Part shown: in pieces, positions 1 to 64,000 of the stretch | How positions within the stretch are numbered: the first letter of the stretch is position 1 | Layout of the letters: every line of letters begins with the position of its first letter | NCBI GenBank assembly: GCA_017453485.1 | Contig: JAFTEW010000058.1 | Span: 1,890-65,889 of the forward strand | From: Alphaproteobacteria bacterium | GTDB lineage: Bacteria > Pseudomonadota > Alphaproteobacteria > CAAHEQ01 > UBA3637 | DNA: 64,000 nucleotides | Reading direction: 5' to 3' | The notes under the pieces: generated by a model | The model's database searches: none | The model's input: only the letters and a program-made list of their open reading frames with translations | What the model was told of the DNA's origin: nothing | Translations under genes and position numbers: made by a program

Positions 1-20
1 CATAAGAATAATTTTTTCAT
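1..20 (-). CDS. 5' end only of a gene running off the left edge (MKKLFL...)
   Basis: On the minus strand, ATG at 20-18 is preceded by AAAGGAGG with a 5-nt spacer. Only 6 codons are visible. Confidence 0.35.
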
Positions 21-176
21 TTTTTCCTCCTTTAAATAAATACAACGAACAAAATATAGGAGGTATATTGCCCCAAAAACAGTCGCCTTCGGTCTAGGTT
101 GACGCGCCGGATATTCGGGGCCTATGTCCTTAAAGGTTGCAATATCGCAACAATTTTTTATTTAAGGAGAAAAGAA

Positions 177-761
177 ATGATTTATGGAACAAGATATCCG
201 ACGCTGGCTTTTCACACCGGCGGGGCCGGTCAGGCCGAAGACGGCATTCCGCCGCAGCCTTTTGAAACATTTTGCTATGATTCGGCTTTGACACAAGCCA
301 AAATTCAGGATTTTAACGTTATCCCCTATACATCTGTTTTACCGCCAGAATTATTCGGGAACATCGTTCCGGTAGACAAAGTTGCACATACCTTTAAACA
401 CGGAGCCGTTCTGGAAGTGATTATGGCCGGAAACGGGGCCCGCCGTGAAGATCATAAAGCTATCGCAACCGGTGTCGGCATCGTGTGGGGAAAAAAGAAT
501 GGAAAGTTTGTCGGCGGGTGGGCTGCCGAATATGTTGAATACTTTGATACCTATATTGATGATGACATCGCCAAAGCCCATGCCGAAATGTGGTTGACCA
601 AATCGTTAAAGCATGAATTAAAGTTGCGAGATATGGAACAACACAGCGATTTCCAATTTTTCCACAATCATGTCAATATTGAACAAGCCTTCGGCTATTC
701 TTTGACAGCTCTCGGTTTCTTGAACTTTGAAGTGGCTCCGGCGGTTGAATTGAAAAAATAA
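177..761 (+). CDS. aaxB: pyruvoyl-dependent arginine decarboxylase (AaxB/PvlArgDC-like)
   Basis: ATG at 177 follows AAGGAGA. The N-terminus [16 protein letters not shown]...[13 protein letters not shown]...IPYTSVLP closely resembles chlamydial AaxB as I recall it. Thr52-Ser53 lies at the expected self-cleavage position. The upstream TTG at 99 in the ORF track is probably not the start. Confidence 0.8.
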
Positions 762-823
762 AATTCGGTAAAAACGGGGACGGAATCATTCTCTCCCCGT
801 TCAAATTTTTCAAGGAGGATTAT

Positions 824-2293
824 ATGATTCAAAAAGGAATAAAACAAAAACAATCCGCCCCCTCCTCTGGTCGGTTGGGTGTTTTCGGATTAGCCGGTAT
901 CGTCATCAGTTCTATGATTGGCGGCGGCATTTTTTCATTACCGCAAAATATGGCCCAAAGTGCCTCGGTCGGTGCCGTCATTTTAGCTTGGGTTGTGACA
1001 GGTTTCGGGATATATTTTATTGCCAACACTTTCCGAATTTTATCCGATGTCAGACCGGATTTAACTTCCGGTATTTACATGTATGCCCGATCCGGTTTCG
1101 GACGCTATATGGGATTTAATATCGGATGGAGTTATTGGCTCTGTCAAATATTCGGTAATGTCGGCTATGCCGTGATTACCATGGATGCACTTAATTATTT
1201 TTTCCCGGGTGTGTTTACGGGGGGAAATAATCTGTATTCCGTTATCGGTGGGTCAATTTTGATTTGGTTCTTTAACTGTTTGGTTTTACGTGGTGTCAAA
1301 CAAGCAACTCTTATCAATCTGATTGTCACAATTGCTAAGATTGTTCCTTTGATTCTGTTTATTATCATTATGGCATTTGCGTTTCATATGGATAAATTTG
1401 ACTTGGATTTCTGGGGAGAAGCCGCCACAGATCATTTGGGTGATTTAGGGACCCAAATCAAAAACACCATGTTGGTCACACTATGGTCCTTTATCGGCAT
1501 TGAAGGAGCCGTTGTCTTATCAGGACGAGCCAAAGCGCAATCAGATGTCGGTCGGGCAACCGTTGTCGGCTTTTTAGGATGCTTGGCTATTTATGTTTTG
1601 CTGTCGGTGCTGCCGTTCGGATTTATGACCCGGACCGAACTTGCCGGCATTGCCAACCCATCCACCGCCGGTGTATTGGAAGCCGTTGTCGGGCGCTGGG
1701 GATCCTGGTTGATGAACATTGGGGTAATTATTGCTATTTTGGCCAGTTGGCTGTCCTGGACCATGATTGTGGCGGAAATGCCCTATGCCATGGCGAAAAA
1801 TGGAACTTTCCCAAGGATTTTTGCACACGAGAACAAAGCCGGCTCGCCGAATGTTTCCCTGTGGGTGACCAGTTTGTGTATGCAATTGGCCATGATATTG
1901 GTTTATTTTGCCAACAACGCCTGGAACACCATGTTATCCATTACGGGGGTTATGGTATTACCGGCATACTTGATGTCCTGTCTGTTTTTGTGGAAAATAT
2001 GCGAAGATCACAAATATCCCCAAAACAGCCCGGTTGGCCGGTTTGGAGCCCTTATCACCGGATTTTTGGGAACGCTTTATGCCGTATGGTTGGTTTATGC
2101 GGCTGGTTTACAATATCTGTTGATGGCTGTTGTTTTTATCGCTATCGGTATTCCGATTTATGTATGGGCCTGCCGCACGGAAGAAACAACCGAACCGCTT
2201 TTTACCTGTCGTGAAAAACTTTTGGTCGGGGGAATTGTTGCTTTGGCTTTGATCGCCATTTATGCCTTTGCTCATGGCCTGATTCATTTATAG
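824..2293 (+). CDS. aaxC: APC-family amino acid/polyamine antiporter (arginine/agmatine antiporter-like)
   Basis: 489-aa polytopic membrane protein with an APC-type N-terminus (GLAGIVISSMIGGGIF). It lies directly downstream of the aaxB-like gene. Confidence 0.75.
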   Translation: MIQKGIKQKQSAPSSGRLGVFGLAGIVISSMIGGGIFSLPQNMAQSASVGAVILAWVVTGFGIYFIANTFRILSDVRPDLTSGIYMYARSGFGRYMGFNIGWSYWLCQIFGNVGYAVITMDALNYFFPGVFTGGNNLYSVIGGSILIWFFNCLVLRGVKQATLINLIVTIAKIVPLILFIIIMAFAFHMDKFDLDFWGEAATDHLGDLGTQIKNTMLVTLWSFIGIEGAVVLSGRAKAQSDVGRATVVGFLGCLAIYVLLSVLPFGFMTRTELAGIANPSTAGVLEAVVGRWGSWLMNIGVIIAILASWLSWTMIVAEMPYAMAKNGTFPRIFAHENKAGSPNVSLWVTSLCMQLAMILVYFANNAWNTMLSITGVMVLPAYLMSCLFLWKICEDHKYPQNSPVGRFGALITGFLGTLYAVWLVYAAGLQYLLMAVVFIAIGIPIYVWACRTEETTEPLFTCREKLLVGGIVALALIAIYAFAHGLIHL

Positions 2294-2305
2294 GGTTCAT
2301 TTACA

Positions 2306-2336
2306 AAAATCCCCGTCGGATTGACGGGGATTTTTT
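2306..2336. terminator. bidirectional rho-independent terminator between aaxC and trxB
   Basis: aaaaATCCCCGTCggattGACGGGGATtttttt. A GC-rich 9-bp stem is flanked by an A-run and a T-run. Confidence 0.75.
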
Positions 2337-3252
2337 AAGGCTGCATCAAAAAATGCTTGGCGGATAAGGCCGCCCGACAACCGCTGCCGGCAGCGATAAT
2401 TGCTTGTCGAAAACGGGGAGCCTGCACATCACCGCAGGCAAAAACACCTGGAACGGACGTCATCTGAGTTTCGCAATCCGTCACAAGATATCCGTTGATA
2501 TCAATATTCAATTGATTGATAAATAACTGTGTATTCGGCACCTGTCCGACAGCTTCAAAAGCACCGGAAACAGAAAGTGTTTCCTGCTGTCCGCTTACTT
2601 TGTTATAAATGATTAGTGCCTCTAATCGTTTTTCCCCAACAAATGCTGATACCTCCGTTTGCGACAATGTTTTAATTTTTTGATTTTTAATGATTTTTTC
2701 AGATATAATTCCATCAAAAACCGGGGTTTCCCCGGGATATATCAAGTAAACCAACGAACATAATTGCGCCAAAAACAAGGCTTCATAAGCCGCCGTATTA
2801 CCGCTGCCGATAACGGCAACAGGCTTGCCTTTATGAAAAATACCGTCACAAGTCGCACAAACGGACACCCCATGACCGATTAATTTATCTTCCCCCGGTA
2901 AATGCAACCATCGGGCCGTTGCTCCGGTTGCAATAATTAAGGCTTTGGATTGAAATACCGTACCGATGGTGGTATGCACCCGAAAGGGGGATGAACGCAC
3001 ATCTGCCTGATCGGCTGTTTCATAAACAAGCCGGACACCGGCTTGTTCCGCCTGTTCGTGAAAGATGTCTGTCAAATCCGGGCCGGATATATCCATAAAG
3101 CCGGGGAAGTTTTCAACCTTATGGGTCAGAATTAACTGTCCGCCCGGCATCGGTCCCATTAACAATGTTGTCTTAAATCCGGCCAAAGCCGAATAAAGGG
3201 CCGCCGTATAACCGGCAGGCCCGGCTCCTAAAATAAGAATTTGTGTTTGCAT
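2335..3252 (-). CDS. trxB: thioredoxin-disulfide reductase
   Basis: GAGPAGYTAA FAD motif, CATCDG redox-active disulfide and a second GSGNTA NADPH motif. The start is placed at the internal ATG (MQTQILILG) preceded by GGAGG. The ORF-track start is 3267. Confidence 0.9.
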   Translation of the reverse strand: MQTQILILGAGPAGYTAALYSALAGFKTTLLMGPMPGGQLILTHKVENFPGFMDISGPDLTDIFHEQAEQAGVRLVYETADQADVRSSPFRVHTTIGTVFQSKALIIATGATARWLHLPGEDKLIGHGVSVCATCDGIFHKGKPVAVIGSGNTAAYEALFLAQLCSLVYLIYPGETPVFDGIISEKIIKNQKIKTLSQTEVSAFVGEKRLEALIIYNKVSGQQETLSVSGAFEAVGQVPNTQLFINQLNIDINGYLVTDCETQMTSVPGVFACGDVQAPRFRQAIIAAGSGCRAALSAKHFLMQP

Positions 3253-3285
3253 TGGTTTTTCCTCCAATGCAACAGATAGGCATCG

Positions 3286-3762
3286 TTAAATGTATTTAAC
3301 AGAGAGAATTTCGTAGGATTTTTCACCCCGCGGTGTATTAACTTCTACAATATCACCGATTTCTTTTCCGATTAAAGCCTTTGCCAACGGGGATAATAAA
3401 GAAATCAATCCCTTTTCCAAATTGGCTTCATATTGGCCAACAATCTGATATGTTGATTCCTGTTCGGTATCGGCATCTGACAATTGAACCGTAGCTCCGA
3501 ATAGAACTTTATCCCCTGACAGCGTTGCCGTATCAATGACCTGCGCATGGGACAAAGCTCCTTCCAATTCTTGAATACGTCCTTCAATAAAAGACTGCTG
3601 TTCACGAGCCGAGTGGTATTCGGCATTTTCGGACAGATCCCCATGACCGCGAGCTTCCTCAATCGCCGCAACGATCCGCGGCCGTTCTTCAAATTTCAAA
3701 TGTTTCAATTCTTCGTTCAGGTTTTGGTACCCTTGTTTTGTCATTGGAACGCGTTCTTCCAT
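3286..3762 (-). CDS. greA: transcription elongation factor GreA
   Basis: [23 protein letters not shown]...[10 protein letters not shown] is typical of GreA, and the 158-aa length fits. The start is chosen at the ATG 8 nt after AAAGGA. The ORF-track start is 3807. Confidence 0.9.
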
Positions 3763-3967
3763 AGTCATAATCCTTTCAAAATGATAAAAAAAAGAACCAC
3801 CGCACAATCAGGCGGCAGAATTTGGATGGTGTTAATATAGCACTAAAAAAAACAAAATGCAAGCCTTTTATATTTTTGTTTTGAGCCTCCTTTTCGGTAT
3901 CCGCTTCCAGGGGACTTGCAATTTTGCCTAAACTAGTATATAACACCTGATAACATAGGAGTTTAAT

Positions 3968-4753
3968 ATGCAAATGAATTTGACCTTTATAGATAAATTA
4001 GGACGCGTTGTTTTAAACTTTTTCCAAGCCGCCGGAAAACTTGGGATCTTTTGCGGCCAAACCCTTTATCATTGTGTCACCCCACCCTTTTATATCGGGG
4101 CTGTTGGTCGGCAGATGATTGAAATCGGGTTTTATTCTTTACCGGTCGTTGCTCTGACAACCGTCTTTTCGGGGATGGTGATTGCTCTGCAAACCTATGA
4201 AGCCGTTGCGCAATTTTCCGCTGAAGGTGCTGTTTCTATGGTGGTTCGGGTGGCTGTTATTCGGGAATTGGCCCCTGTCATGGCCGGATTAATGGTGGCC
4301 GGTCGGATCGGAGCTGCCATGGCGGCCGAAATCGGAACAATGCGGGTGACCGAACAGATTGATGCTCTTTCCACTTTATCAACAAATCCGTTTAAATACC
4401 TGATTGCTCCACGCGTTATTGCCGGGATTGTCATGTTGCCGTTACTGGTTTTAATCGGAGATGTCCTAGGTATTTGCGGCGGCTATATGATTGGTGTTTA
4501 TAAACTGGGCTTCAATCCGACAACCTACCTGATGAATACCTGGCAATACTTAAAGCCGATGGATATTATTTCCAGTATGACCAAAGCCGGCGTTTTCGGA
4601 TTTATCATCACATTACTCGGATGCTATAACGGTTTTCAATCCCAAGGCGGTGCCCAAGGCGTCGGTCGTGCCACCACAAATGCCGTCGTATCAGCCAGTA
4701 TTCTCATTCTTATCTTTAACTACATCCTGACAGAAATGTTATTTAACGCATAG
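3968..4753 (+). CDS. mlaE: phospholipid/lipid ABC transporter permease MlaE
   Basis: The VRELAPVMAGLMVAGRIGAAMAAEIGTMRVTEQIDAL signature is characteristic of MlaE/Ttg2B permeases. Confidence 0.85.
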   Translation: MQMNLTFIDKLGRVVLNFFQAAGKLGIFCGQTLYHCVTPPFYIGAVGRQMIEIGFYSLPVVALTTVFSGMVIALQTYEAVAQFSAEGAVSMVVRVAVIRELAPVMAGLMVAGRIGAAMAAEIGTMRVTEQIDALSTLSTNPFKYLIAPRVIAGIVMLPLLVLIGDVLGICGGYMIGVYKLGFNPTTYLMNTWQYLKPMDIISSMTKAGVFGFIITLLGCYNGFQSQGGAQGVGRATTNAVVSASILILIFNYILTEMLFNA

Positions 4754-4764
4754 GGGGATTTTAT

Positions 4765-5571
4765 ATGGCTTTATTATTTAAACAAGAAAAGCAACCCGTT
4801 CAACCCAAAATTCGGATGACCGACGTTTGCAAATCGTTCGGCAAGAAAAAAGTCCTGAACCACTTGAATTTGGACGTTTATCCCGGAGAATCATTAGTCG
4901 TTATCGGTGGTTCCGGAACGGGTAAATCCGTCACGATTAAATGTATCTTGGGATTATTGGAACCGGACAGCGGCCGGGTTGAAATTGACGGTAAAGATGT
5001 TTTATCCTTAACCGATAAAGAACGCGAGCAAGTCCTGAGTCAATTTGGGATGTTGTTTCAAAATGCAGCCCTGTTTGACAGTCTTTCCGTTTGGGAAAAT
5101 GTGGCTTTTTCTTTGCTTCAAAATCAACATTTAAACCGTAAAGAAGCCCGTAAAATCGCCATTAAAAAATTGGCTCAGGTGGGCTTAAAAAGTGATGTGG
5201 CCGACGCCTATCCTGCCGATCTATCTGGCGGAATGCGCAAACGTGTCGGCCTGGCGCGCGCTATTGCCACTAATCCGGCCGTTATTTTCTTTGATGAGCC
5301 GACCACGGGTCTGGATCCGATTATGTCCGATGTCATCAATGACCTTATCCGGGATACGGTCAAAACTTTGGGGGCAACGGCTTTAACCATTACGCATGAT
5401 ATGAACTCTGCCCGTAAAATTGCGGATCGAATCGCCATGCTGTATGAGGGGAAAATCATTTGGATCGGTACGGTTAAAGAGCTGGATAAAACCAAGAATC
5501 CTTATGTCCGGCAATTTGTCGCCGGGTCGGCCCAGGGCCCCATCCAAATGGAAGTCAAGGTGGATAAATGA
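4765..5571 (+). CDS. mlaF: ABC transporter ATP-binding protein MlaF
   Basis: Walker A GGSGTGKS, LSGGMRKR signature and Walker B IFFDEP. Adjacent to mlaE. Confidence 0.85.
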   Translation: MALLFKQEKQPVQPKIRMTDVCKSFGKKKVLNHLNLDVYPGESLVVIGGSGTGKSVTIKCILGLLEPDSGRVEIDGKDVLSLTDKEREQVLSQFGMLFQNAALFDSLSVWENVAFSLLQNQHLNRKEARKIAIKKLAQVGLKSDVADAYPADLSGGMRKRVGLARAIATNPAVIFFDEPTTGLDPIMSDVINDLIRDTVKTLGATALTITHDMNSARKIADRIAMLYEGKIIWIGTVKELDKTKNPYVRQFVAGSAQGPIQMEVKVDK

Positions 5572-6956
5572 CAAAACGGACAACACAATATGTTTGTCAA
5601 AATTGCGGGGCTACCTTTGCCAAATGGACCGGCAAGTGCGAGGCTTGCGGTGAATGGAATACCTTGGTTGAGGAAGACTTGCCAACGGCGGACCATCCCC
5701 ATATGACAGCCGGTAAGGGCGGACGCAAAATTGAATTTCATGATTTACGTGGCGCACCCGAATTGGTTTTTCGTTTAAAATCCCAAATCGGTGAATTAGA
5801 CCGTGTTTGCGGCGGTGGTTTGGTGCCGGGGTCTGTCATTCTTGTCGGCGGTGACCCCGGAATCGGCAAATCAACCTTGCTTTTGCAAACGGTAGCCCAT
5901 TTGTCAGATACGGTTAATAAAGAAGGTAAGCCGACAAAATGCGTTTATATTTCAGGTGAAGAATCCGTTGACCAAGTTCGCCTGCGTGCTTTACGATTAG
6001 GCCTTTCCCAAGCAGCCGTTGATTTGGCCAGTGCCACAAATATTCGGGATATCGTAGCCACCCTAGACGGCGGAGAAACACCGGATGTTGTCATTATCGA
6101 TTCTATTCAAACCATGTATTCGGACACATTGGATTCTGCACCGGGCACAGTCGGTCAGGTGCGAGCCTGCGGCAACGAATTAATTCGGTTGGCTAAGCGA
6201 TTAAATTTTACCTTGTTTCTGGTCGGTCATGTGACAAAAGAGGGGACTTTGGCCGGCCCACGCGTTTTGGAGCATATGGTGGATACTGTCCTTTATTTTG
6301 AAGGCGACCGCGGACATCATTTCCGTATTTTACGATCCGTGAAAAATAGGTTTGGTGCGACCGATGAAATTGGCGTTTTTGAAATGACCGAAGAAGGTTT
6401 GGCCGAAGTTAAAAATCCGTCGGCCCTGTTTTTAGCAGAACGCCGCGGCAATATTGCCGGCAGTTGTGTCTTTGCCGGAATAGAGGGGTCCCGACCATTA
6501 TTGGTTGAAATTCAGGCCCTTGTCGCCCCGATAAGCGGTCCTTCTCCGCGCCGGGCCGTTGTCGGTTGGGATTCCAATCGATTGGCAATGATCTTGGCTG
6601 TTTTGGAAACCAGATGCGGGGTTGTATTCGGAGCCAAAGATGTCTATTTAAACGTGGCCGGCGGATTAAAATTAACTGAACCGGCCTGTGATATGGCGGT
6701 GGCTATGGCTTTGGTATCGGCATTGACCGGGCATCCGGTGCCGGCCGACATGATTGTATTCGGTGAAGTCGGCCTGTCCGGCGAGATTCGAGCCGTTCCG
6801 CAGCCGGATTTACGATTAAAAGAAGCGGAAAAATTAGGGTTTAAAAGAGCCTTGATTCCGCCGCGGAGAAGTGCTAAAAAGGAAAAAGCAGTGTCGGATT
6901 TACGCATCATTGAAATCGGACATTTACGGACATTGATGGATACATTTCGGGAGTAA
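5568..6956 (+). CDS. radA: DNA repair protein RadA
   Basis: N-terminal zinc ribbon CQNCGATFAKWTGKCEACGEWNT, GDPGIGKST Walker A, KNRFG motif and a Lon-like C-terminus. Confidence 0.95.
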   Translation: MTKRTTQYVCQNCGATFAKWTGKCEACGEWNTLVEEDLPTADHPHMTAGKGGRKIEFHDLRGAPELVFRLKSQIGELDRVCGGGLVPGSVILVGGDPGIGKSTLLLQTVAHLSDTVNKEGKPTKCVYISGEESVDQVRLRALRLGLSQAAVDLASATNIRDIVATLDGGETPDVVIIDSIQTMYSDTLDSAPGTVGQVRACGNELIRLAKRLNFTLFLVGHVTKEGTLAGPRVLEHMVDTVLYFEGDRGHHFRILRSVKNRFGATDEIGVFEMTEEGLAEVKNPSALFLAERRGNIAGSCVFAGIEGSRPLLVEIQALVAPISGPSPRRAVVGWDSNRLAMILAVLETRCGVVFGAKDVYLNVAGGLKLTEPACDMAVAMALVSALTGHPVPADMIVFGEVGLSGEIRAVPQPDLRLKEAEKLGFKRALIPPRRSAKKEKAVSDLRIIEIGHLRTLMDTFRE

Positions 6957-6959
6957 ACC

Positions 6960-7601
6960 ATGACCTTGGGTTTGATTGATTTGATTTTGGCGATTGTCGT
7001 CGTTATTTCTGTTTTATTTGCTCTTTATCGTGGATTGGTGCGAGAATTATTGGGGATTGCCGCCTGGATTTTGGCCGGATTTGCCGCCCTTTACAGTTAT
7101 GCTCCGCTACAACCTCTGATGAATAAAATGATTGAGAATAAAACAACAGCCGGTATCGTCGGTTCTCTTGTCGTCGCTTTGCTTGTATTGGTCATTATGA
7201 CTTTGATTAATTCCTGGATTACCAAGCGTCTTCGTCAAAGCGCACTCAGCGGTTTGGATCGTATTTTAGGGTTAATGTTTGGGATTGGTCGGGCCGGTTT
7301 GTTAGCGGCTATCTGTTATTTAGGGGCTTCTATGTTTATGCCCGAGCAGAAACTGAACGAAATGGAAGAACAGAACATTTCGGTTCCCTATGTTCGCACA
7401 ATGGCCGGATGGTTAGAATACGTGATTCCGGATAACATTAAGGCCGATATCAAAGAATACGAACAGGGCAAATTAAATGATTCAAAAACAAAAAAAATCG
7501 GCATTGATTTGAAAAAAACGGTTAAGGAACAACTGATCGAATATCGCGAATCGGATAAACAATCTTTGGATGATATGATTGATAAAATTGCCGATGAATA
7601 A
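6960..7601 (+). CDS. cvpA: CvpA family membrane protein
   Basis: N-terminal pattern IDLILAIVVVISVLFALYRGLVRELL with 4 predicted TM helices. The radA-cvpA order is typical. Confidence 0.8.
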   Translation: MTLGLIDLILAIVVVISVLFALYRGLVRELLGIAAWILAGFAALYSYAPLQPLMNKMIENKTTAGIVGSLVVALLVLVIMTLINSWITKRLRQSALSGLDRILGLMFGIGRAGLLAAICYLGASMFMPEQKLNEMEEQNISVPYVRTMAGWLEYVIPDNIKADIKEYEQGKLNDSKTKKIGIDLKKTVKEQLIEYRESDKQSLDDMIDKIADE

Positions 7602-7732
7602 TTTCGGCTGCGAATCGAATAAAAAACAGGATTAATTATCGCATTATTTTTTCTTTTTTGTGTTAAAAATCCTTGCATCGTCTTTGTTTTTTTGCTATCC
7701 TGGCGAAAAATAGAGTATGGAAGGTTAACTTA

Positions 7733-9427
7733 ATGACGAAACAATTGATTACAAGTGCATTACCCTATGTTAACGGTTTACCGCATTTGGGGCACATGGT
7801 CGGCTGTTTGTTGCCGGCGGATGTATTTGCCAGGTATTTGCGTGCGAAAGGGGATGATGTCCTGTATATCTGTGGGACAGATGAACATGGAACGGTATCC
7901 GAAGTCGGCGCAGCCAAAGAGAATATGCCTGTGGAATCATATTGCCAAAAATACCATGATCAACATGTTAAAATGTATCAGGGGTTTAATTTGTCATTTG
8001 ACTATTTCGGGCGCACAAGTTCGGATCAAAACAAAGAAATTACCTATCGTATTTTTAAGGCTTTGGATAAGAATGACCTTATTGAGGAGCGCACAACAAA
8101 ACAGGTTTATTCCCCGGATGACGGCCGCTATCTGCCGGACAGTTATGTGATGGGTACCTGTCCGTATTGCGGCTATGACAAAGCCAAAGGGGACCAATGT
8201 GAAAATTGCACAAAGGTCTTGGATCCGACGGATTTGATTAACCCACGCAGTGTTTTATCCGGCAGCAGCAATATTGAAATCCGCGAAACAAAACACTTGT
8301 TTTTACGATTACCAAAATTAGAAGATGAATTGAATCAATGGATTGAAACAAAGAAGGGCATTTGGCCGGATATTGCCTATTCCATCGCCAAAAAGTGGTT
8401 AAAAGAGGGCTTAAAGGAACGGGGCATTACTCGGGATTTAAAGTGGGGGTTTGCCGTGCCGCGCCCCGGCTTTGAAAATAAAGTCTTCTACGTTTGGTTT
8501 GATGCTCCGATCGGTTATATCGGTATTACAAAACAATGGTCCGATGAAAAACCAACCGAACGCCATTGGGAGGATTGGTGGTTAAAACCCGATGAGGTGC
8601 ATTACACCGAGTTTATGGGCAAGGACAATATTCCGTTTCATACCATTTCCTTTCCGGCAACCTTGAAGGGGACCGGCGAAAATTGGAAAACTGTTGATTT
8701 TTTAAAGGGGATGAATTACCTGAATTTTGCAGGGGGCAAATTTTCAAAATCAGCCCATCGGGGAATCTTTTTAGATGACGCAATTGCCGAATTTCCAGCT
8801 GATTATTGGCGGTATTGGTTGATTGCTAACGCCCCGGAATCGGATGATACCAATTTTTCATTTGATCATTTTGCAGCTGTTGTTAATAAAGACTTGAATG
8901 ACGTGCTGGGTAATTTCATCAATCGGGTTTTAAAAATGACCGAAAAGAATTTCGGTGCTGTTGTGCCACCGATGGGACAACCGACCACGAATGAAATGGA
9001 ACTGTATCAAACATTGGACACTTTAATAACCGATTATCGTAAGTATATGGACGGGCTTGAATTCAGAAAAGCTATGGCAACCTTGCGGGAAATTTGGGTG
9101 GCCGGCAACAATTATATTGCCAAAACAGAGCCATGGAAAGTTGTCAAAGAAAACAAAGATTATGCTGGAACCATTTTGGCTACGGCCCTAAATTTGATTC
9201 GTCTGTTCGGACATATCAGTGCTCCCGTCATGCCGGAGTCTGCCGAAAAAATGCTGGCTATCATCGGGGAAAAATTACCATTCCGTTTCCCAACAGAACC
9301 AATGAAAATTTATTTGACGGGGATTGAATCGGGGCGGGCTTTCGCACCGTGTGAACCATTGTTTGCCAAAATTGCACCGGAACGCTTGGAAGAATTAAAA
9401 ATTAAGTATAAGGAAACGGAGGCCTAA
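7733..9427 (+). CDS. metG: methionine--tRNA ligase
   Basis: SALPYVNGLPHLGH (HIGH-type motif), KFSKS (KMSKS motif) and a zinc knuckle CPYCGY...CENC. The start is at the internal ATG (MTKQLIT). Confidence 0.95.
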   Translation: MTKQLITSALPYVNGLPHLGHMVGCLLPADVFARYLRAKGDDVLYICGTDEHGTVSEVGAAKENMPVESYCQKYHDQHVKMYQGFNLSFDYFGRTSSDQNKEITYRIFKALDKNDLIEERTTKQVYSPDDGRYLPDSYVMGTCPYCGYDKAKGDQCENCTKVLDPTDLINPRSVLSGSSNIEIRETKHLFLRLPKLEDELNQWIETKKGIWPDIAYSIAKKWLKEGLKERGITRDLKWGFAVPRPGFENKVFYVWFDAPIGYIGITKQWSDEKPTERHWEDWWLKPDEVHYTEFMGKDNIPFHTISFPATLKGTGENWKTVDFLKGMNYLNFAGGKFSKSAHRGIFLDDAIAEFPADYWRYWLIANAPESDDTNFSFDHFAAVVNKDLNDVLGNFINRVLKMTEKNFGAVVPPMGQPTTNEMELYQTLDTLITDYRKYMDGLEFRKAMATLREIWVAGNNYIAKTEPWKVVKENKDYAGTILATALNLIRLFGHISAPVMPESAEKMLAIIGEKLPFRFPTEPMKIYLTGIESGRAFAPCEPLFAKIAPERLEELKIKYKETEA

Positions 9428-9428
9428 T

Positions 9429-10541
9429 ATGAAACGGGCATCACGATTGAATTTAAACAATATTTTGTTTTCCCTATTTTGGTGGTTTATTCAAAAACTG
9501 TCCCCGAAATACGGCGAACAGATGTTGTATTGGGGATTACAATCGGGGGCCTTTCCCAATCGGTCCCACGAAGACCCGATTTTAAAAACAAACGTTTTGG
9601 GGTTTGATCTAAATACACCGATCGGAATCGGGGCCGGTTTTGACAAGCAAGTCAGCGTTATTGATGATTTGATCTTTATGGGAGCCGGCTTCGGTGAGTT
9701 TGGTCCTTATACCCTGGAAAAAGAAAATCCGGTTGTCGAAAAATTTTATTTACGTCGGGATCGGGCCATTGTTGCACAAAGTCTGGGATATCAAAATTCG
9801 GGGATTTTGAATATGTTGCCGGCTTTTATCAATCGGCGTTATTTGCCGAACATTGTCGGAATTGATATTACGATCACCGCTGAATTTGAAGGAGAAAATG
9901 TTAAACAGGGACGATTAATGTCTTATGCGGAAGAATTTGATATCATGACGCGAAAAATCGCACCTTATTGTGATTTCATTACGGTCAACTTTTCCCATCC
10001 GGAATCTGAATTATCCCGAATCCTACCGGACGAATCCGTCGTTGTCCCACTACTTAAAAACATAAAAAAAGCGGCAGAAGAGGCTGCGCCTATCCAACGC
10101 CCCCGTATTTTGGTAAAAATTCCCACCTCTATGACCCAGATGGAGCTACCGATGGTTTGCCATCACCTGATGGCTGCGGAAGTGGACGGTGTTATTGTTG
10201 GCGGTGCTCTTTCTTTATCCCAAACTAAGGTTAGTTTAAGCAAGAATTATTATGCCGGTATGCTGTCGGGTGCCCCCGCCAAACGGTATGTAATTGATAT
10301 GGTCAGTAAAGTTCACCAATTCACCAAAGGGCAATTACCGATTATTGCTTGTGGCGGTGTCTTTGACGGGATGGATGCCTATGAATGCCTGGCAGCCGGG
10401 GCTTCACTTATTCAAATTGGGACGGTTTTACGCTATGACGGCCCAAAAGCCGTCACCAAGATTAATCGGGAATTAGCGGCTATTTTGCGACACAAAGGTT
10501 TAAAATCGGTATCCGAAGCCGTTGGCATTGATTTTTATTAA
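9429..10541 (+). CDS. dihydroorotate dehydrogenase-like flavoprotein (divergent PyrD-like)
   Basis: PIGIGAGFDK and the C-terminal IACGGVFDGMDAYECLAAGASLIQIGT FMN-binding pattern are class-2 DHODH-like. The catalytic-loop motif reads NFSHPES instead of NxSSPNT. Confidence 0.65.
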   Translation: MKRASRLNLNNILFSLFWWFIQKLSPKYGEQMLYWGLQSGAFPNRSHEDPILKTNVLGFDLNTPIGIGAGFDKQVSVIDDLIFMGAGFGEFGPYTLEKENPVVEKFYLRRDRAIVAQSLGYQNSGILNMLPAFINRRYLPNIVGIDITITAEFEGENVKQGRLMSYAEEFDIMTRKIAPYCDFITVNFSHPESELSRILPDESVVVPLLKNIKKAAEEAAPIQRPRILVKIPTSMTQMELPMVCHHLMAAEVDGVIVGGALSLSQTKVSLSKNYYAGMLSGAPAKRYVIDMVSKVHQFTKGQLPIIACGGVFDGMDAYECLAAGASLIQIGTVLRYDGPKAVTKINRELAAILRHKGLKSVSEAVGIDFY

Positions 10542-10578
10542 TTCCTATGAAAATATGCTTCAAAAAATGTTTTTGGGG

Positions 10579-10607
10579 TTGACAGACCCCGATCTTTTTG
10601 ATACAAT
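10579..10607 (+). promoter_or_regulatory. sigma-70-type promoter upstream of rpoH
   Basis: TTGACA (10579-10584), a 17-nt spacer, then TACAAT (10602-10607). Confidence 0.6.
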
Positions 10608-10697
10608 ACGGCGTATTAGTTCATTTGATGATGGGCTGAGGCTTTTGCTAATTATTAGGAAAGCCGATTATATTGCTTAATGAAAGGATATAAAACA

Positions 10698-11573
10698 ATG
10701 ATGCAGACAAATGCTTTATCTTTATTATATTCGGGGAACTCCCTTTCTCTTTATTTGACCGAAATCAGCAAATTTCCCATGCTGGATGCGGAGCAAGAGT
10801 ATATGTTGGCCAAGCGCTATCAGGAAACTGGGGATTTGAATGCCGCACATGAATTAACAACCTCTCATCTGCGATTGGCTGCAAAAGTGGCATTATCCTT
10901 CCGGCATTACGGACTATCTTTGGCGGACTTGATTTCCGAAGCCAACATCGGATTGATGCAAGCCATTAAAAAATTTGATCCGGATAAAGGGTTTCGCCTG
11001 GCAACTTATGCCATTTGGTGGATTAAAGCCTCTGTTTCCGAATTCATTTTAAAGTCATGGTCCTTGGTCAAAATCGGCACGGTAGCCACACAAAAAAGGC
11101 TATTTTACAACCTGCATAAAATCAAGTCGCGGTTAGGCCTATATGATGAAACGGCCATGAACGATGAAACGGCGACAAAAGTTTCACGGATGCTCGGCGT
11201 TTCAAAAAAAGATGTCATTGAAATGGAACAACGGCTATCCGGTGATTCATCCCTGAATACCAACTTGTCCCATGATTCGACAACAAATCGCCAAGATATG
11301 TTGGTTGATGATCACGAATCCGTGGAAGAACAATTGGGTTCTTATCAGGATTTCAACTTAAAGAAAAAACTATTGGCCGAAGCCCTATCAACCTTATCTG
11401 ATCGGGAACAAGAAATTGTCAAAAAACGGTTTTTGACAGACAATCCGGAAACATTGGAGAACCTGGGGGCCACTTTCCATATCAGCCGGGAACGGGTTCG
11501 CCAAATTGAAACAAAGGCTTTTGAAAAGATGAGCCGTTATATCAAAACGGCCGCCGCAAAATTGATAATTTAA
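10698..11573 (+). CDS. rpoH: RNA polymerase sigma-32 factor RpoH
   Basis: Sigma-70 family regions 2-4 are present, and the ATYAIWWIKASVSEFILKSWSLVKIGT...QKRLFYNL RpoH box-like segment is typical of sigma-32. The start is taken 9 nt after AAAGGA. The ORF-track start is 10680. Confidence 0.85.
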   Translation: MMQTNALSLLYSGNSLSLYLTEISKFPMLDAEQEYMLAKRYQETGDLNAAHELTTSHLRLAAKVALSFRHYGLSLADLISEANIGLMQAIKKFDPDKGFRLATYAIWWIKASVSEFILKSWSLVKIGTVATQKRLFYNLHKIKSRLGLYDETAMNDETATKVSRMLGVSKKDVIEMEQRLSGDSSLNTNLSHDSTTNRQDMLVDDHESVEEQLGSYQDFNLKKKLLAEALSTLSDREQEIVKKRFLTDNPETLENLGATFHISRERVRQIETKAFEKMSRYIKTAAAKLII

Positions 11574-11591
11574 TTGCAATTTAGGGCAAAA

Positions 11592-11621
11592 GAAACGCCC
11601 CTTTGCTGGGGGGGGCGTTTC
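11592..11621. terminator. bidirectional terminator between rpoH and rubrerythrin
   Basis: GAAACGCCCC...GGGGCGTTTC inverted repeat between convergent genes. Confidence 0.6.
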
Positions 11622-11640
11622 CTTTATATATCCAGGTAAA

Positions 11641-12183
11641 TTAATAATTTTCGGCTTTGATCTGGAAATATGCCTTTTCATGGGCACAAACCGGACAAAC
11701 CTCTGGTGCTTTTTTCCCAATCACGATATGACCGCAATTAGAGCATTGCCAAATGGTATCTCCATCCCGGGAAAAGACAATACCGTCTTGTATATTTTTT
11801 AACAATTTACGATAACGTTCTTCATGCTCTTTTTCAATTTGACCAACCAACTCAAACAACGTTGCAATTTTATCAAACCCTTCCTCACGGGCCGTTTTGG
11901 CAAAGCCGGCATACATATCCGTCCATTCATAATTTTCTCCGTTAGCCGCATCTGCCAAGTTCGTCATTGTATTAGGAACCGCTCCATCATGGAGTAATTT
12001 GAACCAAATTTCGGCATGTTCCTTTTCGTTGGCGGCCGTTTCTTCAAAAATCTTTGAAATTTGGACATAGCCCTCTTTTTTGGCTTTTGACGCATAGTAT
12101 GTATATTTATTGCGTGCCTGGGATTCCCCGGCAAAAGCCGTCATTAAGTTTTGTTCGGTTTTGGACCCTTTTAATTCTGCCAT
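11641..12183 (-). CDS. rbr: rubrerythrin
   Basis: N-terminal ferritin-like diiron domain ([19 protein letters not shown]...EKEHAEIW...EKEHEERY) plus a C-terminal rubredoxin-like CSNCG...CPVC. Confidence 0.9.
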
Positions 12184-12267
12184 TTTCTTTTTCCTTTCAT
12201 TGTTGACAATGGGGGTATTTTACTGACTTTTGGTATAAAAGTCAAGGTAAATATACCCCCGTTGATA

Positions 12268-14076
12268 TTATGCCCGTTTTTTCAAGCGTTCGTTTAATAA
12301 GACCAATTCCGCATCCAATTCAATCGGCAATCGATCGGATTTACGGAATTTTTCAAAATGTTCAGCGATAGCACATGTATCCTGTAAAGCCAAATCCGTA
12401 TCAATCGCCATTAAATCGGCAAACTGCTTTTCCGTCAGATTCAACCCCTTCCAATTCATGTCCTGATATCGGGGCATCCATCCTAAAGCCGTTTGTTCGG
12501 CATTGGCCATGCCGGCTGTGCGTTTGACAATCCATTCCAGGACTCGCATATTGTCACCAAACCCCGGCCACATAAAGTTTCCTTTTCTATCTTTTCGGAA
12601 CCAATTAACCCGGAAAATCAACGGTAAATCCTTCACATATTTAACCATGGACAGCCAATGATTCCAGTAATCCCCCATATGGTAGCCGCAAAACGGCAAC
12701 ATCGCAAACGGGTCCCGACGGATTTCGCCCATTTTACCTTCCGCGGCAGCCGTTTTTTCCGATCCCATCGTGCTGGCCAGGAAAACACCGTGTGTCCAAC
12801 TGAATGCCTGATAAACCAACGGAGTATTAGTGGCTAACCGACCGCCAAAGATAAAAGCTGAAATCGGCACACCGGCCGGATTTTCCCAATCTTTATCAAT
12901 TGTCGGGCATTGTTTTGCCGGAGCCGTAAATCGTGAATTAGGATGGGCTGCCGGCCGCCCGCAATCGGGTGTCCAATCATTTCCCTGCCAATCAATCAAA
13001 TGCTTGGGGACTTTATCAGTCAACCCTTCCCACCAAACATCACCGTCATCGGTCAAAGCCACATTAGTAAAAATTGTATTTTTCCGACACGATTCAATGG
13101 CATTCTTATTGGTTTTCAAACTGGTTCCCGGTGCCACACCAAAAAATCCCGCTTCCGGATTAATGGCATAAAGTTTACCATCTTTCCCCGGCTTAATCCA
13201 AGCGATATCATCCCCGACGGTTGATACTTTCCAATCGGATAAGGCTTTGGGCGGAATCAACATCGCCATATTTGTTTTGCCGCAAGCACTCGGGAACGCC
13301 GCCGCCACATATGTTTTTAACTTCTGTTTTTTGTTTTCCAAACCAACAATCAACATATGTTCTGACAACCATCCTTCGTCTCGTGCCATGGTTGAAGCAA
13401 TCCGTAAAGCCAAACACTTCTTACCCAGCAACGCATTACCGCCATAGCCCGAACCGAAAGAAATAATTTCCCGCGTTTCCGGAAAATGTGTAATATAGGT
13501 ATTATCCGGATTACAAGGCCATGCCACATCTTTTTGACCCTTTTTCAGCGGAGCCCCCACCGAATGAAAACACCGAACAAAATTATCACCCTTAATGTAT
13601 TTCCAAACGGCTTTACCCATCCGGGTCATAATCCGCATATTAGCCACAACATAGGCCGAATCGGTAATTTCAATTCCGATTTTGGCAATCGGCGACCCCA
13701 AAGGTCCCATTGAAAATGGAATAACATACATGGTTCGACCGGCCATACATCCTTTCATCAGTTTATTCAGGGTTGCTTTCATCTTTTTCGGAGCCGCCCA
13801 ATTGTTGGTCGGTCCCGCATCGATTTCTTTTTCACAACAAATAAAGGTCCGCGCTTCCACCCGAGCAACATCCTTAGGATTTGAACGCGCCAAATAACAT
13901 CCCGGTCGTTTTTTGGGATTCAGTTTGATAAAAGTCCCTGCCCGCTCTAATTGAGCACATAGAGCCTGATTTTCGGCTTCGGAACCGTCACACCAATAAA
14001 TTTTATCCGGAGTTGTTAATTTTGCGATACCGTTCACCCAATCCAGAACGGCCTTGTTTTTTGTCGGTAATACCAT
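12268..14076 (-). CDS. pckG: phosphoenolpyruvate carboxykinase (GTP)
   Basis: GTP-PEPCK pattern including FPSACGKTN (kinase-1a), GDDIAW and WEGL regions. The start is at the ATG 9 nt after AAGGAG. The TTG at 14139 in the ORF track looks like a TTGACT -35 box. Confidence 0.93.
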
Positions 14077-14155
14077 TGTCATAATCTCCTTTTCAAAATG
14101 ATATAACTTTGTTTTAGGCTTTTTTGGAAAAAGAGTCAAGGGAAAAACATACCGT

Positions 14156-15853
14156 TTATAACACAGAACTGTTTTCTATTTCTGCTATTATTTTATTCAG
14201 CGAATAGATATCATCCCACATGTCCCCGGGATACCGGTATATATCTCCCAAACATTTTTGAATGTTTGGATGTTCTGTAACAAAGGCCAATTCCTGAAAC
14301 GAACCGTCCTGATTTTGGGGAACTGCAAATTGGTAATCTATCAGGTAAAGGTGCCCATTTGAAAAGATCAGATTTGCCGGCCGAATATCCCGATGCATAT
14401 AGTTAATTCTTCTTATTTCTTCAGAAAGCAGACGCAATTGTTTCAAAATCTGTTCTTTCTCATTTTTCGTCATCCCCAAGTGAATGAGTTCTTCCAAAGA
14501 ATACCCGGGGACAAAACGGGTAATAACCGTCAGGCTGATACGGTCATACAATATCGGTTTCGGAACAAACATTGGCATTCGTTGATAATATGCCTGCTGA
14601 CAACGAAATTCGTTTTCCACAATTTCGGGATTGCCTCCGATTTTCACAAATACACTTTTGTTATGGAAAAACCCGCGTCCGAAAGAACACTTTAACCCGG
14701 ATATTGTATCTACCTGAATAGATTGGTAATTATTTATTTTTAACAGCGATAATTGTTCCCGAATTTTTTGTTCTTGTCTTTCTTGTTTTTGCTTATGCCG
14801 ATTCAAAATACGTCGGTTTTGACAACAGCGAACAGGCAATCCCCGTAACGAATAACCTTGTTGTAAAACCTCACAGACTATCAACCGCTCCATAGCATGC
14901 GCCAAAGAAAAGATGCCGCGCCGGGATTCTTGAAAATCGGATAGGTCAAATTGCTGCCACCGTTGTAATAAATGTGCCCGAAGGCCAAAGCATGTCCCCA
15001 TGACAAATCGGTAATTTTTCGGAATAATTATTCCCCTTCGCTCGGCATATGCCGCAACTCGGGCCCGTCTTTCCGGGTTATCATCCGTTATCAGAGATTC
15101 GGCAGCGACCAATCCATCCCGCTTTGTATGCAACAAAGAATTTATTCCGCGATGAACGTTGGCCACCCCAAAACAACCGCTGAACAATTGATGAAACCAA
15201 TCATCCTTTTGGAAAACATGATCATAAGTTATTCTTTTTCGTTTTTTAGGTACTACTGATTTCGATTGAATATGATAAATGATATCATACTTTTTTAAAT
15301 CAAGTTTTTTTAAAACATGACAAAAAGGGCCGATATCAAATCCCCGATTATCACACGGGACCAGCACCGCCGATGGCCGAAAATTTAAAATCTCTGACAA
15401 AACGGCATTTGTTTTTAATTGTTCCGGATAGGTAACAATTAAATCATAGGGATATACGGATAAATTTTCCAAATAAAATCGAATGGCTTTCCATGAAGAA
15501 GCATAAAACAGATGCAAATGAACCAAAATACGGGCAGATTGATTCATACGGATTTGCTTGTAAAAAACAAACCGGTATATATGCCGTAATACAATATAGG
15601 GAAAACCCGGAACGGAATAGTGATTTAGGCGGAGATTTTTTTTATAACTGAATATTTTAATGTTGAATAAGTAGTATTGTCGGCGACCGTTTCGCTTCTT
15701 AACCTGCCTAATCAGGGCATGAACATATTTTCGACAATCCTCATTATCCGAAAAGGTTTTGTTTTCGCACCTGAAAACCGGAACACCGCAAATGCGACAT
15801 TCCCGAACCTGTGTGTCCTGTTCTGTAAATCGGCATATTTGATAAAATTTCAT
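14156..15853 (-). CDS. fusion protein: Cys-rich N-terminus + rhamnan-synthesis-F (RgpF)-like glycosyltransferase + C-terminal protein-kinase-like (LPS/sugar kinase-like) domain
   Basis: The central region ([13 protein letters not shown]...DLIVTYPE...[11 protein letters not shown]...) resembles the Rhamnan_synth_F family. The C-terminus [13 protein letters not shown]...LIDYQFA is a kinase catalytic-loop/DFG-like pattern. AGGAG lies 7 nt before the ATG. Confidence 0.7.
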
Positions 15854-15867
15854 TGTTATTCTCCTGC

Positions 15868-16121
15868 TAAAAACGAACCACCTGAAACAGGTGGTCGGAG
15901 AGTTAACAAATCAAAATCAAGCGATTGATCCCCTTGGTCTTTAAGGACTAATGCCTCTGGACAGACACCAAAGGCTCCCCGACCGTTTTGTCAGGGCACA
16001 TGAACATGACTTTATTTGGGAATAAAGTCGATCCGGCAGTTTTCCTGCCCGCTTGATTTTTAGAGTTTGTTAAGACTCCGGCACCGTTACAGGCACCTAT
16101 GACATACAACCCGCATGCCAC
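15868..16121 (-). promoter_or_regulatory. candidate structured 5' leader (riboswitch/attenuator-like) or sRNA of unknown class ending in an intrinsic terminator
   Basis: Minus-strand promoter at 16128-16156. Several hairpins: GACTTTATT/AATAAAGTC, GGCAG-gaaaa-CTGCC and ATCAA-tcgc-TTGAT. A long-range helix GGTCGGGGAG/CTCTCCGACC is also present. The terminator ACCACCTG-ttt-CAGGTGGT followed by tcgTTTTT (15869-15895) lies directly 5' of the SD AGGAG of the 14156-15853 gene. Confidence 0.5.
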
Positions 16122-16127
16122 GATCTG

Positions 16128-16156
16128 ATCATATCAAAATTTTTATCAAAAAGCAA
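16128..16156 (-). promoter_or_regulatory. sigma-70-type promoter (minus strand) driving the structured leader
   Basis: On the minus strand: TTGCTT, a 17-nt spacer, then TATGAT. Confidence 0.45.
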
Positions 16157-16181
16157 CCGTTATTTCATTCCTACTCCCCTC

Positions 16182-16210
16182 TTGACTTGTGTCGGAATGT
16201 TCGTTATAAT
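16182..16210 (+). promoter_or_regulatory. sigma-70-type promoter upstream of msbA-like gene
   Basis: TTGACT (16182-16187), a 17-nt spacer, then TATAAT (16205-16210). Confidence 0.65.
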
Positions 16211-16242
16211 GTCGCCGTTATTTTATAATTTAAGGACAAAAA

Positions 16243-18024
16243 ATGGCCTCTGATAAAAAAGAAAAATTGAGTTTTAAAGAAAAAATCAAAAACATGAATC
16301 TGGTTCAAAACTATCGGAAAATTTTACCGTATGTGCGACCTTATATGTTTCGGGCGATTTTAGCCTTGATTATTACAATTCCGATCGGTTCAATGGATGC
16401 TGTCATTGCCTGGGTATTGAAACCTTATATGGACACGGTTATGATTGAAAAGCGGGTGCAATCAACTTCCTTAATTCCAGCTTTGATTATTTTATTCAGT
16501 TTGGCTCAAAGTTTACTGAACTATGCCTCAACCTATTTGAATACCTGGGTTGGAACAAAAATCACTATGGATTTGAAATTTGATCTGTTCAAAAAATTGG
16601 TGCATAATGATCCCTCTTTCTTTGATCATAATACTTCCGGAGATATTCAGTTTCGTTTTAATACCGATGCGGAAATGGCATGCAGCGGATTGCTCAACAA
16701 CCTGAAATTATTTACGACACGCATTTTCTCATCTATTTCACTCATCGGTGTGTTGCTTTGGAATTCCTGGCAATTATCCATTATTGCCATTGTGGTGTTG
16801 TTCGGTGCTCTTTATCCGTTGACGGGTGTTCGGCGAAAGATCAAAGACATCATGAAGCAAACCGTTTTTTCCGGTTCAAAAATCATGACACATTATAATG
16901 AAGCCTTTTCTGGTAATCGCGTCATTACGTCCTACAATTTATATGAATACCAAACCAATCAGTTTAAAGAAACCTTGCGTTCCGTTTTTAAATTGGGCAT
17001 GAAAATGGTTAAGCGCACCGGCATGTTAACACCGATGATGCACTTTGTCATTTCCATCGGTATTGCCGGCGTTATTTGGGTTGGCAGCTATTTAATCGCC
17101 CGCAATCAATTAACCCCGGGCGGTTTTGTTTCTTTCATCACGGCTCTGCTGATGCTGTATCACCCGATTAAATCTATGGGGACCAGTTTTGCGAATGTCC
17201 AAATGTCTTTCATGGCGATGGATCGTGTCTTTGAACGGTTAGAGGAAATTCCCAAAATTCGCAACAAAAAGAATGCCCCGAAACTGGAAAAAATAAACAG
17301 TAAGATTCAATACAAAGATGTATCCTTTGCTTATGTGCCCGGACGCCCTGTATTAAAAAGCGTTAATTTAACCATTCCCAAGGGGCATACTGTGGCTTTT
17401 GTCGGCAATTCTGGCGGCGGCAAGACAACGTTTGTCAACCTGTTGCCTCGTTTTTATGATGTGACCGGCGGCGCAATAATGATTGACGGAACAGATATTC
17501 GGGATTTTGATTTGTATTCTTTACGGGATAAAATTGCTGTTGTGTTTCAGGATAACGTCTTGTTCGGCGGAACCATTCGGGATAACATTTTGTTGGGTAA
17601 AGAAGATGCAACGGAGGAAGAAATCCGTCAAGCCGTTAAGAATGCCTGTTTGGATGAATTTATCGGGACACTGCCCCAGGGACTGGATACCGAAATTGGC
17701 GAGCGCGGTATCTTGTTATCCGGTGGCCAACGGCAACGGATTGCCATTGCCCGAGCTTTCATCAAAAATGCGCCGATTGTCATTCTGGATGAAGCCACGT
17801 CCGCTTTGGACAACAAATCTGAACAAATCGTACAACAAGCCATCTATAACCTGATGGAAGATCGGACGGTCTTTATCGTGGCTCACCGCCTGTCAACGGT
17901 TCGAAATGCGGACAAAATCGTTGTTATTGACCATGGCGATATCGTTGAAACCGGAACACATGACGAATTAGTCGCTCGGGAAGATTCGATTTACGCATCT
18001 CTTTATAAAACACAGTTAAAATAA
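16243..18024 (+). CDS. msbA: ABC transporter permease/ATPase, MsbA-like lipid A exporter
   Basis: An N-terminal 6-TM ABC exporter domain is followed by an NBD with GNSGGGKTT, LSGGQRQR and ILDEATSALD. It sits in an LPS gene neighbourhood. Confidence 0.8.
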   Translation: MASDKKEKLSFKEKIKNMNLVQNYRKILPYVRPYMFRAILALIITIPIGSMDAVIAWVLKPYMDTVMIEKRVQSTSLIPALIILFSLAQSLLNYASTYLNTWVGTKITMDLKFDLFKKLVHNDPSFFDHNTSGDIQFRFNTDAEMACSGLLNNLKLFTTRIFSSISLIGVLLWNSWQLSIIAIVVLFGALYPLTGVRRKIKDIMKQTVFSGSKIMTHYNEAFSGNRVITSYNLYEYQTNQFKETLRSVFKLGMKMVKRTGMLTPMMHFVISIGIAGVIWVGSYLIARNQLTPGGFVSFITALLMLYHPIKSMGTSFANVQMSFMAMDRVFERLEEIPKIRNKKNAPKLEKINSKIQYKDVSFAYVPGRPVLKSVNLTIPKGHTVAFVGNSGGGKTTFVNLLPRFYDVTGGAIMIDGTDIRDFDLYSLRDKIAVVFQDNVLFGGTIRDNILLGKEDATEEEIRQAVKNACLDEFIGTLPQGLDTEIGERGILLSGGQRQRIAIARAFIKNAPIVILDEATSALDNKSEQIVQQAIYNLMEDRTVFIVAHRLSTVRNADKIVVIDHGDIVETGTHDELVAREDSIYASLYKTQLK

Positions 18025-18046
18025 ACAGATGGAGGGATTAAACAAT

Positions 18047-18658
18047 ATGGCAAAAATACAGGTTTATACAGGGGATTTACCCGCATCGGTTCGATTTGGT
18101 AAATCCGTTGCCGTTGATACGGAAACAATGGGATTAAATCTTCACCGGGACAGGTTATGCCTGGTTCAAATCAGTGATGAAAACGGCAATGTATCATTGG
18201 TTCAAATCCAACCAGGAAAAAAATATCCGAACCTAATTAAATTATTGACAAACCCAAAGATTTTAAAAATCTTTCATTTTGCTCGGTTTGATGTGGCCAA
18301 GATTAAGCATGATTTGGGCATAACCGTCACACCGGTTTATTGCACAAAAATTGCTTCAAAACTCTGCAGAACATCTTCTCCCTCACACAGTTTAAAGTCG
18401 TTGTGCTATGATTTATTGGGGGTTGAGTTGTGTAAGGAGCAACAGACTTCCGATTGGGGAGCAAAAACACTGACCAAAGCGCAACAACAATACGCCGCCA
18501 ACGATGTGTTATATCTGCATGCCCTTAAACAGAAGTTGGATGCCCTGTTAAAACGGGAAGGACGGGCCGAATTAGCTGCTCAATGCTTTAATTTCTTGTC
18601 GGTGCGGGCCGAATTGGATTTATTAGATTTTGACAATCCGGATATTTTTAATCATTAA
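18047..18658 (+). CDS. 3'-5' exonuclease, RNase D-like (DEDDy, no HRDC)
   Basis: VAVDTET (ExoI), FHFARFD (ExoII) and YAANDVLYL (ExoIII with Tyr). The start is placed after GGAGGG. The ORF-track start is 18029. Confidence 0.75.
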   Translation: MAKIQVYTGDLPASVRFGKSVAVDTETMGLNLHRDRLCLVQISDENGNVSLVQIQPGKKYPNLIKLLTNPKILKIFHFARFDVAKIKHDLGITVTPVYCTKIASKLCRTSSPSHSLKSLCYDLLGVELCKEQQTSDWGAKTLTKAQQQYAANDVLYLHALKQKLDALLKREGRAELAAQCFNFLSVRAELDLLDFDNPDIFNH

Positions 18659-18670
18659 GGGAGAGGACAC

Positions 18671-19642
18671 ATGACACCGGAACAAATTATATCCGCCGCC
18701 AAGCAGGTTTTGGAAATTGAAACCAAGGGGATGAATTTACTTAAAGACAGTATTGGTGATTCTTTCGTTCAGGCTGTCAACCTGATGTTTAATACAAAAG
18801 GACGCGTCATTATTTCCGGTATGGGGAAAAGCGGACATGTCGGACAAAAAATGGCAGCCACCCTGGCTTCAACCGGGACACCCTCTTTTTTTGTGCATCC
18901 CAGTGAAGCCAGCCACGGCGATTTGGGGATGCTGACAAAAAGCGATACATTGATCACCATATCCAATTCCGGTGAAAGCCGTGAAATGGGTGATATTATC
19001 TCTTTTTCCCGCCGTTTCGGTATTCCGATGATTGCTATTACCGGTTGTCCGACCAGTTCAATGGCTCAGGCTGCCGATATTGTATTGCTTATTCCGAATA
19101 AAAAAGATGCCCCCGAAGCCTGTCCGCTCGGGATGGCCCCAACGACATCAACAACCACCACCATAGCTCTGGGTGATGCATTGGCGGTAGCCTTGTTGGA
19201 AATGCGCGGGTTTACACGGGAACAGTTTCATGATCGCCATCCGGGAGGAAAACTGGGAAATGTTTTGCTGAAAGTATCCGATGTAATGGCCAAAGGGGAT
19301 GAGATGCCGATTGTTTCACCGACAATGATGATGGCTGATGCCTTGGTTATTATGACAGAAAAAAGTTTAGGCTGTTTGGGTATTGTTAATGAGAATGGTG
19401 TTCTAATCGGTGTTATTACCGACGGCGATTTACGGCGGCACATGACAGCGGATATTATTGTCCGCCAGGCGCAAGATATTATGACGAAAAACCCGAAAAC
19501 AATCCCTCCGAATATGTTGGGGACCGAGGCTGTCGGTCTGATGAACTCGGCCAAAATTACGAATGTCTTTGTGGTTGATGCGGACGGAAAACCGCTGGGG
19601 CTGCTTCATCTGCACCACTTATTACAGGCGGGGGTTGTTTAA
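18671..19642 (+). CDS. kdsD: arabinose-5-phosphate isomerase KdsD/KpsF (SIS + tandem CBS)
   Basis: SIS motif GMGKSGHVGQKMAATLASTGTPSFFVHPSEASHGDLG followed by CBS pairs. Confidence 0.88.
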   Translation: MTPEQIISAAKQVLEIETKGMNLLKDSIGDSFVQAVNLMFNTKGRVIISGMGKSGHVGQKMAATLASTGTPSFFVHPSEASHGDLGMLTKSDTLITISNSGESREMGDIISFSRRFGIPMIAITGCPTSSMAQAADIVLLIPNKKDAPEACPLGMAPTTSTTTTIALGDALAVALLEMRGFTREQFHDRHPGGKLGNVLLKVSDVMAKGDEMPIVSPTMMMADALVIMTEKSLGCLGIVNENGVLIGVITDGDLRRHMTADIIVRQAQDIMTKNPKTIPPNMLGTEAVGLMNSAKITNVFVVDADGKPLGLLHLHHLLQAGVV

Positions 19643-19648
19643 TTCGGT

Positions 19649-20692
19649 ATGTTTACACCTCGGCTGTTTAAATTAAAAAAGCATACACGACGTGTCTTGA
19701 TTTGCAAGCGCAGTTTGCCTGTTTTTGCTTTTTTACTGGCCAGCTTGATGATGGTGTGGCCGATGTTGTTTGCCGAACAAAAAGAACAATTTTCTTTGGC
19801 TGTTTCCCCTGATAAAAAAATGACCGATGCCAAAGTAGATATGGAAGACGTCCGATTTTTTTCTCAGGACAAAAAGAAGCAACCGTTGACTGTCACGGCT
19901 CCCCGGGTTTTGGAAACGGATACGGATAACGAGTTAATCACTCTTTACAAACCGACGGCAACATATATTTTATCATCCGGGGTTATGCTGACATCAAAAA
20001 CATCTTCTGGCCTGATTGATAAACCGAATGAGACCATGATGTTGGAGGATACGGTTATTTCAACTACCGACACGGGATATAAAGCTGTTTCCTCCAAAGT
20101 ATTCTGTAAGAATCGGGAAGGTATCATATCCAGTTCGGCACCCGTCACCATTACGGGACCGACCGGTAAGTTAAAAGCCGCCGGGTTTAAGATGTATAAC
20201 AAAGGGGATAACATTGATTTTTCCGGACATACGGACAGCACTTTATTTTCAAAAGATGGTGATATTCGTATCCGATCAGAAAACGGCCTGTTGATCAACC
20301 AGGTTCCCCAAACTGTCACGGCCGTTAAAAAGGTTAAGGTCACACAACAGGAGAAAACCATTACGGCTGACAAAATGATTTTGACATATTGGACCAAGGA
20401 ACAAAACCCGAACCATCGGGTCAAACAAATTGAAGCGATAGGACATGTCACAGCCGAATCACAGGGTTCTAAAATCACAGGGGATAAAGGTATTTATGAT
20501 CCCCAAAAAGGAACCGTCTCCATGACGGGGAATGTTATTCTTTATCAGGGCGGCAGCCATGTGGCCGGGGATAAAGCGGTGTTGAATCTGAATACAGGGG
20601 AAAGTACGCTATCCCCCGGGAAAAAGCAAACACAAAAACGGGTTAAGGGCACTCTTGTCCCCGCAGATATGAAAGGAATACATAAACAATGA
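19649..20692 (+). CDS. LPS transport periplasmic bridge protein, apparent LptC-LptA fusion
   Basis: An N-terminal TM anchor and an LptC-like half are followed by an OstA/LptA-like C-terminal half (ITADKMILTY...GHVTAESQGSKITGDKGIYDPQKGTVSMTGNVILYQGGSHVAGDKAVLNLNTGES). The reading frame is single and uninterrupted and overlaps lptB by 4 nt. Confidence 0.7.
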   Translation: MFTPRLFKLKKHTRRVLICKRSLPVFAFLLASLMMVWPMLFAEQKEQFSLAVSPDKKMTDAKVDMEDVRFFSQDKKKQPLTVTAPRVLETDTDNELITLYKPTATYILSSGVMLTSKTSSGLIDKPNETMMLEDTVISTTDTGYKAVSSKVFCKNREGIISSSAPVTITGPTGKLKAAGFKMYNKGDNIDFSGHTDSTLFSKDGDIRIRSENGLLINQVPQTVTAVKKVKVTQQEKTITADKMILTYWTKEQNPNHRVKQIEAIGHVTAESQGSKITGDKGIYDPQKGTVSMTGNVILYQGGSHVAGDKAVLNLNTGESTLSPGKKQTQKRVKGTLVPADMKGIHKQ

Positions 20693-21423
20693 TAGACACA
20701 CAAAAAGGGCTTGTCATTTCACATATCAGCAAAAGTTATAAAAAACGCCTGGTTTTACGGGATGTCTCTCTTTCGGTTCAATTGGGAGAAGCTGTCGGAT
20801 TGTTGGGGCCAAACGGTGCCGGTAAAACGACATCCTTTTACTGTGTTACGGGGCTGATTTCCCCAAATGCCGGTCATATCTACTTAAATGGCATTGATAT
20901 CACCAAATTCCCGGTTTATCGCCGGGCTCGACTGGGTATCGGATACCTGCCGCAAGAGGCCTCTATTTTTCGGGGATTAAATGTAGAGGACAATATTCGG
21001 GCTGTTCTTCAAATTGTAGAGAAAAATCCGGAAAAAATTGAGCATGAATTGGATGCTCTGTTAAAAGAGTTCGCCATTGAGCATTTACGTTTTTCTCCAT
21101 CGCGCGCTCTGTCCGGCGGTGAACGCCGGCGTTTGGAAATCGCCCGTGCCTTGGCTTCGCGTCCGTCTTTTATTTTGTTGGATGAACCGCTAGCCGGTAT
21201 TGATCCGATTGCTGTCGGTGAGATTAAAGATCTGGTTGCTCAATTAAAAACACGGGGATTAGGTGTTCTGATTACGGACCATAACGTGCGAGAAACATTG
21301 GGTATTATTGATCGGGCCTATATTTTACATGACGGGGTCGTGTTAAAACAGGGCACCCCGAAAGAAATCATTGCCGACGAAAGCGTCCGAAAAACATATT
21401 TGGGGAAAAATTTCTCGCTATAA
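20689..21423 (+). CDS. lptB: LPS export ABC transporter ATP-binding protein LptB
   Basis: GPNGAGKTT, LSGGERRRLEIARAL and ILLDEP. Typical LptB length and context. Confidence 0.92.
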   Translation: MIDTQKGLVISHISKSYKKRLVLRDVSLSVQLGEAVGLLGPNGAGKTTSFYCVTGLISPNAGHIYLNGIDITKFPVYRRARLGIGYLPQEASIFRGLNVEDNIRAVLQIVEKNPEKIEHELDALLKEFAIEHLRFSPSRALSGGERRRLEIARALASRPSFILLDEPLAGIDPIAVGEIKDLVAQLKTRGLGVLITDHNVRETLGIIDRAYILHDGVVLKQGTPKEIIADESVRKTYLGKNFSL

Positions 21424-21500
21424 AATGATTTTTTACTGGTAAAATCAAATAAAATCGGTTATACTCCGGCCACTTAATTTTAACGAAAGGATTTTTGGAA

Positions 21501-22595
21501 ATGACGCAAGAAACGAAACGAATCGGCGTTTTGACCAGTGGTGGTGATTGTTCTGGCCTGAATACCGCTATCCGGGCCGTTGTATTCAGTGCCATTACCC
21601 GCGGTTGGGAAGTTTATGGTATTCATAACGCAACAGACGGCTTAATCGCCAGGCCGCTTGATTATCGTAAATTAACAATGGCTGATTTTGAATTTCCGTT
21701 TGCCGCTTTGGGTGGCACAATGCTGGGAACAAATAATTCCGGCAACCCTTATCGGGTAACACGATCGGACGGAATGGTTCAAGAAATCACCGAGGACGAA
21801 TTGCTTCCCCGTTTTAAAGACGGTGTCGAACAATTGGGTCTATCCGCTTTGGTTGTTATCGGTGGTGACGGTTCCATGGCGATAGTCAGTAAGTATTGCA
21901 AAGCCGCCGGTATTTCTATGATTGGAATCCCAAAAACAATAGATAATGATGCCCCCGGCACGGAATTGGCTATCGGTTTTGCCACAGCCCGATCCGTTGT
22001 GACGGATGCTTTGGACAAACTGGATACGACGGCATCCAGCCACCATCGGGTTATGATTGCCGAAGTAATGGGACGCGGGGCCGGCCATTTAGCTCTGGAA
22101 TCAGCAATTGCCGGTTTTGCGGATGTAGCGCTTATTCCGGAAATTCCCTATACCTATGAACATGTTGTTGATCGATTAAAGGCTTCTTTTGCCGCCGGCA
22201 AGAAACACGCTTTGGTCGTTATTGCCGAAGGAATCAAGAAACCGGACGGTCAATTATCGTATGCGACAAACGGCCGGACTTTCGGCGGTGTATCGGCTTA
22301 TTTTGCCGAACAATTGGGGAAGGATGGTTTTAATGTTCGTGCTAATGTTTTAGGGCATATTCAACGGGCCGGACAACCGATTGCCGAGGACCGGATATTG
22401 GCTTCTGCATTTGCCGTTCATGCCGTTGATTTATTAGCAGCCGGACAAAATAATCGTGTTGTTGTTTATCGCAACGGTCGGGTTTCGGATGAGGATTTAG
22501 ACGCCATTTTGAACTTGGCCAACTCACCGGTTGATCCGAATGGGCCCATGGTTCAAACAGCCCGTAGTTTGGGTATTTATGTTGGTGAAAAATAA
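21501..22595 (+). CDS. pfk: 6-phosphofructokinase (phosphoryl donor not assignable)
   Basis: GVLTSGGDCSGLN, GGDGS and PKTIDND motifs. The ATG follows AAAGGA by 9 nt. Confidence 0.9.
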   Translation: MTQETKRIGVLTSGGDCSGLNTAIRAVVFSAITRGWEVYGIHNATDGLIARPLDYRKLTMADFEFPFAALGGTMLGTNNSGNPYRVTRSDGMVQEITEDELLPRFKDGVEQLGLSALVVIGGDGSMAIVSKYCKAAGISMIGIPKTIDNDAPGTELAIGFATARSVVTDALDKLDTTASSHHRVMIAEVMGRGAGHLALESAIAGFADVALIPEIPYTYEHVVDRLKASFAAGKKHALVVIAEGIKKPDGQLSYATNGRTFGGVSAYFAEQLGKDGFNVRANVLGHIQRAGQPIAEDRILASAFAVHAVDLLAAGQNNRVVVYRNGRVSDEDLDAILNLANSPVDPNGPMVQTARSLGIYVGEK

Positions 22596-22649
22596 AACTT
22601 GCATTCCGATATAAATGGACTATATTATACTATGTAAAGGAGATATACT

Positions 22650-22823
22650 ATGACCGAAAAAACACAAAAACATTTAGATGCTTTGAAACAACGGCACGCA
22701 GAATTAGATGCCAAAATTGCTGAGGAATCAGCCCGTCCGATGCCGGATGATATGAAGATTCAGGAATACAAAAAACAGAAATTGGTCGTCAAACAAGAGA
22801 TTGAAGAAATCGAAAACCAATAA
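22650..22823 (+). CDS. small YdcH/DUF465-like coiled-coil protein (57 aa)
   Basis: This ORF is absent from the supplied track because it is under 60 aa. AAAGGAGA precedes the ATG. The sequence HLDALKQRHAELDAKIAEE...D..I...KK.KL is the DUF465 pattern. Confidence 0.6.
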   Translation: MTEKTQKHLDALKQRHAELDAKIAEESARPMPDDMKIQEYKKQKLVVKQEIEEIENQ

Positions 22824-22843
22824 TTTATTGATATTATTTTCCA

Positions 22844-22866
22844 CCCCCTTGCTCAAAGGGGGTTTT
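22844..22866. terminator. terminator hairpin between DUF465 gene and amiC
   Basis: CCCCCTTgctcAAGGGGG followed by TTTTATT. Confidence 0.6.
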
Positions 22867-24028
22867 ATTCTGCCAAATTGTCAAAATAGCGTTGAACAGC
22901 TCGCACCAAGGCTTCGGCCAATTCTTTTCGGTAAGAGGCCTTCTGCAAGTTTTTATCCTCTGTCCTGTTTGACAGATATCCTAATTCAACCAACACAGAC
23001 GGAATACTAGGAGACTTTAAGACAACGAATCCGGCCATCCGATGGGCATTTGGGACCAGTGATACTTTTTTCTTCATCTCCTGCACCACATAATCCGCAT
23101 ATCGGGCAGATTTATTCATTGTGGCTGTTTTTTCCAAATCCAATAGGACGCTGCCGGCCATCGGATCAATATCAGACAAATCCATTCCTAAAATAATGTC
23201 AGCCTTATTTTCCCGTTCGGCCAGGGCCGCCGCCTCAGCATCCGAAGCCCGCTCTGAAATTGTATAAATAGACAACCCTTTTGCTGATGCGTTTTTGGCA
23301 CTATCCGCGTGGATAGATATAAATAAATCGGCATTGGCTTCATGAGCCTTCTTAATTCGGCCGCGCAACGGAATAAAAATATCCTTATCCCGAGTCAAAA
23401 CAACTTTATAGCCCGCTTTTTGCAGCAACTCCCTAGTTTCTTTGGCCATAGCTAACGTAATGTTTTTTTCATAGTGTCCCGAACGGGAAACCGCCCCGGG
23501 ATCCTGACCACCATGTCCGGGATCTAAAACAATGATTTTCTGTTTTGGTTTCGGCGGCGTTGTAAAGGGACGCACCCCCCCCCGCCCCGACGGTGATGAT
23601 TGAACGGTAGCCGGCATTTCACTCGGCGCATTACCGAATAAATCCAAAACAAAGCGCCAATTTTGACCGCTTTGCGGTTTTAGTAAAAAGTGTTTTTCCG
23701 TCAATCTTATACCGGGCAAATCCAACACAACCCGAGCTGTTCCGGCAAACGGCGTCCCCAATCGGACACCGCCGACAAAACCGGTCGGACCGAATTTTTG
23801 TTCTTTGGCTGTTTGCGAAAAAGATGTGTCCGGGAAATCAATAACCAATCGGGGCGGACTTTCCAATCGGGAAACTTTCGGAGCGGCTTCGGCTGATAAT
23901 TCAGCAACAAACCGAACAGAATCGGGAGTCCCGGCGGCTAACCGCATTTGCATTATTTCCACGGCTTCGGCTCGACCCGTTATCAAAAGCATTAAAAAAA
24001 GACCGATCGCAATCCATCCGTGTTTCAT
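22865..24028 (-). CDS. amiC: N-acetylmuramoyl-L-alanine amidase (AMIN domain + Amidase_3)
   Basis: Signal peptide, an AMIN-like N-terminal domain, then DPGHGG...ISIHAD...ELGYLSN amidase_3 motifs. Confidence 0.88.
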   Translation of the reverse strand: MKHGWIAIGLFLMLLITGRAEAVEIMQMRLAAGTPDSVRFVAELSAEAAPKVSRLESPPRLVIDFPDTSFSQTAKEQKFGPTGFVGGVRLGTPFAGTARVVLDLPGIRLTEKHFLLKPQSGQNWRFVLDLFGNAPSEMPATVQSSPSGRGGVRPFTTPPKPKQKIIVLDPGHGGQDPGAVSRSGHYEKNITLAMAKETRELLQKAGYKVVLTRDKDIFIPLRGRIKKAHEANADLFISIHADSAKNASAKGLSIYTISERASDAEAAALAERENKADIILGMDLSDIDPMAGSVLLDLEKTATMNKSARYADYVVQEMKKKVSLVPNAHRMAGFVVLKSPSIPSVLVELGYLSNRTEDKNLQKASYRKELAEALVRAVQRYFDNLAE

Positions 24029-24261
24029 AAAAAATATCCGATTGATTAAAAAAAACTTGCTTATTTACTCATATACCTATATAATAGGAAACGCAATCAA
24101 AAAGTGATTGCTCAAACAATTTTTTTAAAATCGGGAACGATAAGGATGGAAAGATATTTTATTTTTGAATGCTTACAAAATCTTTTGTCTCCGGTTTTAT
24201 CGAATGGAGACATTCATGGGAATGTCGATTTATTTTTTACAGATTTAAAGGATTTTAACAA

Positions 24262-26391
24262 ATGTCAAAACAAATGCTTATTGACGCAACGCATCACGAG
24301 GAAACACGCGTTGTCGTATTGGAAGACGGGAGGTTAGACGAATTTGACGTTGATACCTCAACCAAAAAACAGATTAAAGGAAATATCTATTTAGCCAAAG
24401 TGGTTCGTGTTGAACCATCATTACAGGCGGCTTTTGTTGATTACGGTGGAAACAAACACGGTTTCTTGGCTTTCGGGGAAATTCATCCCGATTACTATCA
24501 AATTCCGGTTGCAGATCGGGAAGCCTTAAAGGCACAAATGAAACAGGAAGCCGATGCGGAAAAAGCCAGTCATGAAACGGAAGAAAATTCGGAGAATACA
24601 ACCGAAGTTGAAGCTGTCACCGACAATGCCGACGTAGACGATGTTATCCGACACCGTTCTTCTTTCTTTCGGCGGTATAAAATTCAGGAAGTCATTCGCC
24701 AGGGCCAAGTCATGTTGGTTCAGGTTATCAAAGAAGAGCGCGGCAATAAAGGGGCTGCGTTGACAACCTATTTGTCCTTGGCCGGTCGTTTCAGCGTTTT
24801 GATGCCGAATAATAGCCGTGGCGGTGGTGTTTCCCGTAAGATTAGCAATGCCAAAGATCGCAAAACGCTTCGTGAAATCGTTGATAAACTTCCAATTCCC
24901 GATGGGATGAGTGTGATTATTCGCACCGCCGGTCAGGGAAAAACAAAAACAGAAATCAAGCGGGATTTTGATTACTTGATGAAAACATGGATGCAGATTC
25001 GCAAGACAACATTGGAATCAATTGCACCGAAATTAATCCACGAGGAAGGTGACATCATCAAACGTTCTTTGCGTGATGTTTTCACACCGGACACGGATGA
25101 AATTGTTGTTGATGGCGAAGAGACATTCAAAACGGTTCGCACATTCATGAAAACTCTGATACCGGCTCAGGCTAAAAAGGTTAAATTATATAAAGGAGCT
25201 CTGCCTTTATTTCAAGAATATCAGGTCGAATCTCAATTAGAAGCCATCCACAGCAATATCGTTCAACTGCGTTCCGGTGGCTATTTGGTGATTGACCAAA
25301 CAGAGGCTTTGGTTGCCGTGGATGTGAACTCTGGCCGTGCCACACGGGAACATAGTATTGAAGAAACAGCCCTGCGGACCAACCTAGAAACATGTGATGA
25401 ATTGGCCCGACAATTGCGTTTACGGGATTTAGCCGGTTTGATAGTCATTGACTTTATCGATATGGATGAACCACGTAATAACGCCGCGGTTGAACGGCGG
25501 TTAAAGGAAGCCTTAAAGCGGGATCGTGCCCGGGTGCAGGTCGGTAAAATGTCTGGTTTTGGCTTGATGGAAATGTCTCGTCAACGACTTCATTCCAGTT
25601 TCTTGGAAAGCAGTTATCACGTTTGTCCGCATTGTGGCGGAAAGGGTTTGATCCGGTCAACAGAATCCGGAGCTATGCATGCTCTGCATCTGTTGGATGA
25701 GGCCGCAGCGAAAAATCAAAACTGCACCTTAATTATGACATTACAGCCGGAAATTGCCTCTTATGTCCTGAATATGAAGCGTGCTACATTAAAAGATATT
25801 GAAGATCGCTTTCATGTCCAGGTTCAGATTTTGTCCGATGCGGGTTTGTTAAAAGTATCCGATTTCAGAATGGAACGGTTGCGCGATAACGGAGATAAAA
25901 GTCCTATCCATATGGACCCTCCTGTTTCCCGTAAAGTCGATAAAAACAACGAAAGGATGCAATCTATTGATGCCATTGTTCAAGCCGCAGCAGCGGAAGA
26001 AGCCGAAAACGGAGGCGGACATCGGCGGCGGCGTCGCAATCGGCGGGATTGGAAGCGTAAACAAAAACAGTTTGCCGAAAATCAGGCACTCGCCAATGAG
26101 GAACACTCAGAATCAATCGAATCGGAACAATCATCCGTTGAACCGAACTTTACCGTTGTGGAACAAGTCACATTAACGGAAACCGAAAATCAAGTTCGGG
26201 ACAATTCGTCCGGGAAAAAAGGAAAATATCGGAATCGCAAGAAACATCAACATTCCGATACCGAAAAAAATGTTCCGGCTATTCGGGAAGAACGCGTCCC
26301 AGCCACTAGGGAAGAACATCCGGCCCCCGTTGTGACGAAAACGAAAAATAAGCCGAAAAAAGGCGGTTGGTGGAACCGGTTGATGGGTTAG
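24262..26391 (+). CDS. rne: ribonuclease E/G family endoribonuclease (Rne)
   Basis: An S1 domain (GNIYLAKVVRVEPSLQAAFVDYG) is followed by the catalytic core (VAVDVNSG, DFIDM, CPHCGGKG zinc link) and an Arg/Lys-rich C-terminal tail. Confidence 0.92.
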   Translation: MSKQMLIDATHHEETRVVVLEDGRLDEFDVDTSTKKQIKGNIYLAKVVRVEPSLQAAFVDYGGNKHGFLAFGEIHPDYYQIPVADREALKAQMKQEADAEKASHETEENSENTTEVEAVTDNADVDDVIRHRSSFFRRYKIQEVIRQGQVMLVQVIKEERGNKGAALTTYLSLAGRFSVLMPNNSRGGGVSRKISNAKDRKTLREIVDKLPIPDGMSVIIRTAGQGKTKTEIKRDFDYLMKTWMQIRKTTLESIAPKLIHEEGDIIKRSLRDVFTPDTDEIVVDGEETFKTVRTFMKTLIPAQAKKVKLYKGALPLFQEYQVESQLEAIHSNIVQLRSGGYLVIDQTEALVAVDVNSGRATREHSIEETALRTNLETCDELARQLRLRDLAGLIVIDFIDMDEPRNNAAVERRLKEALKRDRARVQVGKMSGFGLMEMSRQRLHSSFLESSYHVCPHCGGKGLIRSTESGAMHALHLLDEAAAKNQNCTLIMTLQPEIASYVLNMKRATLKDIEDRFHVQVQILSDAGLLKVSDFRMERLRDNGDKSPIHMDPPVSRKVDKNNERMQSIDAIVQAAAAEEAENGGGHRRRRRNRRDWKRKQKQFAENQALANEEHSESIESEQSSVEPNFTVVEQVTLTETENQVRDNSSGKKGKYRNRKKHQHSDTEKNVPAIREERVPATREEHPAPVVTKTKNKPKKGGWWNRLMG

Positions 26392-27811
<1,420 letters not shown>

Positions 27812-28414
27812 TCGTGCCAGTCAGAACAAATGCGTGCCAAATCGCATGGGTGTATTTTTTCTTTTTCTGCACATAGAAAGCAATTCCCAGTGTATAAAAG
27901 CATCCCCCTAAAATCAGAAAGGTTAATCCCGTCTGGTTCAACGTTTTGAATAATGCGTGCGAAGCAAAAACGATTAACCATCCCATTAACAAATACAGCC
28001 CGATAGACCAAATTTTAACACCATTTCCCGACGTTATTAATTTCAAAACCGTTCCCAACAGAGCCAATCCCCAGACAATCCCAAAGATTGTCCAACCGAT
28101 CGTACCGCGCAAATTTACCAACAAAAATGGGGTATAAGATCCGGCAATTAAATAGTAGATGGCAATATGATCAAATTTCTTTAAAATCTTTTTGGCCTGT
28201 TGATTTGTGATTGCGTGATAAAGGGTTGATGCCGTGTAAAGAATAATCATCGACACCCCGAAAATGGTTGTCGATACAATGGTCCAAGCATTCCCGTATC
28301 TGGCAGAAAATGCCGCTAAAATAACCAAGGCAGCCACACTTAAAATAATCCCGAGCCCATGAACGGAGCAATTGCAAATTTCTTCAACAATGGTGTAGGG
28401 CCGTGCAACAGTTT

Positions 28415-29800
28415 TCATTTATGTTCCTCCTTATAATTAAAGGTTTCCTGTATCAAGTTAATGTTCAGGGCTTTTAAGGCCTCGTGAATTGGGATAAACA
28501 AGGATAAATGGGTTTCATTGGCATCGTCTGCAATGGTTCGGGATAAGCCGATAACATTACCATAAGAATCAGTCAGTGGCCCGCCGCTATATCCCGGAAC
28601 AGTCGGGACAGAAGCCTGAATAAATGGTAATCCCTGATGAACAAAGTATCGATTGGCCGATATAATTCCTTGTGTAATGGTTGCCCGATAGTTGTTATGA
28701 TAGGGTGTTCCGATAACATAAATCGGTTCGGCCGCATCAGGGCGTTGAACATCGGAAATCGGCAATGCAAAATTATTTGTGATATCCGCTTTTATCAGAG
28801 CCACATCTCGTCGTTCATCCGTTCGCAATACCTTTGCCCGATACTTGGTGCCATTCACATCCGTAATTTGGACAGACTTGGCATCACCGACGATACTGGC
28901 CGTTGTCAGGGCATATCCTTCTTGATTGATAAAAAAGCCGGAACCTTTATGGGATAATTCCGATTGAACGGAGATAACGGCTTTACGCATCACGCTGAAC
29001 TGCTGGCGCACCGGTTGATGAAATAATTTGGATCGCGTTGTTAATTTTAATTCCTTATACACGGTTTTGGGAATTAAATCTACCGGATCTTGCGTGGTCA
29101 TAATTCGTTTAAACCAATCCGTTTTTCCAAGGTTACGGGCAGCATCTTTGGCCGCCGCCATAAAAACGGCCTTATCCCCACCGGTCAATGGTTCATCAAT
29201 ATGTCCATATCCTTGCGTCGTATAACTACCCAAACTTTTTTCCCGAATGGTGTCGTAAATTTCCCACTCTGCCGTTATAACACCTTCGCCGCCGGCTCGA
29301 TCCATAGATTGCAAAGTGAAGGGCGCATGCACATAACATAAATTGAATTTCATATCTGTCACACGCATAGACAGCAATAGTTCGGCCCGGACTTTGTTTT
29401 TTAGATCATCAAAGTAGGATTGACGATGCTGTTTAATCTGATACCCCAAATCAATCAGGGCCTGTTCTACCTGGGTTCCCGTTTCGGTCGGCCAAGGCCC
29501 CAGAATATTCTCGTCCTCGTTCCAATAACTTTGTGAGCGGGCAAAGCGATGTTTCATGGTTGAATTGCAAACATAAAAGCCGACATTCACATTCGGCACG
29601 GACCAATGCCAATAAGGATAGGCTGCATAAAGATCGCCGCGCTTTAAATCAAACAAGCCACCGGCAAAGGCGATTTTTCGTTGCTCTGTGTAAGCTGGCA
29701 ACACATCAAAATGCGTCGGATTATCAACGGGTGGCAGGTTCAAAGCCCCCTGACAACCCGATAAAAGCAAACACAAAAATCCCCATATTTTTCTTTGCAT
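28415..29800 (-). CDS. lipoprotein with C-terminal trypsin-like (DegP/S1C-like) domain lacking the canonical catalytic His
   Basis: Lipobox LLSGC after the internal ATG (MQRKIWGFLCLLLSGC). The C-terminus reads GSGFFI...LTTASIV (Ser where TNxHVV has His), DVALIKA and GYSGGPL. Confidence 0.7.
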   Translation of the reverse strand: MQRKIWGFLCLLLSGCQGALNLPPVDNPTHFDVLPAYTEQRKIAFAGGLFDLKRGDLYAAYPYWHWSVPNVNVGFYVCNSTMKHRFARSQSYWNEDENILGPWPTETGTQVEQALIDLGYQIKQHRQSYFDDLKNKVRAELLLSMRVTDMKFNLCYVHAPFTLQSMDRAGGEGVITAEWEIYDTIREKSLGSYTTQGYGHIDEPLTGGDKAVFMAAAKDAARNLGKTDWFKRIMTTQDPVDLIPKTVYKELKLTTRSKLFHQPVRQQFSVMRKAVISVQSELSHKGSGFFINQEGYALTTASIVGDAKSVQITDVNGTKYRAKVLRTDERRDVALIKADITNNFALPISDVQRPDAAEPIYVIGTPYHNNYRATITQGIISANRYFVHQGLPFIQASVPTVPGYSGGPLTDSYGNVIGLSRTIADDANETHLSLFIPIHEALKALNINLIQETFNYKEEHK

Positions 29801-29915
29801 ACCTGCGTATGAGGGTATCACATTGCAAAGAAAAGTCAAGAAAAATGATTTTTTTCGTGACAATGACAAAAAAGATGTATACAATAGGCGTATCATTTAA
29901 CAGAAAGGAGAAAAA

Positions 29916-30356
29916 ATGATGATGAAAAAATTATTAACAGTCACAACTTTGGCTTTATTGACAACGGCTTGTGCCGGTCCTTTGTGCCAATCCCGCGGAT
30001 GCAAAGTTGTTTTATCAGATTCCGCCGCCAAAAATGCGCCGGTTTTGTTTGACTTTGATTCGGCCAAATTGACAGCCGCCGGTGAATCGGCTTTGGCTCC
30101 GTATGCCGAATACCTGAACAATAATGCCAAAAAGACGGCCACAATCGCCGGTTATACCGATGATCGCGGGGATGCCACCTACAATTTGGATTTAAGCCAA
30201 CGTCGTGCCAATGCCGCCAAAGCCTATTTGGTTGAAAAGGGTGTTGCCGCGAATCGTTTAAAGACGGTTGGTTACGGTGAAACGAACTTTGTTGCCGATA
30301 ATGCTTCTGCCGAAGGTCGGGCACAAAACCGCCGTATTGAATTGGAATTTAATTAA
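29916..30356 (+). CDS. OmpA-family peptidoglycan-associated lipoprotein (Pal-like)
   Basis: Lipobox LTTAC. The OmpA_C motif is present: GYTDDRGDATYNLDLSQRRANAAKAYL...GYGE...NRRIE. Confidence 0.85.
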   Translation: MMMKKLLTVTTLALLTTACAGPLCQSRGCKVVLSDSAAKNAPVLFDFDSAKLTAAGESALAPYAEYLNNNAKKTATIAGYTDDRGDATYNLDLSQRRANAAKAYLVEKGVAANRLKTVGYGETNFVADNASAEGRAQNRRIELEFN

Positions 30357-30373
30357 GATTTCATTCTTTCACG

Positions 30374-30402
30374 AATCCCCCGTATAATACGGGGGATTTT
30401 TT
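30374..30402 (+). terminator. rho-independent terminator after the Pal-like gene
   Basis: AATCCCCCGtataataCGGGGGATT followed by TTTT. Confidence 0.75.
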
Positions 30403-30543
30403 ATGCTTTGTCCAAACAATTTTCTTGTTTTTCCAAAATTTATCTGATATGCTCCATTTTGAATCGATTGGTTATCGATTCGGGGTTTGAAAGCCTCTTA
30501 AAGTTGCCCGGTGCGGGTATTAATAATGCACCTTTTGGTCGTT

Positions 30544-30646
30544 CGACTGGAAGGTCGCAAAATAGGCCGTTCAGTCGGCTAATATGCACACTATCACTTT
30601 AATAGCTTTCAACTTCCAGTCGTCCCTCACCAGGACGTACTTTTTT
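30544..30646 (+). promoter_or_regulatory. candidate transcription-attenuation leader (terminator/antiterminator) upstream of the pilin-like Cys-rich gene
   Basis: CGACTGGAAG (30544-30553) is perfectly complementary to CTTCCAGTCG (30613-30622). That element overlaps the 5' arm of the terminator-like hairpin AGTCGTCC...GGACGtACT followed by T6 (30618-30646). A second CAGTCG copy at 30572-30577 offers a third pairing. Confidence 0.45.
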
Positions 30647-30658
30647 AGGGGAAGCGCT

Positions 30659-32134
30659 ATGAAACGGAATAAGACAGAGTTGGGACGGAGTATGGTAGAG
30701 ATGTTGGGGACGCTGGCCATTATGGGGGTTCTCACCATCGGGGGGATTGCCGGCTATAACTATGCCATTACGAAACATCGGGCCAATACGCTGTTTACAG
30801 AAGCCAAAATGAATGCCGTTCAAATTGCCGGATTAGCATTGACCCACGGATTGCCGGAAGAATTTTCCTTAAACACAGATACTTACCATCTAAATTATGA
30901 AAAAGAATCCGATATCGGGTATGTTTTGTATGCTAATGACATAGCTACTGACGTTTGTCGGATCGTTCAACGAAACCGGAAAGTATCTTGGGCGGAATTA
31001 GTTCTGATTAACGAGGGACAAGGATGTTTGGACACGGATAACCTGATTGAATTTTATATCAACACCCGGATGGATACGGAAACGACCAATCCCGATCGGG
31101 CTGATTTGTGCGAATCCGATGCGGATTGCGGGGAATGCGGGACCTGTCAACCCGGTGGTGTTTGCCTGTTTAAAAATGATTCTTGCCCCGACCCTGCCAA
31201 ACCTTACTGTAATCGCGGCACCTGCCAGGGATGTGAAGACGGTAAGTATCGAAATGTGAACGGAACATGCGTCAGTTGCGATACCATCAGTAAAACAACC
31301 CCGTTTGAATGCCATACATGCCCCAACCATTTTATCTCCACACAAGGGTATTGTTACGATTGTGAAAATACGGTAAATGTTGCGCTGGCTGCAACGGATG
31401 AGGAATGTTACAGTTGCCCTAACCGATTAAATGCCGGTCGTTATTGTTATCACTGCAATTCAAAATTTTCCCATGAAACGGCCGATGTTGCGCTTTGTTC
31501 AAAATGCGCCAATCGCTATGTGACTTATCGGGGATGCTTTTTATGTGAGGGAGAGGTGTCCGCTGACCATAAATCCTGTATTTTTCACTGTCCGTCGGGT
31601 TATTTCGGCAGTCACAGAGGTTGCCAACCTTGTGATAGTTCCGAAGCACGCGTCTTTATGCAACCTGCCAATGATGCCGACGGCCGTGCCGATTGTGAAT
31701 CATGTCCCAATCGGGAATATGTTTCAAATGGGCATAGCAACCCCGCTGATGGCCGCTACTGCGCCATAAAATGTGATGATCCGGATAAATTTTTGGATGC
31801 AAATGGAAACTGTCGCAATTGTGACAGCGATTCATTTGCTTTGGGTTGGGATAACGGACCCAATGTGAATACGATTTATAAACCGTTTTTGGAAAAATGC
31901 TTATCCTGCCCAAATATGATCCGTGATAATAGCAATAGTGCTTCTTGTGTCAATTTGAACAGCACGGCCCAAACATGGTGTTTCACACCGGACCGATGCA
32001 AACAATATTTTAAGGGTAAACGCTATGTTGCTAAGGCAACCTGGGTCTATCAATGCACGCTGTGTCCGGAAAAAGATTCCGAAGCCTGGCATAACTTGAC
32101 AGCCGAGCAACAGGAACAATGTACCCCCGGTTAA
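30659..32134 (+). CDS. type IV pilin/pseudopilin-leader protein with large Cys-rich (CxxC / CxxCPN repeat) C-terminal domain
   Basis: The N-terminus MKRNKTELG|RSMVEMLGTLAIMGVLTIGG is a class III (prepilin) signal with Glu at +5 and a hydrophobic helix. About 43 Cys follow, mostly as CxxC pairs, with five CxxC(P/A)N repeats. The start is at the internal ATG after AGGGGA. Confidence 0.7.
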   Translation: MKRNKTELGRSMVEMLGTLAIMGVLTIGGIAGYNYAITKHRANTLFTEAKMNAVQIAGLALTHGLPEEFSLNTDTYHLNYEKESDIGYVLYANDIATDVCRIVQRNRKVSWAELVLINEGQGCLDTDNLIEFYINTRMDTETTNPDRADLCESDADCGECGTCQPGGVCLFKNDSCPDPAKPYCNRGTCQGCEDGKYRNVNGTCVSCDTISKTTPFECHTCPNHFISTQGYCYDCENTVNVALAATDEECYSCPNRLNAGRYCYHCNSKFSHETADVALCSKCANRYVTYRGCFLCEGEVSADHKSCIFHCPSGYFGSHRGCQPCDSSEARVFMQPANDADGRADCESCPNREYVSNGHSNPADGRYCAIKCDDPDKFLDANGNCRNCDSDSFALGWDNGPNVNTIYKPFLEKCLSCPNMIRDNSNSASCVNLNSTAQTWCFTPDRCKQYFKGKRYVAKATWVYQCTLCPEKDSEAWHNLTAEQQEQCTPG

Positions 32135-32163
32135 TCTTTTTCGGAAGATGGATGAAAAAAGGC

Positions 32164-32192
32164 TTGCATTTCAAAATAAAATGGGTTATAAT
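32164..32192 (+). promoter_or_regulatory. sigma-70-type promoter for tRNA-Arg
   Basis: TTGCAT, a 17-nt spacer, then TATAAT, ending 12 nt before the tRNA 5' end. Confidence 0.6.
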
Positions 32193-32204
32193 ACAACCCA
32201 TGAT

Positions 32205-32281
32205 GCGCCCGTAGCTCAATTGGATAGAGCATCTGACTACGGATCAGAAGGTTGTAAGTTCGAATCCTGCCGGGCGCGCCA
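32205..32281 (+). tRNA. tRNA-Arg (anticodon ACG)
   Basis: Cloverleaf folded by hand. Acceptor GCGCCCG/CGGGCGC, D arm GCTC-AATTGGAT-AGAGC, anticodon arm TCTGA-CTACGGA-TCAGA, T loop TTCGAAT, encoded CCA. Confidence 0.9.
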
Positions 32282-32343
32282 TTTAATACCGATCCTTTGG
32301 GTCGGTTTTTTTATGCCTGTCATTTCTAATGACTCTTGCTCTT

Positions 32344-32829
32344 TTACTTTCCGGAATTATAATGCGCCAATATCCGTCGTTTTTCTATGTTCCAGTCACG
32401 CTTTTTGATGGTTTCCCGTTTATCTACCACATTTTTTCCCTGGGCGACGGCAATTTTAACCTTGGCCAGCCCCCGCGCATTAAAATACAATTCCAACGGG
32501 ACAGCCGTCCGCCCTTTTTTGGTAATCTCATCACGAATGTGTTTTAATTCCTTTTTGCGAAGCAATAGTTGTTTTGGCCGCGTGGCATCCTGTTCAACAA
32601 AGCCCCCTTTGGCCCCGGCATAATCCAGTATATGTGCATTGATCAGGTAAAAACCGCCCCGTTCAAAAGAGGCATAACTTTCATTGATGGTTGCATGCCC
32701 GGCACGCAGAGATTTGACCTCTCCGCCCGTCAAAATAATGCCGGCTTCAAACGTTTCCAAAATCGTATAGTTAAAATGGGCCTTACGATTACTGGCAACC
32801 GATCCTGTTGTAATCAATGTTTTTACCAT
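32344..32829 (-). CDS. smpB: SsrA-binding protein SmpB
   Basis: NRKAHFNY.ILETFEAGI.L.G.EVKSLR... canonical SmpB sequence. Confidence 0.95.
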   Translation of the reverse strand: MVKTLITTGSVASNRKAHFNYTILETFEAGIILTGGEVKSLRAGHATINESYASFERGGFYLINAHILDYAGAKGGFVEQDATRPKQLLLRKKELKHIRDEITKKGRTAVPLELYFNARGLAKVKIAVAQGKNVVDKRETIKKRDWNIEKRRILAHYNSGK

Positions 32830-32847
32830 GGGTTCAATATATCAAAT

Positions 32848-34485
32848 TCACTTGAAAAAGTCAAGTAAAGGCTCTAATACAACTTGTTCCGTGTCAGACA
32901 GATTCGGCATAATTCTTTCCCGAATTCCCTGATGGTAAGAACGCAACCAACCCCGTTCTGAATCGGTTAACAGATTAAAATCAATCAATCGACCATCAAA
33001 CGGCACCCAAAGCAGATTTTCTAAAATCAGAGAAGCATTCGGTCCCGCAACGGTTAGAATCATATTTTCCAATCGAATGCCAAAACCGTTTTCGCTGTCA
33101 TAATAGGCTGGCTCATTGGAAAACAACATCCCTGGTTGTAGGGGGGTATCGGATTTTTCATAAATGACTGGCGGAGCCTCATGAACAGCTAAATACATAC
33201 CGATACCATGTCCGGTTGAATGACCGTAATCCACACCGTCTGCCCGTAAAAAAGCCCTAGCATTTTGATCCAAAGCGATCGGTAAATCGCCCTGCTTTAC
33301 AACCGTTGTTGCCAATGCAATATGCCCTTTTAACACTTGCGTGTATCTTTTTTTCATCAAATCGGTCGGTTTTCCCACACAGATGGTCCGCGTCATATCC
33401 GTTGTTCCGTTCAGGTAATTCCCCCCCGTATCCACCAATAACATTGGTGCAGATAACACCGGCACATCGGATTCTTTTGTGGCTATATAATGGGCCCGGG
33501 CCGCATGTTCCCCTACGGCTGCAATTGTTTCAAAGCTGTCCCCGCGATACAGGGGGGATTCGGCTCTTAATTCTTTCAATTTTTGATCACAATCCGATTC
33601 CGTGATTTGGTCTTTATTTTGTTCCACCCAAACCAAAAATTTACATAGGGCCCGGCTTTCAAACAAACAAGCTTGGCGAATGTTGTTTTGCTCAACGGTA
33701 TTTTTAATGGCTTTCATTTGTTCAACAGGATCGGGCGTGTTGACAATTGTTGCCACCGCTTTTATTTTTTGAAAAACCGATACCGGGGCCAAGGCCAAAT
33801 CCAAACCGACTTTTTTCCCGCTCAATTCCGTCATTTCGTTCGATAATTTATGGTATTCCCCGTCCGCATATACCACCCATCGTTCAAAGATAACCGGATA
33901 TTGCGGAACAAGCAAACTGCGTTTGTTCAATAGCCAGGATACGCTATCCGGCACCGTTAATACATAGGCATCCAACCGCAACTCTTTTAACCGTTGGCAG
34001 ACGCGTTTTACTTTGTCGGCTGTCGTTTCACCGCAATAGGAAAGATCATAGTCAAATGTTTTGGCTTGTCGGATCCCCTTGATCGGAAATAGGGATTGCC
34101 AAATCGATTCATCAATCGGTTCTGTTTTAACGCCTTTTTGTTCCAAATAATTGACCCATAAAACCGACCGCTGTCCCGGATAATATGCCATCGGTTCATT
34201 GGACAGGTTTTGTTTCATCCAATCCGATGGTGTTGTTTGTGTCGGCACTTCCCAAACCGTAAAATCCGATTCGATTTTAGCCTGCTCAGTATAGCGTGAA
34301 TCAACGAATAAGATTTTTTCGGTCGGTGTGATAACGGCAACACCGGCTGACCCGGAAAAGCCCGTTAAATTCTTCAAACAATCTTTTTCCGGCGGATAGT
34401 ATTCGCTTAAAAACGAATCCGTCCGCGCAACCAACAAGGCACCCCATTTTTTATCTTTCAACAATTGCCGTATTTTTTGAATCAT
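32848..34485 (-). CDS. pepP: Xaa-Pro aminopeptidase (M24B, aminopeptidase P-like)
   Basis: The C-terminal M24 pita-bread motifs are present: VDTGGNY, GHSTGHGIG, HE.P and the NEP.Y/E ligand region. The start is at the internal ATG (MIQKIRQLL), 2 nt after the prmA stop. Confidence 0.85.
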   Translation of the reverse strand: MIQKIRQLLKDKKWGALLVARTDSFLSEYYPPEKDCLKNLTGFSGSAGVAVITPTEKILFVDSRYTEQAKIESDFTVWEVPTQTTPSDWMKQNLSNEPMAYYPGQRSVLWVNYLEQKGVKTEPIDESIWQSLFPIKGIRQAKTFDYDLSYCGETTADKVKRVCQRLKELRLDAYVLTVPDSVSWLLNKRSLLVPQYPVIFERWVVYADGEYHKLSNEMTELSGKKVGLDLALAPVSVFQKIKAVATIVNTPDPVEQMKAIKNTVEQNNIRQACLFESRALCKFLVWVEQNKDQITESDCDQKLKELRAESPLYRGDSFETIAAVGEHAARAHYIATKESDVPVLSAPMLLVDTGGNYLNGTTDMTRTICVGKPTDLMKKRYTQVLKGHIALATTVVKQGDLPIALDQNARAFLRADGVDYGHSTGHGIGMYLAVHEAPPVIYEKSDTPLQPGMLFSNEPAYYDSENGFGIRLENMILTVAGPNASLILENLLWVPFDGRLIDFNLLTDSERGWLRSYHQGIRERIMPNLSDTEQVVLEPLLDFFK

Positions 34486-34487
34486 AT

Positions 34488-35345
34488 TTAATCCTTTTTC
34501 ATGACCAGGGTGCTCCACCCATTTATTCGATACCGCCGCACAAAGGACAGACCGGCGGCCTCATGGGCTTTTTGAACCCATTTTTCCTGATTGATCAGGA
34601 ATCCCGACAAAATCGCGATCCCCTGGGGATTTAAATGCCCGGCCAAATCCGGTGCCATCTCAATTAAAGGCTTGGCTAATATATTACAAAAAACCAGGTC
34701 ATATTTTCGGGAAACACCGGCATATCCGTCACTTTGCCAAATATGCATATATTTTTCCAAACCGTTTTGTCGGGCGTTTTCCTGAGCCACCCGAACTGAT
34801 TCCGGGTCAATATCTACGGCATCAACCGATTGTTGAAATGTTTTGGCAAAAGCCATTGCCAAAATCCCGGATCCGCATCCGACATCTAAAACTGTTTTCG
34901 GTATTGATTTCAGGTTTGATAAAGCCTCCAAACAACCATGGGTCGTTTGATGTTCACCTGTTCCAAAAGCCGTTGCCGCATCAATTTTTAACGCAATCAT
35001 ATTCAATGGCGGCGGTGTTTCAATATGCGAACCATAGATGTAGTATTGCCCTACACGAATAGGCGGAAAACCCTGATAACTGGCTTCCAACCAATTCACA
35101 TCCGGCATCTTTTTTACGCGTAATATCGGTGTTTTAATATGTGCCTGTTCCGCGGCAATATCCAACAATTGCTTTAACGTGCTCCGATCGGGTTCGGCTT
35201 CATAGATTGCCTGAAATTCCCATTTTCCGGTATGAACTCCCTTTTCCAACAACCGCGTCAAAACAGCTCCTGCCGAATCGGCCAATGCATTTTCAAAAAA
35301 CGGGACAGCCGCTTCCGGCAAAATCAATTTAAATTCAAATGGCAT
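34488..35345 (-). CDS. prmA: ribosomal protein L11 methyltransferase PrmA
   Basis: FGTGEHQTT...VLDVGCGSGILA SAM-binding motif. The start is at the internal ATG (MPFEFKLIL). Confidence 0.85.
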   Translation of the reverse strand: MPFEFKLILPEAAVPFFENALADSAGAVLTRLLEKGVHTGKWEFQAIYEAEPDRSTLKQLLDIAAEQAHIKTPILRVKKMPDVNWLEASYQGFPPIRVGQYYIYGSHIETPPPLNMIALKIDAATAFGTGEHQTTHGCLEALSNLKSIPKTVLDVGCGSGILAMAFAKTFQQSVDAVDIDPESVRVAQENARQNGLEKYMHIWQSDGYAGVSRKYDLVFCNILAKPLIEMAPDLAGHLNPQGIAILSGFLINQEKWVQKAHEAAGLSFVRRYRINGWSTLVMKKD

Positions 35346-35492
35346 AAGCACCTTCCTTTTCGGGTTTAAGTATGGCAAAATTTTATCCGAAACGCAAGGG
35401 AAAAGGCATATTATTCTTCCTTGTTTTGTCGGTTGCATTTTAGATCGTTTCGTGCTAAGTAGAATTTAAAGTTGTTTTTGTCGGGGGATTAA

Positions 35493-36473
35493 ATGCATTC
35501 AAAGAAAAAATCATTTGCCGTTGTTTATACTTTAACCGGTCAGGGAAAGGCCGTGAAGCACACGCCGATTCGGTTGGATATACCCGATGAAGATAAACCG
35601 ACTTGGATACATTTGGATTTATCGGATGATCGCTCCTTACGATGGCTGAAAAGATATTTTAAAAAGAACGAGTGGATTTTGGAAAATCTGACAAATCCGG
35701 ACATTTGTGATCCGCGCCTGCGTGTTCGGCAAAATCAACTACTTTTGGTGCTTCGAACGGTCAATCGAACCCCGAAGTCCGAGCCAGACGATTTGGTTTT
35801 TTTGCGCCTGTTTGCCCGGGATAATCTGCTTATCAGCACGTCGGCTACTTCTGCCATTAATTTTTCTGAAATGGATGATTTGTTCGAAGATGAGGATGGC
35901 CCTGATACGATTGCCGCCCTTATCCCGACGATTTTGGAAAACACGCTGGACAGCGTGACAGACTCAATCAATGCCATTGAAGATCAAATTGATGATTTGG
36001 AAGAAACGATCATTATCGGTTCACCGCCTGAAGGGTCTTATCAATCTTTATCCGAATTATTGCGGCAAGTCATTGTCATCCGTCGTTTTATGTTGCCCGA
36101 GCGAGAGGCTTTGGATAACCTGATACGCCATGGCACCCATTGGTTTCACGGAGAGACAGAACGCTTTATGCGGGATAATTTTGACCGTATTCGACGCATT
36201 GTGGAAGATATTGATTTATTGGAGAAACGTATTCGAATCAATCAGGATGCTCTGTCTCATATTGAAGATAAGCAAACCCAACGCAATACCTATATGTTAT
36301 CCGTTATTGCCGGAATTTTTCTGCCGTTGTCTTTTTTGGCCAGCGTTTTCGGTATGAATCTGGGGGGTATTCCGTTGGATTCATCCCCCTACGGTTTCAT
36401 TGCTGTTAATTTGGTGATGGTATGCATCGGATTGCTTATCTGGTTTATATTCAAAAGATTACGTTGGATTTAA
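35493..36473 (+). CDS. CorA/ZntB-family divalent metal ion transporter
   Basis: C-terminal two TM helices with the GMN motif (VFGMNLGGIP). Confidence 0.8.
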   Translation: MHSKKKSFAVVYTLTGQGKAVKHTPIRLDIPDEDKPTWIHLDLSDDRSLRWLKRYFKKNEWILENLTNPDICDPRLRVRQNQLLLVLRTVNRTPKSEPDDLVFLRLFARDNLLISTSATSAINFSEMDDLFEDEDGPDTIAALIPTILENTLDSVTDSINAIEDQIDDLEETIIIGSPPEGSYQSLSELLRQVIVIRRFMLPEREALDNLIRHGTHWFHGETERFMRDNFDRIRRIVEDIDLLEKRIRINQDALSHIEDKQTQRNTYMLSVIAGIFLPLSFLASVFGMNLGGIPLDSSPYGFIAVNLVMVCIGLLIWFIFKRLRWI

Positions 36474-36543
36474 AAAAGACTTGCTTTTTTTATAAAAATC
36501 GGCTAAAAGGACCTTGGTTTAATTTTTTTGAAGGAGATATAAT

Positions 36544-36777
36544 ATGCCCTCAGTAGTCACAGATTCTTGCGTTATGTGCAAATCTTGCGTTGAAGTTTGC
36601 CCGGTAGCCGCATTCCATGATGCCGGCTCTCAGGTTGTTGTTGATCCGAACACATGCATTGATTGCGGTGTTTGCATTTCCGAATGCCCGCAAGGAGCCA
36701 TTCAGTCCGCCGATGAGGCCGATGCTAAATGGGTTGAATTCAATGCAACAAAGGCTGCGGAATGTCCGGCTGCCTAA
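36544..36777 (+). CDS. fdx: 2x[4Fe-4S] ferredoxin
   Basis: Two CxxCxxCxxxCP clusters: CVMCKSCVEVCP and CIDCGVCISECP. Confidence 0.9.
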   Translation: MPSVVTDSCVMCKSCVEVCPVAAFHDAGSQVVVDPNTCIDCGVCISECPQGAIQSADEADAKWVEFNATKAAECPAA

Positions 36778-36795
36778 TCAACCGTTAATTTTAGG

Positions 36796-36820
36796 AAGGC
36801 CCTGTTTTCAGGGCCTTTTT
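36796..36820 (+). terminator. rho-independent terminator after ferredoxin
   Basis: AAGGCCCTGttttCAGGGCCTT followed by TTT. Confidence 0.7.
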
Positions 36821-36828
36821 CCAAAACC

Positions 36829-37779
36829 ATGTCCACCGTTTTACCTGCTACATCTGAAAATATCCGTTATGGCGCCGAATTGATTCGGGCCGGCCGATTG
36901 GTTGCTTTCCCGACGGAAACCGTTTACGGATTGGGTGCGAATGCCTATTTAGCCGATGCGGTTGCTCACATCTTTGAAGCCAAAAACCGCCCGACATTTA
37001 ATCCTTTGATTTCCCATATTGCCGACATCGATTTTTTAAATGAATATGCCCATACGGATGATCGTGTCTTATCGTTGGCCAAACATTTTTGGCCGGGGCC
37101 GTTGACGTTGGTTTTAAAACGAAAAGATATGTCGCCCTCACTGGATTTGGCCTGTGCCGGTTTATCAACCGTTACGGTGCGAATGCCTAATCATCCCGTT
37201 GCCTTGAACCTTATTCGGGCCAGCGGTGTTCCCATTGTGGCGCCTTCGGCCAACCGTTCTCAATCAATCAGTCCCACAACGGCAGATCATGTTTGGCAAA
37301 GCCTGGGCGATCGGGTTGATTTGATTTTAGACGGAGGTCCCTGCTCTGTCGGTGTTGAATCAACCATTATTGATCTAACAGGCAAGCAAGTGGTTATGCT
37401 ACGACCCGGCGGTCTGGCCCGAGAAGATTTGGAGTCTTTTTTGAATGAACCTATTCTTCTGTCCCACGGAAATCCCGATTTACCCAGTTCTCCCGGACAA
37501 ATGTTGAAGCACTATGCGCCGACACATCCTTTCCGCATTAATGTCAATATGCCGGAACCGGATGAATTTTTTATCGGGTTTGGTGACATTGGGGTAACGG
37601 CTCCATTGAATTTAAGTCCCTCCGGTGACTTATGCGAAGCGGCGGCACACTTATTTGATTATATGCATCGGGCCGATGAACAGACAACCTATCCGAAAAT
37701 AGCCATGGCTCCCATTCCGGAACAGGGATTGGGTCTGGCAATCAATGATCGGATTCGCCGTGCTTCATACCGAAAATGA
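36829..37779 (+). CDS. tsaC: L-threonylcarbamoyladenylate synthase (Sua5/TsaC type, with Sua5 C-terminal domain)
   Basis: FPTETVYGLGANA...KNRP..NPLI.H...SANRS motifs, with the length of the long Sua5 form. Confidence 0.88.
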   Translation: MSTVLPATSENIRYGAELIRAGRLVAFPTETVYGLGANAYLADAVAHIFEAKNRPTFNPLISHIADIDFLNEYAHTDDRVLSLAKHFWPGPLTLVLKRKDMSPSLDLACAGLSTVTVRMPNHPVALNLIRASGVPIVAPSANRSQSISPTTADHVWQSLGDRVDLILDGGPCSVGVESTIIDLTGKQVVMLRPGGLAREDLESFLNEPILLSHGNPDLPSSPGQMLKHYAPTHPFRINVNMPEPDEFFIGFGDIGVTAPLNLSPSGDLCEAAAHLFDYMHRADEQTTYPKIAMAPIPEQGLGLAINDRIRRASYRK

Positions 37780-37785
37780 AATCCA

Positions 37786-37813
37786 TTGACAGAGTAAGAA
37801 AAATTGGTATAAT
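37786..37813 (+). promoter_or_regulatory. sigma-70-type promoter with extended -10
   Basis: TTGACA, a 16-nt spacer, then TGgTATAAT. Confidence 0.6.
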
Positions 37814-37843
37814 CAAGACGCAGGCAAACAAGGAGATCCAGAT

Positions 37844-38218
37844 ATGAGTTTTTTAGATAGATTAAAACAAATGGTCAGACGCCATGAACAGATGTCCAGA
37901 TTTAGGGAACAAAATAAAATTTTGGATAAAGTTGATGCCAGAACAACGGAATACACAGAATACCATGAAAATGGTCAATTGCTTGATCGGAATGTCTATA
38001 TTGATGGTGAAAGTGTGACAAACTCTCTGGAAGCAAAGGAAAAATATTTGGCTGGTGCATCAGCAGATGCTCGTAAAAAGCGGGAAAAAGCCGTTTCCAA
38101 AGCTGAATCCAAAAATCGCCCGTTATCCGAAGAAGAAGTTATGTCTTTGCGTAATGCAGAAGAAAAAAAGCGTTTTGAAGCAGCCAAAAAGATTGCCGAT
38201 ATGAAGCGCCAACATTAA
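37844..38218 (+). CDS. hypothetical charged/coiled-coil protein
   Basis: An ORF with a strong promoter and AAGGAGA RBS. I recognised no family. Confidence 0.5.
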   Translation: MSFLDRLKQMVRRHEQMSRFREQNKILDKVDARTTEYTEYHENGQLLDRNVYIDGESVTNSLEAKEKYLAGASADARKKREKAVSKAESKNRPLSEEEVMSLRNAEEKKRFEAAKKIADMKRQH

Positions 38219-38245
38219 ATTCGCCGATCATCTTATCGCAAATAA

Positions 38246-38983
38246 TTATCGGGTATATTCCAATTTTTGATACCGGAAAGAGAACGCTTTTCGGGACAGA
38301 AAAATTGGTTTTGCAGCCGAGTGTCGGGGTAGTTGCACCCTTGCCACCGTTCCCGTCCCGGCACTTGAATCATAGAATAACTGCGTCACACTTATCGGTT
38401 GTTGATTTTGCTTTTGTATGAATTGCAAATCCAATAAACAAGGATTTTCTTCCCGATACGAAACGGATAAATTCAAACCGTTCGGACAATCTTTATTTTG
38501 ATAGGTTGTCACCGTCATATGCCCGGTTTTAGTTCGACAAATTAAAAGGGTATCTTCCGTATCCCGAACAAGATTTGTTAATCGTTCCTGATAAACAGAC
38601 GGTTGTATCGGTTTCCATTCTTGCGTTTGCGAATCAACTTGAAAATGTCGGCAAGACGGCTTTTGTTCTATTTTTTTGCCAAAGGAAACAAACATCTGCC
38701 GATAGGTACCTTCCGACCCGAAAAAACGAATCCCCACCATATCGGCATCAGCAATCGCTACATGGTAGCCTGCTGCTTTTTGACGTACTTTCCGAAAGAT
38801 ATTTCGTGATTGTTCTGACAAATGAATCCCTTTGTTTAAGGCTTCTTTCAAATAGGGATCCGTATCAGACGATGCTTCTTTTTCAAGATTCCCTTTTTGC
38901 GTCACCACCATACGACGGGTCATCAATCCACCACATATAGCCATCAAACAACATCCGGTGTTCAGAATTATTCTTTTCAGCAT
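38246..38983 (-). CDS. hypothetical protein with N-terminal hydrophobic/signal-like segment
   Basis: 245-aa ORF preceded by GGAGGGA. I recognised no family. Confidence 0.5.
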   Translation of the reverse strand: MLKRIILNTGCCLMAICGGLMTRRMVVTQKGNLEKEASSDTDPYLKEALNKGIHLSEQSRNIFRKVRQKAAGYHVAIADADMVGIRFFGSEGTYRQMFVSFGKKIEQKPSCRHFQVDSQTQEWKPIQPSVYQERLTNLVRDTEDTLLICRTKTGHMTVTTYQNKDCPNGLNLSVSYREENPCLLDLQFIQKQNQQPISVTQLFYDSSAGTGTVARVQLPRHSAAKPIFLSRKAFSFRYQKLEYTR

Positions 38984-39073
38984 GTTTCCCTCCTCTCCCC
39001 CTCGGGAAAGTCTATTATACCATAAAATGCTTTTTTTGTCAATTTTGGGGAAGATATAAATATTTTTTGGACA

Positions 39074-39108
39074 CCCTCTTGCATTGTTCGCTTCATAATC
39101 CCATATGT
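39074..39108 (+). promoter_or_regulatory. sigma-32 (heat-shock) type promoter upstream of hsp20
   Basis: CCCTCTTGCA (-35; consensus CNCCCTTGAA), a 15-nt spacer, then TCCCATATGT (-10; consensus CCCCATNT). rpoH is encoded in the same window. Confidence 0.65.
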
Positions 39109-39170
39109 GAGATGTCAGTTGTGAGGCATCACGCCCCCAACAACAGGTTTAAAAAAGGAGATTTTAAGTT

Positions 39171-39638
39171 ATGTCACATTTAATTTTAAGAAATCAACAT
39201 GATCTTGAACCGCGGACAACAGACGTCTGGGGATTACAATCCGATATTAACCGCCTGTTTGACGCATTTATCAATCCGTTTAACGGGGGTGAAGACCGCT
39301 CAATTGCAATGACCCCTCGCTTGGATGTTGCCGAATTAAAAGACAAATATGAAATTAAAGCCGAGTTGCCCGGTTTGGACGAAAAGGATGTTGAATTGGC
39401 CTATGATGACGGCCTTTTAACTATCAGCGGCGAAAAGAAATCAGAGTCCGAAGACTCCGGTAAAGGCTATTATGTTAAGGAATGTTCCTATGGCTCATTC
39501 AGTCGTTCCGTTCGTTTACCGGAAAATGTTGCTGATGATAAGATTGAAGCTCAATTCAAAAAAGGAGTCTTGACCATTTCCATTCCGAAGAAGGAACCGT
39601 CACCGGCCAAAACACGAAAAATAGCCATTAAGGGTTAA
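39171..39638 (+). CDS. ibpA: small heat shock protein, Hsp20/alpha-crystallin family
   Basis: Alpha-crystallin domain: P.LDV.E..D.YEIKAELPG...D.V...DG.LTISGEK...F.R...LP...D...I.A.F..GVLTI.IPK. Confidence 0.9.
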   Translation: MSHLILRNQHDLEPRTTDVWGLQSDINRLFDAFINPFNGGEDRSIAMTPRLDVAELKDKYEIKAELPGLDEKDVELAYDDGLLTISGEKKSESEDSGKGYYVKECSYGSFSRSVRLPENVADDKIEAQFKKGVLTISIPKKEPSPAKTRKIAIKG

Positions 39639-39660
39639 AACAACTTTTGGACATTTTAAA

Positions 39661-39693
39661 AGACACGGAATCGTTTTCGATGCCGTGTCTTTT
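39661..39693 (+). terminator. rho-independent terminator after hsp20
   Basis: AGACACGG...CCGTGTCT followed by TTT. Confidence 0.65.
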
Positions 39694-39759
39694 ATTTTAT
39701 CTAAATACAAAAATATATTTATTTTATAATTTGTTATTCGAATATAATCTATACGTTAT

Positions 39760-39788
39760 TTGACAAAAAACTGTAATTATGCTATACT
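39760..39788 (+). promoter_or_regulatory. sigma-70-type promoter
   Basis: TTGACA, a 17-nt spacer, then TATACT, in an AT-rich intergenic region. Confidence 0.55.
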
Positions 39789-39820
39789 GTTCCTATTAAG
39801 GGGGAAGCACTCGGTTTATC

Positions 39821-40777
39821 ATGTGGATATCAAAAAATTCATTGTTGTTGTCAATGGCATTGCTGGGGACATTTTTTTCAGGTCCCCTGTCGGCAGCGAC
39901 CCTGCGAACTGGAACTGCTAAATCGATTGCCGGAAGAACGGCAACCGCTTTACCGATAAATCAATCTGAAAAGGACATCTTACTGGATGCTTATCTGCCT
40001 ATTTTGAAATTAAATGAGCAATTAAAACTACATTTTTATCGCTGTTCCAAACGTAAAGTGACGGTTGGCTATGGTTCCAATGTGGAAAAGAACTCCGGTT
40101 TGTTGACAAATGTGACAATTTTTTATTCGGGCAAACCGCTTAATGCTGCTCAAAAGAAACTTTTTTTATCCTCCATGACCAGTAAAACAGACGCTGAATT
40201 AAAACAATATACTATTTCGGCCCACGATGCGGAAAAATTGATGAGGACTTTTGCTGAAAACGCCATTACCAAGATATCTCAAACTTTTACAGACTCCAAA
40301 ACCAAGAAGTCTTCTTTTTATGATTTACCTCTGTGTATGCAAGCGCTATGCCTAGACATTTTCTATAATGTCGGAGAAGAAGGGTTCAAGGGATATAAAA
40401 AATTTCAAGCAGCATTGAAAGCCAAAAACTATACGCAGGCCCTTAAAGAAAGCGTTGTTTATACCAATAAAACTTTGCGTAAGACGAATAAAGAACGGGA
40501 ATATCGCAAGAAACGATTACTGGCCGTCATGCAAATTGTTCAAAAATATGCCAATAACCCGGCCGGGGATATTATTCATCATGTGCAACAAGATAATGCA
40601 CGGCATCAATTACCGAACTACCCTCAATCTGTTTTAGATCAACAATTATCCATTGAAAAGGGCTTGGCAACGGCGGAAAAAGCGCATATGATGTTAATGC
40701 AGAAACGCGCACAAAAAGCCTTGACAAAAGTGGCTCCGGCACTACTCCGCCGACATGCCGTTCAAGGAAATGGTTAG
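39821..40777 (+). CDS. secreted T4-lysozyme-like (GH24-like) protein with C-terminal extension
   Basis: Signal peptide ([17 protein letters not shown]). [27 protein letters not shown] aligns by eye with T4L [52 protein letters not shown] aligns with [29 protein letters not shown]. Confidence 0.6.
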   Translation: [318 protein letters not shown]

Positions 40778-40817
40778 CCCCCTTGTCTGCGCGGCTGTTT
40801 TGTGATATCATGACCGT

Positions 40818-41495
40818 ATGATTCGATTAAAAATAGCTTCTGATTCTTTAAAACTGATGGCTTTAATTGCCATGACATTAGATCATATTGATAAAATTTT
40901 GGGATTCGGAGGTTATCTCGGTTGTACCATTGGTCGAACGGCTTTCCCGATTTTTGCCTATCTGCTGATTCAACATTTTTGTGTCTTTCATCCGGTAAAA
41001 AAATATCTTGTGCGTTTGACGATTTCCGGCTGTTTGACAAGTTTTGTTTTATTGCCGTTTCAACCTGTTGGCGGGAATATTCTGTTGACTTTTTTACTGG
41101 CGGTGATTTTTTTGTCTGCCTGCGAATTTATCTGTGCCAAAGTATCCTCGATTTTTTGGCAAGCCTATCTCCTAATTGGTTTATTCTTAATTTTATTACC
41201 GTTTATTTTAGTATCTGATTACAGTCTGCTCGGTTTTCTGTTTATCTTATCGCTTTACACCTATACACGATTCCCGATAAGGACAAATTGTGCTGCTGTT
41301 TTTCTGACTGGTGTTTTGATGAACACAAACACTCTTTCGGCGGCATTGATAACGGCATTGACCTTGCTTATTTTATTGTTTGGTATAACTGTTATTTCCG
41401 GGAAAAGGCGTTTAAAGTGGTGGGTGTTTTATGCCTATTATCCGGGACATTTATTTCTTTTATATCTTATTCGGGATGTATTGCAAAACATATGA
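40818..41495 (+). CDS. TraX-family membrane protein
   Basis: LKLMALIAMTLDHIDKIL N-terminal motif and a polytopic profile typical of the TraX family. Confidence 0.65.
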   Translation: MIRLKIASDSLKLMALIAMTLDHIDKILGFGGYLGCTIGRTAFPIFAYLLIQHFCVFHPVKKYLVRLTISGCLTSFVLLPFQPVGGNILLTFLLAVIFLSACEFICAKVSSIFWQAYLLIGLFLILLPFILVSDYSLLGFLFILSLYTYTRFPIRTNCAAVFLTGVLMNTNTLSAALITALTLLILLFGITVISGKRRLKWWVFYAYYPGHLFLLYLIRDVLQNI

Positions 41496-41872
41496 AAAAA
41501 TTGATTTTATTTTTATTGTTTTACTGTCTGACTGCCTGCCGTCCGGAGCCGGATTTAACAGCCCAAACTTATGAAATGACAACACCATCCGGGCTGGTTA
41601 TTTTACTTCGTTTTGATCCGAATGAAAATCGTTATTTCGGACGGGCCGTTAATCATTATTTCGGCACATATCAATTAAGCGATCAAGCCTTGACCTTTGG
41701 GCCAACCGGATCAACAATGATGATGGGGCTTTCGGACCAAATGACAGATGAAGCCGCCTATTTTCACAAACTATCACAGGTTCATTCCTATCAACTGACG
41801 CCGGAATCCGTTGTTTTTTATTTATCGGATGGCACCTCATTCCAAATGTATCCTAAACCGCCTAAACAATAA
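41492..41872 (+). CDS. META-domain (HslJ-like) lipoprotein
   Basis: Lipobox LTAC after MKKLILFLLFYC. The GRAVNHYFGTYQL.DQALTFGPTGSTMMMG pattern is present. The start overlaps the traX-like stop (ATGA). The ORF-track start at 41288 lies upstream in the same frame. Confidence 0.6.
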   Translation: MKKLILFLLFYCLTACRPEPDLTAQTYEMTTPSGLVILLRFDPNENRYFGRAVNHYFGTYQLSDQALTFGPTGSTMMMGLSDQMTDEAAYFHKLSQVHSYQLTPESVVFYLSDGTSFQMYPKPPKQ

Positions 41873-41935
41873 ATCATCTTAACCGCCATTGACAGCCCTT
41901 TTCCATTATGATATACTTCGAGGTAGAGGTTTTTT

Positions 41936-42532
41936 ATGCATACATTGTCTTTTGATACCACGGCAAACAGCGTTTCCATCGCCCTTTTGCGGGATGATGT
42001 CGTTTTAACCAAAATCCAAAAGGATATGGTTCGTGGCCAGGGGGAAGCTCTTATTCCCATGATTCAAGATTTATGTGTCCGGGAAAACTTTCCGATAGCC
42101 AATATCAATCGAATTGCCGTTTCAATCGGTCCCGGTTCTTTTACCGGTGTTCGGGTCGGTTTGGCGGCGGCCCGCGGTATGGGATTGGCTTTAAATATTC
42201 CTGTTTACGGAGTGACAACTTTACAAGCACTTGCTTATAAAACGACAGGTCTGGTTCTGGCGGTATTGGATACGAAGCGGGGGGATTATTATACTCAACT
42301 GTTTCGCGATGGTACACCGATGGAGCAACCTTCCGTTCGTTCTTTGACCGACATTTGTGCTTTGACCGACATTTCTTTGGCCGGTCCTGATGCTGTGGCC
42401 ATATCAGCGCAAACCAAACAACCGATAGCGGATAACCACCTTTTAATGGCCGAAGCCGTTGGCTTGTTTTCATTAGTTCAAGCCTGTCCCCCAGAACCGC
42501 TTTATTTACGAGAAGCCGATGTTCATTGCTAA
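41936..42532 (+). CDS. tsaB: tRNA t6A biosynthesis protein TsaB (YeaZ)
   Basis: LSFDTT......AL........GPGSFTG.R.G...A.G.A pattern, with the conserved tsaB-rimI order. Confidence 0.82.
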   Translation: MHTLSFDTTANSVSIALLRDDVVLTKIQKDMVRGQGEALIPMIQDLCVRENFPIANINRIAVSIGPGSFTGVRVGLAAARGMGLALNIPVYGVTTLQALAYKTTGLVLAVLDTKRGDYYTQLFRDGTPMEQPSVRSLTDICALTDISLAGPDAVAISAQTKQPIADNHLLMAEAVGLFSLVQACPPEPLYLREADVHC

Positions 42533-42947
42533 CGGTCAGACCGCTTTTGCACCCGTCATTGCCGAATTACACCAAAATTGTTTTTGGGCTTCTTGGTCTG
42601 AATCAGACATTCGGGATCTACTTTGTCTATCAACAACCGTCGGTTGGTTGACAGAGGCTTCTTTTTTGCTTTGTTCTCGGGTAGCAGACGAAATGGAAAT
42701 TTTAACCATCGGTGTTTTACCGACCTGCCGCCGACAGGGACTTGCAGCAAGTCTGATGACCGAAATGATTTCTTACGCCCGACAGAATCATATTCATCGT
42801 ATTTTTTTGGAGGTTTCCGCTCAAAATGAACCGGCACAAAGGTTATATGATCATTTCGGCTTTATTCAAACAGGCATTCGGCCGGGATATTATAAAACCG
42901 CCGATGGGATGGTAGATGCACTCTGTCTGACCAAGACACTTGACTAA
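42519..42947 (+). CDS. rimI: ribosomal-protein-alanine N-acetyltransferase RimI (GNAT)
   Basis: GNAT motif A (RRQGLAASLM) and LEVSAQNEPAQRLYDHFGF. Confidence 0.8.
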   Translation: MFIANGQTAFAPVIAELHQNCFWASWSESDIRDLLCLSTTVGWLTEASFLLCSRVADEMEILTIGVLPTCRRQGLAASLMTEMISYARQNHIHRIFLEVSAQNEPAQRLYDHFGFIQTGIRPGYYKTADGMVDALCLTKTLD

Positions 42948-43675
42948 TTCGGTTCCATCTTTTTTTGAATGGCCTGTAAATCTTCCCAGGCTTGTTTCTT
43001 TTGTGCCGGTAATTTAATCAATGTTGCCGGCGGAACAGAAACCCGTACCGGAATATTTTGATAAGCATGCCAACTGCCCCTAGCCTTTGACAAAGCTGAA
43101 ATACCTAATAAAATTTGGGATAAGCCGCTTCCAAAAATCAAAATACATCGTGGTCGCAATAGCTCAATTTCTCGGTTAAAAAACGGCAGGCAACAGGCGA
43201 TTTCGGCCTCAGTCGGTTTGCGATTTCCGGGGGGTCGCCACGGTACCAATGCCGTCACGTAAGCGTTCCGATTCAGGTCCAATCCGATAGCTCCCAGCAT
43301 TTTATCCAACAGTTGCCCCACAGCCCCACTCATTATAATTCCGCTTTTATCATCTTCCGTGTCGGCTGCCTCTATGACACATAAAATCGTAGGTGACGAA
43401 CCGCCTCGTCCGTTAACGGTATGTGTAGCCGTTTTTTTCAACGGGCACCCGTTAAAAGTCTCTCTGGCTTGATAAAGTTCTGTCAATGTTTGCGCCTTTT
43501 GTGCCAGTGCTTGTGCCTGTTGTGATAGGGCTATATCCGCTTTTGGCTCCATTTCAGGTATCGGCTCTGTTTTTATCGGTGTCGCTTTTCGTTCAAATCG
43601 ATTAATCGGCTCTTCCCCGATAGTTTCAGTGACTCCCGATAAAATCAACCACTTTAATTTTTGAATGATATTCAT
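42944..43675 (-). CDS. uracil-DNA glycosylase family-4-like protein with N-terminal extension
   Basis: C-terminal UDG-superfamily pattern (...GQLLDKML..IGL.R...Y.T..V.WRPPGNR.PT..E...C.PF...I.L..P..I...G). The active-site loop is divergent. Confidence 0.65.
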   Translation of the reverse strand: MNIIQKLKWLILSGVTETIGEEPINRFERKATPIKTEPIPEMEPKADIALSQQAQALAQKAQTLTELYQARETFNGCPLKKTATHTVNGRGGSSPTILCVIEAADTEDDKSGIIMSGAVGQLLDKMLGAIGLDLNRNAYVTALVPWRPPGNRKPTEAEIACCLPFFNREIELLRPRCILIFGSGLSQILLGISALSKARGSWHAYQNIPVRVSVPPATLIKLPAQKKQAWEDLQAIQKKMEPN

Positions 43676-43737
43676 TTTTTACTTTCCAAATGCTGACGTC
43701 TATGATATCATAAATTGATTCAAAAAGGAAGATAAAA

Positions 43738-45459
43738 ATGATTATTCAAACAAAACAAGTCGGACTGTTGCTGTGTGCTTTGGCTTTATTTGTCGGTGTT
43801 GGCTTTTTAATCGGTAAACAGCAGAAAAGCACCGTTATATCCGCTACATCATCGGATTTACCGGTTTGGACGGCTCCCGTTTCTTTGGAAAATAATCAAT
43901 ACGGGGCTTACTTATCCGGTTTTTTAGCTCAACAAAATCAAGATTATGATCGGATGACAGCATCGTTTGAAAAAGCATTAGCCATTGATTCCGACAACGA
44001 AAAGCTGAAAACAACGGTCTATCTATTAAAGGCTGTTCAAGGTAAAATTGATGAAGCACTCCCTTTGGCAGCGTCCCTGGGTTCCATAAAAAAACCGGAG
44101 TTGCTGACCGATTACGTGTTGATTGCCAATGCTTTTAAGCGGGGGGATTATGATGGTACCTTACATCTGTTAAAAACAAAAACACATTATGGTCCGGATC
44201 GTGTTTTAAAACCAGCCTTACGGGCCTGGGCTTATGCCGGTCAAAACAAAAAAGCCGCTGCCGAAAAAGAGTTGGAAGTATTTAATAAGCCGCAGTCTAA
44301 ACAACTTTATTTATATTATCGGGCTTTACTGGCATTGGCTTTTGATGACCGCGACGGAGCGAATAAATTCTTCCGTCGAATGATGAAAGATCCGGCAGAA
44401 TCCTATCCTTCACTGACGGCTGTTGTATTTGTTCGTGATTTCTATATGGCCCGCGGAGAATGGAAAACAGGATTGCCGGCTTACGACCGTCTGATTCCGT
44501 TTTTGCAAAGGACACCATCTGTCCGGGATGTTATTCAAGAAATGAAATCCCCGAAACAAATGACCCCGCAAATTGGTGCCGCCATTGCTTTTTATGATGT
44601 ATCGGTAGCGTTGGCTCCTTTAAAAACGGAAGAAACAAGTTTAATTTTAAATGAATTGGCTATTTATTTGGCCCCTGATGCTTTGACACCGAAAATTTGG
44701 GGGGGAGAGTTATTGGAAAGTGCCGGAAATAATCGGGCAGCCAATCGGGTTTATGATCGTATTCCCCATCCGAATGATGTGATTATGCTGAAAAAAGTAA
44801 TGAATTTTATTGCTGTGGAAAATTATACGGATGTATTACCGTTATTACAAACGCTGTTGGACCATAATCCCGAAGATGCCTTTCTATATCGTTTGGCCGG
44901 TGAAATTTACACTGAACGGAAAGAGTATGCTACTGCCATTGATTTTTATAAAAAATCCGTTGCTTTATTTAAAAAGATGGGTTTATCCGAAGAAACTGGC
45001 CGAACATTATTTGCCTTGGGTGCGGTTTATGACGCGGCCAAACAACGGACATTGGCCGAGCAAGCTTTCTTGGAATCCGTTCGCCTGTATCCAAACAATG
45101 CCCAAGCCCTCAACTATTTGGGGTATATTTGGTTGGAACAAAACAAAAATATTGATGAAGCCTTTCAACTGGTATCTTCGGCCGCTCAGTTGGAACCGGA
45201 TGATCCCAACATCACAGATAGTTTGGCATTGGGGTATTACCGAAAAGGCGATTATACCCGGGCTTTGGAATTGGCTGAACAATCAATTGATCGCCTTTCT
45301 TACAGTTCCGTTGCATATACCCACTTGGGGGATATCTATGCAGCCCTGGGACGCCATCGCGAAGCAAAATACCAATACCGGAAAGCACTGGATTTAACCG
45401 CCGATATGACACCGGAATTAAAGCTGGAATTACACAAAAAATCAGGCCTGTCCCGATAG
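43738..45459 (+). CDS. membrane-anchored TPR repeat protein
   Basis: An N-terminal TM helix is followed by multiple TPR-like repeats (A...Y..AL.L.P.N..AL..LG). Confidence 0.7.
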   Translation: MIIQTKQVGLLLCALALFVGVGFLIGKQQKSTVISATSSDLPVWTAPVSLENNQYGAYLSGFLAQQNQDYDRMTASFEKALAIDSDNEKLKTTVYLLKAVQGKIDEALPLAASLGSIKKPELLTDYVLIANAFKRGDYDGTLHLLKTKTHYGPDRVLKPALRAWAYAGQNKKAAAEKELEVFNKPQSKQLYLYYRALLALAFDDRDGANKFFRRMMKDPAESYPSLTAVVFVRDFYMARGEWKTGLPAYDRLIPFLQRTPSVRDVIQEMKSPKQMTPQIGAAIAFYDVSVALAPLKTEETSLILNELAIYLAPDALTPKIWGGELLESAGNNRAANRVYDRIPHPNDVIMLKKVMNFIAVENYTDVLPLLQTLLDHNPEDAFLYRLAGEIYTERKEYATAIDFYKKSVALFKKMGLSEETGRTLFALGAVYDAAKQRTLAEQAFLESVRLYPNNAQALNYLGYIWLEQNKNIDEAFQLVSSAAQLEPDDPNITDSLALGYYRKGDYTRALELAEQSIDRLSYSSVAYTHLGDIYAALGRHREAKYQYRKALDLTADMTPELKLELHKKSGLSR

Positions 45460-45900
45460 GCTTTCCAACACGACCGTCCCTTTTTTCTGACGGGCGATGG
45501 TATATTGTTTTCTTAACGCATCCCGAACCATATGCGGATTCGGGATTTTATACATGCATATTGAACCCGTCATATCGGTTGAATCAATCGAAATCGTTCC
45601 CAAATTAGCCATTACATCAATCATACTTTGAGTGGTTGAACTGTTGACAATACGAAAAAGTTCAATTTCGTCAACGGTTTTACTTAAAATTCCGGTAATA
45701 ATAATAAGTCGCTGATTTGTTAAAATATAGGACCGATAAATCCGCTTTAATTTTAAAGCAATCAAAAAAATCCCCAACGTCAATACCGTTAAGATCCAAT
45801 AAACCGGGTTATATTGAACATCGGCGATAGATCCTGTCACATGCCAAATAAAGTCCTCATCATTATTGATGATATTTCGAATAATATTTTCGTTATTCAT
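45442..45900 (-). CDS. bacterial PH-domain (bPH_2 / YdbS-like) membrane protein
   Basis: A two-TM hairpin is followed by YILTNQRLIIITGILSKTVDEIELFRI, which is typical of bPH_2. Confidence 0.65.
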   Translation of the reverse strand: MNNENIIRNIINNDEDFIWHVTGSIADVQYNPVYWILTVLTLGIFLIALKLKRIYRSYILTNQRLIIITGILSKTVDEIELFRIVNSSTTQSMIDVMANLGTISIDSTDMTGSICMYKIPNPHMVRDALRKQYTIARQKKGTVVLESLSGQA

Positions 45901-45959
45901 ATCAATATCCTTTCCTATCCTATACTTATCATATCAGAAAAAAAACAAAAAGACAACTG

Positions 45960-47906
45960 CTATTTCGATCGGCCTTTTTTCTTTTTGATCGGCGGATCAA
46001 TCACTTTAAAAATCTTCACATTTGTTTTCGGATCAACATAATCCAACTGCAACCAATCCGACATATCTTTTGTTTCGTAATACACACTGTAATGAAAACT
46101 ATTTTCTAATCCGTCATAGTTCTTTTTGGTCTTCGGGTTTTTAAATAAGAATCCTAAACAATCGGGATTTTGCAACAGAACGGTGCTCACCTGATGCTTT
46201 TTCAATAATTCTTTGGCTGTTGTGAACGGTGGCCGATCCAAAGCTATCACAGCCGAATCTGTGATACCGTCCACATTGCGATCATACGGCCCGCCTAATC
46301 CCGGTCGACCGGTTTCCCAGTTGATTTGCGGAGCCGAGAATAAATCACTGAACACAGCACCATCCGCGAATGTTCCCTTCATTTTTTCCAATACCTTTTC
46401 CGACAATGAACAAGCATATCCTTTTGCGGTATTATTTTCGTTATTTTTGTTCTTGACCGTATTTTGATTAGGTTGTTCTTCTTCCTTTTCATTTTGAATA
46501 ATTTTATCAAAGCTTTCTCTTAAAAACTCGGGGATATCAATATCTTTGTTTTCCCGGTATTGGTTCAAATAGTATCTGGCTCCCCAGGATTGAAAATGCC
46601 GTAAAATGGTCACCCCTTTTATCATGGCACCAACAAAGACTAAATAAAACGCCAAAAAGATCAGACTGCGCATAAATGATTTTTCCCGAGGCGCAAAAGT
46701 CAGGTTTAAATACCCGGCACCCAAAAAGCAAAAGAACGCATTTTGACTGATTCCGGCCCGAATATGAAAAATCATAATGGTTGCATAGAACAGCGTTCCG
46801 ACAGATACCATTAACATAAAGGGAGCCATCCTGTTTTTCCCCCACCGAACAAGGCTCCATATACAAAGACACGGTGCTAACATCAACGGCAGAATGGCCA
46901 ATGTTAACAGTTCAATCCAGTTTTCGGATAACGGGCGCATTTCACTGACTTTTGATGTCCACAGGTAATACATAAACGGGTCCACCATCGGCACCAACAA
47001 AACCGAATGAAAGCCGAACAACAGCACACATCCCAAAATCATAACACCCAATAAACCATATATTAGACGACAAACTCTATTGCGCCGAACCCCCGAATAG
47101 GATAATCCCCCCATTAAAATCAGGTTAAATACGCCCAATAAAACATGAAACAGCGATGGCCTGGCAAAATCAAGCGTCCAAAATCCTGCCATCGGATGAT
47201 CAAAAGTCATAGCACCTAACAAAACGATTGTATATGCCCCCGTATAGAGCAAAGCCGGTTTCAAAGATCGATTATGCCATAACCAACCAAAAGCCATCGG
47301 AACCATCAACAAATAAATGTTGATGAAAAACTCCGGTGTTATCCATGTACCCAAAGCCGACAAAACACCGGCAGCGATAAAATAACCGTTATTTCGTTTA
47401 ACCAATAATCCGCGAGCAACAAGCCCGATACTCCACACCAACAACATAAAATGGAAACAGTGGTGGTCAAAATAACCGACAGAAGCCTGTCCCCAACTGT
47501 ATCCGATACCGCATAAAAACAGCCAGAAAGCCCCAAATGCCATCTTGGGTGTCAAATATCCCCGACAGGCAAAAAAGAACCCGCGAACCGCTACAAGCAT
47601 CACCAAGACAGGCACAAAATAAGACATGATTTCCAATGCCCTTTTTAGACCCCAATTCGGAATAAACGGCCAGGCAAAAGCATATCCGATGATATCCAAC
47701 GGCCGTGTCCAGTGCATTTCAAATCCGAAAGGATAGTTTTGTCCGAATACCACCTGTTCCCGCCAAGGGAAACCGGCATTGGCCCATTCCATAATCCGGC
47801 TCATCCGGGCCCATACATCGGTTGACCAAAAAACCGAAAACGGCACATAGACAAACAAAGTCATCAGGGCCGCTAACCAAAAAACACGCTTATAAGATGA
47901 AAACAT
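45960..47906 (-). CDS. polytopic GT-C-fold membrane glycosyltransferase, STT3/AglB-like, with C-terminal soluble domain
   Basis: First-loop Asp (STDVWARMSR; compare DPWFNYR), NYPFG...RPL, GYFDHH (compare SYDNE / archaeal DHH) and KVSEMRP (compare the SVSE EL5 motif). The WWDYG position reads SWGARYY. About 13 TM helices plus a roughly 200-aa C-terminal domain. Confidence 0.6.
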   Translation of the reverse strand: MFSSYKRVFWLAALMTLFVYVPFSVFWSTDVWARMSRIMEWANAGFPWREQVVFGQNYPFGFEMHWTRPLDIIGYAFAWPFIPNWGLKRALEIMSYFVPVLVMLVAVRGFFFACRGYLTPKMAFGAFWLFLCGIGYSWGQASVGYFDHHCFHFMLLVWSIGLVARGLLVKRNNGYFIAAGVLSALGTWITPEFFINIYLLMVPMAFGWLWHNRSLKPALLYTGAYTIVLLGAMTFDHPMAGFWTLDFARPSLFHVLLGVFNLILMGGLSYSGVRRNRVCRLIYGLLGVMILGCVLLFGFHSVLLVPMVDPFMYYLWTSKVSEMRPLSENWIELLTLAILPLMLAPCLCIWSLVRWGKNRMAPFMLMVSVGTLFYATIMIFHIRAGISQNAFFCFLGAGYLNLTFAPREKSFMRSLIFLAFYLVFVGAMIKGVTILRHFQSWGARYYLNQYRENKDIDIPEFLRESFDKIIQNEKEEEQPNQNTVKNKNNENNTAKGYACSLSEKVLEKMKGTFADGAVFSDLFSAPQINWETGRPGLGGPYDRNVDGITDSAVIALDRPPFTTAKELLKKHQVSTVLLQNPDCLGFLFKNPKTKKNYDGLENSFHYSVYYETKDMSDWLQLDYVDPKTNVKIFKVIDPPIKKKKGRSK

Positions 47907-48830
47907 TTATTGTTCCTTTTGATAAAGAGGGGTAGCCAAATACTTCATACGCCGAAATTCCTGTCGGGATTTAGCCACGGAATCCAAGATCAGAGCCAAT
48001 GTTAAACTGACACCGGCGCACAGCATCAGCCCGACGGATAAAATGGTTGTCGGCACCCGCGGGACAAGACCCGTTTGCCAGTATTCATAAATAACCGGAA
48101 TGGCACACAATACCGACAAAACCGCCAACCCGACGGCACCCAATCCGAAAAACAGTAAAGGTCTTTCTTCCTTGATTAACAAAGCAATCATTTTTAATAT
48201 CCGCCATCCATCTTTAAAGGTAGACAATTTACTGACCGACCCTTCTGGCCTGGCATAATACGGTGTTTCATAATCCGCAACCGGCAATCGCATAGAAGCT
48301 GAAAAAACCGTCAGTTCCGTTTCGATTTCAAACCCCTTGGAATTGGCCGGATAGGCTTTCACAAACCGCCGGGAAAAAACACGCAATCCGGACAACATAT
48401 CTTCTGTCTGCTTCCCGAAAAACAAATGCACAATTTTGGTCATCAATCTGTTTCCAAACTGATGACCTGCCCGATAGGCCTGTTCGGATTGACTTTTACG
48501 AACACCCGTCACCATATCCAAATTTTCATTGATAAGTTTATCAATCATTTGTGGAACACTGGCAATATCATAAGTTGCATCCCCATCTGTCATCACATAA
48601 ACATCGGCTTCCACATCGGCAAACATACGCCGAACAACATTTCCTTTGCCCTGATGTGTTTCACTGCGCACAATGGCACCGGCATCCCGCGCCACCTGAA
48701 CCGTGTTATCCTTTGAATTATTGTCATAAACATAAACCATCGCCTGGGGCAGGTATTTATGACACTCTTTAACCACCTGCCCGATAGCCAGTTCTTCGTT
48801 ATAACAGGGAATTAAAATCGCTATTTTCAT
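47907..48830 (-). CDS. GT2 polyprenyl-phosphate glycosyltransferase (GtrB/ArnC/DPM1-like)
   Basis: IAILIPCYNEE...YDNNSKDNT...DGDATYD (DxD) followed by two C-terminal TM helices. Confidence 0.85.
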   Translation of the reverse strand: MKIAILIPCYNEELAIGQVVKECHKYLPQAMVYVYDNNSKDNTVQVARDAGAIVRSETHQGKGNVVRRMFADVEADVYVMTDGDATYDIASVPQMIDKLINENLDMVTGVRKSQSEQAYRAGHQFGNRLMTKIVHLFFGKQTEDMLSGLRVFSRRFVKAYPANSKGFEIETELTVFSASMRLPVADYETPYYARPEGSVSKLSTFKDGWRILKMIALLIKEERPLLFFGLGAVGLAVLSVLCAIPVIYEYWQTGLVPRVPTTILSVGLMLCAGVSLTLALILDSVAKSRQEFRRMKYLATPLYQKEQ

Positions 48831-48842
48831 AGTAAACTCCTT

Positions 48843-50465
48843 TCATCTTTTTTCTTGATCCGCCATTTCCAAAATAAAACGATCCGTTTGACCGGGGGCC
48901 ACATCTATGCCACGCCAAATACCGTCTTTGATTTGTCCCGCAACAATAATGGTATCACCGACCCAATTTTCGGGATTTCCTGGTTTCAAATTGATTTCTT
49001 GCCGAGGGAACAAATCCGGATTTTTTTCAAACATCTGTTTCACTTTTGCTATCGATGAAATAATCAATACTTTTTTGTCCCTCAATAAATCATAATAGGT
49101 CTGTTTTGTTTGCTTATCCCACGGCAACGGTGCCGTCAATGTGGCCAACGGCCAACCCAGGACCGGATTACTTGTTTTGATATACGGCACGACATATGAA
49201 TTTAAATTTTCCGCAACGGCCACGATCGTATCATCGGCCACCGTTATCGTTGTCATCGGCATATATGTTTCATTTGAAACGGTTCGAAAGGAGGAATAAC
49301 CGAACGGAAAAAGAACAGATACAACGACCAGCATTCCGGCTAAAATCCGTTTGATTCTTTCTGTCATTTTAAACCGTTTTATCATAAGAAAGATCATCAA
49401 GCCCGATAAGACTTCTAACACAATTGCATACCGTAGAATGGAGAACAACACCAACCACACCACATAGGAAACATCATAAAGTAAGACAACTGCCTGTTCC
49501 CGCCGCTCTTTTATTTTTCCGACCAGACACATTCCTGTCAAAGCAATAGCACAAATAAACGGAATAATGGCGTGATATATTTTTTCTTTTAATTCCGGTT
49601 CCGTCATATATCCCGAATCCGTTCCCCAATAAAGCGGATAAAACAGCCATTGACCGATTGTTTGCGGTAAAAAGCGGATATCCCGAACACTTTCCGCCGG
49701 TATCAACGACGATTTAAAAATATGATTAGCCATCGGGAAAATCGGATTGCCCGTTTTTTGCCAAACCAAATATAACCACCATCCATCCGTCAGACCAAAC
49801 CCGATTAAAAATCCGATTGAGATGATCAACAGTGCCTTTATCGGCCGTTTAAACTGACCGATTGCGGCACAAAACAAAACCAAAGCCCCAAAGCCGACGC
49901 ACATCGGAAAAATCGTTAATTTTAACCCCAGAACGCCCCCAACCAAACCGCTGATACCAAATAGGAGCCATTCAGATGCTTTTTTTTCAAAAAATACTTT
50001 CTTTACAAACAGATAAAAAGCCGTCAGGAATATGATGGCACAGGTTATTTCATGTGTTGTGCTTCCGATTTGTTGCGTATAAGCATATCCCGTTATGGCA
50101 TATAGCAACAAAGCAACCATCATCCACAGATCTGTTTTATTTTTCACTGGTATGAATAACCGCAATATGGCCCAGGCTATTAAAATGATCACTCCGTGAA
50201 AAGCACCATTCATAAAAAAGATAAGTTGCGGATAATTGTTAAATGTCTTTATTTGCAAATACGTCAAACTATCCAACAGCGGCGCAAAGAAAGTGTAAGC
50301 CCCCGATACAAAATAGTTTGAAAAAGTCTTACCGTTTAAAAAGGCCCATCCGTTATAAAAATGATAATTGTGCAAATCATACCAAATTTCGTTCCTGGAA
50401 TAAGCCGCCCACCATCCGCAGCAAAGCAAAACCAATATCGGTAAGAGGTATTTAATATGCCGCAT
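48843..50465 (-). CDS. polytopic membrane protein, putative GT-C glycosyltransferase (DUF2029/PimE-like)
   Basis: At least 11 predicted TM helices, a first-loop WYDLHNYHFYNGWAFLNG motif and a C-terminal soluble domain of about 140 aa. The start is at the internal ATG (MRHIKYLL). The ORF-track start is 50498. Confidence 0.55.
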   Translation of the reverse strand: MRHIKYLLPILVLLCCGWWAAYSRNEIWYDLHNYHFYNGWAFLNGKTFSNYFVSGAYTFFAPLLDSLTYLQIKTFNNYPQLIFFMNGAFHGVIILIAWAILRLFIPVKNKTDLWMMVALLLYAITGYAYTQQIGSTTHEITCAIIFLTAFYLFVKKVFFEKKASEWLLFGISGLVGGVLGLKLTIFPMCVGFGALVLFCAAIGQFKRPIKALLIISIGFLIGFGLTDGWWLYLVWQKTGNPIFPMANHIFKSSLIPAESVRDIRFLPQTIGQWLFYPLYWGTDSGYMTEPELKEKIYHAIIPFICAIALTGMCLVGKIKERREQAVVLLYDVSYVVWLVLFSILRYAIVLEVLSGLMIFLMIKRFKMTERIKRILAGMLVVVSVLFPFGYSSFRTVSNETYMPMTTITVADDTIVAVAENLNSYVVPYIKTSNPVLGWPLATLTAPLPWDKQTKQTYYDLLRDKKVLIISSIAKVKQMFEKNPDLFPRQEINLKPGNPENWVGDTIIVAGQIKDGIWRGIDVAPGQTDRFILEMADQEKR

Positions 50466-50895
50466 CTTGCCTTTTCCTTCCCATTGGCCGAAACGCAATA
50501 TATTTCAACATCAAATAACTGTTGACTGTCACCAGTATCAAGGCAATGGCTTGGGATAAATACGGGTTCATATCCAACCACAAAAATACCGCTAACAACC
50601 CGGCATTCAACACATAACTGACCCCCCACCCCATCAGGCAACGTATATATTCATTTACATAATTACCGCGGGTATTAAATACATAAAATTTTTGTGTCAG
50701 ATAACCATTCACGGATGAAACAACAAAGGCCCAAAATAACGCCGCTTGCGGATTAACCTTCAAAAAGACAAACATCGTATATAAAGCATAAGAAACAAGG
50801 GTGTTATAACCGCCCACCAGTATATATCTGATTTTTTCCGGAAATCGCATCCAGAATTGAAATAAAATACCATACCATTTTATCAGTTGTTGCAT
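50452..50895 (-). CDS. GtrA-family membrane protein (polyprenyl-P-sugar flippase-like)
   Basis: Four TM helices, with the pattern R(Y)ILVGGYNTLVSYALY...YLTQKFYVF typical of GtrA. Confidence 0.75.
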   Translation of the reverse strand: MQQLIKWYGILFQFWMRFPEKIRYILVGGYNTLVSYALYTMFVFLKVNPQAALFWAFVVSSVNGYLTQKFYVFNTRGNYVNEYIRCLMGWGVSYVLNAGLLAVFLWLDMNPYLSQAIALILVTVNSYLMLKYIAFRPMGRKRQDAAY

Positions 50896-50937
50896 ATAAA
50901 AAACCTAGCAGAAAGGACCTATCCTGTCAACTTTTTA

Positions 50938-50966
50938 TTGAATTTTTACGCTTTTTCTGATATAAT
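50938..50966 (+). promoter_or_regulatory. sigma-70-type promoter, possibly producing a leaderless queH mRNA
   Basis: TTGAAT, a 17-nt spacer, then TATAAT. The ATG at 50974 starts 8 nt after the -10 box and no SD is present. Confidence 0.5.
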
Positions 50967-50973
50967 GGCAACC

Positions 50974-51516
50974 ATGAAAAAAGATAAACTTTTATTATTA
51001 TCTTGTTGTGCCCCCTGCTCTATCGGTGTTATTCATGATTTATATACCCAAGGGGTTGATTTTACCGTTCTGTTTTATAATCCGAATATTCGCCCGGAAT
51101 CCGAGTATATCCGCCGGCGAGACGAAAACAAGCGAATTTGTGATGAATTAGGGGTTCCTTTTATGGAATTAGCCTATGATAACGATAGTTGGATTCAGGC
51201 AACCCGGGGATTTGAAAATGAGCCGGAACGGGGTAAGCGATGCGACATCTGCTTTTTACTCCGATTAAGGGGGGCTGCTCGCTTTGCGCGTGAAAATGGA
51301 TTTACCCGATTTTCTTCCGTCTTGGGCATTTCTCGCTATAAGGATTTTGAACAGGTTTGCCGTGCCGGTCAACAAGCGGCTGAGGAAGAAAATATCCCCT
51401 ACGACCTGACAAATTGGCGAAAAAACGGGGGGGAACAACGGGCGAATGACCTGGCCCGAAAACATCATTTATACCGCCAAAATTATTGCGGTTGCCATCC
51501 CCGATCTCAGGAGTAG
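50974..51516 (+). CDS. queH: epoxyqueuosine reductase QueH
   Basis: LLLSCCAPCS...FYNPNI.P..EY..R motif of the QueH/DUF208 family. Alternative starts are 50965 and the ORF-track 50887. Confidence 0.8.
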   Translation: MKKDKLLLLSCCAPCSIGVIHDLYTQGVDFTVLFYNPNIRPESEYIRRRDENKRICDELGVPFMELAYDNDSWIQATRGFENEPERGKRCDICFLLRLRGAARFARENGFTRFSSVLGISRYKDFEQVCRAGQQAAEEENIPYDLTNWRKNGGEQRANDLARKHHLYRQNYCGCHPRSQE

Positions 51517-51519
51517 CCC

Positions 51520-52104
51520 ATGCCATCAACTTGCCCGGATTTATGCATTTCCGTCTTAAAAGCCGTATCGGAAGGAAAACCGATCCAAACAATTTTAACC
51601 TCTATCCGTCAGGCAATCATTCAAGGTGTTTCTCTGTCTGAGAGCAACTATTTTTTGCTGAGACAACTGATTGATTCGGATATCTATTTGAAAAACAGAT
51701 TGTGCCTTATCCGAAGGATAATTGCCTTACCGTCGTTTAAATATGAGGCCAACCAAAACCCGGCCGGATTGGTTAATTTATTAGCGATAAGTGCTTATTG
51801 GCTTGATTTAAAACTATTTGATAAAAAAGCAATTTATCACATCGGTTCTTACCGAACCGTTGATCCGGCACAAACAACACATTTAATGCTGTTGGATATT
51901 GGTGTCGCTCTGATTAACAAGGGGTTTCACTTTTCGAATAATGTTATTCGGTTTAATAATGCCAACGCTTATTCAACCTTAGCCCCCTACTCGCTAACCT
52001 TTTTAAAGCAGTGTCGTGAACGCTATCGATTTCTATCAAGGAAAAAGGCCGGCTACTTACATGCCGAACAATTAACATCATACATTCGCCAACGGGAAGA
52101 TTAA
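51520..52104 (+). CDS. hypothetical protein
   Basis: 194-aa ORF starting 3 nt after the queH stop. I recognised no family. Confidence 0.45.
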   Translation: MPSTCPDLCISVLKAVSEGKPIQTILTSIRQAIIQGVSLSESNYFLLRQLIDSDIYLKNRLCLIRRIIALPSFKYEANQNPAGLVNLLAISAYWLDLKLFDKKAIYHIGSYRTVDPAQTTHLMLLDIGVALINKGFHFSNNVIRFNNANAYSTLAPYSLTFLKQCRERYRFLSRKKAGYLHAEQLTSYIRQRED

Positions 52105-52694
52105 CCTTTTACTTTGGCATCTAACCTGTTTTGAACTTTATTTATGGCTTCAAAAATATCTTCGGGATTATCAACAAATCCGACATAGTCAACCTTATCC
52201 TGGTTTAAGGTTCCTTCCTGCAACATATTCAACATCAACGCCCGGAATGGTTCCCAAAAATTATTATAGTTCAAGAAAATCATCGGTTTTCGCTTTACTT
52301 CCCCTGTTTGAATCAAAACAGCAAATTCCGAAAACTCATCAATGGTCCCCCATCCACCGGGGCCAACCAGGATAGCTTCTCCCATTTGGAACATATCTTT
52401 TTTACGGTGGGACAAATCGGCTACAATTTTAATTTCCCCCAATTTAAAAACCGTTGGATCCTTGCATTGCAGTTCCAATAACTTTAATGTTGTAATACCG
52501 ATAACATTCCCGTTTTTATTACGAACCCCCTGGAACATACTCCCCATTAATCCGTTATCACCGATACCAAAAACCATTGTGCTTCCATGCTCGGCCAAAA
52601 TTTCCCCCGTTCGCCGCATCGGCTCATAATAAACGGAAGAAATAGTCGGGGCCGCCCCACAAAAAGCCGTAATCATTTTATATCGTTTCATCAT
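52101..52694 (-). CDS. LOG-family nucleotide 5'-monophosphate nucleosidase (TIGR00730-type)
   Basis: PGGWGTIDEFSE (PGGxGTxxE) motif and a Rossmann-like N-terminus. Confidence 0.8.
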   Translation of the reverse strand: MMKRYKMITAFCGAAPTISSVYYEPMRRTGEILAEHGSTMVFGIGDNGLMGSMFQGVRNKNGNVIGITTLKLLELQCKDPTVFKLGEIKIVADLSHRKKDMFQMGEAILVGPGGWGTIDEFSEFAVLIQTGEVKRKPMIFLNYNNFWEPFRALMLNMLQEGTLNQDKVDYVGFVDNPEDIFEAINKVQNRLDAKVKG

Positions 52695-52800
52695 GAATCC
52701 TTTCAGTTTGGTTTCATTATAACTTCTTTTTTGTTTTTTTCAACAAAAAAGTTGTTTTTGGCAGGGAAACAGGCTATGTTATTTTGGAAAGGAGTTTTTC

Positions 52801-53409
52801 ATGGATTTAACCGTTTTATTCACCATTTCACATGGCGTCTATTTGACGGGTGCCCGTGATTTAGACAATCGTCTGGTCGGCAGTTGTATTGATGCCGTTA
52901 TGGTGGTTGAAGCCTCTCCCGCACAAATTCTTGTTTCCCTAAATAAACAATCATATACGGCACAAACGGTTTTGAAAACACGACGTTTTTCTCTGACTGT
53001 TTTATCTGATGATGCATCATCAGATCTCATTCAACTGTTCGGTATGAATACTTCTCGCACCACGGATAAGTGGTTGACAGGTTCATATACCCTAACGGAT
53101 GATTTACCGATACATAACGACGCCGTCGCCGGTTTAATTGTCACCGTTGATTCCGTTTCGGAAACATCTGGGCATTATGTGTTGTTGTGTTCTGTTGAAC
53201 AGGCTATTCCTGGGACGATGAAAAACCCTTTGATATATCATGATTACCAAAATAGAAAAAGAAAGGAAAAAATAATGTCTGAAACAAAAAAATGGGTTTG
53301 TTCCGTTTGCGGTTATGTCTATGATGGAGAAGTTCCGTTTGAAGAATTACCCGAAGATTGGGTCTGCCCTTTATGTGGTGAACCGAAATCCGTTTTTGTC
53401 CAAGAATAA
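52801..53409 (+). CDS. flavin reductase-like domain fused to C-terminal rubredoxin (high-molecular-weight rubredoxin-like)
   Basis: N-terminal flavin_reduct-like domain (SHGVYLTGA...[10 protein letters not shown]). The C-terminus reads [12 protein letters not shown]...EDWVCPLCG, a rubredoxin pattern. Confidence 0.8.
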
Positions 53410-53453
53410 AGTCGGACAAAGCATAAAAAGTAGTTCCTGTTTTTATATTCTGC

Positions 53454-53482
53454 TTGACTTTTTTCAAGAAACGGCGTATAAA
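53454..53482 (+). promoter_or_regulatory. sigma-70-type promoter for tRNA-Ala
   Basis: TTGACT, a 17-nt spacer, then TATAAA. Confidence 0.55.
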
Positions 53483-53497
53483 AGCATTACTTTTTAT

Positions 53498-53573
<76 letters not shown>

Positions 53574-53598
53574 AAGCCTTTTTAACAAAGGCTTTTTT
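53574..53598. terminator. bidirectional terminator shared by tRNA-Ala and the convergent four-gene operon
   Basis: AAAGCCTT-tttaaca-AAGGCTTT followed by TTT. The 8-bp stem starts at the terminal A of the CCA (53573). The stop codon of the minus-strand 159-aa ORF lies in the T-run. Confidence 0.65.
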
Positions 53599-54076
53599 AT
53601 ATGCTTTTTTCCATATTCATACCCGTCGGCAATTTCTTTTGAATCGGCTGAATCATATAGTTCAAAAAATCCACAAAAGTTGCAAAATGCAGGATGACCT
53701 GATAGGTGTATCTGTCCAATAATTGATATTCCTTGACACTGAAATCATAAACAATCAAAGTTTCCCACCCGTATCCCAATAACAATTTTTTTCGCATCAC
53801 GGCATTATTTTGGCAAAATTGATAATTTTGCAAAATACCGGGATGATGAAAAGCCCCCTTATTTCGTTCAATGTTTTCCAAAGAAAACAAATCCACGCCA
53901 TTCCAAGATAATCCGTTTGTCATCGCCAAAAAGGATACATAATCCAACGGAATGGGGGGCACACCGGCCTTAACTAATTTGACAGAAGTCTGTTGCACCA
54001 ATTTCGGCTCAATGGCCGGAAAAACAACGGCATAATTTTCATACAGACATTTTAAGCATTGTTTTAATTCAGACAT
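53597..54076 (-). CDS. SUKH-1 (SMI1/KNR4)-like putative immunity protein
   Basis: ...GVPPIPLDYVSFLAMTNGLSWNGVDLFSL... and the C-terminal ...LLLGYGWETLIVYDFSVKEYQLLDRYTYQV...FATFVDFL match the SMI1_KNR4 pattern (LP.dY..FL...NG; ig..g....l.d; sF.eFL). The gene starts 4 nt after the HNH-like gene. Confidence 0.6.
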   Translation of the reverse strand: MSELKQCLKCLYENYAVVFPAIEPKLVQQTSVKLVKAGVPPIPLDYVSFLAMTNGLSWNGVDLFSLENIERNKGAFHHPGILQNYQFCQNNAVMRKKLLLGYGWETLIVYDFSVKEYQLLDRYTYQVILHFATFVDFLNYMIQPIQKKLPTGMNMEKSI

Positions 54077-54080
54077 CGGA

Positions 54081-54761
54081 TTACCTCCCCGGCATTGTTT
54101 TTAGGGCTATATCCCGCAAAGCACTTTGGGTAAAGCCCGACAAAACAGAACGGTCTTGTTTATTTTTACCGCCGGAACCGGTAAACAATCCCATCGGGAT
54201 ATACACTTTCCCCCGTGGTACCGGCACATAAAGTTGCTTCGGAGTCAGATATCCTTCCGGTCCGATAATTTGTTTATCAATATAGCGATGGATTAAATCG
54301 TGAAACGGACGAGCCTGGATAAAGACCATATTCTCAAAAGAGATTGTTCCACCATAATCCAACGGATATTTTAGATGGACAACAAAATTTTCAGGTTGTT
54401 GTCCCCGTTTCATATAGAATAATCCTTCTTCCGTCACGCCGGCTGAGCGTAAATCATTGGCGTGATGATAGGATAAAAAACGTACAAAGTCACGGATAGT
54501 CCGATTTAATTGTTTCTGACGACCGATCAGATCCGAATTATCCTGTGCATAATGATTAACCGCCATTAAATCCATACCCGGAAAATTCATGCTGTTAAAC
54601 AAATTTTCCCAGTAAGCCTGCCCCTGTTCTTCCAATTGTAAATTGTTCAGTTCGGCATCATCAAACAAGGGTGTTTCCAACAACTGATTCCAATCGCTGA
54701 ATACATCTTCCGCATTCAATGTGGTTGACAAGGACAGTTGTTCCGTTTTTTCTGTTGTCAT
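54081..54761 (-). CDS. putative nuclease toxin/effector with colicin-DNase-like HNH (beta-beta-alpha-Me) domain
   Basis: DFVRFLS...MKRGQQP...VVHLKYPLDYGGTISFENMVFIQARPFHDLIH aligns by eye with colicin E9 DNase DFRKKFW...MKVGKAP...[32 protein letters not shown]. The N-terminal ~110 aa are acidic, there is no signal peptide, and the C-terminal tail is basic. Confidence 0.6.
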   Translation of the reverse strand: MTTEKTEQLSLSTTLNAEDVFSDWNQLLETPLFDDAELNNLQLEEQGQAYWENLFNSMNFPGMDLMAVNHYAQDNSDLIGRQKQLNRTIRDFVRFLSYHHANDLRSAGVTEEGLFYMKRGQQPENFVVHLKYPLDYGGTISFENMVFIQARPFHDLIHRYIDKQIIGPEGYLTPKQLYVPVPRGKVYIPMGLFTGSGGKNKQDRSVLSGFTQSALRDIALKTMPGR

Positions 54762-54762
54762 T

Positions 54763-56958
54763 TTATGCCTTTAATTGTTCGTCGTCGTCTTCCAATTCCA
54801 ACATATCATTCTGCATTAAGGCTCGCAAAGCAGCCATATCCGTTTCTTCCCGTTGGGCAACCACCCAATATGGGACAAACGGTGCCGTCGGTAAAGAGCA
54901 TTTTTTACGCATTTTTTTATCCAAATACCAACGGGGCGCATCCGCCAAAATCGGCCGATTTAAAAAGCCCTGAAATAAGACATATTGTTTTAACATATTC
55001 AAACTCATCATTTCGGAAGCTCCAACAACATTGGAACTTTGTAATGAGCGGGATACGTTGGCCGCAAACGGATTTGTCTGCATAGACACCCCTTCCGTCC
55101 GAGATGAACTGGCCACTTCAATGGTCCGCGAACCAATCATTTTAGAAAACCGTTCAGCGGTTTGTTCATTGTTTTGGGCTAAAATAACTTTGGCGGCCGT
55201 TGTTGTAATGATTGTTTCCAAATCATCTTTTCCATATTGACCGGAAATTTGTCCCAAATCTTGTCCGATTAACAAATAAGCCACTTTTTGCCCCCGTCCG
55301 ACAGCCGGTCCGTCTTTAACGGCAGCTAATTTCGGCATTTGCGGGAATTCGTCCAAGACAAATAACACCGGATAAGGTCCGACTTTAACCCCATCTGACC
55401 CCATATCATTCGGCTTATTGGAAATCAGGTATGAACTCATCAATTCAACAAACACACCTGTAATCACGTTTAATGTCCGGGCATCAACCTGATTAACTGA
55501 CAAGTAAACCGATATTGGCTTCATTTCACCGGTAATGGGATCAATCATTCCCCGCAAATCACGGAAGGTTAAATCACTGAATTTTGTCCGTGTCCGAACA
55601 GCCGAGTTTTTAAAGATGTTAATGCCGGAAAATGCCGTTGACAAAATAGATCCGCGTTCCTTGTCCGGAGTTCCGGCTAACTGTGATAATTCAACTGTCG
55701 CCCGTCGGGCATAACCGAATCGTTCACTTTCGGCAATTGCCAATTTTAACGCATCTGCCCCGGCATCTGCAAAAGCCGCCGCCTGATCCCCTTCATCTTG
55801 GCGCCGTTTTAAGTCGGCATTAATTTTCATTTGGATATCTGTCCACCAATCAAAAATCATAGCAATACACGGCTCATTTCCTTGCCAACTTTCCGGCAAA
55901 CCTTCCCAGGTTCCGACCGGTGCATAATTATCCAACGTCAGCGTTCCCTCTTTTAACGCTTCCAGAGAAATACGCGCACTCGGATCTGTCATATCCATAT
56001 AATAGGTTTCCAATACTTCGGCATCTTCTTTATCAAACGATCCTTCACTCAATTTTGAAATAAAGTAATCATTGGCTCTGGCCCGCTCGCATTTACTGCA
56101 AATAAAGTGTAGAAAACCGGACATAGCGTTTCGTCCTGTTTTAGACCAGTGCGGATCTGCTCCGCCTTTCGGTTCTTCTACCAAGACCGCCACCATTGAG
56201 TCAATATACATATCCCGGCCCGGCCCTAACGGTGGCAAACAAGTTGGGGATAACGGGTTCCAACTGGGATAATAAACACCTTTTTCCGGATCATCCTCGG
56301 CTCCCCAGTTAATCACAAAGACCGGTCCTTGTGTTGCCCGATACCCAGACGTGTTATAACACAATTCAGGTTTGGGGTCGTTAATAATTAAACTTAATCC
56401 CGGTGATTCCAATATGGTTGGGATCACAACCCCAGCTGTTTTACCGGTTCCCGGAGGTGCCACCACCAAAGCCGATAACGTTTCCGGCATTTTCAATAAT
56501 TTTCCCTTAAATCGTCCCAAGACAATGACAAAGCCCTTAAAAAGTCCCATTTTTTCAACATCAGCATAGGTTGCTTTTCGGCCGCTGCCAAACACATTGG
56601 GGCGATAACTATAAGGATTTGTCACAATGCGATAGACAACAAAAGCACCGGATAAAACAAATGCCATATAGGGTAAATACAAAATCGGAGATGGATTATT
56701 GGTTGTTTTTAAAACGCCCAGATACTGGCGAAAAACACCGACGATTCCACTCAACGGAGAAACAACAGACGGCTTCCAAACTTTTGTCCATGCCCATCCA
56801 AGGGATTCAACCCCGAAACCGACCAAAACAAAATTAACCACCGGAATAAAAATAAGCAACAACAGCCACGTCAACGGTATCGCTAAAAAGAAACTTAATA
56901 AAATTCTGGCAATACACTTTTGTTGTTCTTCGTATGCTTCGTCTCGTTTAAAAGCCAT
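54763..56958 (-). CDS. virD4: VirD4/TraG-family type IV coupling protein (T4CP)-like ATPase
   Basis: Two N-terminal TM helices, FGSGRKATYADVEKMGLF (compare hGsArwA), Walker A APPGTGKTAGVVIPT, Walker B PVLFVLDEFPQM and IGQDLGQISGQYGKD...TAERFSKMIG. The C-terminus is acidic (ELEDDDEQLKA). Confidence 0.85.
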   Translation of the reverse strand: MAFKRDEAYEEQQKCIARILLSFFLAIPLTWLLLLIFIPVVNFVLVGFGVESLGWAWTKVWKPSVVSPLSGIVGVFRQYLGVLKTTNNPSPILYLPYMAFVLSGAFVVYRIVTNPYSYRPNVFGSGRKATYADVEKMGLFKGFVIVLGRFKGKLLKMPETLSALVVAPPGTGKTAGVVIPTILESPGLSLIINDPKPELCYNTSGYRATQGPVFVINWGAEDDPEKGVYYPSWNPLSPTCLPPLGPGRDMYIDSMVAVLVEEPKGGADPHWSKTGRNAMSGFLHFICSKCERARANDYFISKLSEGSFDKEDAEVLETYYMDMTDPSARISLEALKEGTLTLDNYAPVGTWEGLPESWQGNEPCIAMIFDWWTDIQMKINADLKRRQDEGDQAAAFADAGADALKLAIAESERFGYARRATVELSQLAGTPDKERGSILSTAFSGINIFKNSAVRTRTKFSDLTFRDLRGMIDPITGEMKPISVYLSVNQVDARTLNVITGVFVELMSSYLISNKPNDMGSDGVKVGPYPVLFVLDEFPQMPKLAAVKDGPAVGRGQKVAYLLIGQDLGQISGQYGKDDLETIITTTAAKVILAQNNEQTAERFSKMIGSRTIEVASSSRTEGVSMQTNPFAANVSRSLQSSNVVGASEMMSLNMLKQYVLFQGFLNRPILADAPRWYLDKKMRKKCSLPTAPFVPYWVVAQREETDMAALRALMQNDMLELEDDDEQLKA

Positions 56959-56975
56959 TTAACCCCTCATACTCC

Positions 56976-58091
56976 TTAAAATAAATCCCTGATTTCGTTT
57001 AACTCCGTTTCTGTCCCTTTGGATTGTGCAACCGGCAATGCCGATCCGAATGCCGGTAATTCTTCGGGACCGCCCAAATCGGTCCGACAGACAACAACAT
57101 CCATTTTCTTCCACGTTTCCATCATATCGGCCGCATTGATAATCGTGCCTTCTTTTTCAATCAAGATAGGAACAACGGTCTGCGGGAACCCTTTATCGGT
57201 CACCTTTTTAGCAAAAGTTTTTGCCTCTGTCAAGAGCGTATAAACCGGCGATGTCCGATGGGATGTTTCCGAAAACCAAAGCGGTTCCTCATCGTTAAAG
57301 AAAGCCTCATCCGCCAACCAATCTCCTTTTTCCCCATCCGTCAGACATAGGACAATTTTATCCGTTGAAATACCGACATAGGACAAATTTGCTTTTCCGA
57401 TACTTACATCTTTGACAACCTGATAGTTTGCTGCCGATAAGATAGCGACCAAATCTTCCTCTAACCGGATTCGTTCCGGCATTTGAATATCCTCCAAAGG
57501 CATATTACTGATTTCTTCACTCAGGAACGCCGGCGGCTCGGTCATATCTGCATTAGCCGGAGCCATCTGCGCCGACATATTATAGTTATTTGCCGGTTCA
57601 TTTTGCGGTGAAACTTCCATCCTGGTCGGACCGACAGCGCTTTTTTCGGCATCCATTGTTCGACCCGTCTGTTTAATAGCCGGTCGTCCGGCAGAGACCA
57701 ACGGTTTAGGCCGCACTTTTTTATGAGAAGCCTTTGATTTGATTTTGATTTTTTTCCGAATAACTTTCTTTTGATCGGGTTTAAAGAAAAAGGATTTGAT
57801 TTTTTGATAGATCAGTTTAATTGATTTGCGCCAGGAAATTTTAACCGACACCCACCACAAAATGCCGAATATGGGAATCATCAGTAAAACGCTGATCAAC
57901 CAAAACCAAGAATAGGAATTTGAAATAACCCATCCGGATTGAAATTCTGACCAGACATGTTGCCAATGTCTCACTGAAAACAGGCGGAATTCCCAATTTT
58001 TATAAAAATATTCACGCCGATACCAGCCGAAAAAAATAATTCCGACCACCAATCCGACCCTGACAGTTCGTCCCCAATTACGCATGATCAA
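56976..58091 (-). CDS. membrane-anchored protein with Lys-rich linker and C-terminal NERD-like domain (tentative)
   Basis: Two or three N-terminal TM helices and a KKIKIKSKASHKKVRPKP linker. The C-terminal ~170 aa (LSYVGISTDKIVLCLTDGEKGDW...SPVYTL...VVPILIEKEG) loosely resemble NERD / restriction-endonuclease-like architecture. The gene ends 17 nt before the virD4-like gene. Confidence 0.4.
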   Translation of the reverse strand: MIMRNWGRTVRVGLVVGIIFFGWYRREYFYKNWEFRLFSVRHWQHVWSEFQSGWVISNSYSWFWLISVLLMIPIFGILWWVSVKISWRKSIKLIYQKIKSFFFKPDQKKVIRKKIKIKSKASHKKVRPKPLVSAGRPAIKQTGRTMDAEKSAVGPTRMEVSPQNEPANNYNMSAQMAPANADMTEPPAFLSEEISNMPLEDIQMPERIRLEEDLVAILSAANYQVVKDVSIGKANLSYVGISTDKIVLCLTDGEKGDWLADEAFFNDEEPLWFSETSHRTSPVYTLLTEAKTFAKKVTDKGFPQTVVPILIEKEGTIINAADMMETWKKMDVVVCRTDLGGPEELPAFGSALPVAQSKGTETELNEIRDLF

Positions 58092-58167
58092 CCTTTCGTT
58101 TTCAATCGAATTGACCCCATTATAACCAAAAAAGAGTCAAAAAACCAGTAAAAAATTCTTTTTTATG

Positions 58168-58204
58168 AAATAAATCCGAAAGAGAACCTCTTTCGGATTT
58201 ATTT
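58168..58204. terminator. terminator hairpin downstream of the autotransporter gene
   Basis: AAATAAATCCGAAAGAG-aacc-TCTTTCGGATTTATTT inverted repeat. Confidence 0.6.
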
Positions 58205-58223
58205 TGACCCGATACCTATGCAA

Positions 58224-60026
58224 TTAGAAGTGATACTTCAAAGTCGCATAAACACCATTCGTGTATTGTTTTTTCCGGAAAGCACCTTCATAGGTTGCCG
58301 ACAATTCCATCGGTCCGTTTGTCAGTTTCAAACTGGCACCGGCTTCCGTTCCGAACCGTTTCATTTTTTCACCGCGATAGGTGTATAATTTCTGTCCGGC
58401 ATAGCTGACACCGGCTTGATCATCGCCTTGCTTGATATCATATGTCAAGGCTAAATGAGCCGACGGCACCAAGCGCCAACCATGATCTTCTTTAAAGACG
58501 TGTTGGACATGGACTCCGGCCAAACCGGTCACGATATCCGTATTTTTGGTATGAACATCAACACCATAGGCATTTTTATAGCTATCAGAATCGATCCGGA
58601 TATAACGGGCACCGACACCGGCATCAATCCAGCCCCATTCATAGCCGACCGTTCCCTGACCGCCATAAACATCTGCATCCCATTTAACACCGTTGTTGTC
58701 GTATTTCATTTTGCTGTAACTGGCCATAGCGGAGATAAAGAACTGACTCGGCTTCCAAGCCCCATAGACAAATCCCGTATAACCGTCCAAGTCTGTTTTG
58801 CCACCGATATCGGCATCAAAACGACCGGATGTTTGGCTGTATCCGATACCCAATAATGTATTTGATCCGACAAATGTATCAATACCCAGGGCAATACCGG
58901 CTTGATGCATAGCGAAACCTTGTTTATCCATATCATTGCGGGTATGTGTATATAAGCCTTCTACCCACGGTGTAATATGGTTGCGTTCCCGCATACCGGC
59001 CAAAATTTCTTCATCATGTGCCGGCACAATGTGGTTATAGATAGCCCGAATGGTTGACACGGTTGTTTCCACAGCCGCATATTGGGCAGCGGCCGTTGCC
59101 GGACGCAAGTGGTCCAAGGCCGAAGCCACATTGGCGGATTGTCCCATTTGGACCAAGGTTGTAATGTTATCAAAGAAAGCATTACCACTTGTTCCCATCA
59201 TGGTTTTCAACAACGCCGCCTGTTCCGAAGTATAACCTTGCTCGGAAATACCGTTTTCATCTTTTTGTGTAACGGTATAGGCACCGCTGTTTTCTTGAAT
59301 GTTATAAAGCGGATTGTCATTAACATGCAACGAATTCTGGTTGGCATCAATACTGACATCCAATCCGTTTTCGTCAACGACACCATTGTCAATCACAAAA
59401 TTGACATTACCGGTGACGGTATCGGCTTCCACCAAAGTTTTACCACGGGTGTTGGTTCCGATACGAATACCGGCATTGCTGTCAAAGTTAACCGTTCCCG
59501 TTCCGGCGGAAGAACTCCAATCTGTATTATCAAAATTTTCAATCCCGTTTTGGAAAGAAATCGTTCCCGTATTGGTAACCCCACCATTGATGGCTGAATC
59601 ACCGTTTTGGAAAGTCATTGTTCCGGAGTTTGTAATATTTCCGTTCATTCCGGTTGTTCCGTCAAAGGTCATTGTCCCAGCATTTTGGGTATTACCGTTG
59701 ACCGTGTTATCTTTATTCCGGAATGTTAAAGTCCCGGTATTTTCAATATCACCGTTTACATTGATATCATTGGATTCAAACACAACAACTTCCGGTGTTT
59801 CCACATAGACGGCCTGTGTATAATCATCCGTTCCTAAATTGATTTGTTCCCAATCTGTTTTCGTAAAAACCGCACTTCCGTCTGTTGGTGCCTGAACACC
59901 ATTTTCCTTATAGTCAATAATACCTGAACCATAAGCGGAAAAGTCCGTAATATTTGTTGTTGCATTGGCGGTAAGGGCACACATACACCCCAAAGCAACG
60001 ATCGCTGTCATCATTTTTGTTTTCAT
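58224..60026 (-). CDS. autotransporter (type Va) outer membrane protein with repeat-rich passenger
   Basis: Signal peptide (ALGCMCALTANA). The passenger carries iterated N.G..N.GT.TF repeats. The C-terminal ~280 aa form a beta-barrel domain ending ...TLKYHF. Confidence 0.8.
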   Translation of the reverse strand: MKTKMMTAIVALGCMCALTANATTNITDFSAYGSGIIDYKENGVQAPTDGSAVFTKTDWEQINLGTDDYTQAVYVETPEVVVFESNDINVNGDIENTGTLTFRNKDNTVNGNTQNAGTMTFDGTTGMNGNITNSGTMTFQNGDSAINGGVTNTGTISFQNGIENFDNTDWSSSAGTGTVNFDSNAGIRIGTNTRGKTLVEADTVTGNVNFVIDNGVVDENGLDVSIDANQNSLHVNDNPLYNIQENSGAYTVTQKDENGISEQGYTSEQAALLKTMMGTSGNAFFDNITTLVQMGQSANVASALDHLRPATAAAQYAAVETTVSTIRAIYNHIVPAHDEEILAGMRERNHITPWVEGLYTHTRNDMDKQGFAMHQAGIALGIDTFVGSNTLLGIGYSQTSGRFDADIGGKTDLDGYTGFVYGAWKPSQFFISAMASYSKMKYDNNGVKWDADVYGGQGTVGYEWGWIDAGVGARYIRIDSDSYKNAYGVDVHTKNTDIVTGLAGVHVQHVFKEDHGWRLVPSAHLALTYDIKQGDDQAGVSYAGQKLYTYRGEKMKRFGTEAGASLKLTNGPMELSATYEGAFRKKQYTNGVYATLKYHF

Positions 60027-60044
60027 TTTTCAATCCTTTATTGA

Positions 60045-61109
60045 TTAGTTATTAATACGTTCAAATTGATTTTGTAATGTCATTTTATAAATGGCTGTTT
60101 TACCATTTTCCTGACTTGAAATCAATTTAGCCGCTCCATCAACATACCGAACGGGAACACCACCCAAAGATGTTGCGTAAGACGTTCCGTTTGTATTTCC
60201 GACATAAAGCGTCGTTCCGTCAGAAACCATTCCCGTCATTTGAGCTCCGTTCAGGTTAAATACAGACGGTGTTCCGTCACAATATAATTCCGTTCCGGTT
60301 GTCCAAAATAATTTTCCACCGGCAACTGCCATCTCTTTTACTGTGCCACTGACAACTTCCGTTCTGGTTGCATCCGATGTATTTTTGGCATCATAGGAAA
60401 TAATACCGTTACCATCAGAGAAATAAACTTTATCATCGGATTGCGTAGCCATTGTCGGAAAATACGGAGCATGTTCCCGACCGTTTTGTTTTGTTACATC
60501 AAACCGATCCCCACTTTTTACTGCGCGAGTCACGGAACCGATAGCTGTATTTCCCGTATTGATACCCAGAATAATGATGTTGTTTTCATCATACATATAG
60601 GCAACCGGGCTTTTTAATTTAGCCGGACTTGTCGCATGTTCTTGGGCATACACTTTATTTGTTGTTGTCGTAAAACCACCCAAAGCGTTGCCATTCGGTG
60701 TGTTTATAAACACATTACCGTCTTCATCAGCTGTCGCGACGACACCGGTCTGTTCATTAACCAAGGAGCCGGCATTGGCACCCAAGACACCCTTACCACT
60801 GGCAAATCCTTGCTTGCCGTCCAAAGAAACCCGCACAAACGGCGCGGAGTTGGTGACTACCTCCATTCCTCCGGCCGGATGCGGATAGGTTACACCATCA
60901 ATCACTACTGTCCTGGCTTTTGGAACCGTATATTTCGCTTGACTGCGGTATGTCATAACAAATCCGTTAGACACTCCCAACACCTTATCAATCGGTGCAT
61001 TATCAAAGCAACCGGACTTTACGTCGATTTCGCCCTCATAGGCTCTTGCCCCGAAAACAGAACTTAAAGCCAACAACCCCGCCATCAGCGGACTTTTTTT
61101 GATATTCAT
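60045..61109 (-). CDS. secreted hypothetical protein (Gly/Thr/Asn-rich, beta-rich, possibly propeller-like)
   Basis: Signal peptide (LLALSSVFGARA). The gene ends 18 nt upstream of the autotransporter gene. I recognised no family. Confidence 0.5.
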   Translation of the reverse strand: MNIKKSPLMAGLLALSSVFGARAYEGEIDVKSGCFDNAPIDKVLGVSNGFVMTYRSQAKYTVPKARTVVIDGVTYPHPAGGMEVVTNSAPFVRVSLDGKQGFASGKGVLGANAGSLVNEQTGVVATADEDGNVFINTPNGNALGGFTTTTNKVYAQEHATSPAKLKSPVAYMYDENNIIILGINTGNTAIGSVTRAVKSGDRFDVTKQNGREHAPYFPTMATQSDDKVYFSDGNGIISYDAKNTSDATRTEVVSGTVKEMAVAGGKLFWTTGTELYCDGTPSVFNLNGAQMTGMVSDGTTLYVGNTNGTSYATSLGGVPVRYVDGAAKLISSQENGKTAIYKMTLQNQFERINN

Positions 61110-61287
61110 ATTTTTTACTCCTTTGTTAAAATAATATCGTGATTGGCATTCTACACCATTTCTAAAAATTTGTCAAGTATTTTTTAATTCTGCCTTTCGT
61201 ATATGATTCACATTATTTATATTTTTCAATTAATTAAGGTCTATCTTTAAACTGAAGTATTACTTGAATTTTGCCGATTTTGTTATC

Positions 61288-61316
61288 TTGACATATGCCA
61301 TATTATCATATATACT
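61288..61316 (+). promoter_or_regulatory. sigma-70-type promoter
   Basis: TTGACA, a 17-nt spacer, then TATACT. Confidence 0.55.
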
Positions 61317-61349
61317 GCGTCCACTTTTAATTTTAAGAAAGGAAAAAAA

Positions 61350-62246
61350 ATGTCGTTTACAAAATTTTTATTGGCCGGGGCTTTATTGTTTGCCGTTCCG
61401 GCTTTTGCGGCCGAAACAGCCGATAAAGCAGCAGATGGAGCCAAAACATCGGCGGCAGCCAAAGGTGGCACCTTAAAGGCTAACCTGCGTCGCTTGGGCC
61501 TGGAAATGTCGTCAACCGAGGTTAAAAACGCAAAATCATACAAAGATTCGCCTGTTTCTCAATTCAATGCAGACAGTCAAACGGTTATTAAAGGCATTTT
61601 TGACGGGGCTTTGGAATATGATCGGTCAAACTTGAACTGGACAAACAGCCTGTTTATGGAATACGGTAAAACAAAATTAAAACCGGCAGACGGTAAAAAT
61701 ACAACCAGCGAAAATGCCGACCAAATTTTATTGACCAGTGAATATACTCATAAACTGTGGTCTTCCCACGGGCTTGATTTCGGTCCATTCGTCAGCGCCG
61801 GCTATCAAACCGAATTTACGGATAACCAGGATGCTCCCCGCACAAAAATTCTTCGGGGCAAAGCCGGTGTTAAGTTATTCAACGGCTCTATTTTAAAGGA
61901 TTTATATGTTGCCGGTGTTTACGAATATGATATGACCTACTCTGACCACGTCAGTAAGTCTGCCGGCGAAGTCGGTTGGCGGTTAGAATACACGCTGCGG
62001 GAAGGTGTTGCCTTTTCAACAGATGGTTATTTCCGGGATTATTTTTCATACAGTTCCTATATCCCGGAAGATTTAAAGTATGACTTGAAAGCAACGGCCC
62101 GAATGGATGTCAATCTAACAAATAACTTGACATTTGGTCCGTATGTGTCGTATCGTCAGGGTAAATCTCGGGTCGCAAAAGATACCGCCAGCAATACAAT
62201 GATTGGTGTTTCTTTGACCTATAAAGATTTGTATAACATTTTTTAA
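61350..62246 (+). CDS. putative outer-membrane beta-barrel protein
   Basis: Signal peptide (LLFAVPAFA|AE), alternating amphipathic beta-strand pattern and a C-terminal aromatic residue (...DLYNIF). Confidence 0.6.
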   Translation: MSFTKFLLAGALLFAVPAFAAETADKAADGAKTSAAAKGGTLKANLRRLGLEMSSTEVKNAKSYKDSPVSQFNADSQTVIKGIFDGALEYDRSNLNWTNSLFMEYGKTKLKPADGKNTTSENADQILLTSEYTHKLWSSHGLDFGPFVSAGYQTEFTDNQDAPRTKILRGKAGVKLFNGSILKDLYVAGVYEYDMTYSDHVSKSAGEVGWRLEYTLREGVAFSTDGYFRDYFSYSSYIPEDLKYDLKATARMDVNLTNNLTFGPYVSYRQGKSRVAKDTASNTMIGVSLTYKDLYNIF

Positions 62247-62262
62247 TAAGAAAGGATAGAAT

Positions 62263-62760
62263 ATGATTAAAAACATTTTGATTGAATTTAAAAAGTTCGC
62301 TATGCGCGGTAATGTGATGGATATGGCTGTCGGTATTATTATCGGGGCCGCTTTCGGCAAAATCGTCGATAGTTTGGTGAAAGACATCATTATGCCGCCG
62401 CTCGGTTATCTGATGGGACAGGTTGATTTTGCCAATAAATACATTACCTTAATTGACGGCAAAACCGTGGCCGGCCCGTATGCCAGCCTGGACGCCGCAC
62501 AAAAAGCCGGTGCCGTCACCATCAATTACGGTTTGTTCTTAAACACAATTATCAGTTTCCTGATCGTCGCTTTTGCCGTATTTATGCTGATTAAAGCCAT
62601 GAATACTTTACAGGCCAAGTTGGAAGCCAAGGAAAAGAAAGAAGAAAAAGCCGCGGCTCCGACAACGAAAAAGTGTCCGTATTGCTGTTCTGATATTCCT
62701 TTGGCAGCAACAAGATGTCCGCATTGCACATCAGAATTGGATGCTAAAAAGAAAAAGTAA
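62263..62760 (+). CDS. mscL: large-conductance mechanosensitive channel MscL with C-terminal CxxC...CxxC zinc-ribbon tail
   Basis: [36 protein letters not shown] is a canonical MscL N-terminus. The tail reads [24 protein letters not shown]. Confidence 0.9.
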
Positions 62761-62773
62761 TTTCTTGGAATTA

Positions 62774-62805
62774 AAATCCCCTGCTTCATGCGGGGGATTT
62801 TTTTC
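62774..62805 (+). terminator. rho-independent terminator after mscL
   Basis: AAATCCCC-tgcttcatgc-GGGGGATTT followed by a T-run. Confidence 0.7.
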
Positions 62806-62840
62806 TTTCTTTTTTCCGTTGATTATGCTATTTTAATACC

Positions 62841-64000
62841 ATGGAAAACAATGATCAACCGATTCTATCTGTCACGGAAATATCCCTTTCTTTAAAAGGG
62901 GTCGTTGAACAAGTGTTTCAATCCATCCGTGTTCGCGGAGAAGTTTCCGGTATTAAAACAGTTGCTTCCGGTCACACTTATTTTTCGTTAAAGGATAAAG
63001 ATTCTGTCTTGTCGGCAATCTGTTGGCGTGGCAGAAGCCATGAAACAATGGCCGCTTTGCAAGAGGGATTAGAAGTTATTTGTTCCGGAAAATTATCCAC
63101 TTATCCGGGGCGGTCCAATTATCAAATGATTGTGGAATCGGCCGAACCGGCCGGTGTAGGTGCTTTGTTAAAATTATTAAATGAACGACGTGAAAAATTA
63201 GCCAAAGAAGGGTTGTTTGATGAAGCACACAAGCAAAAAATACCATTCTTACCAGAGAATATCGGTGTTATTACCAGCCCAACCGGTGCTGTGATTCGGG
63301 ATATTATGCATCGTTTGTCCGATCGCTTTCCTAGACCCGTTTATTTGTGGCCTGTTGCTGTTCAAGGAGAAGGTGCTACTGAACAAATTGTTCAAGCTAT
63401 TCATGGATTTAATGCTATACCGGCGGAAGGATTACAAACATCAAGTGGTATTATTCCCAGACCGGATGTTTTAATCGTAGCCCGCGGCGGCGGCAGTTTA
63501 GAGGATCTTTGGTGTTTTAATGAAGAGTCCATTGTTCGGGCTGTATTTGATTCAGCCATCCCTGTTATTTCGGCTGTCGGTCATGAAACAGATACTACCT
63601 TAATTGATTATGTGGCTGATTTACGGGCCCCAACGCCGACCGGAGCCGCCGAAAAAGCCGTTCCCGTCCGTCATGACCTATTATTGCAAGTGCAAAATCA
63701 AACAGTGCGCTTAACCGAATCTTTATATAGATATATTGAAAATCAAAAATTGCGGTTGGATCGGTTAATTCTTCCCAATTTAACAGATGTCGTTTCAACT
63801 CTGGTGCAAACGCTGGATGACCGCTCTGAACGATTGGAAAATGCAAAACAAGGGTATTTTCAAACGATCAAATTAAAATTTGAATCAATATCTAAGTTAT
63901 TGAAATCATATTCATATCAATCAATTTTAGAACGTGGATTTGCTCTTGTTTCAGGGGCTTCCGGAAAAATTATCGAGCAATCACAGGCTGCCAAGCGCGA
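62841..64000 (+). CDS. xseA: exodeoxyribonuclease VII large subunit (3'-truncated by window end)
   Basis: LSVTEISLSLKGVVEQVF..IRVRGEVSG.K....GH.YFSLKD OB-fold N-terminus, then GVITSPTGAVIRDI and ARGGGSLEDLW. The frame stays open to the window edge. Confidence 0.88.
   Translation, partial: MENNDQPILSVTEISLSLKGVVEQVFQSIRVRGEVSGIKTVASGHTYFSLKDKDSVLSAICWRGRSHETMAALQEGLEVICSGKLSTYPGRSNYQMIVESAEPAGVGALLKLLNERREKLAKEGLFDEAHKQKIPFLPENIGVITSPTGAVIRDIMHRLSDRFPRPVYLWPVAVQGEGATEQIVQAIHGFNAIPAEGLQTSSGIIPRPDVLIVARGGGSLEDLWCFNEESIVRAVFDSAIPVISAVGHETDTTLIDYVADLRAPTPTGAAEKAVPVRHDLLLQVQNQTVRLTESLYRYIENQKLRLDRLILPNLTDVVSTLVQTLDDRSERLENAKQGYFQTIKLKFESISKLLKSYSYQSILERGFALVSGASGKIIEQSQAAKR

What the first reader, a model, noticed from the sequence alone, without database searches (positions are those of the whole stretch)
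30659..32134. Type IV pilin-leader protein fused to a ~330-aa Cys-rich domain with CxxC pairs and five CxxC(P/A)N repeats
Seen in sequence: the N-terminus MKRNKTELG|RSMVEMLGTLAIMGVLTIGGIAGY has the prepilin peptidase site architecture (Gly at -1, Glu at +5, hydrophobic helix). After a ~130-aa pilin-like globular part, the protein contains by my count 43 Cys. Almost all are arranged as CxxC pairs spaced ~10-20 aa apart. They include CHTCPN, CYSCPN, CSKCAN, CESCPN and CLSCPN. The pattern (C..C..G.Y....C..C) resembles eukaryotic furin-like / Giardia VSP-type Cys-rich repeats more than any bacterial pilin domain I know. No pilus assembly genes (pilB/C/D/Q or gsp) are in the window. Inference: this is a minor-pilin or pseudopilin tip adhesin displaying a disulfide- or metal-stabilised eukaryote-like repeat module, which fits a host-associated lifestyle.
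Basis: partly seen in the sequence, partly recalled or inferred. Interest (0 to 1): 0.6.

Follow-up and report, generated by a model that had tools for sequence, protein, structure and literature searches.

The report
Cysteine-rich modular pilin with RNA switch
This gene of an uncultured gut alphaproteobacterium encodes a pilus-subunit-like "handle" fused to a long cysteine-rich rod, one member of a very large undescribed family that is probably displayed on type IVb pili, and it sits behind a conserved, previously uncatalogued RNA switch.

Summary
ORF 30659-32134 encodes 491 aa with 43 Cys, 14 CxxC and five CxxC(P/A)N motifs.

The N-terminus has every sequence feature of a class III (prepilin) signal: Gly-1, Glu+5 and a predicted 54-residue helix. 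A small head with a conserved Cys pair follows, then a linker, then a ~340-aa Cys-rich tail.

Standard Pfam and NCBIfam models and Foldseek do not call it a pilin. A family profile does hit solved type IV pilins almost exclusively, though weakly, and aligns to the IncI1 type IVb pilin PilS.

The family is large (about 7,500 50%-identity clusters) and almost confined to uncultured gut and rumen Alphaproteobacteria. The window's nearest relatives carry an R64-like pilL-N-O-Q-R operon, plus short major-pilin-sized proteins with the same GRSMVEML leader. No prepilin peptidase was found, and the window's own genome could not be searched.

The tail matches no described family and only weakly resembles furin-like, GCC2_GCC3 or VSP repeats. 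Even Cys counts in 85% of relatives imply paired cysteines.

Best reading: a modular minor pilin or adhesin of a type IVb pilus.

New here: a covarying ~115-nt leader RNA with alternative anti-antiterminator, antiterminator and terminator helices precedes this gene and about a third of 91 family genes examined. It has no Rfam match.

The parts
30373..30399 (+). Intrinsic terminator of the upstream OmpA-family lipoprotein gene. It isolates the pilin gene as its own transcription unit.
   Evidence: 12-bp stem plus T-run. OmpA domain of ORF 29916-30356.
30531..30554 (+). P0 hairpin of the leader RNA (anti-antiterminator). Arm0 (30531-30541) pairs with the 5' arm of P1 (30544-30554).
   Evidence: RNAfold -10.9 kcal/mol, z -2.9 against shuffled arm0. 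The same hairpin, with G.U wobbles, is seen in most of 32 homologous leaders.
30544..30622 (+). Core of the conserved structured leader RNA. P1 encloses P2, the invariant AAAAUA loop, hairpin P2a, the invariant AAUAU loop and hairpin P3.
   Evidence: Covariance model R1, built without the window, hits exactly here at 63.4 bits, E 3e-12, the only hit in the 64 kb window. In the seed alignment 95% of cells pair and 15 of 22 pairs show double compensatory changes. No Rfam match at E<=10.
30621..30646 (+). Terminator hairpin (30621-30637) plus T6 (30641-30646). It overlaps the 3' arm of P1 and so is mutually exclusive with a full P1.
   Evidence: The same layout follows all 32 model hits.
30647..30652 (+). 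Shine-Dalgarno AGGGGA, 6 nt before the ATG.
   Evidence: Read from the sequence.
30659..30685 (+). Leader peptide MKRNKTELG (residues 1-9). It is hydrophilic and ends in Gly, the predicted prepilin peptidase cleavage site.
   Evidence: Compared with the class III signal definition in PMC8179133.
30686..31069 (+). Pilin-like module (residues 10-137). It has an N-terminal helix (res 10-63) with Glu at +5, a four- to five-stranded sheet, a short helix, and the conserved pair Cys100/Cys123.
   Evidence: AlphaFold head-only model, pLDDT 90, H8-63. Full-length model H10-63. Profile hits to pilins. hhalign to PilS. C100 and C123 are at least 90% conserved.
31070..31099 (+). Low-confidence linker (residues 138-147) between head and tail.
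   Evidence: pLDDT below 50 for residues 138-147. The homology breakpoint with paralogue P0004 lies further in, after about residue 195: residues 41-145 are 93% and 146-195 are 84% identical, against 10% for 196-330.
31100..32131 (+). Cysteine-rich tail (residues 148-491) with 41 Cys. It has an N-terminal knot (C151-C192), then about 30-aa units of the type E-C-x2-C-P-N-R-x6-8-G-x-C-x2-C, one C-x3-C-P-S-G-Y-F furin-like motif, and a conserved C-terminus ...QCTPG.
   Evidence: pLDDT 70-95 with short hairpins. No Pfam or NCBIfam match. Weak R-spondin match.
32205..32281 (+). tRNA-Arg(ACG) immediately downstream, followed by a terminator at 32288-32306.

Best explanation
The gene encodes a modular type IV pilin of the type IVb kind.

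Inferred pathway:
1. The preprotein is inserted into the inner membrane by its hydrophobic N-terminal helix.
2. A prepilin peptidase cuts after Gly9, leaving Arg-Ser-Met-Val-Glu as the new N-terminus.
3. The small head (residues 10-137, one disulfide Cys100-Cys123) docks into a filament. That filament is built by an R64-like PilN/PilO/PilQ/PilR machine, mainly from short (114-148 aa) pilins that carry the same leader.
4. The ~340-residue tail projects outward as a rigid rod of small hairpin modules held by paired cysteines, most likely disulfides formed in the periplasm.
5. Because a bulky tail is hard to fit into the pilus shaft, the protein is most likely a low-abundance or tip-located subunit that mediates adhesion in the gut.

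The cell carries many such genes with swapped heads and tails, which suggests a repertoire of alternative surface specificities.

Expression is gated before the start codon by a structured leader RNA. By default a 5' hairpin (P0) sequesters one arm of helix P1, so the terminator forms. When the P1-P2-P3 junction is stabilised by an unknown ligand or factor, P1 forms, the terminator is disrupted and the gene is read through.

Shown: the sequence architecture, family size and taxonomic range, mosaicism, the machine in relatives, and RNA covariation.

Inferred: cleavage, incorporation into pili, disulfides, adhesion, and the direction and signal of the RNA switch.
For: Prepilin signal:
- All class III signal features are present and near-invariant in the family.
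- A 54-56-residue N-terminal helix is predicted to start at the cleavage site.
- With the head profile A2, 12 of 16 PDB hits are type IV pilins. The best are FimA at E 0.0015 and TcpA at E 0.003, and the TcpA alignment reaches the Cys-bearing strand motif.
- hhalign to the IncI1 major pilin PilS aligns 114 columns at E 1.7e-4.

Machine in relatives:
- 16 species-level MAGs of the same clade carry pilL-pilN-pilO2-pilQ-pilR in IncI1 gene order (27-32% identity, E down to 1e-48; Pfam TcpQ, Secretin, PAP_PilO, T2SSE, T2SSF).
- 13 of these MAGs also hold family pilin loci.
- The window's closest SmpB relatives (88, 86, 80 and 79% identity) are among the MAGs that carry the operon.
- In one MAG a GRSMVEML ORF directly follows pilR.
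- Short, major-pilin-sized members with the same leader exist, often in tandem.

Tail and family:
- The mature Cys count is even in 148 of 175 relatives (p 2e-21).
- Head and tail are mosaic between paralogues.
- Contigs of the head of a closely related (P0004-like) paralogue occur in a sheep gut metatranscriptome.

Leader RNA.
Against: - Pfam N_methyl and NCBIfam TIGR02532 do not match this protein even at E<=1. N_methyl matches only 6 of 21 relatives, at E>=0.029.
- Foldseek finds no pilin among the top hits for either the full-length model or the pLDDT-90 head model.
- Arg at +1 is unusual for pilins.
- No A24 prepilin peptidase was found in the operons, in about 1.5 Mb of relatives' loci, or in the window.
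- The window's own genome could not be searched.
- The gene is not next to any pilus gene.
- This protein has an odd number of Cys (43), so at least one is unpaired.
- There is no direct evidence of surface display or binding.
Confidence: 0.65

Rival explanations
1. The conserved N-terminus is only an uncleaved signal-anchor. The protein stays tethered in the inner membrane, or is released some other way, and exposes its Cys-rich rod in the periplasm or on the surface without being part of any filament.
For: Stock pilin models do not match. No pilin fold is found by Foldseek. No prepilin peptidase was found. The gene is isolated among housekeeping genes.
Against: A plain signal-anchor would not need an invariant Gly-Arg-Ser-Met-Val-Glu motif in 111 of 112 relatives. 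The family profile hits pilins specifically. Short pilin-sized proteins share the leader. The clade carries a type IVb machine whose operon lacks pilin genes of any other kind in most loci.
Confidence: 0.15
2. The protein is not a minor or tip subunit. It is one of many alternative main subunits (an antigenic-variation repertoire), each able to build its own filament with the rod decorating the whole shaft. Alternatively it is a pseudopilin of a secretion-type (T2SS-like) piston.
For: The family is very large and each genome holds many paralogues. Heads and tails are mosaic, with conserved 5' and 3' ends that could act as recombination arms. A shared leader RNA suggests common control.
Against: A 340-aa tail on every subunit is sterically hard to pack in a type IV filament (inference from known pilus structures). 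Short 114-148-aa members look like the natural shaft subunits. The only machine seen is of the PilN/PilQ/PilR/TcpQ type IVb pilus kind, and no T2SS genes were seen in the loci examined.
Confidence: 0.12
3. The paired CxxC motifs bind zinc or another metal, as in zinc-ribbon or DnaJ-type Cys4 sites, rather than forming disulfides.
For: Two CxxC knuckles about 10 residues apart is a classic Cys4 layout. The whole-family profile weakly hits the DnaJ Cys-rich domain (E 0.019). Even Cys counts fit Cys4 sites as well as disulfides.
Against: A protein exported unfolded through the inner membrane into an oxidising periplasm normally forms disulfides (general knowledge). The best weak similarities are to fully disulfide-bonded extracellular repeats: R-spondin furin-like repeats at E 0.0065, and Ephrin_rec_like or VSP-bearing proteins among family-profile hits. 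The motif C-x3-C-P-S-G-Y-F is furin-repeat-like.
Confidence: 0.1

Closest known systems
Modular type IV pilins (S. sanguinis PilB and PilC; ETEC CofB; concept of Raynaud et al. 2021, PMC8179133)
   Same: A small pilin module with a class III signal, joined by a short linker to a bulky extra module that is proposed to be presented by the filament.
   Different: The extra module here is a ~340-aa Cys-rich repeat rod with no database signature. The leader is G|RSMVE, which stock models do not recognise. The family runs to thousands of clusters, many per genome, in one uncultured lineage.
IncI1 (R64/ColIb-P9) thin pilus: PilS major pilin, PilV shufflon-variable adhesin, and the PilL-PilR machine
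   Same: Relatives carry pilL-N-O-Q-R in the same order. The head aligns to PilS, including the V..VP...C..I motif. The C-terminal part varies on a constant N-terminal part, as in PilV.
   Different: There is no detectable similarity to PilV. No pilS/T/U/V genes follow pilR in most loci, and no prepilin peptidase is in the operon. Diversity comes from many dispersed full-length genes. A shufflon was not looked for. The locus is chromosomal, not on a plasmid.
Furin-like, GCC2_GCC3 (Ephrin_rec_like, PF07699), Giardia VSP (PF03302) and NCD3G cysteine-rich repeats
   Same: Repeated C-x2-C ... C-x2-C hairpin modules and one C-x3-C-P-x-G-Y-F motif. The family profile weakly hits R-spondin-1 (E 0.0065). 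It also finds giant proteins, among them a SCUB2-like protein of the clam Mya arenaria and an unidentified metagenome protein rich in Ephrin_rec_like repeats with a weak VSP match. NCD3G matches 3 of 21 relatives.
   Different: This protein matches none of these Pfam models at E<=1. The 30-aa C-x2-C-P-N-R unit has no PDB sequence match. Cys-rich composition inflates such scores, so homology is unproven.
Riboswitch or attenuator leaders of pilus genes (for example the c-di-GMP-II riboswitch before C. difficile pilA1; recalled from memory, not tested)
   Same: A structured 5' leader with an intrinsic terminator directly upstream of pilin genes.
   Different: No Rfam family, including the c-di-GMP classes, matches at E<=10. 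The ligand or factor is unknown. The three-helix P0/P1/terminator competition and the AAAAUA and AAUAU loops are specific to this motif.

Membership tests
Type IV pilin (class III signal peptide protein) | Short hydrophilic leader ending in Gly or Ala at -1 | tested here: met
   MKRNKTELG, Gly9. Gly is invariant in the head alignment.
Type IV pilin (class III signal peptide protein) | Glu at +5 within a stretch of about 21 mostly hydrophobic residues, the start of an alpha-1 helix of about 50 residues | tested here: met
   R10-S-M-V-E14, then MLGTLAIMGVLTIGGIAGY. AlphaFold helix 10-63 or 8-63. Definition taken from PMC8179133.
Type IV pilin (class III signal peptide protein) | Match to the curated N-terminal methylation models (Pfam PF07963, NCBIfam TIGR02532) | tested here: not met
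   No hit at E<=1 for this protein. Only 6 of 21 relatives match, at E>=0.029.
Type IV pilin (class III signal peptide protein) | Sequence-profile relationship to solved pilins | tested here: inconclusive
   The family head profile gives 12 of 16 PDB hits as pilins, but at E 0.0015-0.75. hhalign to PilS gives E 1.7e-4 at probability 50%. The short-member profile gives only E 0.74.
Type IV pilin (class III signal peptide protein) | Globular head with the pilin alpha-beta roll, recognisable by structure comparison | tested here: not met
   Foldseek against the PDB gives no pilin in the top 50 and a best E of 0.035 (type III secretion chaperones) for the pLDDT-90 head model. The full-length model gives the same result. 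The order of secondary structure elements is pilin-like, but that is not a test.
Type IV pilin (class III signal peptide protein) | Cognate prepilin peptidase (A24) in the genome, and cleavage after Gly | not testable with these tools
   Genome search was shut. None was found in operons, loci or the window with an IncI1-PilU HMM or a motif search. A word-based search from PilU reached only enterobacterial proteins.
Type IV pilin (class III signal peptide protein) | Assembly machine (secretin, ATPase, platform) in the same organism | tested here: inconclusive
The machine is present in 16 related MAGs, including the closest SmpB relatives. Run X1, which holds the window at about 10x depth, has contigs at about 8-10x depth that match parts of pilN, pilQ and pilR at roughly 80% identity. 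The window's own genome was not searchable.
Type IVb pilin subclass (PilS/TcpA-like) | Residue +1 is not Phe; there is a Cys-bearing strand motif; a disulfide lies in the C-terminal part of the head | tested here: met
   +1 is Arg. The motif f..V..V...VC..i aligns to TcpA and PilS. C100 and C123 are at least 90% conserved. The long leader typical of type IVb is not present (9 aa).
Modular pilin (pilin module plus grafted module) | Pilin module joined by a linker to a domain not specific to pilus biology | tested here: met
   Head residues 10-137, low-confidence linker 138-147, independent tail. Heads and tails recombine independently among paralogues.
Furin-like / GCC2_GCC3 / VSP cysteine-rich repeats | Significant match to PF00757, PF07699, PF03302 or to solved furin-like repeats | tested here: inconclusive
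   No Pfam hit for this protein. R-spondin-1 at E 0.0065 with the whole-family profile. The repeat-unit profile has no PDB hit. Family-profile hits include proteins with 18 Ephrin_rec_like repeats.
Known riboswitch or leader RNA families (Rfam 15) | Match to a curated covariance model | tested here: not met
   No hit overlaps 30531-30646 at E<=10.

The most novel reading that the evidence does not exclude
The ~115-nt leader (30531-30646) is a new class of ligand-sensing riboswitch, or a factor-dependent antiterminator. It co-ordinately gates a whole repertoire of pilin genes, both short shaft-type and long modular adhesin-type, in uncultured gut Alphaproteobacteria. One signal would then decide when the cell deploys its type IVb pili and which Cys-rich, eukaryote-like modules it shows. 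The structured, covarying RNA itself is close to certain. The probability given is for a specific small-molecule or dedicated-factor switch.
Probability: 0.35. Interest if true: 0.85.

Novelty: new variant of a known kind. Interest (0 to 1): 0.63.

Why it matters
Uncultured Alphaproteobacteria are common in human, pig and ruminant guts but almost nothing is known about how they attach or interact.

This gene belongs to a family of thousands of unannotated surface-type proteins built on one unusual pilin handle (G|RSMVEML) that standard annotation misses. The family would be a large new set of modular type IV pilins, with eukaryote-like disulfide-rich modules as candidate host- or microbe-binding parts.

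The conserved leader RNA gives a direct experimental handle on how the repertoire is controlled, and it is a candidate new regulatory RNA class.

Practically, a profile for this leader would re-annotate thousands of 'hypothetical proteins' in gut metagenomes.

Tried and rejected
- Pfam and NCBIfam on the protein gave nothing.
- Searching the window's own genome for the peptidase, machine, Dsb genes and paralogues failed because the tool was shut.
- R64 itself (AP005147) is not in the plasmid collection. ColIb-P9 was used instead.
- The prepilin peptidase was hunted three ways, all negative. These were a GxGDxK motif (which did not even report the IncI1 PilU present among the loci scanned, so it is a weak test), a word-based homologue search from PilU (enterobacterial proteins only) and a PilU-family HMM on all ORFs of the loci and the window.
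- The GspE-ATPase motif scan of the first 82 pilin-centred loci was negative. The machine was found only after tblastn with IncI1 proteins.
- The gene convergent to pilR in L101 is a Sec-type Cys-rich repeat protein, not a family pilin.
- I considered that the 10-nt inverted repeat 30544-30553 / 30613-30622 marks an invertible DNA promoter. I rejected this. The arms covary between loci and the competing P0 hairpin uses G.U wobbles, so the signal is at RNA level. The metagenome contigs showed no inversion joint, though contigs are a weak test.
- There is no homopolymer phase-variation tract before or inside the 5' end of this gene.
- Synteny: relatives keep M24-peptidase-smpB but have no pilin gene there.
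- A short-pilin profile does not hit solved pilins convincingly.
- Literature: the leader motif string appears in no paper held.
Full report
**1. What is there**

The + strand ORF ending at 32134 can be read from ATG 30584, but the real start is almost certainly ATG 30659. AGGGGA sits 6 nt upstream of it. The preceding 130 nt are occupied by a structured leader that ends in a terminator hairpin and a T6 run.

The 491-aa product has 43 Cys, 14 CxxC motifs and two CxxxC motifs. 'Almost all Cys in CxxC pairs' is somewhat overstated, since the count is 28 of 43.

The gene is monocistronic:
- A strong terminator (30373-30399) closes the upstream OmpA-family gene.
- tRNA-Arg (32205-32281) and another terminator follow the pilin gene.
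- The ten nearest genes are housekeeping: RNase E/G, Obg, HlyIII, a trypsin-like protease, OmpA, SmpB, M24 peptidase, PrmA, CorA and Sua5.

No pilus gene is in the window. This was checked by tblastn with IncI1 Pil proteins and with the clade's own PilL/N/O/Q/R, and by ATPase motif.

**2. Anatomy of the protein**

AlphaFold (21-sequence alignment, mean pLDDT 79) predicts four parts:
- a helix at residues 10-63, starting exactly at the putative cleavage site;
- a sheet of four to five strands with a short helix, up to residue 135;
- a low-confidence linker at 138-147;
- a tail of short hairpins and helical turns, pLDDT 70-95.

A head-only model built from 37 diverse heads reaches pLDDT 90 with the same elements. 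Cys100 and Cys123 in the head are at least 90% conserved.

The tail begins with a nine-Cys knot (C151-C192). It continues with units of about 30 aa whose consensus in relatives is x-x-D-A-x-E-C-A-K-C-P-N-R-F-x4-G-x-C-x2-C. It includes one C-x3-C-P-S-G-Y-F motif and ends in a conserved ...QCTPG.

**3. Is it a pilin?**

Evidence for:
- Every sequence feature of a class III signal peptide, as defined in PMC8179133, is present.
- G-R-S-M-V-E-M-L is found in 111 of 112 motif-bearing homologues.
- A profile of 37 heads searched against all PDB sequences returns 16 hits, 12 of them type IV pilins. FimA scores E 0.0015 and TcpA E 0.003, and the TcpA alignment extends to the Cys-bearing strand.
- hhalign against the IncI1 thin-pilus major pilin PilS aligns 114 columns at E 1.7e-4. 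The alignment includes the cleavage site, Glu5 and the motif V..VP...C..I.

Evidence against:
- Pfam N_methyl and NCBIfam models do not match this protein. N_methyl matches relatives only faintly.
- Foldseek finds no pilin for either model.
- PilV shows no similarity.
- A profile of the short family members hits FimA only at E 0.74.

So the pilin identity rests on the signal motif, weak but specific profile matches, and context.

**4. Context in relatives**

Family size and range:
- The word-based search found 139 homologues. All are from metagenomes or 'MAG: Alphaproteobacteria bacterium', and the closest are 47-51% identical.
- The exhaustive profile search found 7,513 clusters at E<=1e-3, of which 4,757 are at E<=1e-10.
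- In species-representative genomes there are at least 571 loci. In the 80 loci listed, nearly all come from uncultured gut or rumen Alphaproteobacteria, with up to about ten per genome.

Assembly machine:
- tblastn with ColIb-P9 (IncI1) Pil proteins found a PilN-type secretin and PilL near one family gene.
- Using that secretin as query gave 16 loci with pilL-pilN-pilO2-pilQ-pilR in IncI1 order. Precomputed Pfam annotation confirmed TcpQ, Secretin, PAP_PilO, T2SSE and T2SSF.
- Thirteen of the 16 MAGs are also among the 80 family loci.
- The MAGs closest to the window by SmpB identity (88, 86, 80 and 79%) all carry the operon.
- In one MAG a GRSMVEML ORF directly follows pilR.

Size classes: the family is bimodal. 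In the loci I fetched, 19 members are 114-148 aa (mature length). That is the size of a major pilin, and several lie in tandem arrays. The rest are 228-895 aa.

This gives a coherent picture of short shaft pilins plus many modular ones.

Gaps:
- No A24 prepilin peptidase was found anywhere I could look.
- The window's own genome could not be searched.
- Run X1, the gut-metagenome run that holds the window at about 10x depth, has contigs at about 8-10x depth that match parts of pilN, pilQ and pilR at roughly 80% identity. This is only circumstantial.

**5. The tail**

- There is no Pfam or NCBIfam family for it.
- The whole-family profile weakly hits R-spondin-1 furin-like repeats (E 0.0065) and the DnaJ Cys-rich domain (E 0.019).
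- In the exhaustive search the tail part of the profile also matches giant proteins. One is a SCUB2-like protein of the clam Mya arenaria. Another, an unidentified metagenome protein, has 18 Ephrin_rec_like (GCC2_GCC3) repeats and a weak VSP match.
- NCD3G matches three relatives.
- The 30-aa unit alone has no PDB match.

Among 175 relatives with at least 10 Cys, 148 have an even count (p 2e-21). The cysteines are therefore paired. Given export to the periplasm, disulfides are more likely than metal sites, but this is inference. This protein itself has an odd count.

**6. Mosaic evolution**

- Paralogue P0004 is 93% identical in residues 41-145 but only 10-20% identical in 196-430.
- P0005 shows the opposite pattern.
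- In gut-metagenome assemblies that contain this gene, contigs break at 30683-30712, 31121-31150 and 32063-32092. A second form shares the head and the last ~25 codons but has a different middle.
- P0004 lies in a different housekeeping context.
- Relatives that keep M24-peptidase-smpB have no pilin gene at this site.

Heads and tails are thus exchanged among dispersed genes.

**7. The leader RNA (outside the given coordinates, but part of the gene)**

Discovery:
- The 10-nt inverted repeat 30544-30553 / 30613-30622 recurs upstream of many family genes with different but complementary arms.
- An alignment of 21 leaders gives a consensus in which 16 of 21 pairs show double compensatory changes.

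Test of a hand-drawn structure (P1 9 bp, P2 6 bp, P2a 3 bp, P3 4 bp) on 20 sequences, excluding the window:
- 95.2% of cells pair, against 27-42% when the partners are slid.
- 15 of 22 pairs covary.
- No shuffle out of 500 reaches the observed covariation score.

Covariance model built without the window:
- It hits the window only at 30544-30622, at 63.4 bits and E 3e-12.
- It gives 32 strong hits in 1.39 Mb of pilin-centred loci. Thirty of them lie 60-305 nt upstream of a GRSMVEML codon on the same strand.
- It gives no hit in 0.83 Mb of control loci chosen by SmpB.

Switch architecture:
- Upstream of P1, a hairpin (P0) pairs an 'arm0' with the 5' arm of P1, often through G.U wobbles. This argues for RNA rather than a DNA recombination site.
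- Downstream, the terminator stem borrows 2-5 nt of the 3' arm of P1.
- This is the architecture of a transcription attenuator or riboswitch. P0 is the anti-antiterminator, P1 the antiterminator, and the invariant loops AAAAUA and AAUAU sit in the junction.

Rfam 15 has no match at E<=10. The ligand or factor is unknown.

**8. Verdict**

The finding is real. It is best read as a modular type IVb-type pilin, probably a minor or tip adhesin, from a huge, unannotated, lineage-restricted family under control of a novel structured leader.

The design (pilin handle plus grafted module) is known. The handle variant, the module, the scale of the family and the RNA are not.

Earlier notes of this scan on sibling genes reach the same family-level reading. 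I re-derived the machine in relatives and the family size independently, but I could not check their claim that the operon lies in this very genome.

Noticed in passing
window 30531-30646: Conserved, covarying leader RNA (P0/P1/P2/P2a/P3 plus terminator) upstream of this gene and of about a third of 91 family genes examined. It has no Rfam match and is a candidate new riboswitch or attenuator class.
   Followed up: yes
window 30683-30712, 31121-31150, 32063-32092: Metagenome assembly graphs break at these three conserved stretches. A P0004-like paralogue shares the head (7 differences in 468 nt) and the last ~25 codons but has a different middle, so the ends may act as recombination arms for tail exchange.
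   Followed up: partly
L036, L050, L051, L054, L077 (relatives): Arrays of two to four short (114-148 aa) GRSMVEML pilins, several in tandem, with 0-5 Cys, often ending in ...KQS or ...KQN. They are candidate major pilins of the clade's type IVb pilus.
   Followed up: partly
L101 11488-13407 (-), L103 11488-13575 (-), L102 11488-11970 (-): Convergent to pilR lies a Sec-signal, Cys-rich protein followed by ~20-aa 'ITGTATS..GGQL.GISSSGT' repeats. Its repeat number differs (639 vs 695 aa, or fragmented) between assemblies that have an identical PilR. It is a second hypervariable surface-type protein beside the pilus operon.
   Followed up: no
L053 1288-1362: One strong hit of the leader-RNA model is not followed by a pilin gene. 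The next genes are a NagB-like ORF on the other strand and a porin-like ORF. It may be an orphan or relic copy.
   Followed up: partly
L101 1322-1708 (-) and 1-783: A TrbC/VirB2-type pilin gene and a two-component system (histidine kinase and OmpR-type response regulator, also seen in L049) lie immediately upstream of the pilL-R operon in relatives. They are possible regulators of the pilus.
   Followed up: no
window 32205-32281: tRNA-Arg(ACG) lies directly after the pilin gene. Relatives keep M24-peptidase-smpB but lack the pilin gene at that site, so the gene's position here is lineage-specific.
   Followed up: partly

Follow-up and report, generated by a model that had tools for sequence, protein, structure and literature searches.

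If a polytopic membrane protein has the build of an STT3-type oligosaccharyltransferase and lacks the WWDYG signature of that family, from what donor does it take its sugar, and to what does it transfer it? To address this question we examined a stretch of 64,000 nucleotides (the window) from a gut alphaproteobacterium. There such a protein, 648 amino acids (aa) long, is encoded in a four-gene, minus-strand operon together with a GtrA-like protein, a second polytopic protein with a GT-C fold and a GT2 glycosyltransferase. In the order of transcription the features are:

50452..50895, minus strand: gtrA, 147 aa, the first gene of the operon (Pfam PF04138 at 3.1e-17)
48843..50465, minus strand: polytopic GT-C-fold gene, 540 aa from the ATG at 50465
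48843-50498, minus strand: longer version of the same gene, 551 aa from the TTG at 50498
47907..48830, minus strand: GT2 gene, 307 aa (PF00535 at 1.7e-16)
45960..47906, minus strand: STT3-like gene, 648 aa

The open reading frames were re-found on the minus strand at these positions, with gaps of -14, 12 and 0 nt along the operon, in agreement with the initial annotation. The ATG at 50465 is also the start taken for the identical database protein P0045 (540 aa). A promoter-like TTGACA...TAGGTT can be read in the sequence directly 5' of gtrA. Since each of the four genes has many conserved homologues, and since the N-terminus of the 648-aa protein (M1, F2) is nearly invariant, we take all four to be real.

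To what family does the 648-aa protein belong? At E<=1 it matches no Pfam model, those of the GT66 oligosaccharyltransferases (PF02516 with PF21436/PF22627; STT3, AglB_core and STT3-PglB_core) included, and none of the PMT and PMT_2 models either; with the curated model TIGR04154, whose cut-off is 450 bits, it scores 16. Residues 1-452 hold 13 predicted transmembrane (TM) helices, which a linker (453-494) joins to a periplasmic domain at the C-terminus (~495-648) that resembles the CC unit. The AF2 model (pLDDT 85, pTM 0.85) finds, as its 22 best Foldseek matches, AglB, STT3, PglB and DPY19 only (E 1e-11 to 4e-5, TMq 0.50-0.65), the first 18 of which are AglB, STT3 and PglB (E 1.6e-11 to 8.7e-7, TMq 0.52-0.65). 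The best are AglB 7e9s at 1.6e-11 and yeast STT3 8agc at 2.1e-11 (TMq 0.62); human STT3B 6s7t reaches a TMq of 0.65, PglB 5ogl lies at 7.7e-7 (TMq 0.53) and DPY19 at ~2e-6 (TMq 0.57-0.62). For ArnT, ALG3, Pmt4 and AftB, TMq does not exceed 0.34.

Two other identities were considered and rejected. As an ArnT or PMT (GT83 / GT39; lipid A or O-mannosyl transferases) the protein would be a poor fit: ArnT 5f15 reaches E 2.3e-3 and a TMq of 0.32, Pmt4 a TMq of 0.34. DPY19 as the closest relative falls below all AglB and STT3 structures and both high-scoring PglB complexes, some 5 orders of magnitude in E-value from the best match.

Sequence profiles lead to the same superfamily by a longer route. 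The NCBIfam model archaeo_STT3 matches the 648-aa protein at E 0.0027 (aa 25-383) and 30 of 46 broader relatives, the best at 3e-17. A profile of the protein's own clade (A1) has no match, and hence no STT3, in the PDB, and aligned directly by hhalign with P0230, an STT3 that scores above the Pfam cut-offs for STT3 and AglB_core, it reaches a probability of 8%. A1 aligns with a profile of the broader family (A2) at 100% probability (E 1.4e-75, aa 29-647), and A2 in turn aligns with P0230 at 97.1% (E 5e-11), as does profile A5 at 96.9% (E 1.5e-10). A2 also matches the C-terminal domain structures of two short A. fulgidus AglB paralogues, AfAglB-S2 (3vu0, 1.3e-6) and AfAglB-S1 (3vgp, 2.7e-6) (PMC3703281), and aa 495-647 of the window protein align with the profile region that matches the AglB CC unit. 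We conclude that, judged by its predicted structure and by this transitive chain of profiles, the 648-aa protein belongs to the STT3/AglB/PglB superfamily as a genuine, if strongly diverged, member. The initial annotation had called it STT3/AglB-like; both the Foldseek ranking and the profiles bear this out against an ArnT/PMT-like identity. Of the two outcomes that the annotation had named as contrary to it, a firm place in a non-STT3 GT-C family and the disappearance of the motif matches on alignment, neither was observed.

Are the catalytic residues retained? All the strings picked out by eye beforehand are present in the protein at the positions read from the sequence: TDVWARMSR at 29-37, NYPFG at 57-61, GYFDHH at 144-149, KVSEMRP at 319-325 and SWGARYY at 440-446. 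Alignments with P0230 pair D30 with D, GYFDHH with GYTDHH, KVSEMRPL with tVgEMvPL, R383 with R and DLFSA with WWDEG, and hhalign to PglB places GYFDHH on GYYDTD. Their counterparts in PglB are D56 (EL1, the first DXD), D154-x-D156 (the second DXD) and E319 (EL5, of the TIXE/SVSE motif). Conservation at these positions is nearly complete: D30 in 65/65 sequences, D147 in 64/65, H149 in 63/65, E322 in 64/65 and R383 in 64/65. The triplet D147-H148-H149 is kept in 63-64/65, and DHH is found in 193 of 196 relatives. E322, within K-V-S-E-M, falls in the loop that joins predicted TM9 to TM10. In AfAglB the corresponding residues are Asp47, Asp161 and His163 (of 'Asp-His-His') and Glu360 (PMC8342417). 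By these alignments the metal-dependent catalytic apparatus is kept, with D30 as candidate EL1 Asp, D147 and H149 as candidate metal ligands of the second motif, E322 as candidate EL5 Glu and R383 as a candidate phosphate-binding residue. Of the by-eye landmarks, three, TDVW (D30), GYFDHH (D147/H149) and KVSEM (E322), survive proper alignment; SWGARYY had been misplaced.

The WWDYG motif of oligosaccharyltransferases forms the pocket for the +2 Ser/Thr of the sequon. Its absence, claimed earlier, is confirmed: the 648-aa protein has no WW dipeptide, and WWDxG occurs in 0/196 relatives while it is present in both STT3 controls. The slot itself had been sought at SWGARYY, which in fact sits on a long helix after the last TM segment; profile alignments put it instead at D521-L-F-S-A525, in the C-terminal globular domain. 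Over the family the slot is variable save for a final G/A, and is followed by P-E/Q; in the window protein there follow the family-specific P526 and then G-G-P-Y-D-R-N at 538-544. The alignments showed no recognisable DK or MI motif, variant DK motifs being identifiable only by 3-D comparison (PMC3703281).

How widespread are such proteins? The family comprises 1,601 representative clusters at 50% identity, from Alphaproteobacteria, Dehalococcoidia/Chloroflexota, Nitrospirota, Clostridia, Gemmatimonadales, Myxococcales and others, and no Pfam or NCBIfam model claims it. The statement that among bacteria STT3-like proteins are rare outside Campylobacterota and Desulfobacterota thus fails for this WWDYG-less branch. 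Its members are ~20% identical overall and keep the catalytic-site residues at 97-100%. The taxon labels derive from metagenome-assembled genomes, and at least one (L012) looks wrong.

The partners of the STT3-like gene suggest a donor. The 307-aa GT2 consists of a GT-A domain with a single DxD (D82-G-D84), followed by two C-terminal hydrophobic helices (226-244 and 263-281), as the initial annotation had it. It matches the NCBIfam AglJ model TIGR04182 over the full model length at 2.6e-55, yet under the model's cut-off, and its closest relatives in the PDB are the Dol-P-Man synthase 5mlz (5.6e-7) and then ArnC (1.2e-5). It is a polyprenyl-phosphate glycosyltransferase of the AglJ/DPM1/ArnC type, and we infer that it makes the donor, a lipid-monophosphate-linked monosaccharide. 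The gtrA product, recognised by PF04138, is a small membrane protein of the GtrA/DPMS-TM family and a putative flippase, or flippase helper, for the polyprenyl-phosphate-sugar. In the close clade a GT2 orthologue (68-79% identity) adjoins the STT3-like gene in 10 of 13 informative loci, and a gtrA homologue stands directly upstream of it in 11. The linkage to the GT2 extends across phyla: an orthologue of 51-60% identity adjoins at least nine loci of the broader family, among them loci from Dehalococcoidia, Chloroflexota, Holosporaceae and Kiloniellaceae. Among 107 neighbours of the broader family the only clearly recurrent families are GT2 (12) and GtrA (6); an adjoining GT2 or GtrA is missing in some family loci (L005, L007, L011, L015). 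With GtrA, GT2 and GT-C-fold members all recognised and their linkage conserved, the description of the operon as a polyprenyl-phosphate-sugar module holds.

What of the other polytopic protein? The 540-aa protein matches nothing in Pfam and, by sequence, nothing in the PDB. With its AF2 model (pLDDT 85, pTM 0.89), every significant Foldseek match is a GT-C enzyme, the best being ArnT 5f15 (E 1.7e-4, TM 0.49). Two GT-C-fold proteins are therefore encoded in the operon, and they had been described as paralogues; that relation is rejected, hhalign giving a probability of 1.2%. Homologues of the 540-aa protein (29-31% identity) occupy the same position in only 3/13 informative close-clade loci (L010, L021, L022). 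By its model it is a GT-C-fold glycosyltransferase of an unplaced family, an accessory of the module that is variably present.

Taken together, these observations lead us to assign a probability of roughly 0.7 to the reading in which the 648-aa protein acts in the periplasm as a transferase derived from STT3, takes a polyprenyl-monophosphate monosaccharide as donor and works with the GT2 and GtrA on a non-sequon acceptor. On the cytoplasmic side, the AglJ/DPM1-type GT2 would take one sugar from a nucleotide sugar and load it onto undecaprenyl (polyprenyl) monophosphate; GtrA would help the lipid-linked sugar across the membrane; and the STT3-like enzyme would then move the monosaccharide to a periplasmic acceptor other than the Asn-X-Ser/Thr sequon. 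In this genome the unrelated 540-aa GT-C probably uses the same donor for another acceptor. What the data show is the fold, the homology, which motifs are kept and which are lost, and the conserved linkage of the genes; the type of donor, suggested by the gene neighbourhood only, the order of events and the class of acceptor are inferred, a non-sequon acceptor being a reasonable supposition. Monophosphate lipid donors are used by euryarchaeal AglBs (PMC8342417), and the STT3-related, metal-independent DPY19 uses Dol-P-Man (PMC10154233).

What might the acceptor be? One answer, which we hold to be quite possible at somewhat less than even odds, is a glycan or lipid of the envelope (the LPS core, lipid A, O-antigen, capsule, EPS or a membrane glycolipid), the STT3 fold having been recruited for a non-protein acceptor. 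Such acceptors are decorated by GtrC, ArnT, YfhO and GacL in other three-component systems of the GtrA/GtrB type. The order gtrA-GT2-GT-C is that of known three-component systems that modify glycans or lipids (PMC8035078). The same operon holds a second GT-C, whose fold weakly resembles that of ArnT, and one locus of the broader family (L006) stands amid GT87, UbiA and HAD genes of the kind usual in the synthesis of lipid-linked glycans. On the other hand, the fold is clearly unlike ArnT or PMT, all the characterised top fold matches (STT3, AglB, PglB, DPY19) glycosylate peptides, and the window contains no LPS or O-antigen genes nearby. Since the family includes members labelled Dehalococcoidia and Clostridia, a single conserved LPS acceptor is excluded. 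The same distribution, over these lineages and diderms alike, argues for a universal acceptor such as proteins, and so favours a periplasmic protein N-glycosyltransferase with altered recognition, in which D30 and E322 would activate the Asn carboxamide and a single hexose would pass from Und-P-hexose to a non-canonical site. Both acidic residues with which oligosaccharyltransferases surround the acceptor amide and the metal show ~98-100% conservation; by sequence the family comes closest to euryarchaeal AglB models and domains, and its partner GT2 to AglJ. If this were so, bacteria would possess a minimal N-glycosylation pathway like that of AglJ plus AglB. We nevertheless consider it unlikely: the WWDYG pocket is missing in 196/196 members, the alignments yield no DK or MI motif, and no candidate target protein recurs among the 107 neighbours. 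The EL1 Asp, moreover, is common to all GT-C enzymes and its conservation is therefore uninformative on the acceptor, and the taxon labels on which the distribution depends are MAG-derived, at least one being apparently wrong.

Could the protein instead be a conventional oligosaccharyltransferase, a PglB or AglB orthologue with a divergent, overlooked WWDYG, transferring a lipid-diphosphate-linked oligosaccharide to Asn-X-Ser/Thr? Its fold and catalytic motifs are of the STT3 type, but the idea is scarcely credible when the slot aligns unambiguously as DLFSA and varies over the family at all but its last position, when the protein has no WW at all, and when the Pfam models STT3 and AglB_core do not recognise it. 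Nor are there nearby an initiating phosphoglycosyltransferase, a Wzx-type flippase, extra glycosyltransferases or assembly genes of the pgl or agl kind; as partners, GtrA and a GT2 of the polyprenyl-monophosphate type are conserved. An inactive or non-enzymatic membrane protein with the STT3 fold, serving for example as a scaffold or in the recycling of the lipid carrier, would accord with the absence of the family from curated libraries, but is very improbable given the tight linkage to a donor-making GT2 and the near-invariance of the catalytic site in so divergent a family.

How does the proposed STT3-derived monosaccharide transferase compare with known systems? Archaeal AglB (AfAglB-S1/S2, ~590 aa; euryarchaeal TIGR04154) shares with it a 13-TM STT3 fold, a minimal C-terminal CC-unit domain and a similar length, as well as the Asp-His-His second DXD, the EL1 Asp, the EL5 Glu in a V/I-x-E context and the conserved Arg; euryarchaeal AglBs take lipid-monophosphate donors, with an AglJ-type GT2 in the same archaeal pathway. 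In contrast to AglB, the 648-aa family lacks WWDYG (it has x-x-x-x-G/A, then P-E/Q), carries its own PYH(R)N motif and fails the curated STT3/AglB models; it is bacterial and GtrA-linked, and its donor would be a monosaccharide rather than an oligosaccharide. Campylobacter PglB has a similar fold (Foldseek E ~8e-7, TMq 0.53), with GYFDHH on its G-Y-Y-D154-T-D156, but the WWDYG, the MI motif, the Und-PP-heptasaccharide and a pgl locus that also encodes PglC, PglK and several glycosyltransferases do not apply here. DPY19, with 13 TM and a luminal dome, is likewise a GT-C related to STT3; it has abandoned the N-X-S/T sequon, and its donor is a monosaccharide on a polyprenyl monophosphate (Dol-P-Man). 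The analogy is incomplete: DPY19, a eukaryotic enzyme, works independently of metal, has Glu71 as its base and recognises a WxxW sequon, whereas the 648-aa family keeps the Asp-His-His metal ligands of STT3, so that a DPY19-type site was rejected, and is nearer AglB/STT3 by E-value and sequence. Finally, GtrA/GtrB/GtrC, ArnC/ArnT and CsbB/GtcA/YfhO follow the same logic of a GT2 synthase, a small GtrA-family protein and a periplasmic GT-C (PMC8035078); their transferase is of the GtrC, ArnT or YfhO type, whereas here, with ArnT at a TMq of 0.32, it is of the STT3 type.

The operon at 45960–50895 consists of four co-directional open reading frames on the minus strand. Their coordinates bear out the gaps of −14, +12 and 0 nt described in the initial annotation, given that the second gene starts at the ATG at 50465, as it does in P0045, a database protein identical to its 540-residue product. 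The proteins of the window are 100% identical to those of an uncultured ‘Alphaproteobacteria bacterium’ MAG. The flanks of the operon in the window are housekeeping genes, encoding TsaB, RimI, UDG, a TPR protein, QueH, a LOG-like protein and a flavin reductase-rubredoxin.

Features of the operon and its surroundings (window positions)
54763–56958, minus: VirD4/TraG-type type IV coupling protein (PF02534, 1e-52), beyond the housekeeping genes
53597–54761, minus: two small ORFs after the VirD4/TraG gene, without a Pfam family
53498–53573, plus: tRNA-Ala(CGC) gene adjoining the VirD4/TraG gene and the small ORFs
50452–50895, minus: gtrA, 147 aa (PF04138, 3e-17)
48843–50498, minus: polytopic GT-C gene, 551 aa from a TTG, 540 aa from the ATG at 50465
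47907–48830, minus: GT2 gene, 307 aa (PF00535, 1.7e-16)
45960–47906, minus: polytopic gene, 648 aa, no Pfam family (2025 copy) at E ≤ 1
45442–45900, minus: bPH_2 (PF03703) bacterial PH domain membrane protein, 152 aa, 59 nt downstream of the 648-aa gene, with a promoter-like site of its own

An integrated conjugative element may have its border here, where the VirD4/TraG gene and the two small ORFs lie next to the tRNA gene, some 3 kb from the operon. The bPH_2 gene adjoins no homologue of the 648-aa gene in the loci compared; since it is never conserved there, it probably lies outside the module.

What kind of enzyme is the 648-residue protein? The only direct hint from its sequence was the NCBIfam archaeal STT3 model TIGR04154 (16 bits, E 0.0027, residues 25–383). 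Neither phmmer nor an hmmsearch with the profile of its close clade (A1) matched a GT-C enzyme of any kind among all PDB sequences, so the clade cannot be placed from sequence alone. The AlphaFold2 model, built with 41 homologues, is confident (pLDDT 85, pTM 0.85) and comprises about 13 transmembrane helices, a disordered linker (478–494) and a C-terminal alpha/beta domain.

Foldseek matches of the 648-residue model in the PDB
AfAglB 7e9s: E 1.6e-11, TMq 0.57
Yeast STT3 8agc: E 2.1e-11, TMq 0.62
Human STT3B 6s7t: E 4.2e-11, TMq 0.65
PglB 5ogl: E 7.7e-7, TMq 0.53
DPY19 7zlg and 7zli: E 2e-6 and 5e-6, TMq 0.57 and 0.62
ArnT 5f15: E 2.3e-3, TMq 0.32
ALG3, Pmt4 and AftB: E 3e-3 to 4e-2, TMq 0.30–0.34

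Because the best 22 matches are all AglB, STT3, PglB or DPY19, the protein is STT3-like, as first proposed. Membership of ArnT or PMT, with TMq of 0.32 for ArnT and 0.34 for Pmt4, is ruled out by the fold.

Direct hhalign comparisons of A1 with PglB (22% probability) and with P0230, a Pfam-positive STT3 reference (8%), placed the motifs correctly but were weak, and for this reason the placement in the superfamily went through two intermediates: A2, an alignment of 46 relatives from the broader family, and A5, a merged alignment headed by the window protein. A1 aligns with A2 at 100% probability (E 1.4e-75) over residues 29–647, covering both domains. TIGR04154 matches 30 of the 46 A2 relatives (best 3e-17), and Pfam STT3 matches three, weakly. 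The A2 profile in turn finds P0230 and P0231, both of which clear Pfam's cut-offs for STT3 (1.3e-18) and AglB_core-like (6e-13), and reaches two PDB entries, 3vu0 (1.3e-6) and 3vgp (2.7e-6), each the crystallised C-terminal globular domain of a short A. fulgidus AglB paralogue (PMC3703281). P0230 aligns with A2 and A5 at 97% probability (E 5e-11 and 1.5e-10) over some 480–500 columns.

Which of the active-site residues are retained? All the strings quoted in the initial annotation are present, at residues 29–37, 57–61, 144–149, 319–325 and 440–446, and three of those picked out by eye as STT3 landmarks, TDVW, GYFDHH and KVSEM, are correct, because alignment and conservation alike place them on STT3 motifs.

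Correspondence between the window protein and P0230, from hhalign with A2 and A5
T-D30-V-W with p-D-a-W: EL1 Asp
G-Y-F-D147-H-H149 with G-Y-T-D-H-H: second DXD motif
K-V-S-E322-M-R-P-L with t-V-g-E-M-v-P-L: EL5 Glu
R383 with R: conserved Arg
D521-L-F-S-A525 with W-W-D-E-G: WWDYG slot

GYFDHH also aligns with G-Y-Y-D154-T-D156 of PglB (the PglB query was validated beforehand, scoring 886 bits with 5ogl and 624 with 3aag). In AfAglB the metal ligands are Asp47 together with Asp161 and His163 of the ‘Asp-His-His’ motif, while Glu360 of the TIXE motif contributes via waters (PMC8342417). Among 65 superfamily sequences, which share no more than some 20% identity with the window protein, D30 is conserved in all 65, D147, H148, E322 and R383 in 64 each, and H149 in 63. 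NYPFG, also proposed as a landmark, is a conserved family motif (N57, P59, G61) and at most a candidate equivalent of an STT3 one.

The WWDYG slot is another matter. It had been assigned to SWGARYY, an assignment that the alignments refute by placing the slot at DLFSA, residues 521–525. No WW dipeptide occurs anywhere in the protein. Nor do the alignments show a recognisable DK or MI motif, though variant DK motifs emerge only from 3-D comparison (PMC3703281). Across the 65 sequences the slot varies at every position but the last, a G or A; the family-specific P526 and E/Q come next. Beyond it lies a near-invariant motif, P-Y541-H-x-N, with the histidine in 58 of the 65; in the window protein and those closest to it, D542 stands in its place (GGPYDRN; codon at 46281–46283). 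Among 196 full-length relatives DHH is kept in 193 and WWDxG in none, while both STT3 controls were positive. Two cysteines of the C-terminal domain, C499 and C583 (codons 46410–46412 and 46158–46160), are invariant in the close clade, and C499 recurs in 42 of the 65 broader sequences; this pattern is consistent with a periplasmic disulfide.

The protein thus shares with STT3 the fold, the three catalytic motifs and the CC domain, and it lacks WWDYG and falls short of the curated family thresholds. On these grounds, and judging from predicted structure and a transitive chain of profiles, we assign it to a new branch of the STT3 superfamily that is devoid of WWDYG, and do not class it as an oligosaccharyltransferase.

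What might be the donor? The GT2 protein has a single DxD (D82-G-D84) and, at its C-terminus, two hydrophobic helices. Among curated models AglJ fits it best (TIGR04182, 2.6e-55, over the full model length, below the cut-off), with a haloarchaeal dolichyl-phosphate hexose transferase and PpgS next; among solved structures, the Dol-P-Man synthase 5mlz (5.6e-7) and ArnC (1.2e-5) match it best. By these similarities it is a predicted polyprenyl-phosphate glycosyltransferase. GtrA is encoded directly upstream in 11 of 13 informative species-level loci of the close clade, and a GT2 orthologue (68–79% identity) stands between GtrA and the STT3-like gene in 10 of them. The same orthologue (51–60% identity, E down to 1e-113) adjoins the STT3-like gene in at least nine loci of the broader family, from Dehalococcoidia, Chloroflexota, Holosporaceae, Kiloniellaceae and other Pseudomonadota. 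In a Pfam census of 107 neighbouring ORFs at about 30 broader-family loci, GT2 (12) and GtrA (6) were the only clearly recurrent families, followed by FAD amine oxidases (4) and methyltransferases (3). From this conserved linkage we propose a polyprenyl-monophosphate monosaccharide as the donor. The proposal is reasonable since it has two precedents: euryarchaeal AglBs already use monophosphate lipid donors, and DPY19, another STT3-related enzyme, uses Dol-P-Man.

The 540-residue protein stands apart. It has no sequence match in Pfam or the PDB. Its AlphaFold model is confident (pLDDT 85, pTM 0.89) and finds GT-C enzymes only, weakly and without preference: ArnT matches at E 1.7e-4 and TM 0.49, and STT3A/B, Pmt4 and ALG9 match about as well. 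The suggestion that the operon holds two GT-C paralogues is not borne out, there being no detectable relation between the two proteins (hhalign probability 1.2%). A homologue (29–31% identity) accompanies only three of the 13 close-clade loci; others occur in Rhodanobacter, Dyella, Paraburkholderia and Elusimicrobia. We conclude that it is an accessory, unplaced GT-C.

How widespread is the STT3-like family? The close family comprises 44 clusters at 90% identity, none with a Pfam domain, nearly all from uncultured gut or rumen MAGs and mostly labelled Alphaproteobacteria. With the family profile as query, HMMER searched exhaustively gave 1,601 representative clusters (50% identity) at E ≤ 1e-3, of which 850 reach E ≤ 1e-10; among the matches listed, all but some 12 close-clade entries (some of them fragments) are about 560–660 residues long and score about 118–175 bits. 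The phyletic spread rests on the taxon labels of MAGs, which can be wrong: two members of the close clade, at the locus L012 (CAYPVK010000008.1) and the protein P0030, 46–47% identical and with the same GtrA–GT2–STT3-like layout, carry the label ‘Lactobacillales bacterium’, probably through a mistake in binning or taxonomy. The source annotations of relatives read only ‘hypothetical protein’, and no curated model in Pfam (2025 copy), NCBIfam release 20 or the PDB claims the family. NCBIfam NF047440, the uncharacterised ‘LA_3751/LA_3752 family putative glycosyltransferase’ of Leptospira, weakly matches eight of the 46 A2 proteins (best 6e-7) and may belong to this superfamily as a further branch. 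Lombard 2016 reported only ‘a few bacterial homologues’ of STT3 (PMC4973528). Full-text literature searches turned up no account of bacterial STT3-like proteins that lack WWDYG; our coverage was incomplete and an earlier description is possible.

Several loci of the broader family stand out. Tandem STT3-like paralogues occur in L008 (6001–7827 and 7815–9641), L033 (2579–4471 and 4526–6397) and L036; in L008 the two genes, of 608 aa each, are followed by a convergent GT2 orthologue. This arrangement suggests duplication for different acceptors served by one common donor. In L006 (5333–13195) the family member adjoins a divergent GtrA and an FAD amine oxidase, with a GT87, a UbiA prenyltransferase and a HAD phosphatase downstream, a layout that recalls decaprenyl-phosphate-sugar pathways; Amino_oxidase/NAD_binding_8 proteins lie beside the family in four of about 30 loci. 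In L007 (2507–8899) the family member sits amid Tad/Flp pilus genes: upstream are those for Flp pilin, prepilin peptidase, RcpC and secretin, and directly downstream come two TadE genes, a possible hint that a pilin is the acceptor in that lineage.

How, then, might the module work? Our best reading, to which we give a probability of about 0.7, is a three-component transfer of a monosaccharide from a putative Und-P-sugar donor to a periplasmic acceptor. GT2 would form the Und-P-sugar in the cytoplasm, GtrA would aid its flipping, and the STT3-like enzyme would pass the monosaccharide to an acceptor that is not read through the +2 Ser/Thr pocket. Catalysis would depend on a metal by way of D30, D147 and H149, E322 lying on EL5 and R383 at the phosphate. 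That a protein keeping these residues is inactive seems very unlikely, and a conventional oligosaccharyltransferase is scarcely to be expected.

What would the acceptor be? The operon has the logic of known three-component systems that modify glycans and lipids, and by analogy with the Gtr, Arn and YfhO systems a glycan or lipid is perhaps the acceptor, at somewhat less than even odds; a universal LPS acceptor is ruled out, since the family occurs in lineages labelled Dehalococcoidia and Clostridia. Those same lineages count in favour of a protein acceptor, as does the fact that all the characterised enzymes among the best fold matches glycosylate peptides. Against it stand the operon logic and the neighbourhood, in which no plausible acceptor protein recurs among the 107 ORFs; a protein is a less likely acceptor, and one modified at Asn an unlikely one. 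It is conceivable, if doubtful, that the STT3-like branch and its AglJ-like GT2 constitute an unrecognised general protein glycosylation system. Such a system would be a minimal one of euryarchaeal type, widespread in diderm and monoderm phyla; it would take one sugar from undecaprenyl-monophosphate and attach it to Asn or some other residue of proteins in the periplasm or at the surface, under a recognition rule other than N-X-S/T.

STT3/AglB/PglB is the signature enzyme of N-glycosylation, and in bacteria it has hitherto been viewed as a rare import from archaea. The 1,601 clusters represent a branch, widespread in bacteria, that has the catalytic core without the sequon-reading motif and is consistently tied to a lipid-monophosphate-sugar synthase. 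The family offers a testable route to what may be new chemistry of protein or envelope glycosylation in bacteria, natural data on which parts of the oligosaccharyltransferase active site are separable from sequon recognition, and new small single-subunit scaffolds for glyco-engineering. The 648-residue transferase would fill the same working role as its counterpart in the three-component GtrA/GtrB/GT-C systems, on the scaffold of STT3. The branch would be a bacterial counterpart to eukaryotic DPY19, in which the STT3 scaffold has likewise been turned to monosaccharide transfer under another acceptor rule.

Follow-up and report, generated by a model that had tools for sequence, protein, structure and literature searches.

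The locus considered here encompasses four minus-strand genes that lie almost end to end within a stretch of 64,000 nucleotides of alphaproteobacterial DNA, referred to below as the window. One of the genes encodes a VirD4/TraG-type coupling protein (T4CP), and its three partners are termed p371, p226 and p159. The operon and its borders comprise the following features.

58092-58223, minus strand: intergenic stretch of 132 nt separating p371 from the autotransporter gene upstream; presumed to hold the operon promoter
56976-58091, minus strand: p371 gene, 371 aa, TTG start (ORF call)
54763-56958, minus strand: VirD4/TraG-type coupling protein gene, 731 aa (ORF call and Pfam)
54081-54761, minus strand: p226 gene, 226 aa (ORF call and family alignment)
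53597-54076, minus strand: p159 gene, 159 aa (NCBIfam NF038335)
53573-53595: hairpin with a stem of 9 bp, 3 of them G-C, flanked by the tRNA-Ala 3' end and the p159 stop codon
53498-53573, plus strand: tRNA-Ala(cgc)

The gaps between the four genes measure 17, 1 and 4 nt, and the ORF call thus reproduces the arrangement described in the original prediction. The true start of p371 is likely the ATG at 58085, which gives a protein of 369 aa, because gene callers and homologs agree on it. That the operon promoter lies in 58092-58223 is presumed by inference only, and site calling on the minus strand gave nothing in this region. At the other end, the hairpin is a possible shared terminator. The bidirectional terminator proposed for this position does exist as a hairpin, but its stem holds only 3 G-C pairs, and the operon region contains 6 terminator-like sites against 7.0 expected from shuffles; there is no enrichment, and the hairpin does not stand out statistically from chance matches in the region.

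A Pfam search over the genes of the window returned housekeeping functions, bar a few genes without a Pfam match. As had been predicted, neither tblastn nor Pfam revealed VirB, relaxase or integrase genes in the 64 kb, the tblastn queries being VirB2-11 and MobA of Erythrobacter together with the clade's own VirB8-11. No plasmid gene is present in the 64 kb and no oriT-like repeat was seen; GC content is uniform across the window, and no att-like context was detected at the adjoining tRNA.

The coupling protein and its three partners

The 731-aa protein carries the T4CP hallmarks that had been noted in its sequence. It matches PF02534 (1e-52), TraG-D_C (PF12696) and TrwB_AAD_bind (PF10412), and it is also matched by the NCBIfam VirD4/TraG models, albeit under their equivalog cut-offs. 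Walker A reads APPGTGKT and Walker B, LFVLDE, is found at 532; the N-terminal part has hydrophobic segments (14-54 and 90-109), and the C-terminal tail is acidic, its net charge being -7.6. The protein is 33% identical over residues 98-721 (E 6e-111) to VirD4 from a virB2-B11/virD4 operon of Erythrobacter, and its nearest plasmid relatives are found in megaplasmid virB/D4 operons with a MobA/MobL relaxase nearby. Judged from its sequence, it is a full-length VirD4, orthologous to the VirD4 of canonical virB operons.

The protein encoded upstream, p371, is predicted to be an inner-membrane protein with two TM segments. Its N-terminal ~100 aa are W-rich and conserved, residues ~101-200 form a basic disordered linker, and residues ~201-371 make up an acidic cytoplasmic domain with a net charge of -13. 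None of its 820 homologs is named, and no Pfam domain occurs in the 120 listed. An AF2 model (pLDDT 80.5) gave Foldseek matches to XisH, EndoMS/NucS, Hjc and N.BspD6I (E 5e-3 to 0.1, probability 0.7-0.9), which suggests a generic PD-(D/E)xK-like fold for the acidic domain, and the alignment contains no recognizable catalytic Lys among its invariant residues. The description of p371 as NERD-like is not supported, as searches gave no Pfam, NERD or PADLOC match and the only likeness is to this generic fold (best match E 5e-3, probability 0.91). We propose that p371 is an auxiliary subunit of VirD4.

The N-terminus of p226 is acidic and variable with a W-[DE]-x-L motif. The protein further has a conserved core (~46-190), a disordered loop with the conserved sequence GSGGKNKQDRS, and a C-terminal tail that is basic and ends in MPGR. 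Its AF2 model (pLDDT 79) has weak Foldseek matches to HNH domains. A family profile search gathered 552 representatives, in which the distant members carry VHHKxPLDDGGTN..N..H; PF01844 is matched by 12 of 60 such members, and their N-termini harbor PT-TG, PAAR-like, PT-HINT, RHS, WXG100, Hcp or MuF domains. On this sequence evidence, the p226 core is homologous to the HNH toxin domains of polymorphic toxins (Rhs, PAAR, WXG100, Hcp, MuF).

The second His of the HH dyad is the water-activating residue (PMC3113570). In the window the dyad is H129-L130 instead of HH, with hhalign setting L130 on H103 of ColE9, and the second position is Leu, Ile, Val or Met in 95 of 96 VirD4-linked copies and HH in none (0/96). 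The metal-ligand His and structural Asn residues are kept (H129, N144, H154 and H158), and Tyr132 and Tyr136, conserved specifically in the clade, lie beside the metal site. Because the water-activating His is replaced in the linked copies, p226 is probably catalytically disarmed, though another residue might replace the general base. The original assignment of p226 as HNH-DNase-like is therefore upheld as regards homology but not as regards the catalytic general-base His, which is missing. The charge of the C-terminal tail has a median of +3 in the window's sub-clade and 0 in the wider family, and the tail is missing in one group of loci (L100-L110); it is thus not a family-wide trait, and the argument that it acts as a secretion signal is weakened. 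In a Pfam search of the operon proteins, neither XVIPCD nor any other known T4SS effector domain was detected.

The last protein, p159, matches NCBIfam NF038335 (6.5e-16, 58.6 bits, cut-off 55), and sub-threshold matches to SUKH-1/5/6 were obtained with the window protein and five orthologs (best 3.4e-5). These matches bear out the earlier SUKH-like assignment and identify p159, at the level of sequence families, as a YrhA-family protein of the SUKH superfamily. Proteins of the SUKH type are the usual immunity partners of HNH toxins (PMC3113570). Mildly basic with a pI of 8.4, p159 has a nonsense codon beside an intact p226 in one natural assembly (L002), which could be an assembly error.

Conservation of the module and the channel genes of the clade

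Around 90 related loci, all from uncultured gut Alphaproteobacteria, are long enough to show the four-gene order, and they bear out its predicted conservation. Wherever the contig reaches far enough, the order 371/369-731-226-159 aa is kept, in 50 GTDB loci and 40 of 41 metagenome loci. In all loci that extend so far, p371 is immediately upstream of VirD4, and p159 is always immediately downstream of p226. The T4CP is 57-93% identical across the clade, compared over the loci with 31-79% for p226, 26-76% for p159 and 27-64% for p371; over 50 species p226 is 41-79% identical and single-copy. The flanking genes are housekeeping genes that differ between genomes, and an RHH_4 gene, missing from the window, lies upstream of p371 in 22 loci.

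Relatives also carry, elsewhere in the chromosome, an operon of virB8, a VirB7-like 58-aa lipoprotein gene, a second virB8, virB9, a giant virB10 (~2,100-2,200 aa) and virB11 (loci L062-L068). The VirB11 proteins are 70-91% identical among the best-scoring 120 protein clusters listed. In locus L016, virB10-virB11 is directly upstream of the four-gene module, and two MAGs contain both loci on different contigs, namely JAFXIF01 (L049 and L062) and CASECF01 (L030 and L066). The link between VirD4 and VirB is therefore drawn from three related MAGs, not from the window's own genome, and the channel genes identified in the clade are the virB7-like gene and virB8-virB11, with virB3, virB4 and virB6 not among them. 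The T4CP had been described as an orphan, which is true of this window but not of the clade.

Interpretation

We consider it reasonably likely that the four genes form the virD4 islet of a VirB/D4 T4SS that is dispersed over the chromosome, inherited vertically and core to a large clade of uncultured gut Alphaproteobacteria, and that they include a captured, probably disarmed toxin-immunity pair as a client or auxiliary of VirD4. The T4CP appears to be this system's own VirD4 rather than an additional or dedicated T4CP. The first of the two models originally offered thus keeps its T4SS encoded elsewhere and its HNH-toxin/SUKH ancestry, but loses the dedicated T4CP and the active cassette. An ancestral HNH-toxin/SUKH-immunity cassette would have been captured beside virD4, probably as T4SS cargo; the toxin would then have lost its water-activating histidine, and purifying selection would since have preserved the pair, no longer nucleolytic, as a client or auxiliary of VirD4. 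In this scheme p159 would serve as binding partner or chaperone, binding p226 in the cytoplasm in the manner of an immunity protein with its toxin. The conserved TM domain of membrane-anchored p371 would place this protein next to the VirD4 hexamer, where it would offer an acidic cytoplasmic platform. On this platform and on the acidic VirD4 tail p226 would dock, using its conserved N-terminal motif together with the basic tail at its C-terminus. Thereafter p226 may either be exported by the T4SS or stay in the coupling complex to choose other substrates, by analogy with DotL-DotM-DotN-IcmSW. The concept of T4CPs acting together with auxiliaries is already established (PMC12857230).

It is unlikely, in our estimate, that the cassette is still active, with p226 a DNase delivered by the T4SS into competitors or host cells and p159 protecting the producer. 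Such a cassette would accord with the homology of the p226 core to bona fide polymorphic-toxin HNH domains, the retained metal-ligand His and structural Asn, the usual immunity role of proteins like p159 (PMC3113570), the T4SS of the clade, and the precedents set by bactericidal T4SSs and by VbhT, a toxin secreted through a T4SS (PMC5675462, PMC6759196). It is not the best reading because the water-activating His is absent from every linked copy, p226, a single-copy protein, shows strong conservation across at least 50 species instead of diversifying, and p159 has a nonsense allele; the lack of a detected effector domain and the pI of p159, unlike that of the acidic DNA-mimicking inhibitors of some nuclease toxins, also count against it. 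A Dtr-like module, in which nuclease-fold p371 and p226 with the RHH protein bind or nick DNA and pass it to VirD4 for export or uptake in place of a relaxase, strikes us as improbable. The two nuclease folds, the RHH_4 gene, which recalls the T4CP-adjacent RHH accessory gene of conjugative systems, the PD-(D/E)xK fold shared by MOBC relaxases (PMC12857230), and the kept metal ligands of p226 with the neighboring Tyr132/Tyr136 would fit. However, p371 has no recognizable catalytic Lys and p226 no general base, neither an oriT-like repeat nor a relaxase was seen, the RHH gene is missing from the window, and the charge of -13 on the C-terminal domain of p371 is unusual for a DNA-binding surface.

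Hexameric ATPases with nuclease-fold partners are a common defense architecture. The second original model was of this kind, a self-contained module in which an FtsK/HerA-superfamily translocase and such partners would counter phage or plasmid DNA, with no role in secretion; we disfavor it as very unlikely. A weak PADLOC match to mad8 (E 6.7e-4, 17 bits) is in its favor, but none of the four operon proteins has a significant PADLOC match, and the module is clade-universal and syntenic in a housekeeping context, neither patchy nor in defense islands. Moreover, its ATPase is a full-length ortholog of canonical virB-operon VirD4, it adjoins virB10-virB11 in L016, and both p371 and p226 are without key catalytic residues. 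That the locus is the edge or a relic of a common conjugative or mobilizable element, an outcome which the original prediction had named as possible for a conjugative one, is disfavored as scarcely credible: VirD4 genes are typical of such elements and the nearest plasmid relatives lie near a MobA/MobL relaxase, yet the 64 kb contain no relaxase, integrase, channel or plasmid gene, GC is uniform, the tRNA has no detected att-like context, and all clade members found keep the module in their chromosome (T4CP identity 57-93%).

Comparison with known systems

In HNH/SUKH polymorphic pairs, C-terminal HNH toxin domains are homologous to the p226 core and a SUKH-type gene is immediately downstream (Zhang, Iyer and Aravind 2011, PMC3113570). 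In contrast, p226 stands alone without a known trafficking domain, has lost the second His of its dyad, is conserved and not polymorphic, and is linked to VirD4, a trafficking route on which no mention of "type IV secretion" was found in PMC3113570. The original prediction named no characterized system with such an arrangement, but a precedent exists: VbhT/VbhA (FicTA) of the Bartonella Vbh/VirB T4SS is a secreted toxin/antitoxin pair beside T4SS and coupling/Dtr genes that was taken on as cargo of the T4SS before being exapted (PMC5675462). That pair differs in having a FIC toxin rather than HNH, another antitoxin family, an enzymatically active VbhT with a BID signal, and a plasmid location, whereas the module here is a clade-wide chromosomal core. 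The Xanthomonadales X-T4SS (X-Tfe/X-Tfi) is likewise a VirB/D4 T4SS with VirD4-recognized toxins and immunity proteins; however, no XVIPCD domain was detected here, and X-Tfes are diverse and dispersed, in contrast to one conserved pair joined to virD4.

In the Dot/Icm system, dotM adjoins dotL. That system (DotL, DotM, DotN, IcmS/IcmW) similarly combines a T4CP with a membrane-anchored auxiliary that has a cytoplasmic substrate-binding domain, and with soluble adaptors or chaperones (PMC12857230). The likeness is one of functional analogy only, as the T4CP here is VirD4-type (P-type, IVA) and not DotL-type, and p371, p226 and p159 showed no similarity in sequence or fold to DotM, DotN or IcmSW.

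The rvh T4SS of Rickettsiales is a chromosomal archipelago of vir islets (Gillespie et al. 2009, PMC2653234). It differs in that the clade's virD4 is not joined to virB11, nearly so only in L016, and lies in its own four-gene operon with three partners not described for rvh; the clade VirB10 is giant, and the hosts are anaerobic gut Alphaproteobacteria. Both are chromosomal, vertically inherited VirB/D4 systems in separate islets with VirD4 as the substrate receptor, and both have a duplicated virB8 flanking a small lipoprotein gene, followed by virB9-virB10-virB11. The likeness is in gene order, the clade's virB8-virB11 arrangement being that of Rickettsia islet C minus virD4 (PMC2653234).

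The four-gene operon and its setting

Four genes lie on the minus strand of the window with intergenic gaps of 17, 1 and 4 nt, at exactly the positions given in the original prediction, and are named here after the length of their products, save for the coupling protein, VirD4.

Features of the operon and the adjoining tRNA gene
56976-58091, minus strand: p371 gene, an ORF of 371 aa with a TTG start
54763-56958, minus strand: VirD4 gene, an ORF of 731 aa
54081-54761, minus strand: p226 gene, an ORF of 226 aa
53597-54076, minus strand: p159 gene, an ORF of 159 aa
53498-53573, convergent to the operon: tRNA-Ala(cgc), a tRNA call from Rfam

For p371, gene callers and homologues favor an ATG located two codons inside the ORF, giving a protein of 369 aa. 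A terminator had been proposed between tRNA-Ala(cgc) and the p159 stop codon. A hairpin of 9 bp, with three G-C pairs only, does exist there and may act as a terminator, but such matches are not commoner here than in shuffled sequence. The GC content is uniform along the window and, according to Pfam, the rest of the 64 kb consists of housekeeping genes, including metG, PEPCK, LptC/LptA, PFK, RNase E, Obg, SmpB, PrmA, CorA, Sua5, xseA, mscL and queH, except for a few genes with no Pfam match. As had been stated, no VirB, relaxase or integrase genes are found within the 64-kb window, and an Rfam scan returned nothing beyond the two tRNAs.

The operon is immediately preceded, on its own strand, by genes for a 600-aa autotransporter (58224-60026, minus) and a 354-aa protein with no Pfam match (60045-61109, minus); in relatives this position is occupied by other genes. 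A TraX-family gene (PF05857, 4e-24) at 40818-41495 on the plus strand sits amid housekeeping genes with no other transfer genes nearby. The window also encodes a flavin reductase-rubredoxin fusion (52801-53409, plus) and a rubrerythrin (11641-12183, minus), which indicate an anaerobic lifestyle, in agreement with the gut or rumen origin of all the related contigs.

VirD4 and the three co-encoded proteins

Judged by its sequence, the 731-aa protein is a genuine coupling protein (T4CP) of the VirD4/TraG type, and its hallmarks as noted earlier are confirmed. The protein matches T4SS-DNA_transf (PF02534; 1e-52, 180 bits against a cut-off of 20.1), TraG-D_C (PF12696; 78 bits) and TrwB_AAD_bind (PF10412; 72 bits), all above gathering scores. 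It has N-terminal hydrophobic segments, expected to anchor it in the membrane, at residues 14-54 and 90-109, a Walker A motif (APPGTGKT), a Walker B motif (LFVLDE, at 532) and an acidic tail. Pairwise alignment with the VirD4 of an Erythrobacter virB2-B11/virD4 operon gives 33% identity over residues 98-721 (E 6e-111). The closest plasmid relatives, at 33-35% identity (E down to 2e-95), come from alphaproteobacterial megaplasmids, where their genes are the last of canonical virB2-B11/virD4 operons.

The SUKH-like character attributed to p159 is borne out by its score of 58.6 bits against NF038335, the YrhA family (cut-off 55, E 6.5e-16). In addition, SUKH-1, SUKH-5 and SUKH-6 are matched repeatedly, below threshold, by p159 and five orthologues, the best at 3.4e-5. 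On these profile matches p159 is a member of the YrhA/SUKH superfamily, whose SUKH proteins are recurrent immunity partners of HNH toxins (PMC3113570).

Searches of Pfam, NCBIfam and PDB sequences return no match for p226. An AlphaFold model with pLDDT above 90 at residues 50-190 gives only weak Foldseek matches (best E 0.19), and although the top ones are mostly HNH domains, this result is on its own no evidence for HNH. The assignment comes instead from a profile built from 42 orthologues and searched against 1.84 billion representatives, which recovered 552 proteins at E<=1e-3 and 296 at E<=1e-10, together with the Pfam matches of the distant members. Outside the VirD4-linked clade the match spans profile positions ~55-185 and frequently lies at the C-terminal end of a long protein; these relatives have the motif VHHKxPLDDGGTNxFxNLVLIxNxPYH. 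Among 60 relatives scanned, all family members reached at E<=1e-14, 12 match Pfam HNH (PF01844), and N-terminal parts of the PT-TG, Tox-PAAR-like, PT-HINT, RHS/YD-shell, WXG100, Hcp or MuF/portal type occur in others. On the strength of the profile search and these Pfam matches, the core of p226 belongs to an HNH toxin-domain family that polymorphic toxin systems employ. The protein itself does not have a polymorphic-toxin architecture, as it stands alone, contains no Pfam domain and is conserved, at 41-79% identity over 50 species; Rhs, PAAR, WXG100, Hcp and MuF N-termini occur only in distant relatives. The Tox-REHH family (bioRxiv 10.64898/2026.09.22.753552) was considered and rejected, since its toxin domain is another one and has no link with T4SSs.

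Of the two histidines in the HH dyad of these domains, the first binds the metal, and it is the second that directs the water for hydrolysis (PMC3113570). When p226 is aligned by hhalign with the HNH motif of the ColE9 DNase, whose sequence was verified against 1bxi, H129 falls on H102 and L130 on H103 (E 0.06). The dyad in the window protein is H129-L130. Histidine followed by one of L, I, V or M is found in 95 of the 96 VirD4-linked copies and HH in none; in the wider family HH is present in 88 of 147 members. Of the beta-beta-alpha-metal motif of His-Me finger nucleases, the metal ligands H129, H154 and H158 and the structural N144 are conserved, so p226 is predicted to fold and to bind metal, perhaps also DNA. 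The second histidine has been lost, and p226 would therewith lack the canonical catalytic base and probably its activity. The earlier description of p226 as HNH-DNase-like consequently holds for its homology to HNH toxin domains but not for the general-base histidine, replaced by L130.

The N-terminus of p226 is acidic and carries a W-[DE]-x-L motif, found as MWDWS or MWEWS in distant orthologues, and a disordered yet highly conserved loop, GSGGKNKQDRS, is followed at the C-terminus by a terminal MPGR. The tail is basic in the sub-clade of the window but not across the wider family, and one group has no tail. The C-terminal positive charge, considered as a secretion signal, was downgraded because of its confinement to this sub-clade. 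Five distant VirD4-linked orthologues (P0364, P0367-P0369 and P0387), which start with MWDWS or MWEWS, have Pro/Gln/Tyr-rich low-complexity linkers of up to ~200 aa before the core.

No profile in Pfam, NCBIfam or PADLOC and no PDB sequence matches p371. Its AlphaFold model (pLDDT 80.5) has three parts: a helical N-terminal membrane domain with many invariant tryptophan and polar residues, a basic disordered linker and a C-terminal alpha/beta domain. In Foldseek the last of these matches the PD-(D/E)xK proteins XisH (E 5e-3, probability 0.91), EndoMS/NucS, Hjc and N.BspD6I (0.7-0.9), and also SfsA; the TM-scores of the PD-(D/E)xK matches are modest, at 0.26-0.41 on the target. D252 and an acidic/aromatic cluster, GDWLADE...PLWFSE..HR, are invariant. 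The catalytic D...(D/E)xK motif of PD-(D/E)xK nucleases is not found in the homologue alignment, where no conserved lysine follows D252 and position 255 is K, Q, A, V, E, S or P, and the domain has a net charge of -13. We read it as a probable non-catalytic or highly derived nuclease fold, which could form a binding platform held at the membrane beside VirD4. The NERD-like label proposed for p371 has to be withdrawn, for there is no PF08378 match and no Pfam match at E<=1, nor any in a distant orthologue. PDB sequence searches (phmmer with all four proteins, and profiles A1 and A2) yielded nothing meaningful, the ATP-synthase b matches of A2 being compositional.

Conservation of the module and channel genes in relatives

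The p226 protein has 118 homologues, none of them named and, where an organism is stated, almost always from uncultured Alphaproteobacteria MAGs, and p371 has 820. A GTDB scan with one genome per species gave 50 loci, all in uncultured Alphaproteobacteria, with one of the MAGs bearing the label Lactobacillales, and the named sources are the guts of ruminants, humans or rabbits. A metagenome scan with more distant family members gave 41 further loci. The four-gene order, checked across these relatives, is p371-VirD4-p226-p159 at every locus whose contig reaches far enough. Identity to the window ranges across loci from 57 to 93% for VirD4, 31 to 79% for p226 (41-79% over the 50 GTDB species), 26 to 76% for p159 and 27 to 64% for p371, and the flanks are housekeeping genes that vary from genome to genome. 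The invariant order, these identities and the differing flanks fit a core operon inherited vertically under purifying selection, and are not what a mobile element or a patchy defence island would show.

In the metagenome assembly of L002 (ERZ28653825), codon 88 of p159 (~12018-12020, equivalent to ~53813-53815 in the window) carries a TGC>TGA nonsense change, with VirD4 and p226 identical to those of the window. The change is due either to natural variation or to an error of assembly; if it is real, the organism can do without full-length p159, in keeping with a non-toxic p226.

Just upstream of p371, 22-26 loci have a gene for a 93-aa RHH_4 protein (70-95% identity) and a divergent gene for a 180-aa DnaJ-domain protein, as in L016 (6137-6418 and 5458-6012), L005, L006 and ~20 others; neither occurs in the window. 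The RHH protein might regulate the module. In a divergent gut lineage, L102, a stand-alone 164-aa paralogue of the p371 N-terminal membrane domain (3642-4136) lies just upstream of the p371-like gene, and the p226-like protein is without the conserved GSGGK...MPGR tail.

The VirB proteins of the Erythrobacter operon were used as tblastn queries on the related loci. In one genome, L016 (CASEYR01), VirB10 and VirB11 are encoded immediately upstream of the module, in the order giant virB10, virB11, divergent DnaJ-domain gene, RHH gene, p371, virD4, p226 and p159. With this VirB11 as query there are more than 1,400 matches, and the best-scoring 120 listed protein clusters are 70-91% identical. Around the matches is a chromosomal operon of virB8, a gene for a 58-59 aa lipoprotein, a second virB8, virB9 (CagX), giant virB10 (TrbI) and virB11; the lipoprotein gene (lipobox LAAAC) between the two VirB8 paralogues is at 543-722 in L062 and 867-1043 in L064. 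The giant VirB10 proteins, of 2,140-2,202 aa, have their TrbI domain confined to the C-terminus (L062 3391-9984; L064 3568-9990; L066 3379-9987), and their genes contain no tandem DNA repeats of note. In L065 VirB10 is divided into two genes, of 894 and 1,284 aa.

T4SS genes and the module are found in the same genome in three related MAGs, adjacent in L016 and on separate contigs in JAFXIF01 (virB operon on contig 44, L062; module on contig 4, L049) and CASECF01 (contig 60, L066; contig 29, L030). With virB genes present in these three genomes, the description of the coupling protein as an orphan fails for the clade, for which we infer a complete T4SS channel from the virB8-virB11 genes found.

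A probable dispersed VirB/D4 system

The best-supported interpretation is that the operon is the virD4 islet of a dispersed chromosomal VirB/D4 system. In this islet VirD4 would have permanent partners in p371, as a membrane auxiliary, and in p226 and p159, which were once an HNH-toxin/SUKH-immunity pair. Capture as T4SS cargo is the most likely origin of the pair, which would subsequently have lost its nuclease activity and may have been kept either as a conserved client or as a component of the coupling complex. We infer the physical association of the partners, as well as the role of the pair as cargo or auxiliary.

An active effector-immunity pair, which one of the two models in the original prediction took p226/p159 to be, would require another residue to replace the general base and is unlikely. 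A role of the operon in DNA processing is suggested by the nuclease folds predicted for p371 and p226 and by the RHH gene upstream in 22 loci, and relaxases of the MOBC family with a PD-(D/E)xK fold do exist (PMC12857230); yet catalytic residues are missing and the p371 domain is acidic, which makes such a role improbable. Distribution, context and orthology all stand against the two remaining explanations. The secretion-independent defence module also proposed at the outset is accordingly disfavoured as very improbable, and in PADLOC VirD4 matches only mad8, not significantly (E 6.7e-4, 17 bits), with nothing for p371, p226 or p159. The edge of a conjugative element is scarcely credible.

Building on the virD4 islet interpretation, we propose tentatively, and as a possibility rather than an expectation, that domesticated conflict proteins gave this P-type VirB/D4 T4SS a multi-subunit coupling complex of its own, with the VirD4 auxiliaries now obligatory. 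One part would be an inactivated protein of restriction-endonuclease fold anchored in the membrane, the other an HNH toxin that is catalytically dead and bound by its former SUKH immunity protein; as auxiliaries these might choose substrates, or might bind DNA and pilot it with no canonical relaxase involved. If true, this would be the first coupling complex of its kind outside Dot/Icm and a clear exaptation of toxin and immunity proteins into parts of a secretion machine.

The component classes, namely VirD4, the HNH toxin domain, SUKH and the PD-(D/E)xK fold, are all known. In our literature search neither their fixed four-gene association nor the apparent disarmament of the toxin was found described, and a search on RF32 and gut Alphaproteobacteria with T4SSs found no report of a Rickettsia-like split T4SS. 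The findings indicate that a T4SS with a gene order like that of Rickettsia is conserved in the chromosomes of a widespread clade of uncultured gut Alphaproteobacteria, in ruminants, humans and rabbits. This is relevant to the interactions of these small-genome bacteria with hosts, with protists or with other bacteria. On the question of how VirD4-type coupling proteins recognise their substrates, the operon offers a concrete, testable case of a VirD4 permanently partnered with three dedicated proteins; good descriptions of auxiliary factors come chiefly from Dot/Icm and conjugative relaxosomes. An HNH-toxin/SUKH pair without an apparent catalytic base, long retained in evolution, is likewise a useful model of toxin-immunity exaptation.

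There are precedents for several of these elements. Toxin/antitoxin pairs tied to T4SS genes and secreted by the T4SS are known from VbhT/VbhA (PMC5675462). That T4CPs act together with auxiliary proteins is accepted, the best-described case being DotL-DotM-DotN-IcmSW (PMC12857230). Likeness to the Dot/Icm coupling complex is a functional analogy only, because no similarity in sequence or fold was found: PDB sequence searches returned no DotM, DotN, IcmS or IcmW, and none of these was among the 50 best Foldseek matches for either the p226 or the p371 model. The giant VirB10 of the clade recalls Helicobacter CagY in size. The closest parallel in gene order is islet C of the Rickettsiales vir homolog (rvh) system, which in Rickettsia reads virB8a-virB7-virB8b-virB9b-virB10-virB11-virD4 (PMC2653234). 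The virB operon of the clade has the same order and the same duplication of VirB8, with its 58-59 aa lipoprotein gene in the position of virB7, but its virD4 is detached.
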